The translations under genes were made by a program, and so were the position numbers. The notes under the pieces were generated by a model. That model worked only from the letters and a program-made list of their open reading frames with translations. It had not been told where the DNA came from and did not search any database. A stretch of DNA of 63,140 bases, the filler included, from Squatina squatina (taxonomy: Eukaryota), in assembly GCA_031763465.1 (NCBI GenBank). It is 4 parts of 4 records of this genome, joined end to end, with 100 filler letters (N's around TTAATTAATTAA, not from the genome) between each part and the next. Parts side by side here need not be neighbours in the genome. Positions count along the whole stretch, not along the records: positions 1 to 22,273 come from JARFOE010000058.1; 3 more parts are not named here. One strand, written 5' to 3'. Each line of letters opens with the position of its first letter. Positions within the stretch are counted from its first letter, which is position 1. Shown piece after piece: positions 1 through 63,140 of the stretch.

Positions 1-535
1 CATCCTCTCTTCCTACCTATGTCATTGCTACCGATATGGACCACGACCTCCAGTTGTTCACCCTCCCCCCTCAGAATGTCCTGAGCCGTTCAGTGACATC
101 CTTAACCCTGGCACCAGGTAGGCAACATACTATCCTGGAGACACGTCTGCGGCCACATACACCTGTCTGTTCCCCTAACTATCGAATCCCCTACCACTCT
201 TGCTCTTCCACTTTTCTTCCTCCCCTCCTGTGCAGCTGAGCCAGTCGTGAGGCCTCTGACTTGGCTCTGGCTGCATTCCCCAGAGGAATCATTGCCTTCG
301 CCAGTGTCCAGAAAACTGGTTAGTGAGTGAGATGGCCTCACAGGACTCTTGCACTACCTGCCTGGCCCTCCTAGTCTGTCAGGCGGTCTCTTTCTCTGCC
401 GGCACTCTGCAGCTGCGGTGTGACCACCTCCATAAATGTGCTATCCGTGAAGTTCGCAGCCTTGCGGATGCACTGCAGTGACTCCAGCCGCTGCTCAAGC
501 TCTGAAACTTAGAAATCGAGCTGCTGAAGCTAGCG
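1..535 (-). mobile_element. CR1-type LINE 5' region, degraded ORF1 (SGNH/GDSL esterase)
   Basis: Minus ORF 102-341 contains 'RARVVGDSIVRGTDR', the GDS motif block of the CR1 ORF1 esterase; frameshifted. Confidence 0.8.
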
Positions 536-780
536 NNNNNNNNNNNNNNNNNNNNNNNNNNNNNNNNNNNNNNNNNNNNNNNNNNNNNNNNNNNNNNNNN
601 NNNNNNNNNNNNNNNNNNNNNNNNNNNNNNNNNNNTGTCCAATCCTGTCACTGTTTTCCAAGTGCTCTGCTATTACATCTTTTATAATTGACTCAAGCAT
701 TTTCCCCACTACGGATGTCAGGCTAACCGGTCTATAATTCCCTGTTTTCTCTCTACCACCTTTTTTAAATAGTGGGGTTT

Positions 781-985
781 TTAGATATTATATATATAGA
801 TATAGGTATAGATAGATATTATAGATATATAGATAGATTGATATTATAGATATAGATAGATAGATATTATATGTATAGATAAATAGATATTATATATATA
901 GATATATATCTATAGATTACATATGTAGATATTATGTATATAGATATAATATGTATAGATATAACTAAATATATATATATATATA
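781..985. repeat. (AT)n/(ATAG)n low-complexity microsatellite
   Basis: Directly visible: tagatatatatagatagatagatatt... Confidence 0.95.
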
Positions 986-2944
986 GCCACACCCATAATA
1001 CGCAGCAGAAATTGAAATGAACTCTGCACCTGGTGTGCTGTTGTCTACTAGGTTAGCAGTAGTTCTGAATGGAATAGGTTAATGCATGGTGTTGATTTTT
1101 AAAATGTACTACATTTTAAACCCCGCCACCCCAACCTCTACAAAACTCTGGCAGTCTCTGTAAATAGAAAGATTAATTAATGGGAGGGCTATGCTGCATT
1201 GATACAGTACACTGCACACAGACAGTAAGTGAACCCATTCCCAGTGCCACAGGAGAAAGAAAAGAGCATAGCAACAAGATTCTGCATTTATTTACCAATG
1301 AACCGCCATCTTAGCACTCATATCAGCCATTTGGAAATGTTTACAATAAACTACCAAGATCTTGACTAGCTCTGCAATTTATTGCCATGCTGCTTGGATA
1401 ATTCTGGGTACAGTGTAGGTCAAAATGACCGTATACTATTTTAAAATTCCTGTCTGCCTCATTGCAAGTTGCAGCCAGTGAATTGTTTCGATATCTGGAT
1501 GACCGTGAGATATTAATCATTAAACTAAACAGAAACTTATTTCTCAATATTATTTACACTTAAAAGTGTTGTCATTATCTTACACAATTTAAAAAAAAAC
1601 TTGATGTTATCACTTTGGGAATTCAAACCATTTTTGGAGATTGTCAAAGAAGCAGTAGATATGGCGCTGGCTGCAACAGTGAGTTAGAACACTGACCTGT
1701 CTAAGTTTGGAAATTTGAGTTTAAATCNNNNNNNNNNNNNNNNNNNNNNNNNNNNNNNNNNNNNNNNNNNNNNNNNNNNNNNNNNNNNNNNNNNNNNNNN
1801 NNNNNNNNNNNNNNNNNNNNNNNNNNNAAAAAGATTGTGCCTTTTGCTGTTGCTAAACATTTGTTATGCTCTTATGTATTTAAGCTGCACACATTGAGTG
1901 TTCCAGTTTCTCCAAAGAACAGATTATCACTGTACATAGCACATGATTGCACCTAATATATGCATGAGGGATGGCGGTCTGAGTTTCACAGGAAACCCAG
2001 AGTGTTGCTTGATCTGCATGAGTGGGGAAGTGTTGTTTGATGTGCCCCATCACCCCAGATAGGTAAATGTAACAAAGGCAATGTATTTTGTGGGGCGGGG
2101 CGTGTTATAGGTGTGTTAAGGCTTTGTAGGTAGCCATAAATATTGCATGGCATGTCAAAGGAGGCTTGTGACTTATCAGAGAATTTTGCAACGGAACTGT
2201 TGTCATGAGGCCCTATCACTCTGCTGGAGAGAGCTGCCTTTGCTTTGCCGAGCCTTGAAACCTTGGATAAAGTTGCTGTCCGTGGTTGTAGTATGCAGAT
2301 TTATGCACATACTTAGTGTGACATGAACTTTAGGCTCTTTCCTTGATCTCTCCAAGCTTGCTGTTTTTGCTTTGGTGACCTCCATCCAGAACATGTTTAC
2401 TCTCTACTCAGGCATGACCTTGCTTAACTGAATGCTTAATTTCAAATACTATATAAATAACCTAAATTAGCTGTTGCCAGAATAAAATACCACAAAGCCA
2501 AGTACAGTAGAACATAGTGTACAATTGCAATGTTATTGCTTTGGGACTTGTCCAAAAAAATCTAACTCCACGGTAACTTTTTGCTGTTAGTCACGCCTGT
2601 TAAAGTAAATCGTGCTTCAGTTTGTCAGAGCGCTGAACATTATTTCAGTTTGCACCAGCTGGTTTTGACTGAGGAAAGTGAGCGCCCTCGCACCCCAGAT
2701 TCACTGAGTCATCCGCATAGAAATTATGTTCACATAAACATGGTCAAATCATGGATTTGTTGATACACCCGGGGCTGACGGCGCAAACAGAGAAAGCGTT
2801 TCACAGCAAAATAATTATGTTGTGATGAACTAACACATGCAATGTTTTGTGAATTACACTGTCATGCATCAGTGTATTTTAAAAAAATTATTTAAAGTTT
2901 TGCTGGAACATCTTATTAAAATTAATCATGAGAAAAGATTTCAT

Positions 2945-3115
2945 GCAGCGGGAGCGGAGACAGCGCGGTCCTGGGCGAGATGCAGACTGTACAAGACTCC
3001 ACCGACACCAGCGGCGGAGTTCCAGAAGTGACGTCATGATTCAGAAAGTGACGCAACACAGGGGAGGCAGCTGATTGGTAAGTAGGATAAGGTGAGTATT
3101 TCTACAGCTCAGTAG
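2945..3115 (+). mobile_element. Probable CR1 LINE 5' UTR
   Basis: Abrupt GC/CpG-rich segment ending 'gcagctgattggtaagtaggataaggtgagtattt', resembling recalled elasmobranch CR1 5' ends; truncated by a gap. Confidence 0.4.
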
Positions 3116-3659
3116 NNNNNNNNNNNNNNNNNNNNNNNNNNNNNNNNNNNNNNNNNNNNNNNNNNNNNNNNNNNNNNNNNNNNNNNNNNNNNNNNNNNNN
3201 NNNNNNNNNNNNNNNATCCCCCCTCCTGCAGTATTTCTAACACAGTAAGGCTTTAACTCCACTGGTGAACTGAAGAAAATTGAAACCAGAATCCTACTGC
3301 ATGCTACGAAAAAATAATAATTTACATGAAAAAAGTTACTTGCGGCCTCTAGTCTCCTGGTGTGTACGAACTTGCGCTTATGACTTGCACACGTCAATGC
3401 TGCTAAAAACTAGGGAGGCTAGCAGTAAGCAGGCCCAGATGACCTACACTCTAAAGGGAGATTTGGGGATGAAATAGCAGGGGTGCCAAACATAAGTTTC
3501 CAAACATTTTTGCAAACAGGAATTGTACCAAGGACTGGAGTGTGGACCATGTTACACCTGTTCAAAAGAAAACATGAATAAGCCAAATAACTATTGACCA
3601 ATTAGCCTCATCAGTGGTAATACAGTATTAGTGAACAGTAACGAACTAACTAAAAGTAA

Positions 3660-4463
3660 ACCGTTCTGCAGAAGCGTAGAGTGGACTGCACAGAGCGGAT
3701 TTAAATGGAGTGCGCTTAAACAGAGTGTTTTATTTGGGAATTTGGAGAGAGTGGGAATTCGGTGAAGAGGAGTGTTTTGCCTACACTATTTGTAGTGCTT
3801 TGTGTTACAGGATAATTTCATTTACCCATTTACCCATAACTTAATCTAGATCAAATAAGTAGTCAAGAAATTAAAGTGTAAACAAAGTTACTTAAATACA
3901 AATTTAATTAAATAAAACAAGGTCATATAGGGATGGCAGTGCAGGTAGTGTGCAGCATGCGGGAGTTTGTGGACAGCATTGTGATCCCGGACAACCATGT
4001 TTGTAGTAAGTGCCTGCATCTTGAAGAACTTCAGCGGGGCATCAGGCAGGGGGAGAGCTACCTGGACACTTTGATCCAGGAGGCAGTCACACCCCTTAGG
4101 TTAGGTAGTGGTACAGGTTTGGTTAGTAGTCAGGGACAGAAGGGTGTGACTGCAACTCAGGCAGGTAAGGGGACGCCAGGTGCAGTGTTGGAGGAGCTTT
4201 GGCCTTTGCCCTTATCCAACAGATTCTTGCTCCCTGTGTGGATGAGGGAAAAGCCTGCAGGGTGGATGAGGGAAAAGCCTGCAGGATGGATGAGCAAGCT
4301 GACCATGGCACCCTGGTGAAGGAAGCCATGTAAATGGGGGGATTGAAATGGAAAGTAGTTGTGGTAGGGGACAGTGTAATCAGAGGGATAGATACTGTTC
4401 TCTGCAGCTGCGACTGGGAATTTCAAAGGTTGTGTTGCCTGCCAAGGTTAAAGACATCGCGCG
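3660..4463 (+). mobile_element. CR1-type LINE 5' region, degraded ORF1 (Cys-rich zinc-finger-like segment plus esterase)
   Basis: ORF 3933-4319 'HVCSKCLHLEELQ...LSNRF' and ORF 4334 'VVVVGDSVIRGIDTVLC...RLCCLP'; internal 24-bp duplication gtggatgagggaaaagcctgcagg at ~4238-4285. Confidence 0.85.
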
Positions 4464-4614
4464 NNNNNNNNNNNNNNNNNNNNNNNNNNNNNNNNNNNNN
4501 NNNNNNNNNNNNNNNNNNNNNNNNNNNNNNNNNNNNNNNNNNNNNNNNNNNNNNNNNNNNNNNAGGACACTTAATTGCAAAGAGCCATTCGGCCCGTCGA
4601 GCCCGTGCTGGCAC

Positions 4615-5045
4615 TCTTCAGTTAAGCGTCAGCTTGACTCAATATTAGCACTCTCCTCTCTGAATTAGAAGATAATTGGTCTAAGTCCCACTGCAGGGTT
4701 TCAACACATAATTTAGGCTGATGCTTCAGTGCCATACTTAGGGAATGCTGCACTTTTGAGAGTTTCTGTCTTTCAAATGAAACGTTAAACCTACCTGTTC
4801 AGATGGACATAAAAGAAGCAGCACAGAAGTTCTGCTTGCGTCCTGCCCAACATTTATCCCTCAACCAACATGACCAAGAGGCTGATTACTGGTCATTTAT
4901 CTCATTTGCTATTCATGTGTAATTTTGTTCACTCTGTTCGCTTACATAGCGACAGTAATTGCATTTCAAAAGTAATCCATTGTTTGTGAATTGCTTTGGC
5001 ACTGAGGACATGAGTGGTGCTATATAGATGCAGGTTCTTTATTTT
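4615..5045 (+). mobile_element. SacSINE1/DeuSINE-type SINE
   Basis: Core 'tgtctttcaaatgaaacgttaaac...gatggacataaaag...caacatttatccctcaaccaacat...ctggtcatttatctcattt' and 3' tail 'gctatatagatgcaggttcttt'; the same core recurs at 22070, 28030 and 49060. Confidence 0.75.
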
Positions 5046-5804
5046 ATTTCTCTATGTTTACAGTAAATTCAAATATAAATCATAAGTGACTTTAATCTTT
5101 CATAAAGCACAATACATTGTAATCAGTTGCGTAGGCTAGTCACACCCCAGTCTAAGTGCTCGTTACAGTTACTTCAGGATTAAGGCATGCTTGTGTTTTC
5201 TTCACCGCATGCAGCTAAAATGATTGCTCACTGTTGTAAATGAACTGCAGCAAGGGTAGGCGCTCTGGATTATGCTCCAAGGATGGCCATCAGGGACTTG
5301 TGGTGATGAAACCACCAGATGGGATTTCCCTGCTAAGCAGTTCCTTTAACAACTAAGCAATTCAAAGCCTGTCCTGCCAAATCCAAAGTAACATGAGTAC
5401 AAATGCTCTTTTCAAGTATCCCAAATAGCTGTTCTTTTTGCTGATCTGTTGTCAATCACTCACTTACAATATGAATTAAATAATCATAAACTAACAAAAC
5501 GAAAAAAAACTTCCAATTTTTTAAACAAAACTTCTAAAATGTGATTTTCTCTTTTGTAAAAACAGATGATCCCTAAGCAACTTTCAGCCCTGTTCCAGAC
5601 ATTTTTAATGTAATTAATGATTGACATGGTTATGGATCAGTAGAAAACCTAAGACACCAATGAGATTTTCTGGATACATGTTTGGTTATGATGAGTGCCG
5701 GAGANNNNNNNNNNNNNNNNNNNNNNNNNNNNNNNNNNNNNNNNNNNNNNNNNNNNNNNNNNNNNNNNNNNNNNNNNNNNNNNNNNNNNNNNNNNNNNNN
5801 NNNN

Positions 5805-6160
5805 GTTTTCAAATCCCTTTATGGGCTCGCCCCACTCTATCACTGTAGCCTGCTCTCCAAGTTCTCTGTGCTCCTCCAATTCTGGCCTCTTGCACATCCC
5901 CAATTTCCTTCATCCCTCAACTGCCAGCAGTGCCTTCAGCTGCCTAGGTCCTAAGCTCTGGAATTCCCTCCCTAAATCTCTCTACATCTCTCCTTTGAGA
6001 CACTCCTTAAAACCTACCTCTTTGACCAGGCTGTTGATTACCTGATCTAATACCTCCTTATGTGGCTCAGTGTCAAATTTTGCTTGATAATTGCTCCTGT
6101 GAAGTGCCTTGGGACATTTTACAATGTTAAAGGCGCTATATAAATACAACTTGTTGTTGC
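5805..6160 (+). mobile_element. L2-type LINE 3' end
   Basis: 'FKSLYGLAP...AFSCLGPKLWNSLP...LKPTSL' is the L2 ORF2 C-terminus; tail 'ggcgctatataaatacaacttgttgttg'. Confidence 0.85.
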
Positions 6161-6554
6161 ACTTTGCTTTTGTTTGCTGTGTCCACAGAAGATTTGTGTT
6201 GGGTTGAGGGGGTGCGGGTGCAGGGGTGGTTGGCGGGGTGCTCAGTAGAGCGGTTGGTCAGTAGGGCTGAAAGTTAAACCGACTACCACCCTGACTGGTG
6301 GAAGCTGGAGCAGACTTCCTCATGCTGTGTATGCATAACTTCAGTTTCTTCGAATTTCAAGTGTGAATGCTTGTTGGAGCGTCAGAAACAAGGTAACAAT
6401 CCCTTATTGTCCTAGATCGTTATGGGTGGCAGTTTAATTGGTTTCTCATTACCTTGCAAAAGAGATCATTAACATACCAATACTCTGTGTCCCAGCAACT
6501 TCAGAATGTGATTGGTGTATGTTGAACTTTTATGAATTCTAATGGAAAACACTA

Positions 6555-6650
6555 TGAAATCTGAAATAAAAACAGAAAATGCTGGAAATACTTAGCAGAT
6601 CAGGCAGCACCTGTGAAGAGAGCAACAGATTTAACATTTCACATTCACGC
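6555..6650 (+). repeat. Partial copy of a short palindromic shark repeat (aaaacagaaaatgctggaaatac family)
   Basis: Same arm sequence as the copies at 17800-18030 and 39086-39255. Confidence 0.6.
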
Positions 6651-7167
6651 ATTAATTCACTTTAGAACTTCAATGTAAATCATGTGTAGAAAAATGTTTG
6701 AAAATTCCAGAATGCAGCACTGACTCTTTCTTTCCAATTCCTCACATCTTTAGCTGACTAGATGTCTTTTGGTAAATGAATAAAACAATGCAGTTTATTC
6801 TCGAAGCCCTCGTTTGATATTTTAATGGAAAAAGATAAAATTACAGAATGAAAATGCTAAAGAGAAAGCAATCTTAAAAAATTAAACGTGATATTCAATT
6901 AATGTAAAGCAACTTTTCTGACTTGTTCTGACAGATCTATATAAATCTTCAAAGTAGACATTCCTAGATTTACATATTCTTTGTTTTCATTTAAGATTGG
7001 ATAATACAAGGAATCTTGGTCTCCAGATGGACTACTTTTTTCAACCTCAGAAAACCTGTCTCATTTGNNNNNNNNNNNNNNNNNNNNNNNNNNNNNNNNN
7101 NNNNNNNNNNNNNNNNNNNNNNNNNNNNNNNNNNNNNNNNNNNNNNNNNNNNNNNNNNNNNNNNNNN

Positions 7168-7565
7168 AAACCAACTTCTCCTGGTGGCCCGGTCGCCGGC
7201 ATCCCTGGTGGCCCAGTGATGGGCCATGGGGCACCGTCAGGATGGTCGGCAGCCCCTCCCCTTTAAGGGAGGCCTGGCCATGCTCCTGACATCAACGTGC
7301 TGCATCTGACGTCAGCATGCAATGATGCTGATGTGGTGCAGCTGACGTTCCTGGCGTGGCGATGCAGCCACGCCAGCAATGTCCCTGGCCAGCCACCCTA
7401 GTTCTGCCCGGGAGCAAGGCTGGCATCTCTGTGCCTTGCTCCTGCTCTGGAACGCTAAATTCTGTGGCAGGCGGGGTTGGGGGGGGGTTTGGGAGCCGGC
7501 GAGAAAAATGCTGGCTCCCACCTGCTAGCATCCTGGAAGCGCTAGGCCCGAATTGTGCGCCCCAT
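7168..7565. mobile_element. GC-rich non-autonomous element (MITE-like) abutting the env remnant
   Basis: Sharp GC-rich block ending 'ggcccgaattgtgcgcccc'; similar ggcc-gaattt-like ends occur at ~20985, ~33080, ~35105 and ~57675. Confidence 0.4.
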
Positions 7566-7572
7566 GATTTCC

Positions 7573-8466
7573 TCATGTAGATTGCATGGTACAATTTGCC
7601 CTCTTCCCAGAGAATCCACATGCTGATCCTTCATGGTCACGTAGTCTATAGGGACAAATTAATGTCTCTCTCACTTGCTGACCAGGTCTGTGGGAACCCA
7701 GCTCTTCACTCCACTCACAGAGACGTTATAGGTTACATAAGGAGCATTGTCTCGATGCTCCGTTCCTATTTGCATTCCATACAATACATGTCCAATGTTT
7801 TCTAACCTTAATAGGAGATATCCCTAATGACTTGGAGTTATGAGAGGGAATTTCGAGACTATTCCTACCACTCCATCATTAGCAGGCCTATCACATTTGT
7901 GATAAACTACTTGAGCCTTAATCAACCTTCTTTAATTTAAAATATACTCGCATTTGGTGAAATTTCATAATCTGTCAAGTGTTAAATGTTCATTGCAATC
8001 AGGTATGTGTCCCTCCTCTAAATTATGGTTAGTTCTATGAACCAACCCCCATACATGATGCACACATCATTCCGAGCTGCCTCTGTGCTTGTTTCGCTCT
8101 TGATAATCTGATCCACCTTTCTGACAGTATCTACAATAGGATTAGTCAGTTTTGTTAAATGAAGAGTCATTATCAGGTCCTCATATAGTTCTTGTTGCAT
8201 TAAATTATTGCTTTGCTCAAAGATACTTCTAATTTGCTACTTAGCATTAATTCACTATCCATTGTTACTAAATCCAATCATTATAAGCCATTCCTGCCAT
8301 ACTGACTCCCATCACTATCATTAATCAAACTCCTTCTCTTCCTCTTGTGGGCTTTGGATTGTGACCACTGTAGTCGGTGGAGTTTATTACTACTCCACTT
8401 TAATATTTCAAATATTTTGGACTCCCATGAATCTCCAGTGTGCCCCCAAAAATCTTCTACTTGTTG
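7573..8466 (-). pseudogene. Endogenous viral envelope / class I fusion glycoprotein remnant, copy 1 (paramyxovirus F-like motif order)
   Basis: Manual minus-strand translation across frameshifts and stops: KRKRR|SLIND...LDLVTMDSEL...MQQELYEDLIMTLHLTKLTNPIVDTVRKVDQIIK...CIMYGGW...NLEEGHIPD...VVGIVSKFPLI...YLLLRLENIG...APYVTYN...WVPTDL...TLICPY...ACGFSGKRANCT. Confidence 0.7.
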
Positions 8467-8566
8467 NNNNNNNNNNNNNNNNNNNNNNNNNNNNNNNNNN
8501 NNNNNNNNNNNNNNNNNNNNNNNNNNNNNNNNNNNNNNNNNNNNNNNNNNNNNNNNNNNNNNNNNN

Positions 8567-9050
8567 ACATTGCTAATCCAGTCAGGTACATGTTTCTCCT
8601 CTAATTTATCTAAATTATGACGGGTTTGTTCTACTAGCCAACTCCCAGACATCATGCACTCGTCATTCCGAGCTGCCTCTGGACAAGCATTTTGCTCTTC
8701 CTTGATTACCTGATCAACCTTTCTAACAGTATCTAAATAGGATTAGTAAGTTTTGTTGAACGGAGAGTCATCGGTTCCTTGTATAGTTGCTGTTGCATTA
8801 AATTATTGCTTTGCTGTAAGATACTTTTAATTTGCTGCTTAGCCTTCCTTAATTCACTATTCATTGTTACTAAATCTAATCTATTATAAGCTATTGCTGT
8901 TGTATTGACTCCCATCTCTATATCATTAATCAAACTCCTGCTCTTCCTCTTTCCAAGTGGGGTTTGGGTCATGACCACTGTAGTCGGTGGAATATACCAC
9001 TTCTCCACTTCTTCACAATGATTTCTCAAATCTCTGGATTCCCAAGGAAC
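8567..9050 (-). pseudogene. Endogenous viral envelope / class I fusion glycoprotein remnant, copy 2
   Basis: ORF 8733-9029 'PPTTVVMTQTPLGKRKSR|SLINDIEMGVNTTAIAYNRLDLVTMNSELRKAKQQIKSILQQSNNLMQQ', continuing after a 1-nt frameshift into 'DTVRKVDQVIKEEQ...CMMSGSWLVEQTRHNLDKLEEKHVPDWISN'; homologous to 8000-8466. Confidence 0.7.
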
Positions 9051-10255
9051 TGAAATCGAACAGAATTAGACAGAGTGCCGGATTCAATCTAATGCATAGG
9101 TTGCAGCATTATTGAGTACCAAGCAGGGTTCAGTTGCAGACAAGGCTGTTTTTCAGATGGTCACATGGTACTCAGACAAATCAACGACAATTGCGATCTG
9201 TCCCCACAATTGGCCCATCAGACCCCATAATCGGCCCCCGATTTACCCCCGCAATCAGCCCCCACATTCAGCCCCTGCAATTGGCGCCCATCTGCCTCCG
9301 ATATTACCCCTTTTGTGGCTCCTTTCATGGCACGATCAGCCCCTGCGACTGCCCAAGTCCAAGGTAGACTCTCTGGCCGAGTCCCAGTGAACAGAAACTG
9401 AACCAAGCACAGGGAACAGANNNNNNNNNNNNNNNNNNNNNNNNNNNNNNNNNNNNNNNNNNNNNNNNNNNNNNNNNNNNNNNNNNNNNNNNNNNNNNNN
9501 NNNNNNNNNNNNNNNNNNNNATAACACTAATATGGAATGTCTGTGGTGTATTTAACTTCGAAGCTTTATGGCCTGATTAGCTGAGAAAATTTGTTAGTTA
9601 AAAAGCCTTGATAGTTTGGTGGTTTGAATTAGCCTGCTTTCCAGTCACTTCCCAGCATTCAATTCAAAAACTGAACTCCATATTGAGTGGGCAGCTGTCA
9701 AGCTAAAACTCCATTTGGGAAAATCTTACAGCTTACGAGGCATTTTCCTTATATTTGCTGTTTGATCAGTTTGTCAACACTCACTGTCTAGGCTGCCACA
9801 TGAAGAAAACAGTTGAGTGAAATACTGGAGAGATGCTCGTAACTTGAATTCATGTATCAACAGAAGTTCCTGACATTCGGAGAGGAGACAAGGGGGAAAA
9901 AGTTAACCTTGAGACAACTGGGTAGTGCAGTGGGTCAGCACTACATTTTCAACCTTTCAACCTCAGTTGTAATCCAGTCCAGTCACTGAACTCAGAACAG
10001 ATTAATGCCTTATATTCATTAAGAATTGGTTATTGTCCATACACACTATATGATTAACAAAAGAATTCTTTGCCATTGTAAGAGGCTATGTGATAGAAAT
10101 ATTGAATTTGTGACTTAACACTCAGTTTTATCACATTCTTTTTGACTTTTTTTGTTTGCAATTTTAACTTTTTGATTAGTTCCCTCTTTTTCTCTTGTTG
10201 CTTTTATTTAACCAGATTTTATTTAACCCATTAATTTTGTAATTTTCTTTCCAAG

Positions 10256-10552
10256 GTCGAAAATTAAAGAATACGAGACCATTCCAAACAGCAGAGGAAA
10301 CTGACTCTTCAGTTATACAAAAGCAACAGGACACCACTCTCTCCGTCGTACCAAGGATTGGTGTACCAAGGATGCAGAAATTTCAGTGTCAACCCCTGTT
10401 CCTTGCTGTGCTACAGTCCATTGAGCCTGATATGGTATATGCAGGCTATGACAATACACAGCCTGATACATCTGCTAGTTTGTTAACAAGCCTCAATGAA
10501 CTTGGGGAAAGACAACTTGTGCGTGTTGTCAAATGGGCAAAGGTCTTACCAG
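10256..10552 (+). CDS. AR: Androgen receptor exon 4 (hinge and start of the ligand-binding domain)
   Basis: ttttctttccaag| acceptor and |gtaag donor; encodes (G)RKLKN...[65 protein letters not shown] is diagnostic of AR. Confidence 0.95.
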
Positions 10553-11108
10553 GTAAGAATGTGAACCTTTTAAGTACTGTGTATTGCGGTATCATGCAAA
10601 ATATTGAAGTTATGGTAGATGTCTTGTNNNNNNNNNNNNNNNNNNNNNNNNNNNNNNNNNNNNNNNNNNNNNNNNNNNNNNNNNNNNNNNNNNNNNNNNN
10701 NNNNNNNNNNNNNNNNNNNNNNNNNNNTCATTACCAGGTAGCTGTATCTAATATGGGAGAATCACTGTGTAGCAGAGAAATGGGACTTGGTGGTAAATTT
10801 TGCATACCACCTGACATCATATGTAATCCTTTACTGCCGTTATTGGTCTACCTCTGCCAGGTTCAGCACTAATGGTGCATTGAATGTAGTCCCCATAGTG
10901 CATTAAAATTTGGAATGTGGAAAAGATATTTGCAGTTACTCGTCTTTAAATGAAGAGTCGTGTTTTCTCATTGCAAGCTCTGCGGCAGCATCAGTTCCAT
11001 TTGAGATGAATGCATTGAACAAGCGATGTATTACTGTTGTAATATGGGCAGTTCACTAAGTGTCCAGCCTTTGGGTTATTTGCCCTACTGCATGAATTGA
11101 GCACTTTA

Positions 11109-11192
11109 GCATTCGCACAATAAATTTAACTTACAGCAGTCACATAACAAATTTAACTTATAGCAGTCACACAATAACTTTAATTTACAGCA
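11109..11192. repeat. ~27-bp tandem repeat, about 3 copies (gcagtcacataacaaatttaacttata)
   Basis: Visible in sequence; produces the CKLNLLCD repeat in ORF 11106-11327. Confidence 0.85.
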
Positions 11193-11689
11193 AATTTGGA
11201 AATGACTTGGAAACAGCAGCAAACGAGCGCTATTTCTGACGGCTATTATCACATATTTGCTGAGAGCAATGCCGAAGCAATCATTGTTTTTCCAATCGGG
11301 AATTGTTTTGAAATAGGTCATGTTCATCTCAAGAAATTAATAGTAACTATATTTGATTGTTAGAAGTTGCTTTGAAAATGGCTTATGAAGCTAAGATGGT
11401 TATACTAAGACTTGCCTGCTTACAACAAAGTGAAAAAATAAAGACCTTTTCAATTCAGTCTGAATCAATGCCAGCATTATAATTTAACCACATGAACCTG
11501 AGATGGTGGTTAAAAATATGCAGCAAGATCAGTGCACAAAACTTCAAATATCTTTGTATGCATTTGCGCCATTGTTAATTTGTACTTTGTGCTTATCTGC
11601 TAAGAAAGGCTGTTCTTTGCACAGCTGTGTACTGATCAATGCATACTATCATTTAACATTATTTCAGTACAAGTACTCCTTGTCTGCAG

Positions 11690-11796
11690 GTTTTCGCAAT
11701 TTACATGTGGATGACCAAATGAGTCTCATACAGTATTCGTGGATGGCAGTTATGGTCTTCGCAATGGGATGGAGGTCCTATAGAATTGTGAATTCC
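11690..11796 (+). CDS. AR: Androgen receptor exon 5, 5' part only
   Basis: ccttgtctgcag| acceptor; [36 protein letters not shown]. The expected RMLYFAPDLVFNE and donor are absent. Confidence 0.9.
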
Positions 11797-12076
11797 AAAT
11801 GGTTTGCCTTAAACAAAAGTTCAGCAGAAAATGCTTACATATTTAATCTTTAAATCTCAGGTTTATAAAAAAATAAANNNNNNNNNNNNNNNNNNNNNNN
11901 NNNNNNNNNNNNNNNNNNNNNNNNNNNNNNNNNNNNNNNNNNNNNNNNNNNNNNNNNNNNNNNNNNNNNNNNNNNNNTGCATTTTTTGTACTAACAACAG
12001 AAGAAGCATAGAAATTGTATAACTGTGTACTGTGGTCTTTGCCACCAACTGTTCATATTTTTTCATGCATTTACAG

Positions 12077-12207
12077 GCAACGAATGCAAAAATCAACTAT
12101 GTATAATCTCTGTGTGGAAATGCAGCGACTGTCCCAGGAGTTTCAGTGGCTTCAGCTCTCTCAGGATGAGTTCCTTTGCATGAAAGTGTTGCTACTCTTT
12201 AGCATCA
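12077..12207 (+). CDS. AR: Androgen receptor exon 6
   Basis: catttacag| ... |gtaagt, 131 nt; [43 protein letters not shown]. Confidence 0.95.
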
Positions 12208-13709
12208 GTAAGTATGAGCAACTTCACTTTACAGCAAGATGTAAAAATGACAGCTGTGCCCTAACTGTAATTGTTGGTAAGACTAAAGGTGAAAATTTAC
12301 TCCCCAATATTAGCTTAATCTTGTTTCTTACTGTGAGTTATGTATTTATGTTCACAAGTTATTATCTTTCATTTTCATGCGTACCCAACAGAGCAGGTTG
12401 GAGACCTGTACCAAGACTCCAATTGGTATCACTTTACAACCAACCTTTAAGACATGTGAAAGAAGTCCAAACTTCCTTGTCAGAGGTTATCACAAAAATA
12501 GGGCAGGAACAACATTTTTTTATTTGGGGTGGAGATCAAAGGAGGAGGGAGAGATAGAAATACAAAGGACAAAAAAAATTCTGAAAGCAGTAAAACAAAG
12601 AGGTGCAAGTTTTGTCTTATAAGGGCCGAATAGAGAGTCTCGGGACCCGCCCCCTCCTCCTCCTCTGCCATTGGCCTAGGCAGGGATGGCCAAAGGATCC
12701 GTATCTTATAAGACCTGCGGAAATCCAACATAAGGCTGGGGCCCAGGTTTTCCAGGCCCAGGCCTAATTACCTTGTGGCACATGTTTACGAGATTTACGG
12801 TGGCAGTTTGCCAGGAGCACCACAAATTCTCAACCCCAAATTATATATATTATCCACAATTATAAGAATTTTTGTAGTTCCCCTTAATAGACTAGTTTCC
12901 TATTTAATTCATGTACTATCCTGTGCCTGTTTTTAATTTGGAAGGAAAACTATATTTTTATTTTTAATTAACAAAACCCCTCTGGCATTACTCAGAAGGT
13001 AGACCATTTTTAACAATAGGAGCATTATACCTTGTAATGTGGAATGTGTTATTCTGCTGCTACGGTGCAATTGAGTTCAACCTAGCCTTTCCCTTTTAAG
13101 TCCACAAAGTTTAACCATGGTATAGAACAGTATTCAGAGGTAAATTAGAGGTTAATTGTGGTTCTTGAGGAAAGTTTGCAGATTGGAAGCAGCTTGTAAA
13201 TTTTGGCCCCAGATCAGAAGAAATCATGAAATGAGTGCCTTTCTTTAATACTTTTGACACTTTGAAGCATTGTATCTGAATAAGTTGGACTCAAAACGTT
13301 TAAACAATATACTCCTTCTGAGGAGTATTTGTGTGTCTGTCAAGGTGAGGAGACATCACAGTAGTAAAATGAGATACTTCTCCACTTTTGGCATTAATCC
13401 TTCACTAGGTGTAACAACACAAATTACATGTGGAGTAAACTGTGTTCTTTGCTCCAGCACTGACCCCTCAACTCAACATNNNNNNNNNNNNNNNNNNNNN
13501 NNNNNNNNNNNNNNNNNNNNNNNNNNNNNNNNNNNNNNNNNNNNNNNNNNNNNNNNNNNNNNNNNNNNNNNNNNNNNNNTGTTATACTGCCTGTAACTCT
13601 GTACTACCTAGAGTTTATCTTGTTTTCAAATTCATCAGTTCAGTCAAATGCTACATCTGTTCTGATTAAGAAATGAAAAAAATTGTGCAAAATCTACCTT
13701 TATTTCCAG

Positions 13710-13763
13710 TGGTCGGTTGACCACCCAGTTACAGAGTTGGTCATGTTATACAACCAAACAGAG
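13710..13763 (+). other. Candidate 54-nt internal exon of an unidentified gene
   Basis: cctttatttccag| acceptor and gag|gtaagc donor; length divisible by 3; open frame WSVDHPVTELVMLYNQTE. Confidence 0.35.
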
Positions 13764-16700
13764 GTAAGCTGGTTGTAATCTTATTGACTAGTTGTTATGT
13801 TGGACCACACAAATTACTGGTTAATACCTTAGTTACATTTTGTGAAAATCAGCTGCATTTACCTCTTCATTGGTCCTTCAGAGTAGTTTCATTTTCTGAT
13901 TTCTACTTAAAGCTACCTACATTTTTTATTATTTTGAAACTACCTAGTGACCTGTTTTCATTTTACATCCTTACAACATATCAGATATTAGTTTTGCTTG
14001 GTTTTAGATATTGCCTCACATCATGTTTTATTACATTTATCAAAACATTTTTGTTTAAAAAAAAATGATGTAATTTGCCTTTTTNNNNNNNNNNNNNNNN
14101 NNNNNNNNNNNNNNNNNNNNNNNNNNNNNNNNNNNNNNNNNNNNNNNNNNNNNNNNNNNNNNNNNNNNNNNNNNNNNNNNNNNNCACATTCTAATCAACG
14201 AACCAACCAGGTAAAGGTTAGGTCAGTACCAAGATTTAAATCTCAACTATGTGAAACATGGAAATGAGTCAACTAAAGTCACTGAAAAACTAGGGAAAGA
14301 GGTTAAAATTTCCACCATATTTTCTGGAATACAAGAAACATAGTTCATAAAGATACTGAAGTGAAAAAAGAAGCCTTAACATTTACATGTGAACTAGAAG
14401 GTTCAAAGTTCAAATTCCAAATTCCATGTTGGTCACCAAGTACTGATCAGACTCGTGTTCACCCAGACCATTGAATGCATCACCAGACTGTAAAGAATGA
14501 AAGAAGGGGGAAAAGCAGAAGCCAATAGGAAGCAGACGTTGATCTGGAAATCAAGGAGCAGTCCTTAAGGCAGCTTGAAGGGCTCACGCTGCTCCTCAAT
14601 TCTCGTCTCCCCCACTTCAAAAAGGGACAACAAAAGGTATGAAGGGGTAACATGGAGTACAAAATCAGAAAAAGTATACATTTTTAGTTTTTAAGCATCA
14701 AAATCCTATTCTACGTAAAGTAGTCTTGACAGCAAGACTGAGTCAGTCATTGTAAACCTTGCCGAGTATCTGTTGCATTGACTTGTTTGGAACTACTGTT
14801 CATCCTAGTCACAAGTTGCATTAAACATGCCTAGAGCTTGTATTTATACCTTCTAATTATATACACCGTACAAGTTCTGGAAAACACCAGGTTTCCTCAT
14901 AATCCACTTCTGTAGACGTAGGAGATCGGATAACTATTTAAAATCACTGGAGAAAACTTGGAATGCTTTTAATACAGAAATATCACTGAGATAGGGAAAA
15001 GAAATATCTGGATAATTAGTAGGCCTTTATCATTTCCTTCACTGGATTTTAGTATATTTGTTTTCCTCTGCTGTGAAAAAAAACCAAATTATCATTCTAA
15101 ATTACTTCTCATACTCAGAATGAAAACCTGTTGTAGTACAAATACACAGCAATACAATTATAAAGTACATTACCAAAACAAAACAGGATGCGTCTTTTAA
15201 TGAAGTTTGTTTGCTAATTAGTGACTCACAAAATAAAAGATTGAAAGGCATAACAAAAACACAAACAGTAAAATACAAAAACACTTCCGAAAATGTCATA
15301 AATATGTGCATCTGTATGGTACCATCATATTTGTGTTACATTTGGCTTACTGAAAACCATTGAAACTCTTGTTGCTCTTCTACAAAAATGAAGTATGAAT
15401 ATAGGCCACATGATGAAAGCATCTTGCATCTGAAAAGGAAAGACATCTATGCCAGTAAATATTTTCAAAAATAGAATTGTAACAGTCCTTTTTTATTTTG
15501 AGATATGAGCATGTTATTAATCGTTTAGTGTCTACAAAAAAGAAAAAGAAAACGGTGTAAATTTCTAAACTTCAGTAGTGTAGAGTAAAAGTATAGAGAC
15601 AACGCAATTTCTCCATTTGCAGTATTTTCAGAACTAAATGTCTTGTGTAAAACTGTTACTGTAGACCTCAAAAAGTTAAAACCTTTTTTTCATCATCTGT
15701 GAACAACACCAATGTACTGCGTACCTTGTTTGGACTCCTTTCTGAATTAAAATTTCTTGTGTTCAGTGCAGCCAAATGACAGGCTAAAAGCTAGGTGTAC
15801 AATTCTATAAGCAAATTCTTTAACAAAAAATTGTATTTTTTTTGGGGGGGGGAGGGGAGGAAAGAGGAATGCACTTGTTAATATTGTTAAGCAAATTAAA
15901 AGGACGTGCTTCTTATTCTAAAATGACTTAGTTGTTGCTTTTCTTTGGGTATACAGGAATGAGGTTGGTCTGTCACCAGAGCAGGCTTAATTTTTGTTGT
16001 TGTGTTTGGGTTGCAATATATCTTAAATGTCTTGAGTTAGCTCCTTGAGTACTTGGTCACTGAATCCATGACTTTCCATAACCTGGGAGGGTGTAGGGGG
16101 TGGGAGCAAGTGAAACCCTAGCAACATTTTTTTTCAGTTTATTTCCCCAAAAATTAAACTTAATACCGTTTTAGTTCTCCCAGAAAAAAAATGCAAACTT
16201 TGAGGGCTATAGGATGGACCAGTGTTTATTGTCCAAATTTTATAAATAAATAGTTAATGTTTACTCATCTTATATTATCACATCTAAATTCTTTGACTCA
16301 TAACACTACAATCCTTCCAGCCTCAGCTATAATTTACAGCAATTTATGCTGTGCATCAGGAAGAATTAAATATAATGAATCATTGTATTAAATTTGAAGT
16401 ATCCATTTTTTCATTGGCCTTTTCAGGCTGTAAAAATGTTTGCAAAACTTGTTTAAAACTTTATTTGGAATGTCACAAGAAAAAAAACTTTAAAAATGCT
16501 CAAGATTGGAAGGTGCTAATATTTCAAAAATGGGGTGAAGATCAGTTAGTATGAATAAGTTGTATTTTGTAAACATATGAATCTTTGCTGCAATATAATG
16601 TTAATAGGGCTGTAATTATGATGCATACAATTGATGTCTTGTAATGGAAACACCACTGTGGCAAGCAAAATGTTTCTTTTATCCACTCATTCCTATTAAA

Positions 16701-17426
16701 CAGACAGTACACAAAGTATAGGAAATAAACAGTTGTCTGCCATGATGTTCCCCTTAAACAGCAACCCTTATTAGGAAGGTGGCTGTTGACATGCTTGTAA
16801 TCATACATATACTTGTATTCCAATTTTAAAATTTATTAATGTTTGTTTTTCTTTTGAAGATTTACTCCCAAGTGGTAAAAAAAAAAATCAATATTTCCCT
16901 CTGCCTTAGTTGTCACAAATTTGTAGATACATTTTCAAGTGCCTTTACAAATTTGTTAAAGTTAACATACAAAGGAAAATATGATATTTTAATGTGTTAG
17001 AATGCCATCAGGCACTCCTTAAGCAAGATTCTTTTTTTTTACCTGGAGTAATGTCACTAGGAGCCTGTCTTTCTGAGTTGATTTTGCAAGGCATGTTCAG
17101 ATTTTCTCCCTCATATTTTTCATTTTTATCCAATGCTTCACATTATCAATCACTGAATCTATAAAACCTACAGATTTAGAAATCGGGTCAGAATTCTAAT
17201 TATTTTATAATTATAGGTATGATGGTATCAGTATGCAAGTATTTCTGTTATGGTGGTTACTTTATAAAGGCTAAGTTGCACTGTATTGTGTAAACCGGGT
17301 ATGTTACTTTCCTACAACATGCATTGNNNNNNNNNNNNNNNNNNNNNNNNNNNNNNNNNNNNNNNNNNNNNNNNNNNNNNNNNNNNNNNNNNNNNNNNNN
17401 NNNNNNNNNNNNNNNNNNNNNNNNNN

Positions 17427-17579
17427 TGGGTCCTTTATCAGGATCTACGGCCGACACAGAGAGGAGCGTTGTGCCGGCTGTTGCTCCTTCCAGAATTCTT
17501 TCGGTGAAAATATTCACCCCGAATGGTCTGAACCGGGGAGGATTGTCATTCACGTCCAGGACATTCACCGTCAACTTTG
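17427..17579 (-). CDS. CDH23: Cadherin-23 exon (EC repeat), truncated by a gap
   Basis: cctatttcag| acceptor; AKLTVNVLDVNDNPPRFRPFGVNIFTERILEGATAGTTLLSVSAVDPDKGP has DxNDN and AxDxD calcium motifs and closely matches recalled CDH23 'AKLTVNVLDVNDNTPQFKPFGITYYMERILEGATPGTTLIAVAAVDPDKG'. Confidence 0.85.
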
Positions 17580-17799
17580 CTGAAATAGGCCAAAGGAATA
17601 TGTATAATGCAATGAATTATACAGGTTAAAGTGTATTGCAAGGCAGTAATACACGTTGCGTGTACAATAATAAAACTCCATGGTTTATAATGGCTTGATA
17701 TGTTACTGCCTTGTAGCGCATTCCAGCCTAGTTGTTTTCCTGTATGTACAGTGACTAGAATGTTTATGGATGCATTCGCATCTGCTTTTTGAAGTAGCA

Positions 17800-18030
17800 A
17801 AAACAGAAATGTTGGAAATACTCACCAGCAGGTAACAACTGTGGTAAGAACAGATCAGTTAATGTTTTGGGTCCAGATCCTTCTAAAAAAAAAACGTTAA
17901 AAAATTTGAAGATGGTTCTGCACTCTAAACGTTAACTGCTTTGTCCTCGCCATAGACGCTGCCTGGGCTGCTGAGTATTTACAGCATTTTGTGGTTTTGT
18001 TCATGTCCAGCATCCGCAGATTTTTGTTTT
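17800..18030. repeat. Short palindromic shark repeat (inverted arms; possibly Penelope-derived)
   Basis: Left arm aaaacagaaatgttggaaatactcaccagcagg pairs with right arm ctgctgagtatttacagcattttgtggtttt. Confidence 0.65.
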
Positions 18031-20581
18031 TGTTTTTAAATGGCCAATTTTGTACAGTATGGTCTGAAAAGGCCTGCAAAGAGGAATAATCATACATGTC
18101 CTCTCGTATATGTTTCATAGTCTTTGAATGAAAGCTTACCAGTGCAGTATAATATTTCACCCCTTTTTTTCCAGCCAAATCTGGCCAATCTCAAGTGGCT
18201 GTTTAGTGTGACTTTCCTACATTTTGAGGCTACAAACCCCTACCTGACCAATACCATGTATTGAATGAATGTATACATCACCCCATTTTCAGTTTTAAGG
18301 ACTGTCAATATATAGGGTCTGTCCCTTTAATGGTCTGAGGATAGAAATATTTTGTAAGAATAAGCACCTTATAAGTGACAATTTCTGTCAGCCTATTTTG
18401 ATTCTTTTTTGTCTCCAGTTCTTTCTGACCTGTTGCAATTCATCTCCATCAATCATAGACGTATGTTGTTGCTCTCCCATTCACTCTAATTGAATTTGAA
18501 ACTGTATCGGTGAGGAAAATGTTAATTTGGACAGTTGAAGGGAAAACCAGTCCTATTAAGCAACAAATAGGAGCTTTATGTAAATGAGCTGAACCGATTA
18601 AATATCAGTTGCATTCTGTAATGAAGGCACAGCAACGATAAGAAATGGACTCCTTTCTTAAAAAAGTGATGTAAATAGTTTGGAATCATCCAGTATTTTG
18701 AGTGGCTGGGGAAATTAAATTACCTGCCCTTTGTCTCACACGGAAACCTTTGGCAGAAGTATTTGGTTGATGGGAAAACAAGTCCCAGTTATTAAGTATG
18801 TAGAATCCTGTGTTGTGAGATAACATGAGCAAATAATCTAGTTTGTAAGTAATTACAAGCATATGTTACTGCCCCAATAGTTGCTTTCCACCACTGCACA
18901 GATTACCTGTGCCAACAAAAGGACAATGGTCTGAATAAGTTTGTCATGTTCTGTTATCCAGTAAAACAAGATTAAATTCTCTTTTTTATGTGCAAATGAT
19001 TTTTGACAGATAAACTGAGTGTTAGCAGTTTTGCTAGTCTGTAGGGGCCCCAATTGGACTGGCAGCACAGGCGCAGAATGGGCGGCAAACAGGCGTAAGT
19101 GGATGTACGCCTGCTGCTGGCGTGCCGGGTGTCCATTGCAGAATTGGAGTCGTNNNNNNNNNNNNNNNNNNNNNNNNNNNNNNNNNNNNNNNNNNNNNNN
19201 NNNNNNNNNNNNNNNNNNNNNNNNNNNNNNNNNNNNNNNNNNNNNNNNNNNNNTTAACGTTTGTGTTAGTGAAAGGGTTAGCAGACAAAAAGTAGACAAA
19301 CATTGGAAGCAGTACTGTTTTAATGAACACTTAAGCCAGTCTCAAAGACCACAATTCACAGCTGCACATTCCATTTCGGCCATGTGTTTGAATTAACTTA
19401 CGTGCCATTGACGAATCGTAAAAGATGAATGTCGGTCCAGAAGGTTAGAAACATCCAAATATACTGTTACAGAAGCTAGGCGCCAAAATCTACCCTGGGG
19501 TGTGAAATCCAATGTCAAAACACAGTGCGGAGTTCAATCTTACCTGTATATAGTTTGTTTTTTGCCCCTGCTTTTATGAGCAGCTGTAGCAATGTAATAG
19601 CATTTCTTTTACAATAGTCAAAAATTGTATTAATTGTTCTGACAATATCAAGCTCTCAGCATTTTAAGAAGGTAAGCTCAGCAAATATTTCTGGAGCTGA
19701 CCTTTAATATAATAATGCATTATAAATAGAATAAAGAGCTAAGTCTGCCAAGCTAACATGTATGCACACATACCCTAAATTTAAATAAAAGAATGAGCAA
19801 GCTCCCTTCAAACTAAAATTAGACAAAAATCGATGCTAATACTTTGCACTTTCTGCTCAAGTCTCTGGAGTGNNNNNNNNNNNNNNNNNNNNNNNNNNNN
19901 NNNNNNNNNNNNNNNNNNNNNNNNNNNNNNNNNNNNNNNNNNNNNNNNNNNNNNNNNNNNNNNNNNNNNNNNATTATATCATACCTGCTTACATTTATTT
20001 GCGCTGTTAATTCATCTAACTTATTGCAAATGCTTTGTGCAGTAAGATACAGTACCTTTAGATGTCTTTTTAATGTTTTTAACTTTTTTTTTGTACTGAG
20101 GCCCTATTTGCTTCTATCCCTTGCCTTCCACTTTTGCTTTCGACTTTGCTGTCAATACAATAGAGCAAACATCCTAGCAACTCCTGCTGGACTTTTTGAG
20201 AGAGCAGGGTTGAACGAAACCGAAGCCCACCCACAAATCGATAGCCGGCCAGAACTGTATAGGCTCACATATGAAAAACAGGCACTTGTGAGGTACCAGA
20301 GGGCTACTAGCGTTCATGAAACTGTACCACAAGAGTTATTGCATTCACAAGAGGGAAAGAGAAAGAATTTCCATGGCGTGACACGTGACAGACAGGCACT
20401 GATTTTAAGCAGGGTGTTGAATACGTGTGCTGGTTAGCAGCACCACCTTCTTCTTTCTCTCACTTCCACAATTACCAACAAATAAATCAAACCTTTGTGG
20501 TGCGTTCTACATAGAATTCCAGTCACACCACAACATGCAAGCAACGGCAGGCTTCATAGGCTGTCTGAGAGCAATACTGAC

Positions 20582-20729
20582 CTTCCACATCCTCAGAATA
20601 GGAAGAGTTGAGGTTAGGCCGAGGCCGAGTGGGGCGTTTAGAGATTGTGATTGGCTGGCGTTTCCTCGGCGCAGCTCTGGGAGGGGGTATTGGAGGAGCA
20701 GCATTCTCCTCTGGTGGAGACTGCAATAT
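20582..20729 (-). CDS. OPHN1: Oligophrenin-1 exon (proline-rich region after RhoGAP)
   Basis: caattttccag| ... |gtcagt, 148 nt; ILQSPPEENAAPPIPPPRAAPRKRQPITISKRPTRPR matches recalled OPHN1 '[28 protein letters not shown]'. Confidence 0.88.
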
Positions 20730-21921
20730 CTGGAAAATTGGAACAAAATGAAGAGACATTTCTAGGATCCCTTTTAAAAAGACAATTCTGATCAACTTAA
20801 CTATTTTTCCTTCCACTTATTTCTTCAATGGTTCTCATTTAAAAAGGTCCAAAAAGGGGAGCATTTCTGTGGGCTTTGCCCAGTCTCTGGCCATAACTTG
20901 GTCAGGGCATCCCCAGGGAAACGGCCCTTTCTGATGATTTTTTGCCAAAGTCACGGCAAGAGGTCAGGGGGCGCACTACGGAAATTCCAGGCGCAGGTGC
21001 TTACCTTCAGCAGGGAACTGGTAGAAGATGCCAAGTCTGATAGAGAGCGCGCTCTGGATTATCAGCAGCAGTACAATCATTTACACAGCATACTGACTGC
21101 GAGGAATTACTGAGCTCCAGTGAGAGGAGCTGGACTTGTACAAATCATGAACACAAGTTGCAGTTACACAGCAGATCAATCTAGCTCCCTCATGCTGTCA
21201 AGCTCAGTAAATTATCCAGGTCATCTGACTCGCTGGTAAAACAAATACATTCAAATAGAAATATAGTAAAGATCATANNNNNNNNNNNNNNNNNNNNNNN
21301 NNNNNNNNNNNNNNNNNNNNNNNNNNNNNNNNNNNNNNNNNNNNNNNNNNNNNNNNNNNNNNNNNNNNNNNNNNNNNTTTTGATCTGAGGTACAAGCAGC
21401 TTCCTGGACCAGGTACATTTACTGCAGCCTCTCCCTTCGTGCATCTCTATGACAAGATGGAAGTCCCAACTTAGATTCAGTTAAGGGATTTTAAAAAGGG
21501 CTCCAAGCGTTTTCATATGCTTTATCATTTTTACGCCAAAGGTTGCATACGGTGTTGTTACTTAATTGATGATTTACCTCACTCCTGAACTATATGGTCT
21601 GTTAGTGTGGTGTGCGGGTTTGGCACTCCATACTATTCCCAATATATACTTCAGCAGTGCAAGGGTAGATTGTTGACCTCGAGGCACACTATCCTCGTCA
21701 CTTCATACGCAAGGTGAAGCTTCAGTTTATTGCCTGTGCAATAAAATCTGTTGAAAAAGCCCGAATTGTAACAGCATTGGAAGGATTCAGAGAACACTTG
21801 GCTGCGCTATTGGCTGTGAAATAGTGTGTTCCGTAAAATGGTGCGTTCCCTGAAAGCTGAGGATGGAGACGCAAATCAATTTTTAAAAAAAACAAACAAG
21901 AGAATCCAACAGGATACTTAC

Positions 21922-22000
21922 TGGCTCTTTGCCATCCATCGCCTCAATCCATAACCTTCTGTTGGCTTCTGAGAGTGCCTGGAGCGTGACAGGGCCTTGC
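21922..22000 (-). CDS. OPHN1: Oligophrenin-1 exon (end of PH domain)
   Basis: cctttcacag| ... |gtaagt, 79 nt; [26 protein letters not shown]. Too short for the ORF track. Confidence 0.92.
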
Positions 22001-22069
22001 CTGTGAAAGGAAGATTTGTTTAGAATTTACTGCAGAACGAGAAAGAAAGAGGGAAAAAAAAAATGAAAG

Positions 22070-22273
22070 ACTTGCATTGTTAGAGGCTTTCACAACCTCA
22101 GGATGTCTCAAAGTGCTTTACATCCAATCAAGTAGTTTTTGGAGTGCAGTCACTGTTGTAATATAGGAAACTCAGCAGCCAATTTGCGGACAGCAAGCTC
22201 CCACAAACAGCAATGTGATAATGACCAGATAATCTGTGTTTGATCTAATGTTGGTTGAGGGACAAATATGGGC
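22070..22273 (-). mobile_element. SacSINE1/DeuSINE-type SINE, 3' half
   Basis: Reverse complement of the core and tail at 4615-5045 (cagccaatttgcggacagcaagctcccacaaacagcaatgtgataatgaccagataatc). Confidence 0.85.
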
Positions 22274-22317
22274 NNNNNNNNNNNNNNNNNNNNNNNNNNN
22301 NNNNNNNNNNNNNNNNN

Positions 22318-22329
22318 TTAATTAATTAA
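22318..22329. other. Artificial scaffold spacer TTAATTAATTAA within N44...N44
   Basis: 12-mer with stops in all six frames, centred in a 100-base gap; identical at 36447 and 48892. Confidence 0.95.
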
Positions 22330-25300
22330 NNNNNNNNNNNNNNNNNNNNNNNNNNNNNNNNNNNNNNNNNNNNATTAGTTTCACAGTAATATTTTTATTT
22401 ACAAAGCAATATATCCTTTGTATTTCATCTAAATAATGCCTTTCAGACACTACCTTGTGAATATGCAGCTGAGACTCAGATTTGAATTTACCTTTATGTA
22501 AATGGTTATTTACTATTGCATTGTAGCTTTTAATGTTTGACGTTGAGAACAAAGGGACTTAAAATTGCTGCATGTAGAGAGAATTCTTTTGAATCTATAT
22601 AATATTCCAATTATCCATGACTGGATTCCAGCTGCACAACTAAGTGCCTTCTTTCAACATTGAGCGTATTAAATAACGAGCCTAGTTTTTCGTTCGTAGA
22701 CAGGAGTTGTAAATAATACTCGCCAAAGGCTAGACAGTTTTTTCTTTGAAAAATTCTGTATAATTTACTGTATGTCTCTCTGTTGTCTTGCATATGTATT
22801 AAGATGCAGTAAAAGAAACAGGCTTTAAAGTATATCCTGTAGTGTCTGTATGATTTAACTCGAACCCAAGAGGAAAATGTTATATGCGTGTTTATTTCAT
22901 GCCACTTTGGTTATGGATCAGATTGTCGCAGGATAAACCTGAAATGTGAATTTTCTTGCTGCACTTATAGCGATCTAGGCATACTGGAGTCCGGATATCA
23001 CTTTGCAGTAGTGCAGCATCCCAACCTGAAAAGAATAACAGTACAAATATCACTTCACAGTAACTGCATTTTCAGTGATCGAAACTTTGAACATTGGCGG
23101 TATCAGAGTCAAAGATATATCTGAAGTAGAATGCATGAACCTAAGTTAATCTGAAAGGTAGGATAAGAGTGACATTGGGGTAAAAAATTGAATAGGACAA
23201 GGGGTGAACAATATTTAACAAACTTACATGGACTAATAACAAATAAACATATGAAGTGATACAAATCATCAAGTAGTCATACATAATTTCCTGGGCCCAG
23301 CTCAACTGGCATAAACGCTGCAGAGTGGGATTGCGTCCATCAAAATTGCAGAAGGTTGACAAGGGTGGAAGTCCTACAGTACAGGGCCAGATATGCTGCG
23401 GAAACACAGAAAACTTTGAAAGAGGACAGTGTAAGGGTGTAACTTCTTTATTTAAAGGGCTTCATGCAGGTAAAGAGCTGATCAAGCTTTTGGAAGGACT
23501 GATATGGCTAGAGTTAAAGAAGGAAAGAAGTGAGCATCGAACGTTTCCCTGAAATGAACCTGCGACATAAAAGTTAGTCACTTTACCTGCCACAGTTCGA
23601 GGTATCTATGCTGTGCACATTGATTGCAGATCTGGCCGCAGCAACAAACACAGCTCTTCCAGTGCTCCAGGACTTACGCACATCCTCCTGACTCAGAGCT
23701 TCTGGTAAAGGTCTTGGATAGAGTGACTGGCTCTCTATATCCTGCTGCAAGAGTACTGTCAGGATGACCTAGCTCCTCTCTGGTGCTGCCTGATTAATTT
23801 GGCTTCCCTAATAGCTGCCTGCAGTGCTTCTTCCTCCTCCAGCACATAGATCATGTAAAATGGGATTCTCAGCGCGAGGCCCATTGTGCAGCCCTTAGAT
23901 CCGAGCTCAATGATTGTGTTGAAATAAAATCNNNNNNNNNNNNNNNNNNNNNNNNNNNNNNNNNNNNNNNNNNNNNNNNNNNNNNNNNNNNNNNNNNNNN
24001 NNNNNNNNNNNNNNNNNNNNNNNNNNNNNNNCAGCAGAACAATCCCCTTTAAGGACTGAGGTGGGCTGAGACCTGATAGCAGCTCCTCACATCAGACCAA
24101 CAATTGGGCAGCTGAAAAAACCGAAGAGTCAATAGTTCCATTAGTGCCGGTTTTGAACATAGGTTTTGTTTTGTGATGCCAAGAAATTTCTAAGAGGCCA
24201 ATTCTGTGTCTAAACATTATTGTCCAAAACGGGCGCTAAATCTACACCTATTAGCCTGATATAGCCACAGACCAATTGGGCGGCCAATAACTCTGCACTT
24301 TCATGGGAACTGCATCCCCATGTGTCTTATCTGAAAACAAATGTAATATGAAAAATATTCCTCTTTGTCTATCCTATCAGCAGAATGATTGGCTTTCTTT
24401 CCAACGTCTCGGACTAAATTCAATAATCACTTCGAGATCCTCTTCTCTTCCATTTAAATTGAACAGTTTTGAAGTATATTTGAATATATTTTACATACTA
24501 ACCCCATTTCCTAATATTGCTTTTGTGTCTGTCACTCCTTAAATTCATTTTAGCTTATCCTCTACATAAACCATCCAAGAGCAGCTGCCTAGTGGATTAA
24601 GTAGAACCTGAGCTATTAACCTGGTGAATATGCTATCATTGGAATACATTTGATTTGATTTGAGCCTTGTTCCTCAATTTTGATTAAATGCACAGCAATC
24701 TCTCATTTTCTAACACATCTGCTCTCCCTGCAGGCTATCTTCTGTAATATTAGGAACTCAAAATCCCATTCCTTTCTTAATGCATTAGTACAACTTCATT
24801 TCATGCTGAAACAAGCAACTATGAGTTATCGTACACTCGTACCTATAAGTGCTTTTTAATGAGGGTCACTTTTAAAGGCCCAAATATTTTGTAATTCATA
24901 GATTATTTTGGGACTGCTGACAGATTTGTTTAAAATGATGGAAGTAAACCCACATATAGGAAAATATATTCCTAAATCCAATAAGAATACTCTCAAGCGT
25001 AACGCAAAATGTAGGGTAAGGCTTCCTGAGTATGACAGTGAAATTTATTTTGCAGCTTCTTCAGTCCCAATATGGCAAAATTCTCCGCAAGTGTTATGTA
25101 TTAGGAATAAGGTTTTGACTTTGCTTTGTACAACTACAGCAACTCCAATGGTGGAGTATAAAGTCAGGTGATTCCTGTAAGCCCACCTCTCTCTTTCTCC
25201 AGTGACTCCAAGTGCTCACCTGAGCTGGGGGATCCTGCCTGGAGCTTAGAGCAGGGCTAGTCGATGTAAACCATGTGTATAGTTCCCAGCCTAGACATAG

Positions 25301-25519
25301 TCTTAGTCTCATGCTGGAGAGTTTGTCGCTCAACACAGTGAGTTGTTTCAAGTGCTGTGTCGCCTCAGTCATTTCCAGCTCCACCCAGCATCAATACATA
25401 AAATTGGCCACGAGGATCAGATTAAGAATCAAATCGATTTGATTGTGAGTTGGACCTGGAAAGCAACAACAGCAACAAGCCAGCCTGCAGCGAAATGCCA
25501 ATTGCCTGCAAAGCAAACA

Positions 25520-25900
25520 ACGAGCCTGCACCGCTGAGAGTCTGCCCACATCGGTAAAGTCGCCTGCATTGCTGCACCGTCGAGAGTCCACCCGCATCCG
25601 TCAGGTCGCCCGCATCACCGAGAGACCGCCCGCATTGCTGCACCACTGAGAGCCCGCCCGCATCAGTAAGGTCGCCACATCGCCGCACCCCGTCGAGAGT
25701 CCACCTGCTTCGCCGCACTGCCGCGATCCTGCACGCATCGTTAAAGCTGCCCGCAGCAAGCCTGCCTCGCTGAGAGGCCGCCCGCATCGGTAAAACCGCC
25801 ACAGCATCGAAAACCCACCAACCGCCCCCATCTTGGTAACGCCGCTGTAGTGTCAAAAATCCGTCAACTGCCACCATCTTGGTAAAGCCGTCACAGCGTT
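25520..25900. repeat. CpG-rich degenerate ~45-bp minisatellite
   Basis: Units such as ctgcaccgctgagagtctgcccacatcggtaaagtcgcctgcattg begin at ~25526, 25572, 25638 and 25683. Confidence 0.75.
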
Positions 25901-28029
25901 GAAAGCAATTGATTAAGCACTTTACAGCCTTCTGGACTTAACATTGAGTTCAACAATTTCAGAGCATACCCTCTGCTCTATCGTTTTTTTCATTTTTTTT
26001 CTTTTCATCATTTTAAATAAGGTCTATTTTTCATTTCCCTCTCATGGCTGTTGCTGTTTCCCCCCCCCCCCTGTTTACACCTTATCTAGATGTAATGTGC
26101 TTTGTTATGTTGCCATTACCACCTCTGATTGCCTTGCATCATCTCTTAATCTCTTCCGCCTTCCACACAATCATGTTACCCTTTGTTGTTCNNNNNNNNN
26201 NNNNNNNNNNNNNNNNNNNNNNNNNNNNNNNNNNNNNNNNNNNNNNNNNNNNNNNNNNNNNNNNNNNNNNNNNNNNNNNNNNNNNNNNNNNACATGGAGT
26301 TGCGGGAAAGATGGGCACGGATTTTGGAGGCAACAACACATTCAAGGACTTTACGTCTAGTTGTGTTAACATTGGCTGCAACTATTGCAAGATGGACGGT
26401 ACAAAATAATGAAAGTAAAAAATGCTCAGAGAAGCTTAGCGTAGATGATATTTTAAAGTGATGGAAGACCATAGTTAGCATTAAATCAATTCCAGTTACT
26501 CCTTGAGATGAAGGGCTGCCTTAGAGGTGACTGCTAATCTAACTAATGCAGTCTTAAAAAATAAAAGTAACTGGGATGATAGCCAGAAATGTGTGATTAC
26601 ATGAACAAGTCACAAAGAGCAAATCACTTTTAACCAACAGTCCAAGTGGTGGTGGGAGGCAAGATCCAACACATTTTCCCAGCTGTTGAGAATGGTAGCT
26701 CTGAGTGAAGATATATTTTTATACTGACTTGAATTAAATGAGATTCTATATTTATTTTATTCCAGTTCAAATTTTATGATATGAGTTTAACGCGGCATGG
26801 TTTGTGCCAGTGGACCAAAAAACAATTGAGTTAATTATTAGTGGTAGATCCCATTAGCTTAATGAACTATTATTTTGGCTGTATAAAACGGCTACTGTCA
26901 GCTGTACAATTAGTTGCATTTATTACTTAACAATTGATCCCAGCATAATGACTCGCGGTGCATTCTCTCATTGGCGGATGAGGAATAAAGAGTAATGTAC
27001 CAAAAGAGGACGAGAGCCTGAGCCCAGACTTACTCTGTGGAAAATGTCATATGAGTGGTGTCTGAGATTATTAATGCTCTCACAAGAAATAATGACTGAT
27101 GCATGCCAATNNNNNNNNNNNNNNNNNNNNNNNNNNNNNNNNNNNNNNNNNNNNNNNNNNNNNNNNNNNNNNNNNNNNNNNNNNNNNNNNNNNNNNNNNN
27201 NNNNNNNNNNCATTTTTTGTTGGTAGTATAGTATAAATAACAAATCTCATCTGTTAACATAACTCTTACCAATTCAACACCATAGAGCTATGAAACCTAT
27301 TATCTGGAAGATCATTATTCTTTAAATAACTTTGCTTTGTTGCATGTAAGATGCCATGTATGCTTAAGAATTCTCCTTTGCAAAAACAAAGGCTCCATGG
27401 GCATTAATATCATTAGAAAATGAAAGACTGAATGTTTCTTAGCAACAATCTTTTTCCATATTTTGTCCAGCGATCTGCACAAAGCATATTTGAGTGTTAA
27501 AAGCATAATTGAATATTAAAAGAATAATTAAATATTAAAAGCAAAATTGAATATTAAAAGAAAAACATAATAAGCACTACAGATGAAATGCTATAAGACC
27601 TCTGCTTGAAGTAGACATAAGAAGAATGGTAACATTGTGGTATTATGTTTTTACCGTACGGCATACAAATGCTGCTGAGTGGCTCATTAAAGTATTAAAA
27701 TATGCAAATATAATGCTGGAGGCTATTCTGCTTAGCGTAGGTTTGTGACGTTCTATTCGTTTAGAAATTGTTCCCTATTCATTTTTATGAAACATTGTTA
27801 AGTTTACAGCAAGGGTAATTCTTATTGAAGTGTATAATCTGACAGCCCATATGCCAGCATCAACCATTGCAAATGCTAATCTGTTATCAATTTAACATTG
27901 GCTAAATTCAACACCTCATTTTGAGTGGCTGGTGGAATCTAACCTTTGTAAATATTAGAATCAAAGTTCCTTAAATTATCCAGAATGATTCAAATCTCTG
28001 GAAATAAAAGAAATTGCCCTTTGTTTTAA

Positions 28030-28450
28030 ACATGCGTCACTTAGTGTGTTTTGTTGCTGTTAGCTCTCCTACCCTGGGGCAGACGGTTGTCGGTTCAAGC
28101 TACAAGCCCAGAGTGTGAGATCAAAATGTCGGCAGTCAATGCAGTGGTGAGGGAGTGCTACCCTGTTGGAGGTGCTGCACTTCAGATCAGGTCTCACCTG
28201 TGTGGTTCAGGTGGATGTTAAAGATCCCATGGCACGATACGAAGAAGAGCAGCTTGGAATCCTCATCAACATCGCCAAAAACAGGTTGACTGGTCATCCA
28301 TTTTCTTGCTGTTTGCGGGATCTTCAGTTCACAAAATGGTTACCACTTTTGTCGATAATACATAAGTTATTGCACTGTAAAATAATTAATTGTATTTAAA
28401 AAGCTCTGACAGGTTTCCGAAAGATGTGATAGAATTGCAAATCTGTCTTT
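28030..28450 (+). mobile_element. SacSINE1/DeuSINE-type SINE (old, diverged)
   Basis: 'ggttcaggtggatgttaaagatcccatggcacgatacgaagaagagcag' core; tRNA-like head 'ggttgtcggttcaagc'. Confidence 0.7.
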
Positions 28451-29379
28451 TTTAATTTAATTTTTGTACCACAGCAGACTTCATGTGGGCAATATACCTT
28501 TTAAATGCGCACTTCTGATATTAAGTGTGGAATGTATATTCACTATCAGGAGTGTCCTGTATCAGGAATTCTGAAACACTACCATCAGGGCATCTTTCCC
28601 TGTATTATATTCCCTGTATAATCCACAGCTGCTTTGCACACAGGAGCTACTCTCAGAGCAGAGAGATGCACTACTCATTGCTTAGCTTTAATTCTGTTTG
28701 GTGATCAAAGGCTAAATACTGCTGACCCCAGAGCATAAATACAAGCAGTTTAGACAGAATTTACTTTAATTTATGGTGCGTGTGCGCGCCCTGAGGCAAT
28801 CAGCATCAAGTGAATCAGCAGTGATGCTGCTTATTATAAAGAAATCTATATGAAACAGATGAAAGCTGGGATGTAATGATTTGAAGTACTGGGCAAGAGG
28901 AAGATTGGAGAGAGAGTGAAGAAAAGCAGTCAGATTTTCTTTTTGCTCTCTCTCTCTTCTTTTCCCATATAAAATTATTCATCCTTTGATGACTTAAATT
29001 GAAAATGGAACTTGGAAAAATTGATTTAATGAGCACACCCCCTTTCTATCCTCAATCCCAATGTTTTTGGTACTNNNNNNNNNNNNNNNNNNNNNNNNNN
29101 NNNNNNNNNNNNNNNNNNNNNNNNNNNNNNNNNNNNNNNNNNNNNNNNNNNNNNNNNNNNNNNNNNNNNNNNNNAAAAAGTTGCATCGAAGACCTTCCTG
29201 AAATCGCGGTCTCACTTCGCGGTCTCGCGATATTAAATCCAGTCCACTACGTGTAGTGCGAGAATGTCTTTGACCATGGGTTAAGCAATCATCCAATGAG
29301 ATTGCAGCCTCATGACTGCTGAAAGAGCAGGAGAGAAGCACAGAAATTACGGGTAAAGAGATAACCATATCGACTGAAT

Positions 29380-30414
29380 CTCAAAAGAGAAAATCTGACA
29401 CAATTGCTGAGATGCTAAAAGTCATTGACCAGATCAAGGAAGACGCCACTGAAGCATCCGTTTCTAAAAGAATTGAGGTCACAATCAACGTTTTAAAATA
29501 AAGAGATGTTGAGAAGAATGTTGATGGAGATGGATGAAGGTGGCCAAGCAAGAAGGAAAGCCCGCAATGCCGATAACACACCTCTCGACAAGGCCGGTTT
29601 CACGTAGTTCACCCAGCAGAGAGCCAAGGGCGTGCCCATATCCGGTCCTGTTATTCAAGCTCAGTCTAAGAGGGTTTCCCGACAAATGAATGAGAATGCA
29701 GGTACCAGTGTCGCAGCAGAGGTTGAAGCCAGCAGAGGATGGTTAGCAAGGTTCAAGAACCGGCAAGGCATTTCACAAGCTGTGATAAGAGGGAAACATC
29801 GATCCACATCTGAGGCAGCTGCAGCATCATTTCCCGCTGAATTAAAGAAAATTATACATGAAGGAGGATACAACAAAGAAGGAATCTACAACTGCGATGA
29901 GACCGGAGAAAATACTAGCGACCAGAAAGGAGACCAACAGAACTTGCGGATTTAAACAGATCAAGACGAGGTTGACAGTCCTCCTTTGCTGCAACAAAAC
30001 TGGTCGACATAAGCTGACTCCGCTCGTCACTGGAAAATTCGCCAAACCATGTTGCTTCCATCACCTGAACCTAAAATCACTACCAATATTCACATAGCGC
30101 CAAAGCCTGGATGACGTCATCAATTTTCAAAGACTGGTTCCATCGTGAATTCGTACCAAATGTCAGAAAACATCTCACACACAACAGACTACTAAAGAAA
30201 GCCATCTTGCTGCTTGACAACTGCCCTGCACACCCACCCCCAGAGAACCTGGTAAGACAAGATGGGAACATTAAATGCGTCTATCTGCCTCGAAACACGA
30301 CTTTGAAAATTCAACCCCTTGACCAAGGCATCATATCGATCTTCAAGCATAACTACAGAAGAGAACTGATCAAGACACTGGTGAACAGTACGAACAACAG
30401 CTTGCCTGAATAAA
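29380..30414 (+). mobile_element. Tigger/pogo (Tc1-mariner superfamily) transposase pseudogene
   Basis: CENP-B-type HTH 'PISGPVIQAQ...ASRGWLARFKNRQGI' and DDE_1 motifs 'IYNCDETG', 'RLTVLLCCN', 'WMTSSIFKDWF', 'LLLDNCPAHP', 'IQPLDQGII'; split over several frames by indels and stops. Confidence 0.92.
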
Positions 30415-33195
30415 NNNNNNNNNNNNNNNNNNNNNNNNNNNNNNNNNNNNNNNNNNNNNNNNNNNNNNNNNNNNNNNNNNNNNNNNNNNNNNNNNNNNNN
30501 NNNNNNNNNNNNNNTGACAACAAACAGATAAAGAGTTAACAAGGAGGAAATTCTGTTGAGCCAGAGAGAGAAACTCGAAAGGGAGACAAAAACTATTAGG
30601 TGGGAGATGAGCAGATAGCTAGATAGAAGGTAGAAGATGAACAGAGGAGACAAGCAATCACAATGAGAGATACAGTGCGCAGAAGATCAATTATTATGTT
30701 TAAAGTTTTACATAGATATAGGGTTACTGGCTTTGTATTTCACATTATATATAAAAATCCTATCAATTACTTGAGAGCTCCAAGGAAATGTAGTGCCATG
30801 TATGAAATAATGATGTACCACACTGATGTAGTACATCAACCAAAATTACCCACTTTCTTGAATAAAATAGCTCATTTTGTATTGATGGGCAACCTTATTT
30901 GCTAACTATGTCCATTATTTGTTTATGTCTACACGATAATAAATATATTTGTTTCCTCCTGCCACATCAATTATTGGTCCCAGGATGAAAGAAGATGGAT
31001 GATTTTAAGCAGTGCTGTAGATCACCATAATATCAAATGTATTGTTTTTGTAATAAAATGCTTTAAAACTGCAGTTGCTTAAGTATACTATAAAGTAATA
31101 ATAGAATCATAACGGTTTCCTATTATCTTCAAATCACAAAAGTTTTTTTATTGATTTTTCTTGAAATAGCTTTCAGTTAAATTGAAGTTCTGATATGTGC
31201 TATCATGTGTTTTATGATATTTAGTTCCAGGATTTATGGCTATAAGAACTGATATCATCATTGATGTCCAAAGTAAAAAGAATCAATACAGAGTTACAGT
31301 AATAACTCTGAATGTTAAAGAAAACCTTTTCAATGGAGACAAGCTGCAACCCAGGCTTGNNNNNNNNNNNNNNNNNNNNNNNNNNNNNNNNNNNNNNNNN
31401 NNNNNNNNNNNNNNNNNNNNNNNNNNNNNNNNNNNNNNNNNNNNNNNNNNNNNNNNNNNTTTTAACTAAAGGAAAGTAATAGTTGCAGAATAATGATTTT
31501 AAACAAGCAAATTACAATTCGATCCCATTTACAAAGTTAAAGGAAATAGCACATTCCAATGGATGAAATCAGATGCATAGAAACACAAATCAGGCACATG
31601 GAAAGTAATTATTCAAAATAAATTGTACTCTAGTGCCAAAGCCTGGTTTGAACACAATGCCAAGATATTAGTCAGCACCACAAAGGCTGATAACTAGTTA
31701 ACTGCTTGACTGCCACTCTCTCCATTTATGCCAATTCAATTTGTGATAGTTGCTTTGATTGACATTTTAAAGAACCTCCACAGATCCATTGAAGTCATGT
31801 CTTCAATAAAATATCTGTTAATGGCATTCAAGCAATTATCATAGGCAGATCAGGGCAATTCATGGATCAACTCAGATGGGAGGATTGATATGATGTGCTT
31901 CACATGCAGCACAATTTTTTGCATTGGCGTTCATGACATCCATTAGAAAATTAACTCTATTTTTTAATTATTAATTTCAGTAAATTACTCACAAATGAAC
32001 CATCTATATAATGTTGAACCACATTACTGTTTTGTTTATAGTGCAGAAAGATTGGCAGCGCAATGAAGTATTCACCTTTGCAATGCATTGATTTTAAGAT
32101 ATCTGCTTGAAAAGATTTTTTTAATTCTCAGTTGACCAGACTCGAGTATCTTTCAATCCATTTCCTTACAACAAGTCCTTTTCCCATATGATAACGTCTT
32201 TGTCTTTGGTAAGTCACGATCATTAATTAATTTTCTGAGGCCATTATTGCTCTCCTTCATATTACAATTACTGTCCTTCACGAGCCGGCTACCACTTGAT
32301 CTCCTATCGTTACTACAGCCCAGTTTTATGTCACTCCACTGCCATTTTCTTCTGCACATTAATGTTATTGCTCACAAAATGAAAGGTNNNNNNNNNNNNN
32401 NNNNNNNNNNNNNNNNNNNNNNNNNNNNNNNNNNNNNNNNNNNNNNNNNNNNNNNNNNNNNNNNNNNNNNNNNNNNNNNNNNNNNNNTTATGTTGGAGCT
32501 GATCATGGTAGGATTCTTAGAGCCAAGGTGAGATTTTGTCCAAGGGCACTGATGCTGCTGGAATAGATGGCAGGTGAGGTTGAGGTGACAGAGGCGATCT
32601 GTCAATGGTGAACAAGGTTGTTCCAAGGAGGTGACAGTGGATAGAGAGTTTTCTCCAAATACTTCCAAATTGCATAAAGCTCAAATGAGTTCTCCAAACC
32701 CTGAAGGCCCCAGCTGCTGAGATTGGAAAGTGAACAGCTGTGAATTGGTGGCATTTATACCACTTTTCCAGCTCTCTACTATTCAGAAGAATGGATACCG
32801 ATGGAGCACCTGATCTACTTACCTGACGTGCTCCTCGAGCGCTGTGAACCTCATCGAAAAGCTGGAAAAATGGTAAGTGCATGGCAAAATGGTGTTTGAT
32901 TGGCTTTTAACTACCTCCCCCGCCGCTTGGTGTTGGGTCTGTTAAGTGCTGTCAGACCCAATACATGGGAGACTAGTGTGGAGGTGGGTTGACAGCGGGC
33001 TCCTGACTTGCTGTCAATCTTTTCTATTTTGACACCTGGTCCGCCTCTGATCCTGCCCCCTCAACACTGGTAAAATCCTGGCCTTAGAGCTAATTTATTC
33101 AGCAATAAAAATGTATCATATTTTTAACAAAAGAAAATGTTTGGAAAATTCTACAACTTTCTTAAATATTCCATGGAAATAGGAANNNNNNNNNN

Positions 33196-33345
33196 AGCGC
33201 ATGCTTCGATTCGATAACCACAAATCTGCATTCGATTCCGCTTGCTTCTCTTCCACGGGAAGCTAAACGAGGTACAGCTTAACACAATCAGTGGCGCTGG
33301 CTGCTCGTGGAACATTTCCTCTCTCCAGCTGGTTGCTATGAAAAC
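33196..33345 (+). promoter_or_regulatory. Possible promoter / first-exon region
   Basis: Local CpG enrichment, gcgcatgc (NRF1-like), possible donor gag|gtacag, and an imperfect RFX X-box gttgctatgaaaac at ~33332. Confidence 0.3.
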
Positions 33346-34289
33346 AATATTATAAATGTATTTTTTGTTAATATTCTACTATTTAACCTTGCACTCTAAT
33401 TGACACGGAGATGAACGGCATGGAATATAAAATAATTGTTGAACTAAGTTAAATAGCATTACATGACTGGAACGGATAATACTCCTTGGATTACCTCCAA
33501 AAGTATAATGAACTGATCTATCTACAAGTGTGTTTTGGGACTAAAAACATATTGATTTAACATGTCTAACTGACAACTGAAAGAATATCACTGCATTATG
33601 CTGGAGTCTGCACAGGACAGGAATGCTCACCTGTTAAGCCATTTAGGTTCATTTGTATTCCAGCTCCTCCAAGGGACTGCCACACGTACAACTGTGCAGT
33701 TAATGTGAAAGTAAAATGCACTCAATTGATTTTAATCAAGTTGCTTTAATTAAGTTTTACCACATAGCCATGTTTTTTTAACAGTGATTTTTGTTGTGAT
33801 GGTTTTTTGTTTTACCTCTGAGAACTGGCACACAGCAAAATCAGATATTTTATGAACAAGAATGTAGCAAAAAAAAACTGAAGGCCAAATTGTCAAAGTG
33901 AGGGCATTTTCTTGGTAATGCTTTTACTACCAATTTTGCCTATTTCGTGGTAAGCTTTTAAATCTTTTTTCTATACATGTAGCTTCGCATCCATATTTTC
34001 TTATTTTACAAATGTAATCAGTACAGTACAGATGAATGTGTGCTAGCTCAACGCGAACTCTTACTTGTTCGCCAATGTGTTTATCTGTGAAGATGTGAAG
34101 GTTTTGATCCTGAAATGGCACACTGCTAAATCAACAGAAAAGGAGCAGGGAAGGGGAAAATGGAAAAGAAGACAGGGTAAGATAAACAAAGAGTAGAGAG
34201 TAACAGAAGCAAAGGAGACAAAAACAAAAGACATGAAGAAAAAGCAAGCAACAAATGAAGCAGAGGGAATGAAGCAAAAAGAGCAAGGA

Positions 34290-34770
34290 GCAAAAGTCTC
34301 GCTCTCTCTCCTCTGATTTCACTGCCATCCCTATAACTCTCCTACGAGAATTCATGATTATCTCCCATGGTCTTGATGAGGATATCTCCGACCTTCTTTA
34401 TGTCTTCAGATCTCCTCACCTTCTTCAATCCCAGTTCCTTTTATATCTGCCCAACCAATAAACTCTCCCCAAGTCACTTTCAAATTGCCAACTGTTGAGC
34501 CTTGCCCCCCCCCCCCCGCCACCGCCATTATACCTCTGCAGCTGTTGATCTGTTCAACCGCTCCCTCCAATGATCTTTTGACACCCATGGCTCCAATAAA
34601 AACTTCACCGTCTACCATTTCCTCCCCAAAGTCCTTGAATGTGTATCGACTCAAATCCGTGCTCATCTCTCTCATAACTTCTGTTTGATTTTCTCCGATC
34701 AGGTTTCCACCCCTTCAATAGCTCCGGAATAGCCCTAACCAAAGTCATGAAGTGCATTGTCTGTGTCTGT
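34290..34770 (+). mobile_element. Degraded L2-type LINE ORF2 fragment
   Basis: C/T-rich sequence with 'atcaggtttccacccc...gccctaaccaaagtcatgaag', matching the QSGFRP..HSTETAL.KV region of L2 reverse transcriptase. Confidence 0.55.
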
Positions 34771-35899
34771 GGTATTTATTTCTTTGCATNNNNNNNNNNN
34801 NNNNNNNNNNNNNNNNNNNNNNNNNNNNNNNNNNNNNNNNNNNNNNNNNNNNNNNNNNNNNNNNNNNNNNNNNNNNNNNNNNNNNNNNNGGGCGTTGAAT
34901 GAAGGGGCGACATTAAAAATGGCAAGCCATGTGCAGTGACTGACATCATGATCTACCTACTCTGCATACTGCTGGCGCGCACACATCTCGCTCACACCAT
35001 CGCCCTCACCAAGATGGCGAACATCAGAAGTGGGAAGAAGTGAGACAGACATCTTTTTTAAAAAAAACAAATTTAACTGCCGGTGCCAAAGTGCTGAATT
35101 TCGCGGCCAAAGGCTCATGCAAGAGAGACAAATTTGTGAAAAAATATTGTACTTTTGAATTGTAATGTATATGTCGTAAAATGCCTAAATTATAAGTTGA
35201 TTGTGTTTGAAATACAATTTTACCAATTGAGAAACTGCTTCGCTGTTGTCAGTTTCCCTAATTTTCCCCTCATTCATAATGCATGAGGGAAAAATTCCAT
35301 TAGCCTTTAGATTGCCCCAGGACTTAACACGAGAGGGTAACCACATTATATAAAGTACGTTTGAGGAAAATTCATAAATGTTAACTATTAACTTTGACAT
35401 TCCCCATGTTATTATATCTACCATTGGGTATTGCTTGTGTAAATCATTGATCTCTTTCTATGGGAAGGTATTTCTTGTGCTGCTAACCTGAACAATTTTA
35501 TCATTTGAAGTGCAAAAGCAAGTGGAATTAATCTGCGAGAACTCACCATTAAAAAACAGTAGAATTTGAAACAGATTTTATCAGTATGTCATCCTCACAG
35601 TAATTTTAATTTAGTTAAGGTTTTACTTGTGTTGGTGTGGCATATTTCACTCATTCTTAAGGGTGGGTTCAGATTTATGCTTCCTAATGGGAATAGATAT
35701 TTCTGAAAATTACTATGACCCAGAAGTTGTTAGGTTTTTTAAGTTAATGATTTTTCTGCCTTAATATTTTTATTCAGTTATAAATATTGTTGTATAAGTT
35801 CCACAGGTGTATTAAAGTTGTAAATTCTGTCAGTTCTGGGTATTCCCACCTGTACAATAAACTCATAAATCCTCTTTATTTCTGACTTCTTTTAAATAG

Positions 35900-36036
35900 G
35901 ATGAAGATCACGCTGTTATTTACCTGAGCAGACAACGTCACCCCTTGCAAGTTGTGAATAGCAGGAGTCAGACACCATGGAGTTTGTCATCAATTATTCA
36001 CTTTTTCTGGGGAATAGTGGAGTTTGTTTCTTTCTT
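35900..36036 (+). CDS. Selenoprotein K-like exon with in-frame N-terminal extension
   Basis: cttcttttaaatag| acceptor and tt|gtaagt phase-2 donor; DEDHAVIYLSRQRHPLQVVNSRSQTPWSLSSIIHFFWGIVEFVSFF versus recalled SELENOK MVYISNGQVLDSRSQSPWRLSLITDFFWGIAEFVVLF. Not in the ORF track. Confidence 0.8.
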
Positions 36037-36446
36037 GTAAGTATCAATGTGTACATTTTTTTCCCTAAGTATGCAATATTTCTACTGAAAATACTTTTTT
36101 TTACATTAATTAAAATTGCTTTAATTACTTGCTTTTAGTGATTTAATTACAATATCTAAATCCTCAAGTACTAATGCAATGGCCTAAATGGTCATCTTTC
36201 GTACTGTTTAATTTTATGACTCAATCACAACCAGCATTCTATGGTATTATGAAATACATAGAGATTAAAGTAATTGATGAGAGGCAGAAATTGGGCAGAA
36301 AGGAGGAGGTTACACTATGAAGATGTGTGGAGACATTGGGGTCATACAATGAGCTGGAACAGGACAGGTGAAATCACGGTAGGTAGTAAAAGTAGTAAAA
36401 GTNNNNNNNNNNNNNNNNNNNNNNNNNNNNNNNNNNNNNNNNNNNN

Positions 36447-36458
36447 TTAATTAATTAA
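36447..36458. other. Artificial scaffold spacer TTAATTAATTAA
   Basis: Same construct as at 22318. Confidence 0.95.
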
Positions 36459-36502
36459 NNNNNNNNNNNNNNNNNNNNNNNNNNNNNNNNNNNNNNNNNN
36501 NN

Positions 36503-37780
36503 CTCCTCGCAACTTGCCTTCCCACCTATTTTTGTGTCGTCTGCAAATTTAGCTACAGTGCATTCGCTTCCTTCCTCCAGGTCATTAATGTATATTGTAA
36601 ACAGTTGCGGCCCCAGCACTGATCCTTGTCGCACCCTACTGGTTACTGGTTGCCAATCAGAATATGACACCCTTATCTCTACTCTGTTTCCTGCCTGTTA
36701 GCCAATCCTCTATCCACGCCAATAAATTAGCTCCAACACCATCGGCTTTTATCTTGCAGCTTAACCTTTTGTGAAGTACCTTGTCGAATGCCTTCTGGAA
36801 ATATAAATACAATACATCTACTGGTTCCCCTCTAACCAATCTGGCTGAGACTTCCTCAAAAAACTCTAATAATTTTGTCAGGCAGGATTTCCCCTTCATG
36901 AATCCATGCTGACTCTGCGTGATTAGATTGTGATTTTCCAAATGAGCTGTTGTTACTTCTTTAATAATTGATTCTAGCATTTTTCCAACAATCGATGTTA
37001 AGCTAATTGGCCGATAGTTACCCGCGTTTTGCCTCCTTCCCTTTTTGAATAGACGTATCACATTTGCAGTCTTCCAGTCCTCTGGCAATTTCTCAGAATC
37101 TAGTGGTTTTTGAAGATTTCAAACAGTGCCTCCTCTATCTCTGCAGCTACCACCTTCAGGATCCTCGGATGCAAGCCATCTGGTCCAGGAGACTTGTCAG
37201 CCTTTAGCTCTTTGAGTTTGTCTAATACTATTTCCCTAGTGATGCTGATGGTATTTAGTCCTCCCTCTGCATTATTTAATATTAGTGTTATGTTTGTAGT
37301 ATCTTGTACCGTAAAAACCATTGAAAAGCAACTGCTTAACACCTCAGCCATTTCTTTGTTCCCCATAGCTACTTCCCCAGCCTCATTCTCCAGAGGGCCT
37401 ATATTCACTTTGACCTCCCTCTTCCTCTTCATGTACTTGTAGAAGCTCTTGTTATCAGTTTTTATATTCCTCGCGAGTTTCCCCTCATAGTTTATTTTTG
37501 CTCTCCTCATTATGTTTTTAGTTGTACTTTGCTGGACATGTATTTATCCCAGTCTTCGTGTCTACCGCTAACCTTTGCCTCCTTATAAGTTTTCTCTTTT
37601 AGCTTTATACTCTCCCTTACTTTGCTGGTTAGCCATGGTTGTTTCGCCCCTCTTTTCGAATCTTCCCTCCTCTCTGCAATGTATTTTTGCTGAATGTCAT
37701 GAATTATCTAATTGAATATCTGCCATTGCTTCTCTACTGTCTTACCTGCTAATCTATTTGCCCAGTCCACATTCGTCAAC
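36503..37780 (-). mobile_element. CR1 LINE ORF2 (reverse transcriptase), frameshifted
   Basis: 'KSPGPDGLHPRILK', 'NYRPISLTSIVGK', 'QHGFMKGKSCL', 'FQKAFDKV', 'QGSVLGPQLFTIYINDL', 'KFADDTK'. Confidence 0.97.
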
Positions 37781-37899
37781 TGTGGTGGAGAATTCATTAC
37801 GTTCACTACTCTGAGTGAAGGAATTTCTCCTGCTATTGGTCCTAAAATGCCTATCCAGATGACTGAGACTATTACCCCTGGTTCTAGAATCCCCAACCT

Positions 37900-38660
37900 A
37901 ATCGGCTCAATGTCTCACCTCCCAACAGCACTGCCATCCCAGGAATCCATCTTGTGAAATATCACTGCACTCCCTCGAAGGCAAGTATAACATTTCTTAA
38001 GAAATGTGATCAAAACTGCACACAATAGTCAAGGTGTGGTCTTATCAAGGCCCTGTATAACTGCAGTAAGCAACCTTACCCCTGCACACAAATCCTCTTG
38101 CAATTAGGCCAAAATACCATTAGCCTTCCCGACAGATTGTTGCACCTGCCTGTATGCTTTCACTGACTACGGTACAAGAAAACCCAGTTCCTTTTTTACT
38201 TCAACCTGTCCCAATATAACACGATTTAAATAATACTCTGCATTGCTGTTTTTCCGACAGAAGAAGATAACTCCACATTTATCACGTAATAGTGCATCTG
38301 CCATGCATTTGCCCACTCACTCACATTCTTCTAAACGCGAATCAATATGGGCCATAATTGCTCAACCTCTCCTCATAATCCAGCCCCTTCATCCTGGGAA
38401 TCAATCGAATGAACCTTCTCTGAATTGTCTTCAACGAAAGTATATCCCGCCTTAAATAAGGGGACCAAAGCTGTAAGCAGTACTCTCGGTGTGCTCTTCC
38501 CAACACCTTGTACAGTAGTAGCAAGACCTCCCTACTTTTACACTGCACACCCCTTGCAATAAAGACGAACAGTCTATTTGCCTTCCTAAATATTTCAGTA
38601 CATGCATGCAAACTTTTTGTGTTTCATGTGCGAGGACACCCAGACACCTCTGTACAACAG
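37900..38660 (-). mobile_element. Two adjacent degraded CR1 ORF2 C-terminal fragments
   Basis: ORF 38342-38611 'CKSREVLLLLYKVLGRAHREYCLQLWSPYLRRDI...QRRFIRLIPRMKGLDYEERL'; a second homologous copy at ~37950-38330. Confidence 0.85.
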
Positions 38661-38684
38661 ATTTGTGAGCAGTTTCAGCCATCT

Positions 38685-38862
38685 AATATAGTCAAGACAG
38701 AGATCGTCGGATTTGTAGATACTAAATTCATCAATGGATCTGGGGATAGTGCAGGACAATGACGTTGCGGTAGTCGATCAGCCGCAATGGAGTTCAATGG
38801 ATGGAGCAGGCTCGGCTGGCTGAATAGCCCATTCCTACTCCTATTTCTCATGTTCCTATGTT
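38685..38862 (+). mobile_element. CR1 LINE 3' tail
   Basis: 'caagacagagatcg...ggagcaggctcg...gaatagcccattcctactcctatttctcatgttcctatg', a typical elasmobranch CR1 3' end. Confidence 0.75.
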
Positions 38863-39085
38863 GTTACTGCAAGAATCATTGCTAAAAATAGAGAAATTCA
38901 GGAAAGAGTGAATGAAAAAAAGGGAGTGAATGAGAACAATTGGAGAATGGAGAGAGAAGGATACAGGGGATGACTTGGAGAGCGAACAGGGCAGAGCAAA
39001 TCAGAGAGATGGGGAATCAAACCCAGAAACATAGAGAAACTGAAAGAAAGAGTAAGAGGGGATGAAATAAAGGGAAAGGTTAAAG

Positions 39086-39255
39086 CAAAATACTGCCGGA
39101 GCTGGGAATCTAAAATATAAAGAGAAAACCATGGAAATACTCAGCAGGTCAAGGAGTGTCTCTGGAGGGAGAAACAGAGTGAACCTTTCAGGTCGATGGC
39201 CTTTCCTCTGCAGCTGATTGACCAGTGGAGTATTTCCAGCTTTTGCTATTTTTAT
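39086..39255. repeat. Short palindromic shark repeat (same family as 17800)
   Basis: aaatactgccggagctgggaatc...ggaaatactcagcagg...gagtatttccagcttttgctattttt, with inverted arms. Confidence 0.65.
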
Positions 39256-39752
39256 ATTATGTACAGGAGAGCTGGATTTGGAGGGAAGAATGGAATACAA
39301 GATAAAGAGAGAATGGGAACGAGGGGATGTGAGAAACAAGGGTGGAGAGGCACCAAGAGATAAGATTTGAGACAATGAATGATATCGGGGTGAGGCGCTC
39401 ACAATAATAACGGGGAATGCAGAAGGGGAATTGTGAGATAGGAGACATGAGATGGAGAGAGAGAATCGAAGAACAGCGTTCAAATTTCAAGTAAAAATAT
39501 CCCATTGACATGCTAGGTTTCAAAAAGGCCTGTGTTGTTCAGCTTGCTTTGAGTCAGAATATATCATGTTATTCTTAGAACTTGCAGCTCTTGTTCCCGA
39601 AGGTGAACCCATCTGGTGTATGTTAACTGTCTTCTTGTCTGATGAGTTTCACAGTGATGATCCAGATGGTTTCAGCACCTTGTTTGTTCAACAGCCTGGA
39701 ACAAATAAACTTAGGGATGCAATGTAACATCATCATTGGGGATATACTTCAC

Positions 39753-39760
39753 TATAAATA
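39753..39760 (+). promoter_or_regulatory. Candidate TATA box of the GPR139-like gene
   Basis: TATAAATA about 90 nt upstream of the ATG at 39845. Confidence 0.45.
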
Positions 39761-39844
39761 AACCTCTCATTGTTCTTCATTGTCTCATCATTCCCTTCAG
39801 ATCGCTCGCCTCCAACATCCACAGGATTCCTCAACTCACGGACA

Positions 39845-39914
39845 ATGCATGGGACAACTATTTCTGAGGTAGAGGCCGTATACTTCCCTGTTCTCGCAGC
39901 AATTGGAGTCACTG
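39845..39914 (+). CDS. GPR139/GPR142-like class A GPCR, exon 1 (N-terminus and TM1)
   Basis: acaATG start; MHGTTISEVEAVYFPVLAAIGVT followed by a phase-1 donor g|gtaagt; joins in frame to 48588 (G-V-T-V-N, conserved TM1 Asn). Confidence 0.85.
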
Positions 39915-40049
39915 GTAAGTTATTTTCAGGACCTCATGTGTATGAAATACATCATTGAACTGTATTCGTGTTTTAACTCCATGCCGGTTAAAAGCATTAC
40001 ACGGACCTCCACCACTGCATCAAGTGTGCATTTATCAATAGTCATCCTT

Positions 40050-43000
40050 GATGCTGTCTTCACTTCTGCTACCATTCTTCCTTCACAGTGTCTTTTATTA
40101 CGCAGTTTTTATCTGTGACATTGTTCTCCATTCCACTGCTTTTGGACCTTGAAGTTGTCGTCTCTCCAACTCACATTTATCAGTGCCCATTTCTACCCTC
40201 CACTGTCTTTTATCCTCACTCTTGTCTTTTCTCCAGTTCCTTTTATTCTCAGTGATGTCATCTCTCCACTCTCCTTTATCCTCACTGTTGTCTTCTCTCT
40301 AGTCCCTTTTATTCTCATTGTTGACTTCTCTCCTGCCCCTTTTATCCACAGTGTTGTCTTCTCTCCAGTTCCTTTTATCCTCAATTTTGTCTTCCCTCGA
40401 GTACCTTTTATCTTCAGTGTTTTCTTCTCCTAGTCCCTTTTATCCTCAGCCTTTTCTTCTCTCCAGTCTCGTTTATTCTCAGTGTTGTATTCTCTCCAGT
40501 CCATTTTTTCCTCAGTGTTGTCTTCTCTCAAGTCGCTTTTATCTTCATTGTTGACTGCTCTCCTGCCCCTTTTATCCAAATTGTTGTCTGCCCTCCTGTA
40601 CGCGTTAATACTCAATGCTGTCCCCTTTCCATTCCTTTTAATCCTCAGTGTTGTCTGCTCTACAGACGCATTTATATACGTTACTGTCTTCCCCCAATCC
40701 CCGTTTATCCTCAGTATTGTCTTCTCTCCAGTCCCCGCTATCCTCAGTGTTGTCTTCTCTCCAGTCCCATTCATCCTCAGTGTTGTCTACTCTCCAGTCC
40801 CTACTAAACACAGTGTTGTCATCTCTCCTTTCCCCTTTATCCTCAATATTGTCTTCTCTCCAGTCCCTATTAACGATCGTGTGTCTCCTCTCCAGTCCCA
40901 TTTCTTCACGCTGTTGTCTTCTCTCCTGTCCCCTTTATCATCAGTGTTGTATTCTCTCCAGTCGCTTTTGTCCTGGTGTTGCCTTCTCTCCAGTACCTTT
41001 TACCCACAGTATTGTATTCACTCCAGTCCACTTGTTCCTCAGTGTTGTCCTCTCTCCAATCCATTTTATCCTTTGTAATCTCTTCTCTCCAGTCTTCTAT
41101 TTATTCAGAGTTTTCCTCTCTCCAGTCCCATTTCTCCTCAGTGTTGTCTTCTCTCCAGTCCCATTTATCCTCGATATTGTCTTCTCTCCAGTCCCATTTA
41201 TCCTCCGTGATGTCTTCTCTCCAGTCCCATTTAACTTCAGTGTTGGATTCTCTCCAGTCCCATTTTTCCTTGATGTTGTCATCTCTCCAGTCCCATTCCT
41301 CCTCAGTATTGTCTTCTCTCCAGTTCCATTTGTCATTAGTGTTGTCTTCTCTCCAGTCCCATTTAACCTCAGTGCTGTCTTGTCGTCAGTCCCTTTTATC
41401 CTCAGTTTTGTCTTCTCTCCAGTCCCTTTTATCCTCGATAGTGTCTTCTCTCCAGTTGCTATTAATCAGTGTGTTGTCGTCTCTCCTGTCCCCGTTATAC
41501 TCAATGTTGTCTTCTATCCTGTCCCTTTATGCTCAATATTGTCTTCTCTCCAGTCCCTATTAACTGCAGTGTTGGCTTCTCTCCTATCCCCTTTATCCTC
41601 AATATTGTCTTCTTTCCAGTCCCTATTAAGCAGTGTGTTGTCTTCTCTCCAGCCCTTTTATCCTCACTGTTGTCCCCTCTCCTGTCACCATTATCATCGA
41701 TAGTGTCTTCTATTCAGTCCCTATTACCCACAGTGTTCTCTTCTCTCCTGTCCCTTTATCCTCAATATTGTCTTCTCTCCAGTACCTTTTATCTTCAATG
41801 TTTTCTTCTCCTAGTCCCTTTTATCCTCAGTCTTTTCTTCTCTCCAGTCTCGTTTATTGTCAGTGTTGTATTCTCTCCAGTCCATTTTCCTCAGTGTTGT
41901 CTTCTCTCCAGTCCCTGTTATCCTCATTGTTGACTGCTCTCCTGCCCCTTTTATCCACATTGTTGTCTGCCCTCCTGTACGCTTTAATCCTCAATGCTGC
42001 CCCCTTTCCATTCCTTTTAATCCTCAGTGTTGTCTACTCTACAGACGGATTTATACACATTATTGTCTTCCCCCCAATCCCTGTCTATATTCAGTGTTGT
42101 CTTCCCTCCGGTCCCTTTTATCCTCAGTATTGTCTTCTCTCCAGTCCCCGCTATCCTCAGTGTTGTCTTCTCTCCTGTCCCCTTTATCCTCGAGATTATC
42201 GTCTCTCCAATCGCTATCAATCCACAGTGTTGACTTCTCTCCTGTCCCCGTTATCCTCAGTGTTGTCTTCTCTCCTGTCCAATTTATCCTCAATATTGTC
42301 TTCTCTCCAGTCCCTATTAACGAAAGTGTGTCTCCTCTCCAGTCCCTTTTATCCACGGTGTTGTCTTCTCTCCTGTCCACTTTATCATCAATGTTGTCTT
42401 CGCTTCAGTCACTTTTATCCTGGTGTTGCCTTCTCTCCAGTACCTTTTTTGCCACAGTATTGCATTCAATCCAGTCCAGTTGTTGCTCAGTGTTGTCTTC
42501 TCTCCAATCTACTTTATCCGTTGTAATCTCTTCTGTCCAGTCTTCTTTTTCTTCAGAGTGTTCCTCTCTCCAGTCCCATTTCTCCTCAGTGTTGTCTTCT
42601 CTCCAGTCCCCTTTATCTTCGATATTCTCTTATCTCCAGTCCCATTTGTCCTCAGTGTTGTCTTCTCTCCTGTCGCTATTAACCACAGTGTTGTCTCTCC
42701 TGTCCCCATTATACTCAATGTTGTCGTCTCTGCTGTCCCGTTATGCTTAATATTGTCTTCTCCCCAGTCCCTATTAACTGCAGTGTTGGCTTCTCTCCTA
42801 TCCCCTTTATCCTCAATATTGTCTTCTCTCCAATCCCTATTAAGCAGTGTGTTGTCTTCTCTCCAGTCCCTTTTATCCTCACTGTTGTCTTCTCTCCTGT
42901 CCCCATTATCCTCGATATTGTCTTCTATTCAGTCGCTATTACCCACAGTGTTGTCTTCTCTCCTGTCCCCGTTATAATCAGTGTTCTCTTCTCTCCTGTC

Positions 43001-46000
43001 CCTTTATACTCAATATTGTCTTCTCTCCAGTTCCTATTAACGACAGTGTTGTCTTCTCTCCTGTCCCTTTTATCCTCAATATTGTCTTCCTCGCAGTCCC
43101 TAATAACGAGAGTGTTGACTCCTCTCCAGTACCATTTATCCACGGTGTTGTCTTCTCTCCTGCCCCCTTTATCATCAGTGTTGTCTTCTGTCCAGTCGCT
43201 TTTATCATGGTATTGACTTCTTTCCAGTACCGTATACCCACAGTATTGTCTTCAATCATGTCCACTTGATCCTCAGTGCTGTCTTCTCTCCAGTCTGCTT
43301 TTCCTCAGTAATCTCTTCTCTGTGTCCACATTTTCCTCAGATTTGTTAGCTCCAGAGTCCCATTTATCCTCAGTGTTTTCTTCTCTTCTGTCCACTTTAC
43401 GCTCAATATTGTCCTCTTTACAGTCCCCATTAACCACAGTGTTGTCTTCTCTCCAGTCTGCTTTATCCTCAGTAATCACTTCTCTCCAGTCCTCTTTTTC
43501 CTCATATTTGTCAACTCTAGAGTCCCATTTTTCTCAGTGTTGTCTTCTCTCCTGTCCACATTATCCTCAATATTATCTTCTCTCCAGTCCCCATTAACCA
43601 CAGTGTTGTCTCCTCCCCAGTCAAATTTATCCTCAGTGTTGTCTTCTCGCCAGTCCCTTTTATCCTCGGTGTTGTCTCCTCTCCAGTCCTGTTTATCCTC
43701 AGTGCTGTCTTCTCTCAGTCATTATTATCCTCATTGTTGACTTCTCTCCTGCCCGATTTATCCTCACTGTTGTTTTCCCTCCTGTCCCCTTTTATCCTCA
43801 CTGTTTTCTCCACTTCAGTCCCATTAATCCTCAGAGTTGTCTACTCTGCAGACCCATTTATGCACAGTACTGTCTTCCCTCCTGTCCCCTTTTATAGCCC
43901 GTGTTGTCTTCCCTCCAGTCCCTTTTATCCTCCGTATTGTCTTCTCTCCAGGCTCCGTTTTTGTCAGTGTTTCTTCTCTCCAAGTCCCTTTTATCCTCGA
44001 TATTGTCTTCTCCCCAGTCCGTTATATACTCACTGTTGTCTTCTCTCCTGTCCCCTTTATCCTCGATATTGTCTTCTCTCCAGTCGCTATTCATCACAGT
44101 GTTGTCTTCTCTCCTGTCCCCTTTATACTCAGTGTTGTCTTCTCTCCTGTCCCTTTATCTTCAGTATTGTATTCTCTCCCGTCCCTATTAACTGCAGTGT
44201 TGTCTTCTCTCCTATCCCCTTTATCATCAATATTGTCTTCTCTCCAGTCCCTATTAAGCAGTGTGTTGTCTTCTCTCCAGTCCCTGGTATCCTCACTGTT
44301 GTCTTATCTCCTGTCCCCATTATCCTCGGTGTTGTCTTCTTCTCAGTCGCTATTAACCACAGTGTTGTCTTCTCTCCTGTCCCGGTTAACCAGAGTATTG
44401 TCTCATCTCCAGTCTCATTTATCCATGCTGTTGTCTTCTATCCTGTCTCTGTTTCCCTCAGTGTCGTAGTCTCTCCAGTCCCTTTTATCCTCGATAGTGT
44501 CTTCTCTCCAGTCGCTATTAACCACAGTGTTGTCTTCACTCCTGTCCCCGTTATACTCAATGTTGTCTTCTCTCCTGTCCCTTTGTGCTAAATATTGTCT
44601 TCTCTCCAGTCCCTATTAACTCCAGTGTTGTCTTCTCTCCTATCCCCTTTATCCTCAATATTGTCCTCTCTACAGTCCCTATTAAGCAGAGTGTTGTCTT
44701 CTCTCCAGTCTCTTTTATCCTCACTGTTGTCTTCTCTCCTGTCCCCATTCTCCTCGATATTGTCTTCTATTCAGTCGCTATTACCCACTGTGTTGTCTTC
44801 TCTCCTGTCCCCGTTATCAGCAGTGTTCTCTTCTCTCCTGTCCCTTTATCCTCAATATTGTCTTCTCTCCAGTCCGCATTAACCACATTGTTGTCTTCTC
44901 TCCTGTCCCCTTGATCCTCTCTATTGTATTCTCTCCAGTCCCCATTAACCACAGTGTTGTCTTCTCTCCAGTCCCTATTAACCAGATGTTGTCTCATCTC
45001 CAGTCTCATTTATCCACGGTGTTGTCTTCTATCCTGTCCCCTTTAACATCAGTATTTTCTTCTCTCCAGTCACTTTTATCCTGGTGTTGTCTTCTCTCCA
45101 GTTTCTTTTCCCCACAGTATTGTATTTTCTCCAGTCTGCTTTAACCTCAGTAATCTCTTCTCTCCTGTCCTCTTTTTCCTCAGAGTTTCCTCTCTCCAGT
45201 CCCATTTCTCCTCAGTGTTATCTTCTCTCCAGTCCCATTTAGCTTCGATGTTGTCTTCTCTGCAGTCCCATTGATCTTCAGTGTTGTCTTCTGTCCAGGC
45301 CCATTTATCCTTAACGTTGTCTTCTCTCCAGTCCCATCCATCCACATTGTTGTCCTCTCTCCAGTCCCATTTGTCCTCAGTGTTGTCCTCTCTCCAGTCC
45401 CATTTATCCCCAGTGTTGTCTTCTCGCCAGTCCCTTTTATCCTTAGTGCTGTCTTCTCTTCTGTCCTTATTATCCTCATTGTTGACTTCTCTCCTGCCCA
45501 TTATATCCCGATTGTTGTCTTCCCTCCTGTCCCCTTTTATCCTCAAAGCTGTCTCCTCTCCAGTCCCTTTAATCCTCAGTTTTGTCTAATCTACAGAACC
45601 ATTTATCAAGAGCATTTTCTTCCCTCTCCAATCCCCTTTTATACTCCGTGTTGTCTTCCCTCCAGTCCCGTTTATGCTCAGTATTTTCTTCTCTCCAGTC
45701 TCCCTTTTCCTCAGTGTTGTCTTCTCTGCAGTCCCTTTTATCCTTGATATTGTATTCTCTCCAGTCACTATTAACCACAGTGTTGTCTTCTCTCCTGTCC
45801 CTGTTTTCCTCAATGTTGTCTTCTCTCCTGTCTTTTTATCCTCAACATTGTCTTCTCTCCAGTCCCAATTAACCAGAGTGTTGACTTCCCTGCAGTCCCT
45901 TTTACCTCACGGTTGTATTCTCCCCAGTCCCTTATATCCTCGCTGTTGTCTTCTCTCCTGTCCCCTTTATCCTCGATATTGTCTTCTCTCCAATCGCTAT

Positions 46001-48000
46001 TAACCACAGTGTTGTCTTCTCCCCAGTCCCCGTCATCCTCAGTGTTGTCTTCTCTCCAATCTCCGTTTCCCTCAGTGTTGTCTTCTCTCCTATCCCCTTT
46101 CTCCTCAATATTGTCTTCTCTCCATTCCCTATTAACCAGACTGTTGTCTTCTCTGCAGTCCCTTTTATCCTCACTTTTGTCTTCTCTCCTGTCACTTTAT
46201 CCTCAATATTGTCTTCTCTCCAGTCCCCATTAACCACAGTGTTGTCTTCTCTCCTATCCCCTTTATCCTCAATATTGTCTTCTCTCCTGTCCCCTTTATC
46301 CTCAATATTGTCTTCTCTCCTGTCCCATTATCCTCAAATTTTCTTCTCTTCCGTCCCTAGTAATTGCAATGCTGTCTTCCCTCCTGTCCCCTTTATCCTC
46401 AATATTATCTTCTCTCCAGTCCCTATTAAACAGAGTATTGTCGCCACTCCAGTCCCCTTTATCCACGGTGCTTTCTTCTCTCCTGTCCCATTTATCATCA
46501 GTGTCGTCTTTTCTCCAGTCGCTTTTATCCTGGTGTTGTCTTCTCTCCAGTACCTTTTACCCATGGTAATTTCTTCACGAAAGTCCACTTTATACTCAGT
46601 GTTGTCTTCTCGCCAGTATGCTTTATCCTCAGTAATCTCTTCTCTCCACTCCTCTTTTTCCTCAGAGCTGTCAACTCTAGGGTCCCATTTATCCTCACTG
46701 TTTACTTCTATCCTGTCCACTTTATCCTCAATATTATCTTCTCTCAAGTCCCCATTAACCACAGTGTTTTCTTCTCTCCTGTCCCCTTTAACCTCAGTAT
46801 CGTCCTGTTTCCAGTCCCTATGAACCAGAGTGTTGTCTTATCCCCAGTCCCATTTATCCACGGTGTTTTCTTCTATCCTTTCCCCTTTATCATCAATGTT
46901 GTCTTCTCTCCAGTCCCTATTTTCCTCTATGTTCTCTTCTCTCCAGTCCCTTATATCCTCCTTGATGTCTTCTCTCCACATTCATTCACAGTATTGTCTT
47001 GCGTCCTGTCCCCTTTACCCTCAGTGTTGTATTCTCTCCAGTCCCTTTTATCATCAGTGCAGTCTTCTCTCCAGTCCATTTTATCCTCAGTGTTATTTTC
47101 TCTCCAGTCCCTTTTATCCTCAGTGTTGCCTTCTCTCCAGTCCCTGTTAACCTCAGTGTTGTCTTCTCTTCAGACACTTTTATCCTCAGCATTGTCTTCT
47201 CTCCAGTCCCTTTTTCCTCAGTGTTGTCTTTTCTCCAGTCCCTTTTATCCTCAGTGTTGTCTTCTCTCCAGTCCCTTTTATCCTCAGTGTTGCCTTTTCT
47301 CCAGTCCCTTTTATAGTTTATGTTGTCGTTTCTCCTGTGCCTTTTCTACTCAGTTTTTTCGTCTCTGCTGTTCTTTTTTTCCTCAGGTCTGTCTTCTCTC
47401 CAGTCCCCCTGATCCTCAGTTTTGTATTCTCTCCAGTCCCTTTTATCATTATTGTTGTCTTCCCCCAGTCCCTATTTCCCCGCTGTTTTCTTCACTCCAG
47501 TCCCCTTTTCCTCGTTTTTAACTTCTCTCAAGTCGCTTTTATCCTCAGTGTTGTCCCCTCATCGTTACTTTTCTTCTCGGTGTTGTCCTCTCTCCAGTCC
47601 CTTTGATCCTCGGTGTTCTCTTCTCTCCAGTTCCTTTTATACTCAGTGTGATATTCTCCACAGTATCTTTTTTCGGCAGTGTGTTCTTCCCTCCAGTCCC
47701 TTTTATTCCAGTGTTTTCTCCTCTCCAGTCCCTTTTTTCCAAGGGTGTACTTCTCTTCAGTCTATTTTATCCTCTATGATGTCTTCTCTCCAGTTCCTTT
47801 TATCCCATTGTCATCTTCTCTCCAGTCTATTTTGTCCTCATTGTTGTCTTCTCTCCAGTCCCCTTTTATCCTCGGTGTTGTCTTCTCTCCAGTGACATTT
47901 ATCCTCGGTGTTGTCTTCACTCCAGTACTTTTTTATCTTCAGATTGTTTCATCTCTCCCAGTCGAATTTGCACTTCCTCTATTTCCTCATTTCCTTGTGT
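40050..48000. repeat. ~8 kb degenerate pyrimidine-rich satellite, 33-bp unit cagtgttgtcttctctccagtcccatttatcct, in GPCR intron 1
   Basis: Unit read directly (e.g. 41139-41270); explains the 11-aa periodic ORFs (PVPFILSVVFS / LLSSVLSSLQS / RIKGTGEKTTL). Confidence 0.95.
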
Positions 48001-48587
48001 TGTGTTTTCTCTGCATCCCTGTTATCACTCGTAATAACTTGTGCTCCCCTCCCTTTTAACATCTGTGTTGTCTTCTCGCTTCCTCCACTCTTCCCTTTTT
48101 ATTGTTCACTCTGCAGCTCACTTTATTCTCAGTGCTGTCAAATTTCCCTCTCCGTCTCTCTACTATCCTTGATGATCTCTGTTCCCCTGACCTGCTATAT
48201 CGTTTCTTTCTTCTCTCATGACCCTTTTATTTGGCTGTTTTCTTTCCTCCCACTGCCTTTTAACTTTATAGTGATTCTCTCGCACTTTTTTTACTCTGTT
48301 TGTCGCTTTTTCTTCAGCTCACATGTAAACGTGATGTTATAATCATTATCACTGCTACTTGCTTTATCCTCGCTTTTTTTCTGCTGTACGGATCCTCATA
48401 GAATGGATAAAGATTCAACGGTGGAATCAGGCACCACATTTTCCTCCAGCGGCATGTCCTGCCCCTTCAGGAGAGGAGAGCAGAACACATGTGTCAAAGT
48501 TAAACAAGGAATGGCCAGGAAATCAACTGCTTCTTTCCATTTGACTCGGGCTGGGTATTTTACTGTTTTGTTTTCTGTTTTTCACAG

Positions 48588-48847
48588 TCAACTTGCTGAC
48601 GATTGTGATCCTCTCCCGGGGAAAGTGCGGACTCTCCAAATGCATCAGTCGCTACCTGGTGGCCATGGCGACGGCGGATCTCATGGTGATTATCTGCACT
48701 GTGATATTATATCAGATTGCTGACCTTTATTGGAGGGATTCTTTCCTGCTTTACACTCCCGTGTGTAGAGTCATTCTCTTCCTGTCTCCTACTGCCATAG
48801 ACTGTTCTGTCTGGTTAACCGTCGCTTTTACCTTTGATCGGTTTGTT
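48588..48847 (+). CDS. GPR139/GPR142-like class A GPCR, exon 2 (TM1-TM3), truncated by a gap
   Basis: ttttctgtttttcacag| acceptor; NLLTIVILSRGKCGLSKCISRYLVAMATADLMVII...PVC...DCSVWLTVAFTFDRFV has the TM2 AxxD, ECL1/TM3 Cys and DRF motifs. Confidence 0.92.
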
Positions 48848-48891
48848 NNNNNNNNNNNNNNNNNNNNNNNNNNNNNNNNNNNNNNNNNNNN

Positions 48892-48903
48892 TTAATTAAT
48901 TAA
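48892..48903. other. Artificial scaffold spacer TTAATTAATTAA
   Basis: Same construct as at 22318. Confidence 0.95.
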
Positions 48904-49054
48904 NNNNNNNNNNNNNNNNNNNNNNNNNNNNNNNNNNNNNNNNNNNNGCCTGATAGCTAGTTAAGGGCCCAGGAGAAAGATTAGTTTTAACATTTCAGTT
49001 TGGTCCACATCTGACATCCCTAGTGTTAACATCACTGTTGTCACTGTACAAAAA

Positions 49055-49345
49055 TCTAGGCTGACACTCAGGGAGTACTGCACTGTCGAAGGTGCCATCT
49101 TTCAGATCCAATGTTTAACAGTCTGCACTCTCCGATGGACATAAAAGATCCCAGTGTCCTGGCCAATGCTTATCTCTCAACCAACATCACTAAAACAGGT
49201 TATCTGGTCATTATCATGTTGCTGTTTGCTGCCACATTTCCTACATTACAACAGTGGCAACACTTCAAATGTACTTTATTGGCTGTGGTGTGCTTTAGGA
49301 CGTCCTGAGGTCATGCAAGGCGAGATATAAATGCTAGGCTTTTTT
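49055..49345 (+). mobile_element. SacSINE1/DeuSINE-type SINE with internal deletions
   Basis: 'gagggagtactgcactgtcgaaggtgccatctttcagat...ggacataaaagatccca...tatctggtcattatcatgttgctgtttg...gatataaatgctagg'. Confidence 0.8.
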
Positions 49346-52300
49346 TTGTTCCCAGCCAGTGCTGTCACAATAAAGTGTCTTACAAATCATATCACAAGTG
49401 TTACATTTTTTGGGTGTAAAGAGGAAAATTGTTTTTTTTTATTCTACCTTTTGGTCTTCCCAAGCCATAAACGATCTCCCAGCTGACAATATAAGCTGGT
49501 GCCAAACCTCTTCCAGTGTGTAGAGGGTTAGAGGTGTTGTGTGCGTGCTTTTGTGAGTAATACTGGTGTAAAAGCATTCATGGCACTTTTGTATGTTGGT
49601 CTTTGCATTCTCGGCATTTCTTGTCTACAAAGCTTTCCAATTTAACAGTAATGCCGCTTTGAATTGTACAGAAGAGAAAATATTCTGACTTGCAGTTGTT
49701 GTGGAGCTTTTGACAGTTATGTGGTGGTAAGTACATTCACTCATTATACAGTCCAGTATCCTCCAAATTTTAATACAGAGTATCTTTGTCCACAATAGAA
49801 AGCAAATTGAGATACTTAATCAGATGTTAATCCAAGTTATTCAAATCTACAGTCTCAACGAGTGAGAACAAGATACATTACTTATACTAATGTAGTCTAA
49901 TGAATGTTAATTAAAGTAACATATGTAAGCAGCAGTAAAGGATACAAAAGGGCTCCCTGATGGATGAATTTATCTGAATATCTGAGCCACACAGAACAGG
50001 AGGGTCCCCATTTCGATTCTAAACGTGTGCTGATTTAGCCGAACTCTGAGATTGGCAGTAGGAACACTAAGGTTGAATTGCTACAGGTGCCTGTGAAATC
50101 ATATCCTCAACAAAGTACCTGCCCATAAGGGGAGGGATAAGAATTGGCAAAACAAAGAGAAAAATGCAANNNNNNNNNNNNNNNNNNNNNNNNNNNNNNN
50201 NNNNNNNNNNNNNNNNNNNNNNNNNNNNNNNNNNNNNNNNNNNNNNNNNNNNNNNNNNNNNNNNNNNNNAGCAAGCTGGAGGGGATGAAAAACCTTCTGC
50301 CACCTAATTTGAATTCTTGAATAATGTCCATGGTTACTGTAGCAGACTTGGAATAAACTTCTTCAATTAAGAGTTACCTGGTGGAACCATCAGCCATACC
50401 CTGCTTTGTTTAAAAGCAAAGTGCACATATGCTTCTTGTTAGCCGAATGGCTTGTGTCCGATTACTGAAAGTTACAGAGCTGTAAGAGTGGATTTGTGTT
50501 TTATGTACTGACACGTGACAGATGTTCTGGGTGTTTCTGGATGGATCCCCTGAAGACCTAGAGAGGCTGTGTGTTACCTGTTAGTAGGAGCCTATCTGAA
50601 TTAAATGACTTTAATGTCCAATGTTCCCTCTCTACAGCTGGCACATCTGTGTGGGAATTTCTAGCAACCACTAAAGTAAACAGACTCCTAAGGCAAGGTA
50701 CAAAGTATAAATTGACAAGCGTAAACTCCAAGCTCAGAACAGAGCCATAATAATCATCCTAGTTTGGGGTGTAAAAGTGAAAGCAGCCAACAGCAGAAAT
50801 GCTCATCACCTCTGAACAAGCTGCATTTTTGTTCAGTCCTCTCTTTCAAATGCAGATATTATTCTTGACCACATTACGAGGATAAAATTTTGTGGTTCAA
50901 ATTTGGTTCACAAGTTTTTGACAACAACTTGACGAATGTGATAACATTGTGGTGCAAATTGACAATAAAATAATTACTCAATTTGTAAAATAGTGCTGTA
51001 GTCGATCAAAACATCTATTAATAAAAGTCTTGAGTCCAGCACACATCCGTTACACTTCGAAGTGACAAAAGTACGTAAAAAAGCCATTAATTTCATACTG
51101 ATGTCTTCTGACCTTCACCAGACCTTTCCAACATTGGCAGGGGTGTAAAACAGGTGAACAGGGACCTGCTACTCATTATATCTCTTCCACATACATATAT
51201 ACTCTAGGTTTAATCCTCATCCATACCTTAACACCCCCATCTNNNNNNNNNNNNNNNNNNNNNNNNNNNNNNNNNNNNNNNNNNNNNNNNNNNNNNNNNN
51301 NNNNNNNNNNNNNNNNNNNNNNNNNNNNNNNNNNNNNNNNNNCAACCTGGCTTTACTATAAAAATGAATAAAAATGCTACAACAATCTTTAGTATGGCAC
51401 TGCAGCAGTAACTACAGTGTGCAGCAGTTTAATAATTCAGAATAAATGCCTCAAGCAGCAAGGACAAGAACGCAATCCATACAACCCTTACCAACACTTC
51501 AAAGTGAATGTTACAAATTATTAAATATAAAGTAAAATGCCATACTGCCTATATAAATAGAATCTTATCTTTGCTGGTGATTGAAAAAGTTATTTTGATT
51601 CCTGCCCTGACAGACAATCACACTTAGTCCTATTACCAGACACCATTTATTACGCTATAAATATTAGAGTTAATGATACAAGTCACCTATTTGACCTAAA
51701 TACCAATAACTATTAATCAAACAATTATGTAAGCTTTTTGTAAGGAACATTAGAGGTGCTGCTAGCCTTCACATATTCTGCCACTGGTAAACTTGAATAA
51801 TTTATATCCATCTACTGTACCTCAGAAGTTTAAAGATCTGCAGTACTGTTAGTTTTCAGCAGCCTGGATGGATTCTCATTGTTGCATTCACTGGATCTAG
51901 TCTTGCCTACTGGTGCAACACCATAAATAATTTGCAGCAAATTATAGTTAATATCATACTTTTAAAATCTGCTCACTGTATGCGAGTGAAAATTTAATAT
52001 TCAAGAAAATGTTACCACAGTAATCAAAATTTATCAGAAGGGTTTTCCCACACAATACAATTTGCATGTTAATCTGCACCTGCGCAGTTAACCACAAGGC
52101 TACACACTTTATTTGGTACTCACAAACCATAGCTAGTAACCATCACCTGTGAATCCCACAAAAAGAAAATTAAGAAANNNNNNNNNNNNNNNNNNNNNNN
52201 NNNNNNNNNNNNNNNNNNNNNNNNNNNNNNNNNNNNNNNNNNNNNNNNNNNNNNNNNNNNNNNNNNNNNNNNNNNNNTCAAAATATGTATTCAATCACCA

Positions 52301-55300
52301 GATGTAACCATTGTGAATTTTTATAAGTTACATTTGCACAATGAAAACTTCCATTATTCAAGTAACAATTATCATCTACAAAAAGATCTACATACACCAT
52401 CTGTGTGCTCGATTATACAGCACTGCAGATTTAAAAGATTAGGTGATAACAGATACAATGTGCTTCTTTTCATTAAAAATGCATATCGATATAGTAAAAT
52501 GCAAGGAAAGAAATATATAATTTAATTTGGAAAATAGAAATACACAAGATACACATTTTAGAATTTTAAGTAATGTAAAATGTAGGCATGAGAAGGCGGT
52601 TGACCAAAGATATTTACAAAATTATAAAGCTCTGAAGAAAGTTCTTTTGTACAAAGCCTTGCTGAACAACACAGATGTCAGCAAAGACTAATTCAATAAA
52701 TGTAAATGCAGGGCATTTTCTGAATCACTCGGAACCTCTGGATTAGAATAGACATAATGCACTACATCACTAAATATATATGTTTCATTGAAAAATAAAC
52801 ATGTTCATGTAGAATTGTGTGTATTTACTGCAATAAATGAAGAAAACAATCATGGTATAGGATTGCAGCACATGTAGGTTTTGAACCTTAACGAGACATT
52901 CTGAAATTAAGTGTCTAATTTACACTTGTAATGCAAATTAGATTTTTTTCCTGTTATTGCTTTGAACTCCAAGAATTGCAAAATCCCCAGACATCATTAT
53001 CTTTGACTACTATAATCAGGCCTCTACAATAGTAATGCTTTGAATTTCCTTTAAACAATGGTAAGGTTATTACCAATAGAGCCAGACAGTGCATCTGAAG
53101 CAGATTTCTGACTCACATCGCTGTTATATGAAAATACAGAGTAATGGGAAAAAGATTAACTCTTCATTTCCCAGTAATATAGGGTGAACTATATTTTGCA
53201 AATAAATATTATATCTTGATCTCCAAAAAATGAATTGTATCATAAGTACATCAGCCAAAAATGTATACAAACAGCTGTGAAATGCACAAGGAAAATCTGA
53301 ATTTGTTTTAAATCCACAAATTCTTGTGCTCTTTTGAAACATTCAAAATGGTTATTAGAATTAAACCATTTCACCAATAATTTCTGAACATACATGACCA
53401 TACAGTCATGTGAACCAGACATACAATAGATGCTAACCTAGATTGGCAAATCTTAATATTTGGAATGGATGAAGAATTAGATTTCAGATTCGGATATCAA
53501 CCCTCGTTTNNNNNNNNNNNNNNNNNNNNNNNNNNNNNNNNNNNNNNNNNNNNNNNNNNNNNNNNNNNNNNNNNNNNNNNNNNNNNNNNNNNNNNNNNNN
53601 NNNNNNNNNAAACTTTTTTTTAAACTAAATTCAAGCTCACTGGAACTGTACCAGTTCAAAATGCTAATATATAAAAGTGAGAACTGACATCAAACAATTC
53701 TAGATTTTTATTAAAAAAAGATCTGTGGTTAACCATCTGCTTTGCAGGTTCTTTTCTGCAATAATTTTAATATACCACCCACCATGTATTCCATGGTACT
53801 ATCTGTCCTGTTCGGAGATATTTTCAATCTTTGACGTAATCCAGGCCCTTAAAAAAGGACAGCTCTGAACTGCAGACTACATATAATTTATACTGAGTAT
53901 GGAATCACCCTGTAATCAACTGAAAATTGCTGCTCGATAAACTTAAACCAACATAACAAACCGTTAATGTGCTTGTATGACCACGTAATAAGGTGGATTT
54001 TCTGAGTCCTCGCCCGTGGTGAGGTACCTGGCCCACAACAAAAATAGAGTGGAAAATTACAGGCAGTTCACCCACAATTTTCCAATCTGCACTCACAGCA
54101 GGCCAGCCATCACGTCACGGATGAAGACTCAGAACATCTACCCTATATAGTTGATCTGCCATGGCATTGAAGACNNNNNNNNNNNNNNNNNNNNNNNNNN
54201 NNNNNNNNNNNNNNNNNNNNNNNNNNNNNNNNNNNNNNNNNNNNNNNNNNNNNNNNNNNNNNNNNNNNNNNNNNCATCATTCATATCTTCGGCACTTTCA
54301 GCAAATATATACTTTTTCCTACTATCCTTAAAAATGTACTTTTTCAGTAAACATCTTAATTGCCTCAAGGTTGCAAAGGGGTTCTTCTCGACCTCACCCC
54401 TTTCTATACCTCTACATTTGTGATGATAATGTACAATAACCTTATATACGTATTACACAAAATACAAAACCTTGATGTTTTAGGATTAACAGGTCTGGAG
54501 GAGTAAAATGATTCTGTAGTTCTATAAAGTTACTCTGCCCTTGAACTCATACAGAGACCACAATAGGCTAAAAGGAGAAAGCCATTTGCTAAAATCCAAT
54601 GTACACCAAAATATCCAGACTTGACTTATCTCACAGCAGTATACTGTCTTCTTAGATGTGCTGTAGCCATAGCACCTGCAATTCAGTGACCTCGTTATTT
54701 CAACCTAATCCTGGTTTCGAATTATGGTTGCTCCTCCCTTTGCCTGGCTCGCCTGATAACATAATCATTGCAAATTAGTATGGAAAAACCCAGCAGGATT
54801 TGCTCTCAGAGTGGCATAGGACTGGTCAAGCTGAAGAAAGTGTATCAAAACATGAGCTTTATCAAAGAAATAATGTACAAATGGTACAGCAATAAACCCA
54901 GCTGGAACACAGTTTGAATTCACAAGGCTGACAGTTCCTTTCTCTGCACACATCATTTGAACAAGATTCTAAGTGTTTATATCTATTTTTATTTTTTGAA
55001 CTCAATTTTGAGCTGTCAATTTTCTATTTCAATAATTCCCTGCTTTTGTTACAGAATTAATTAGTTTCAGTGAAGGCATTTCCCTATAGAATGTCACACT
55101 GCATGTCCGATGGGGCTTGTAAACTAACCTCAGCACAGTGCATTTTTCTCCAGTGCACAACTGACTCAACACACCTAGGATATGCCAAGGTCCCAGAGGG
55201 TCCTTTTAAAATGTCATTTTGAGATATCTCCAAATTAAAATTAAATGATGTGCTTTGGAACTTCTTATATAAAAATGTACTTCTGCTCCTTTTGACAGTT

Positions 55301-55868
55301 ATGTTGCAAAAGTCGATCATCATTTTGCAAATCCTCTCCTTGCACCCTCCTCAATCAGGTTTATTAATTAAATAGGACATAAAATTGATTTTTATTATTG
55401 CCAACTAATTCAATTCCAGCAGTTAAGTATTTTGCAGGTAGCATAAATGTACAAATGGGACACAACACGATTGTGAACGGATAGAAATAAAGCACAGTCT
55501 GACAGCATTAGCCTGTTTACACTAAGCAAGCAACTATGCCCTGAAGGAACACATTCTGAACGTAATAATTTTTTTGCCTGGCAATAATGTTTCAAATAAC
55601 AATAGTGGGTTACAAATATGACCTTTTATGTGGAATAGAATATTGATTATACTCCAGTTCAACTCTTAGGGCATGCTTGTTCCCTTTTTTTATTTGTTCC
55701 TGGGATGTGGGCGTCGCTGACAAGGCCAGCATTTATTGCCCATCCCTAGTTGCCCTTGAGAAGGTGGTNNNNNNNNNNNNNNNNNNNNNNNNNNNNNNNN
55801 NNNNNNNNNNNNNNNNNNNNNNNNNNNNNNNNNNNNNNNNNNNNNNNNNNNNNNNNNNNNNNNNNNNN

Positions 55869-56843
55869 CAGGGTATAATTTCAAAGCTTGCGGATGACAC
55901 AAAACTCAGAACTATAGTAAACAATGAAGACGATAGTAACAGACGTCAGGAGGACATAGACAGAATGCTAAAATGGGCAGACACATGGCAGATGAAATTT
56001 AATGCAGAGAAGAGGCAATATAAAATGGTACAATGTTAAAGTGATTGCAGCAACTGGGGGTGTAAGTACAGAAATCTTTGAAGGTGGCAGGACAAGTTGA
56101 GAAGGCTGTTAAAAAAAGCATATGGAATCCTTGGCTTTATTAATAGAGGCACAGAGTGCAAAAGCAAGGAAGTTACGCTAAATCTTTAGAAAACACCAGT
56201 TAGGCCTCAGCTGGACTATTGTGTTCAATACTAGGCAGCACACTTTAGGACGGATGTCAAGGCTTAGATAGGGTCCAGAAGAGATTTACTAGAATGGTAC
56301 CAAGGATGAGCAACTTCAGTTATGTGGAGAGACTGTAGAAGCTGGGATTGTTCTTATTAGGGCAGAGGTTAAGAAGAGATTTGATAGGCATTTAAAATCA
56401 TGAACAGTTTTGATACAGTAAGTAAGGAGAAAATGTTTCCAGTGGCAGAAGGGTTAGTAACCAGAGGACGCAGATTTATGGAGATAGGCAAAAGAACTAG
56501 AGGGGACAATTCTGGACTCTTGAGCATCCCCAATTTTAATCGCGTCACCATTGAAATTACCTCCCTAAACCTCTCCATCTCTCTCTCCTCCTTTGAGAGG
56601 CTCCATAAAACCTACCTCTTTGACCAAGCTTTTGGTTATCTGTCCTAAAATCTGCTTATGTAGCTCGGTGTCACATTTTGTTTGATAATACTCCTGTGAA
56701 GCACCTTGGCACATTTACTATTTAAAGGGACTATAGAAATGCAAGTTGTTGCATGAGGATCATTTTTTTTTTCATAAACGCAGCGAGTTGTTGTGATCTG
56801 GAATGCATTGCCTGAAAGGGTGGTGGAAGCAGATTCAATAGTA
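55869..56843 (+). mobile_element. CR1 LINE ORF2 3' part, interrupted by an L2 fragment
   Basis: 'ISKLADDTKL...QEDIDRMLKWADTWQMKFNAEK'; resumes after 56751 with 'acgcagcgagttgttgtgatctggaatgcattgcctgaaagggtggtggaagcag'. Confidence 0.92.
56507..56751 (+). mobile_element. L2 LINE 3' fragment nested in CR1
   Basis: Homologous to 5877-6160 (caattctggactcttgagcatccccaattt...aaaacctacctctttgaccaag...gcaagttgttg). Confidence 0.85.
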
Positions 56844-59392
56844 NNNNNNNNNNNNNNNNNNNNNNNNNNNNNNNNNNNNNNNNNNNNNNNNNNNNNNNNN
56901 NNNNNNNNNNNNNNNNNNNNNNNNNNNNNNNNNNNNNNNNNNNACTCCAACTTATATTTCTAGACAGCCCTTGCCCTATTGTCTGGACTTACCTGTAAAC
57001 CAAAAGAACTTTAAATGCCCAATTTAGAAGAATGGGGAAAAAGCTTTAATAAGGCATTCATTTTTAATTGGATGCACCATTTCAGCTAAAAGTAATTCAA
57101 TCAAGGTCTACTTTCAGTTGCTAAATGGAGATACCCTTATACAAGTGCTTAGCAGTAAAACGATAAAATATTCATAACCGCTTTAAGCAAATGACACTGA
57201 AAGCCTTACTGACATTCTTCTCTTCAGGTTATGATAGCTAAATACTGTAAAAGTGCTGATGGCTGTCACCATTAGAGAAAGAATCCTGCTGGCAAAAATA
57301 TTCATATTATGTGTTGTAAATTATGGGTTAGACCAAGTACAACATGTTGGCCATTCTATTGGTTTAAGCTCATCTATATTTTGCACAGATTACCTGATGA
57401 GAACAGTTCCTTTTTCCTTTTTTACAAAACTACCGGCTTCTTTTTTTTAAATGTACATTATATAACTGGAAAGACACACTGCCAAGAAATCTTAAACACT
57501 CAGAGGTGGGTACCTCTGTTTTTCATTCTTCAAAAAGAAATACTACTCAAGAAAATCTGCGCTTGTGTATCAAGCATAAAAAGACTAAAATTAGGATGAG
57601 GGCCTCTCAGAGCCAGAGAAACAACAAATTATTTGTACAAAATCAAGACCAAGGGTTCAAACTGAAACATATGGCCCTGAATTTGCGGTCAGTATGACAG
57701 AGCACGCCGTCACACTACCTTTGAAATTGACTGCCAGTTCGGGATTTATGCATGCGCTAAATTCCGAACTTGCAATCGGTCAAGTTCCGACTCCGTATTG
57801 GCCTCGCTACATGTTTTACCTACCCATTGAAATCAACATGCTGGCGAAAGGTTGAGCTAATTGCCCACCCACGGCACATTAATTACCCTGAAAATTTTTA
57901 CAGCTGGCGCAAACAGGCGCAGGAGCCTGTTGCATGGTGTATGGGGAGGGGGNNNNNNNNNNNNNNNNNNNNNNNNNNNNNNNNNNNNNNNNNNNNNNNN
58001 NNNNNNNNNNNNNNNNNNNNNNNNNNNNNNNNNNNNNNNNNNNNNNNNNNNNGGAACACCACACACACCAACCAGCACCAGACGCAGCAAAAACAGCTCA
58101 TGACATTATCTACTGCAAGCTCTAAATTCAATAGCAAAAGGTATTTTTGAACAATCAGAGAAGAAAACTCTTTCCAGTTTGACAAAGTATTTCAGTAAAT
58201 ACAAATCAGTTACATAATGTCAAAGTGCAACTATCATTTTTTTCATATTTCACAGAGCACGTACCTGAATCTGTCAGACTAAGTCCGGAGCAGCAATTCA
58301 TGATCATAATGTCTTCCATCTCCAGATGCAAATGACCTCACCAGGAGAAGGATCGACTTTGACCTGCACTGCACACTATGTTGAGTGTGTAACGGAGGAC
58401 TATGCAATGTCAGGAGAGTCACTCAAGCTCCCCGAGCTGGATCATACTGTGGCACTCGTGATGGGTTAGAATGGCAGAGAGATAAAAATCTCTTCCCATA
58501 AATGAAAGAACAAAATGTTTCTCAAGGGGCAGCCTCCCTTACGCAGCAGAACCCAGAACCACAACAATTCATCAAACTTCACACGACAGTCATTTATGAA
58601 GATAATAGCGGTACATTTTCTGACTTTGTGCTCAATTAAGCCTATCGCTGCTCTGAATTTGTGCCTGACATATTGATTTCTCTATTGTACACATGCCCTA
58701 TGAAGCCACACTGTGCACTAAAGCTGTAGAACGCCAAGTGGATCCACAGTACAATATGAACAATCCAAAAAATGACATGTAATAAAAGTCATTTGAATAA
58801 GTTTTAAAAAGCATACTTCAAATAATTTATTTAATGTCAATTGAACTATCTGAACACAATGTCTTGAATTACCCTTCTCTCTTTCACTCTCTCAAACACA
58901 GTCTGTGAAGACATATGGCCTGGGGCTCCACATTGTCTATAATTACTGCTGTACAGAAAATGACAGCCAACAATCTATGATTCTGTGTGTAGGTGTTGAA
59001 CGATAGGATTACACTGACCTTTACTAAACTGTACATGTCAGGAGTGAATTCAGTTTTAGTGTTGTCATCTGCTTCAATTAGCACATGACTCTCAAAGGAC
59101 AACCAAAAATACCGAATATTTCAATCTGTTTTTCTCTCTCCTGTTAAAAGGGAGATTTTGTTTCCTAGTTAAGGATTGTTAACCTGTCATCAGCATTTCC
59201 TCACTTCAAAGGGGCTCATTCGAAGCCACAGAANNNNNNNNNNNNNNNNNNNNNNNNNNNNNNNNNNNNNNNNNNNNNNNNNNNNNNNNNNNNNNNNNNN
59301 NNNNNNNNNNNNNNNNNNNNNNNNNNNNNNNNNAGTTTAGGGCCACTATCAAGTCTATTATGGTCAAGAGAACTGTAATTACTGATACTTAC

Positions 59393-59501
59393 GGCAGAAT
59401 TGCTAGAGCAGAAGATCCAGATGGCAATCCACTGTTCTCTCCAGCTAGACTCCGACAGAGCTGATGAACAGCTGCCTTTGCCATGCCGTAGCCCACCATC
59501 C
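59393..59501 (-). CDS. QDPR: Dihydropteridine reductase exon (SDR YxxxK motif)
   Basis: ttttccattag| ... |gtaagt, 109 nt; [37 protein letters not shown] versus recalled QDPR [37 protein letters not shown]. Confidence 0.95.
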
Positions 59502-59869
59502 CTAATGGAAAACATGAGGGTTTGCAGTCAAATACACTTCAAACAGGACAGGAACGCCTTTGTGAATCATTTCTTTAAAACACCCAAGGACTAAAATAAC
59601 AATTAGTGTTGGTTTTTCAAACAGATTTTGCATGAAATATTATTTTATTTCAAATAAAATAATGAATGATTTCAACATAAACTATGAACTATATTTTAAA
59701 ACTGCACGTATATACAGCTTTTCCCCCTATTTGTTTTATCTCTGTTGAAGGTAAAGACTCATACAGTTTCAAACGTTACAAACCCACCAATAGCACTCAA
59801 TATGTCAGTTTCATGACACTGGCTGTTTTTGATACCTTGCCCACGTGGCTATTCTTCATGTGTGAGACT

Positions 59870-60120
59870 GAACAGTAAACGTCAGCAGGCGATTCAGCAA
59901 CAGGCAGTATCACGGACAAACATTATGCCGTCTTTACCAGACATCCACACTTTCCAGCAAGACTCGCTGGGTAGCAACTGGAAAGCAGGAAGCCTAACTG
60001 ACTTTTTCTTTCCTTAGCTCAGGGTGCCAATGGCAGCACCCCTCGTAACACCCCAAACAAGAGGAGCAAACTTTGCACAAAGCGGGCATCAAACCTGGGA
60101 CCTTCTTAGTTTGTATGTTT
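59870..60120 (-). mobile_element. Probable old tRNA-derived SINE
   Basis: Minus strand begins with a B-box-like 'ggtcccaggtttgatgccc'; family not identified. Confidence 0.35.
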
Positions 60121-62523
60121 CATTACACCAAACAGTACATTTACCCAAANNNNNNNNNNNNNNNNNNNNNNNNNNNNNNNNNNNNNNNNNNNNNNNNNNN
60201 NNNNNNNNNNNNNNNNNNNNNNNNNNNNNNNNNNNNNNNNNNNNNNNNNATTCGTCAGATTAATTTACACCATGATTGGTCAACCGTGTTCGAGTGTTTG
60301 GATTGGTTGCATAACTATAATGTGGCCAGTCGAGAAAGATGACTTTCTATAGTTAGACCATGTTGCTAAAGTTAATATATCAAGAATCTACCTTTCACAA
60401 AACAGGGATCAAAAGGTGAGTTGCAGAATTTGATAGCTATTACCCTCCTTTAAACAAAACGACTACCGTAATATCAGAGATAATTTTATTCTAAATTTGA
60501 CACAGTGCCTATCTTGTTGCAGAAGTTTCATTATTTATACATCTCTTGATAGACATAGGATAGTAAGGCAGTGAGAACTAAGCAGCGCAGTAACCTAGGA
60601 GATGGTCACATGTACTGCTTTAAGACTCCTACCCGAATGAATCACTTGCAGTCAGATTACCGATTCGCTTACTGTTTTCCTTTGATGAGAAATAACTTCT
60701 TGAAGAAAAATACCTTTGACTACCACGGACCCAGAGTGTTGGATTTGCTCTACCGTAGCATATTTTACGAGGCTACTACAGTTACAATGAACATGGACTG
60801 AGAAAGAGAAACAGTTCAGAACAATCAATTTGAACACAACGGATTTTGGATTACATTAGCAGTGAAAGGTAAATTCTGAAATAAATAAGCATGCTAATTA
60901 TTTTAAAAGAATTATTCCTTAAATGTTCAATGTTTCTGTTTATTTTAATGTCCCTATGGGAAGTCGTTTTTATCATGTGGGCTGGAGAATAAAATGTCCT
61001 GGACTACAGACGTCCCCCGATTATAAACAATTCTGCTCCGTGGTTGTCTGACAGGAGGTGAGTGCATTGTAAGGCAATGAAAAAGCTGCGTGTTATTTAT
61101 TCAAAAAATTGTAAAACTGTAATGGCTAGATTTAATTTTGAATTCCAATGTTTACTAATAAATATTTTAGTTTAATCTGTATCACTCGTAATTCTGTAAA
61201 TATCAAAGTCAGTAGCAAATTTGATATCCATATAGAAAGCTTTATTCAGAATGTGACATTGTACATTGCCCCACTACTAAACAGCACATGCNNNNNNNNN
61301 NNNNNNNNNNNNNNNNNNNNNNNNNNNNNNNNNNNNNNNNNNNNNNNNNNNNNNNNNNNNNNNNNNNNNNNNNNNNNNNNNNNNNNNNNNNNNNNNNNNN
61401 NNNNNNNNNNNNNNNNNNNNNNNNNNNNNNNNNNNNNNNNNNNNNNNNNNNNNNNNNNNNNNNNNNNNNNNNNNNNNNNNNNNNNNNNNNNNNNNNNNNN
61501 NNNNNNNNNNNNNNNNNNNNNNNNNNNNNNNNNNNNNNNNNNNNNNNNNNNNNNNNNNNNNNNNNNNNNNNNNNNNNNNNNNNNNNNNNNNNNNNNNNNN
61601 NNNNNNNNNNNNNNNNNNNNNNNNNNNNNNNNNNNNNNNNNNNNNNNNNNNNNNNNNNNNNNNNNNNNNNNNNNNNNNNNNNNNNNNNNNNNNNNNNNNN
61701 NNNNNNNNNNNNNNNNNNNNNNNNNNNNNNNNNNNNNNNNNNNNNNNNNNNNNNNNNNNNNNNNNNNNNNNNNNNNNNNNNNNNNNNNNNNNNNNNNNNN
61801 NNNNNNNNNNNNNNNNNNNNNNNNNNNNNNNNNNNNNNNNNNNNNNNNNNNNNNNNNNNNNNNNNNNNNNNNNNNNNNNNNNNNNNNNNNNNNNNNNNNN
61901 NNNNNNNNNNNNNNNNNNNNNNNNNNNNNNNNNNNNNNNNNNNNNNNNNNNNNNNNNNNNNNNNNNNNNNNNNNNNNNNNNNNNNNNNNNNNNNNNNNNN
62001 TCTGATTTTCTTCTTTCTTTTACATGTTGATATTCACTGTATACAGCATATTCTGGCCTGGTGATACTGACGCTTACTAAACTAAATTGGAATCGTCGAT
62101 GAGGTGACAACTGACAAGTAACCACATCAGACAAGTGATGGTTAGAACTTTCTATATCAGTTGCAACTCTGAGGGGATGTGTACATGTAATATGAGATAC
62201 CATGATGATTATTAGATCTTCTATTTTGGAGAACTGCACCAAGTATTTAGAAGAAAATTTAGAAGAAAGTATAAACAACGACAATTGAACAGCAGCAATA
62301 ATATGACTGATGGAACATTGGATAAACTACATCTGAGTTGGTTCATTTTGAATTATTATATTTCAGTCGTGAATGTTAAAGCATCAAAATGGGGTTGGAA
62401 GCTGGCTAGGAAGAGAATTCTTATAGAAGCAGCTTTTCTTCAATTGCACCTGGATGATCTCACTGAGCCATTCACTTATTAAAAAATTCACAGAGGCGGG
62501 TAGTTGAAGTTACATTTGATGTG

Positions 62524-62776
62524 ATGCCCAATCACCTGAAGAAAGCTCTCTTTTCCATGGCTGCTATTGTAAGTTTTGTTTCTGTAATCCTGCTGACTGT
62601 GGCACTTGGGACAACACAATGGGTGACTGGTACAATTCTGTGCAAAACTGGGGCTGATATTGTAAATGCCACTGATCCAGAAATGGCAAAGTTTATGGGA
62701 CATCTTTACTATGGATTATTCCAGGGACGAAAAATACGACAATGTGGTCTTGGAGGACGGTGCTCTAAAATCACAA
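62524..62776 (+). CDS. CLRN2: Clarin-2 coding exon 1
   Basis: [18 protein letters not shown]...[47 protein letters not shown], 253 nt with a phase-1 donor a|gtaatt. DxVNATD, YYGLF and GLGGR favour CLRN2 over CLRN1, as does the position next to QDPR. Confidence 0.9.
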
Positions 62777-63140
62777 GTAATTATGGCAGATTTGCAGAAA
62801 ATGATTTTGTTGCTTTTAACTTGTTATTTAGGTGGGAATTGGGCACACTCACCTTTCACTTCTGGAGCTCAAGAATCCAGCCAGAATGATGGGAATGAAA
62901 CTTCCACTGCCTGCTGGCTTTAAGGGTCTGATTTTAAAATTAGTTTGAGCAGTCTCGGTTTGCACAAGGCATCAGAAACTGCTCCAAATTTGACATTAGT
63001 TAGCAACCCAACTCAGAGAAGTCACAGGATGCCTCATGGGGGAAATAGAAAAATGTTACCCTGGTGCAAATAGGGGGTTGGTCTTCTGAAGGTTGGGGCG
63101 AAAGGATATTGCAGTGGCGAAGAGGGAACTTCGCTCTGCA

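Follow-up and report, generated by a model that had tools for sequence, protein, structure and literature searches.

What kind of envelope protein, and what kind of virus, is represented by the env-like sequence on the minus strand of positions 7562-9044? The sequence lies in a stretch of 63,140 nucleotides of Squatina squatina DNA (assembly GCA_031763465.1; hereafter the window, all positions being counted along it), and a sequence-only reading had described it as a single endogenous fusion-protein gene with a paramyxovirus-F-like architecture. We found two tandem partial copies of one env-like gene stretch, both truncated and frameshifted, which that reading had stitched together. In our preferred reading, to which we give a probability of roughly 0.55, these copies would be dead remnants of a multi-copy endogenous retrovirus with an F-type Env, its carrier being class III and snakehead-retrovirus-like and not a lokiretrovirus. 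The features on which the argument draws are as follows.

8567..9044, minus strand: env copy 1, from the end of the N-terminal subunit through the cleavage site, fusion-peptide position and long helix to LEEKHVP
About 9044, minus strand: 5' break of copy 1; relatives diverge from the window beyond 9024-9044
8937..8951, minus strand: basic cleavage-site position of copy 1, KRKSR, which departs from strict R-x-K/R-R
8883..8936, minus strand: fusion-peptide position of copy 1, a short segment of weak hydrophobicity that includes two acidic residues
8784..8882, minus strand: predicted long heptad helix (HRA) of copy 1, from single-sequence AlphaFold2
8467..8566, unstranded: 100 N hiding the junction of copies 1 and 2
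7562..8466, minus strand: env copy 2, the region of copy 1 plus a beta-rich, cysteine-bearing part, ending before any membrane anchor
7562, minus strand: 3' break of copy 2; relatives continue beyond it in runs X1, X3 and X5
8332..8343, minus strand: furin-type site RKRR of copy 2
8001..8012, minus strand: GHIP of copy 2, matching G[RK]IP of lokiretrovirus (Loki) Env and VP of the foamy-like NviFLERV-1
7791..7820, minus strand: Y-x-L-x4-N-[VI]-G of copy 2, common to 9 of the 10 Loki Envs covering the site
7612..7659, minus strand: ICP, then the RD-x5-CG-F cysteine block of copy 2, common to 8 of the 10 Loki Envs covering the site
7168..7561, unstranded: GC-rich repeat (63% GC) adjoining the 3' break of copy 2
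9044..9197, unstranded: unrelated low-copy sequence of 154 bp, directly adjoining copy 1 at its 5' break
9197..9420, unstranded: GC-rich repeat (57% GC) containing a tandem unit of 13 bp
10256..10552, plus strand: host androgen-receptor exon (hinge and start of the ligand-binding domain), from its PDB sequence match and splice sites

Direct-repeat families with a spacing of 583-610 tile 7562-9044, and the two env copies lie about 600 bp apart. Copy 1 (9044-8567) and copy 2 (8466-7562) are identical at 362 of 435 aligned sites (83%; K2P 0.19). A single frame change, near 8740, interrupts copy 1, whose 3' end runs into the 100 N; copy 2, in which the frame changes at least seven times and several stops occur, runs on into the beta-rich part. 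Runs of N are frequent throughout the window (42 in all, 34 of them exactly 100 long, about 1-1.5 kb apart), the one over the env junction being among them. Nearly all of the peptides quoted in the sequence-only reading were recovered from the minus strand of this region. Thus, IEMGVNTTAIAYN and the heptad text stem from copy 1, whose cleavage site is KRKSR, and KRKRR/SLIND and all motifs from LEEGHIPD through CGF..NCT stem from copy 2. One quoted segment, IVDTVRKVDQVIK, is present in neither copy and is a hybrid of YLDTVRKVDQVIK from copy 1 and IVDTVRKVDQIIK from copy 2.

Between the copies, pN/pS was 0.67 (121 codon pairs), and 26 of 62 differences fell at third positions, an excess that is not significant (p 0.10). 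Together, these values fit mostly neutral decay of the env copies. Domestication, which had been raised as a possibility, is ruled out for 7562-9044, both copies being broken and pN/pS not being clearly below 1. Dead, partial and without pol, the pieces suggest no function for the host, and the region is likely a real but dead, partial viral fossil.

Contigs of relatives continue past 7562 and about 9044, so both outer env ends are breaks, and the signal peptide and the membrane anchor, which are absent from the window along with both gene ends, consequently belong outside it. About 45 codons upstream of the cleavage site are present, with a helix predicted just before a Thr/Pro-rich linker that precedes the site. 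A likeness between SISVPW (9065-9045) and the N-terminal strand of Loki Env was dropped, as SISVPW lies beyond the 9044 break and is not env.

The furin-type site claimed for this locus is present in copy 2 as RKRR (R instead of K at the third position), and the KRKSR of copy 1 is a looser basic site. A typical fusion peptide, also claimed, is not what follows it: the stretch in copy 1 is short and polar, with a mean Kyte-Doolittle hydropathy of 0.24 over 20 residues (best 15-mer 0.75) and acidic residues at positions 5 and 7, although decay may be part of the cause. Single-sequence AlphaFold2 predicts a helix of 41 residues after the cleavage site (core pLDDT 96-98), in keeping with the proposed long heptad region; the heptad moment was equalled in 1,520 of 20,000 shuffles, which makes the periodicity weak when taken alone. 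The late helical (HRA) region holds a cysteine in both copies, and the helix upstream of the linker is predicted to end about 20 residues before the cleavage site. The window contains no immunosuppressive domain (ISD; LQNR..LD), and the minus strand of the env region, where the TM subunit begins, lacks CX6CC. The env is therefore not gamma-type; the sequence-only reading had not seen these motifs either.

To place the envelope, we compared motifs by eye with 11 of the 23 entries that the PMC7947760 supplement gives for Loki Env and with one full foamy-like TM. Copy 2 carries G[RKH]IP, an [LF]P[IL] strand, Y-x-L-x4-N-[VI]-G, CP and RD-x5-CG in the order published for lokiretrovirus Env, with about 118 codons from the cleavage site to the IP/VP motif. 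Across all six frames of the 63 kb window, two long Loki-derived patterns had a single occurrence each, in copy 2 and in the right order. In 20,000 Markov shuffles, one pattern appeared in 18 and the other in 22, and both together in none, a figure that is somewhat generous because the patterns had been widened by one or two residues after inspection of the window. With Loki-type motifs in order and at similar spacing, the proposal of an F-type, non-gamma retroviral envelope is supported, and among the comparators lokiretrovirus Env appears closest in motif order and spacing.

Profile and structure searches, which the sequence-only reading had put forward as checks, returned no viral fusion protein, and such tests are weak on env pieces this broken. 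In Pfam, seven queries with pieces of the broken env sequence gave unrelated rows below threshold or nothing, and none of four whole frames contained an env family. A PDB sequence search with the env gave no match at E 10 and a second search two chance rows; protein homologue searches gave 54, 45 and 0 candidates, none of them significant, with near-length relatives of the copy-1 piece left out. Searches of viral contigs and metagenome contigs with the env yielded no match, an Rfam search yielded 0 matches, and no RNA dataset was among the listed sequencing runs holding words of the window. In the ESM Atlas, the copy-1 piece matched a Baculo_F cluster at 0.93 and a Fusion_gly cluster at 0.91, with a recognition of 1754 that falls below the 2300 line; the top two matches had no family, so that Baculo_F was the best family-bearing match. 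The second env piece had no usable Atlas match. The C-terminal env piece, modelled from its single sequence, reached a pLDDT of only 37.6, and the Foldseek and VIA searches made with this poor model are void (best Z 6.0, to unrelated barrels); a fold search with the N-terminal env model gave no match. Viral fusion proteins were thus missing from the fold-search listings, which excludes nothing, as the single-sequence models are poor.

The env pieces have many relatives. Words of the window were found, as a small share, in twelve sequencing runs (six studies, five organisms), six of which were aligned. In four of these runs, 60, 48, 45 and 76 contigs fell on 7200-9450 with identities from below 90% to above 99%, and relatives of the env were also present in a fifth organism. 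Related sequence on many diverged contigs in five organisms indicates a multi-copy family. Read depth over the env exceeded the depth at the host exon by a factor of several to tens, which is a hint and not a copy number. In run X11 (organism E), 7650-8383 of the env is covered at a depth of about 60 by single contigs (390 and 269 letters), and the host exon has a depth below 2; this depth hints at many near-identical young env copies, without counting them.

The GC-rich repeat at 7168-7561 is uncovered by contigs of runs X1, X3, X4 and X5 and covered in X11. The 154-bp piece matches long, low-depth contigs, 82-84% alike, in runs X1, X3 and X4 (4589, 2297 and 2175 letters, from three organisms), and in X1 the matching contig differs in length from the one listed for the neighbouring intron. 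This low-copy piece and the flanking GC-rich repeats make the insert look composite. An orthologous site lacking the insert was not demonstrated, no contig among the matches listed bridging it.

Compared with the direct searches, published sequences offer the stronger evidence on the kind of envelope. According to PMC7947760 and its supplement, Loki Env has, like the window env, a basic cleavage site, a long heptad region and no ISD, and the window env matches its order of G[RK]IP, [LF]P[IL], Y-x-L-x4-N-[VI]-G, P-x-V-x-Y-like, VP-x-x-L-like, CP, RD-x5-CG and C. The distance from cleavage site to IP motif is 125 codons in two Loki Envs (counted by eye) and about 118 here, the helices are of nearly equal length, and the Loki helix before the cleavage site ends about 20 residues upstream, as predicted for the window env. 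These likenesses would suit the env of a true lokiretrovirus, from a divergent lineage extending the group to cartilaginous fish, a reading that the sequence-only account had put forward beside an errantivirus-like one and that we nevertheless consider unlikely. The fusion peptides of all 10 Loki Envs compared at that position are long (about 24 residues), uncharged and hydrophobic, whereas that of the window env is short and polar; a cysteine between the fusion peptide and the IP motif, present in both window copies, occurs in 0 of 9 Loki Envs; and the Thr/Pro-rich linker is likewise unlike Loki Env. Furthermore, no lokiretrovirus, and no Loki RT, was recorded in any of the six cartilaginous-fish genomes screened by Wang and Han (PMC7947760 supplement), which bears out the provisional statement in the sequence-only reading that these fish were not reported hosts. 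Membership of the lokiretroviruses or errantiviruses is defined by RT, the Loki RT clade being sister to retroviruses (PMC7947760). The lokiretrovirus layout is LTR-gag-pol-env-LTR. The env here is a fragment, and the 63 kb window yielded neither an LTR pair nor gag or retroviral pol, the lack of gag and pol having been noted before. Overall, the likenesses and differences suggest that the env pieces are F-type and related to Loki Env, and probably not from a lokiretrovirus.

That the pieces derive from a foamy or foamy-like virus of sharks, whose Env likewise has an F-like fold, seems to us somewhat less likely still. Endogenous foamy viruses of cartilaginous fish are reportedly already in print, in 2023 work by Wang, Chen and Cui that may already cover the window env. 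In mammalian foamy Env, the fusion subunit begins with polar residues and an NIGH motif is present, both of which resemble the window env. Foamy Env, a class Ib fusogen, also has the F scaffold that is likely for the window env (PMC11468914) and, like it, has no ISD and an L-E-x-x-x-VP motif after the central helix; LEEKHVP in particular resembles LENNKVP of the coelacanth virus CoeEFV (PMC6669660). In the foamy structure, HRA spans 576-651 after a site ending at 570, and the receptor-binding domain is inserted between HRC and the furin site (PMC11468914). However, the central helix of foamy Env is short (less than about 100 residues from cleavage to VP/ID), and the window env, with its 118 or so codons, is longer. 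In the foamy-like NviFLERV-1, the distance from cleavage to VP is 97 codons, the central helix is shorter, and the CP, RD-x5-CG and N[VI]G motifs of the window env are lacking in the sequence given in PMC5512871. A cichlid foamy-like env, judged by eye, shows none of the window env motifs, and no foamy Env was matched in Pfam or among PDB sequences.

We regard as improbable an F-type env from a Ty3/gypsy errantivirus-like retrotransposon. Such envs are widespread in invertebrate gypsy elements, but the same study found that vertebrates have no intact homologues of those elements (10.1101/2023.10.26.564294). The Baculo_F cluster was the best family-bearing Atlas match, at low recognition, but neither Baculo_F nor Gypsy was matched in Pfam.

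Paramyxovirus F has a cysteine in its late HRA region, as do both window copies. Paramyxovirus and pneumovirus F (PF00523) also have the predicted order of the window env, namely a cleavage site, fusion peptide, HRA and beta-rich cysteine region, and the Atlas gave a Fusion_gly match. Capture of the F gene from a paramyxo-like RNA virus of fish, followed by dispersal through a transposon of the host, could account for this and for env pieces lying in a seemingly composite insert with GC-rich repeats at both edges; moreover, paramyxovirus-like EVEs are known in sharks. We hold this to be very improbable, however, as the EVEs named in the published account are of N, L and HN and not of F, no Fusion_gly Pfam match or PDB F match was obtained, and the motifs follow Loki Env. 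The non-hydrophobic fusion peptide and the multi-copy genomic family also set the window env apart from paramyxovirus F. Lastly, chance resemblance, or pieces of a cellular coiled-coil gene, would agree with the missing profile, sequence and fold matches, but hardly deserves credence with both ordered motifs together in 0 of 20,000 shuffles and env pieces that are intronless and multi-copy in five organisms.

A class III, snakehead-retrovirus-like retrovirus with an F-type Env is our preferred carrier; neither such carriers nor foamy Env had been considered in the sequence-only reading. Snakehead-retrovirus-like ERVs (clade Huo, class III) occur in cartilaginous fish (PMC4422223, PMC6001957, PMC12193657), and in a published survey most cartilaginous-fish ERV RTs belong to clade III. 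With this excess we favour a class III carrier at moderate odds, despite CmiERV lineage I, a snakehead-like ERV of the elephant shark (PMC4422223, scaffold 2) whose env, translated by eye, is gamma-type with ISD and CX6CC. Accordingly, the snakehead-like clade does not always carry an F-type env, and env type may have been swapped within it. Further sources were PMC10699275, PMC13709493, PMC12440569, PMC8922424 and bioRxiv 2023.10.17.562709 and 2024.03.17.585361.

In the live virus, the window env likely worked as Loki Env and paramyxovirus F do. Homology with F and with foamy Env (PMC11468914) suggests that furin would cleave its precursor at R-x-K/R-R and that the freed N-terminus would insert into the target membrane; the long helix would then form a trimer core on which the C-terminal heptad packs, fusing the membranes. 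The pieces may have reached their present position as fragments, or have been cut down after insertion, and would now yield no protein.

Our literature search, which was thin in subscription journals, did not turn up any F-type env described from a shark retrovirus other than a foamy virus, and the F-type Env design is likely undescribed in print for the class III group that is its likely carrier. Wang and Han (PMC7947760) left open whether the F-like lokiretrovirus Env goes back to the ancestor of all retroviruses or was captured separately. With the later structure of foamy Env, a second retroviral lineage with an F-type Env came to light (PMC11468914). A third F-type Env, in cartilaginous fish, would bear directly on this question if linked to a datable Pol. 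Were that Pol snakehead-like, F-type Env would be found in three deep retroviral lineages and would probably be the ancestral envelope, later replaced by the gamma-type. The locus in the window is only a pointer to the env family, which matters more than the locus for the origin of retroviral envelopes. Tentatively, and at less than even odds, sharks may host a widespread and in places young retrovirus family whose env forms a third retroviral F-fold branch, beside lokiretrovirus and foamy virus, with a polar fusion peptide.

As for the host setting, the env pieces most likely sit antisense in an intron of the androgen-receptor gene. The exon at 10256-10552 has an ancestral androgen receptor as its best PDB sequence match (E 1.7e-27), two further ligand-binding-domain exons lie 3' of it, and the env pieces lie some 1.2 kb before it, on the other strand. 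As no DNA-binding-domain exon of the androgen receptor was found in the 63 kb window, we infer that the intron is the long one preceding the hinge exon. The androgen-receptor exon at 11690-11830 follows the expected receptor sequence to VNSK and then differs from it, possibly owing to a small deletion or an assembly fault.

Three other features of the window may be recorded. A reverse-transcriptase fragment at 36660-37118 (PF00078, E 4e-12) is LINE-like by its text and unrelated to the env. Positions 40207-47963 hold a 33-bp tandem array (236 copies, 72% matches) that is strongly purine-skewed and has long open frames. Finally, a Clarin-like exon (PF25807, E 1.3e-34) lies at 62467-62886, about 50 kb past the androgen-receptor exons in window coordinates.
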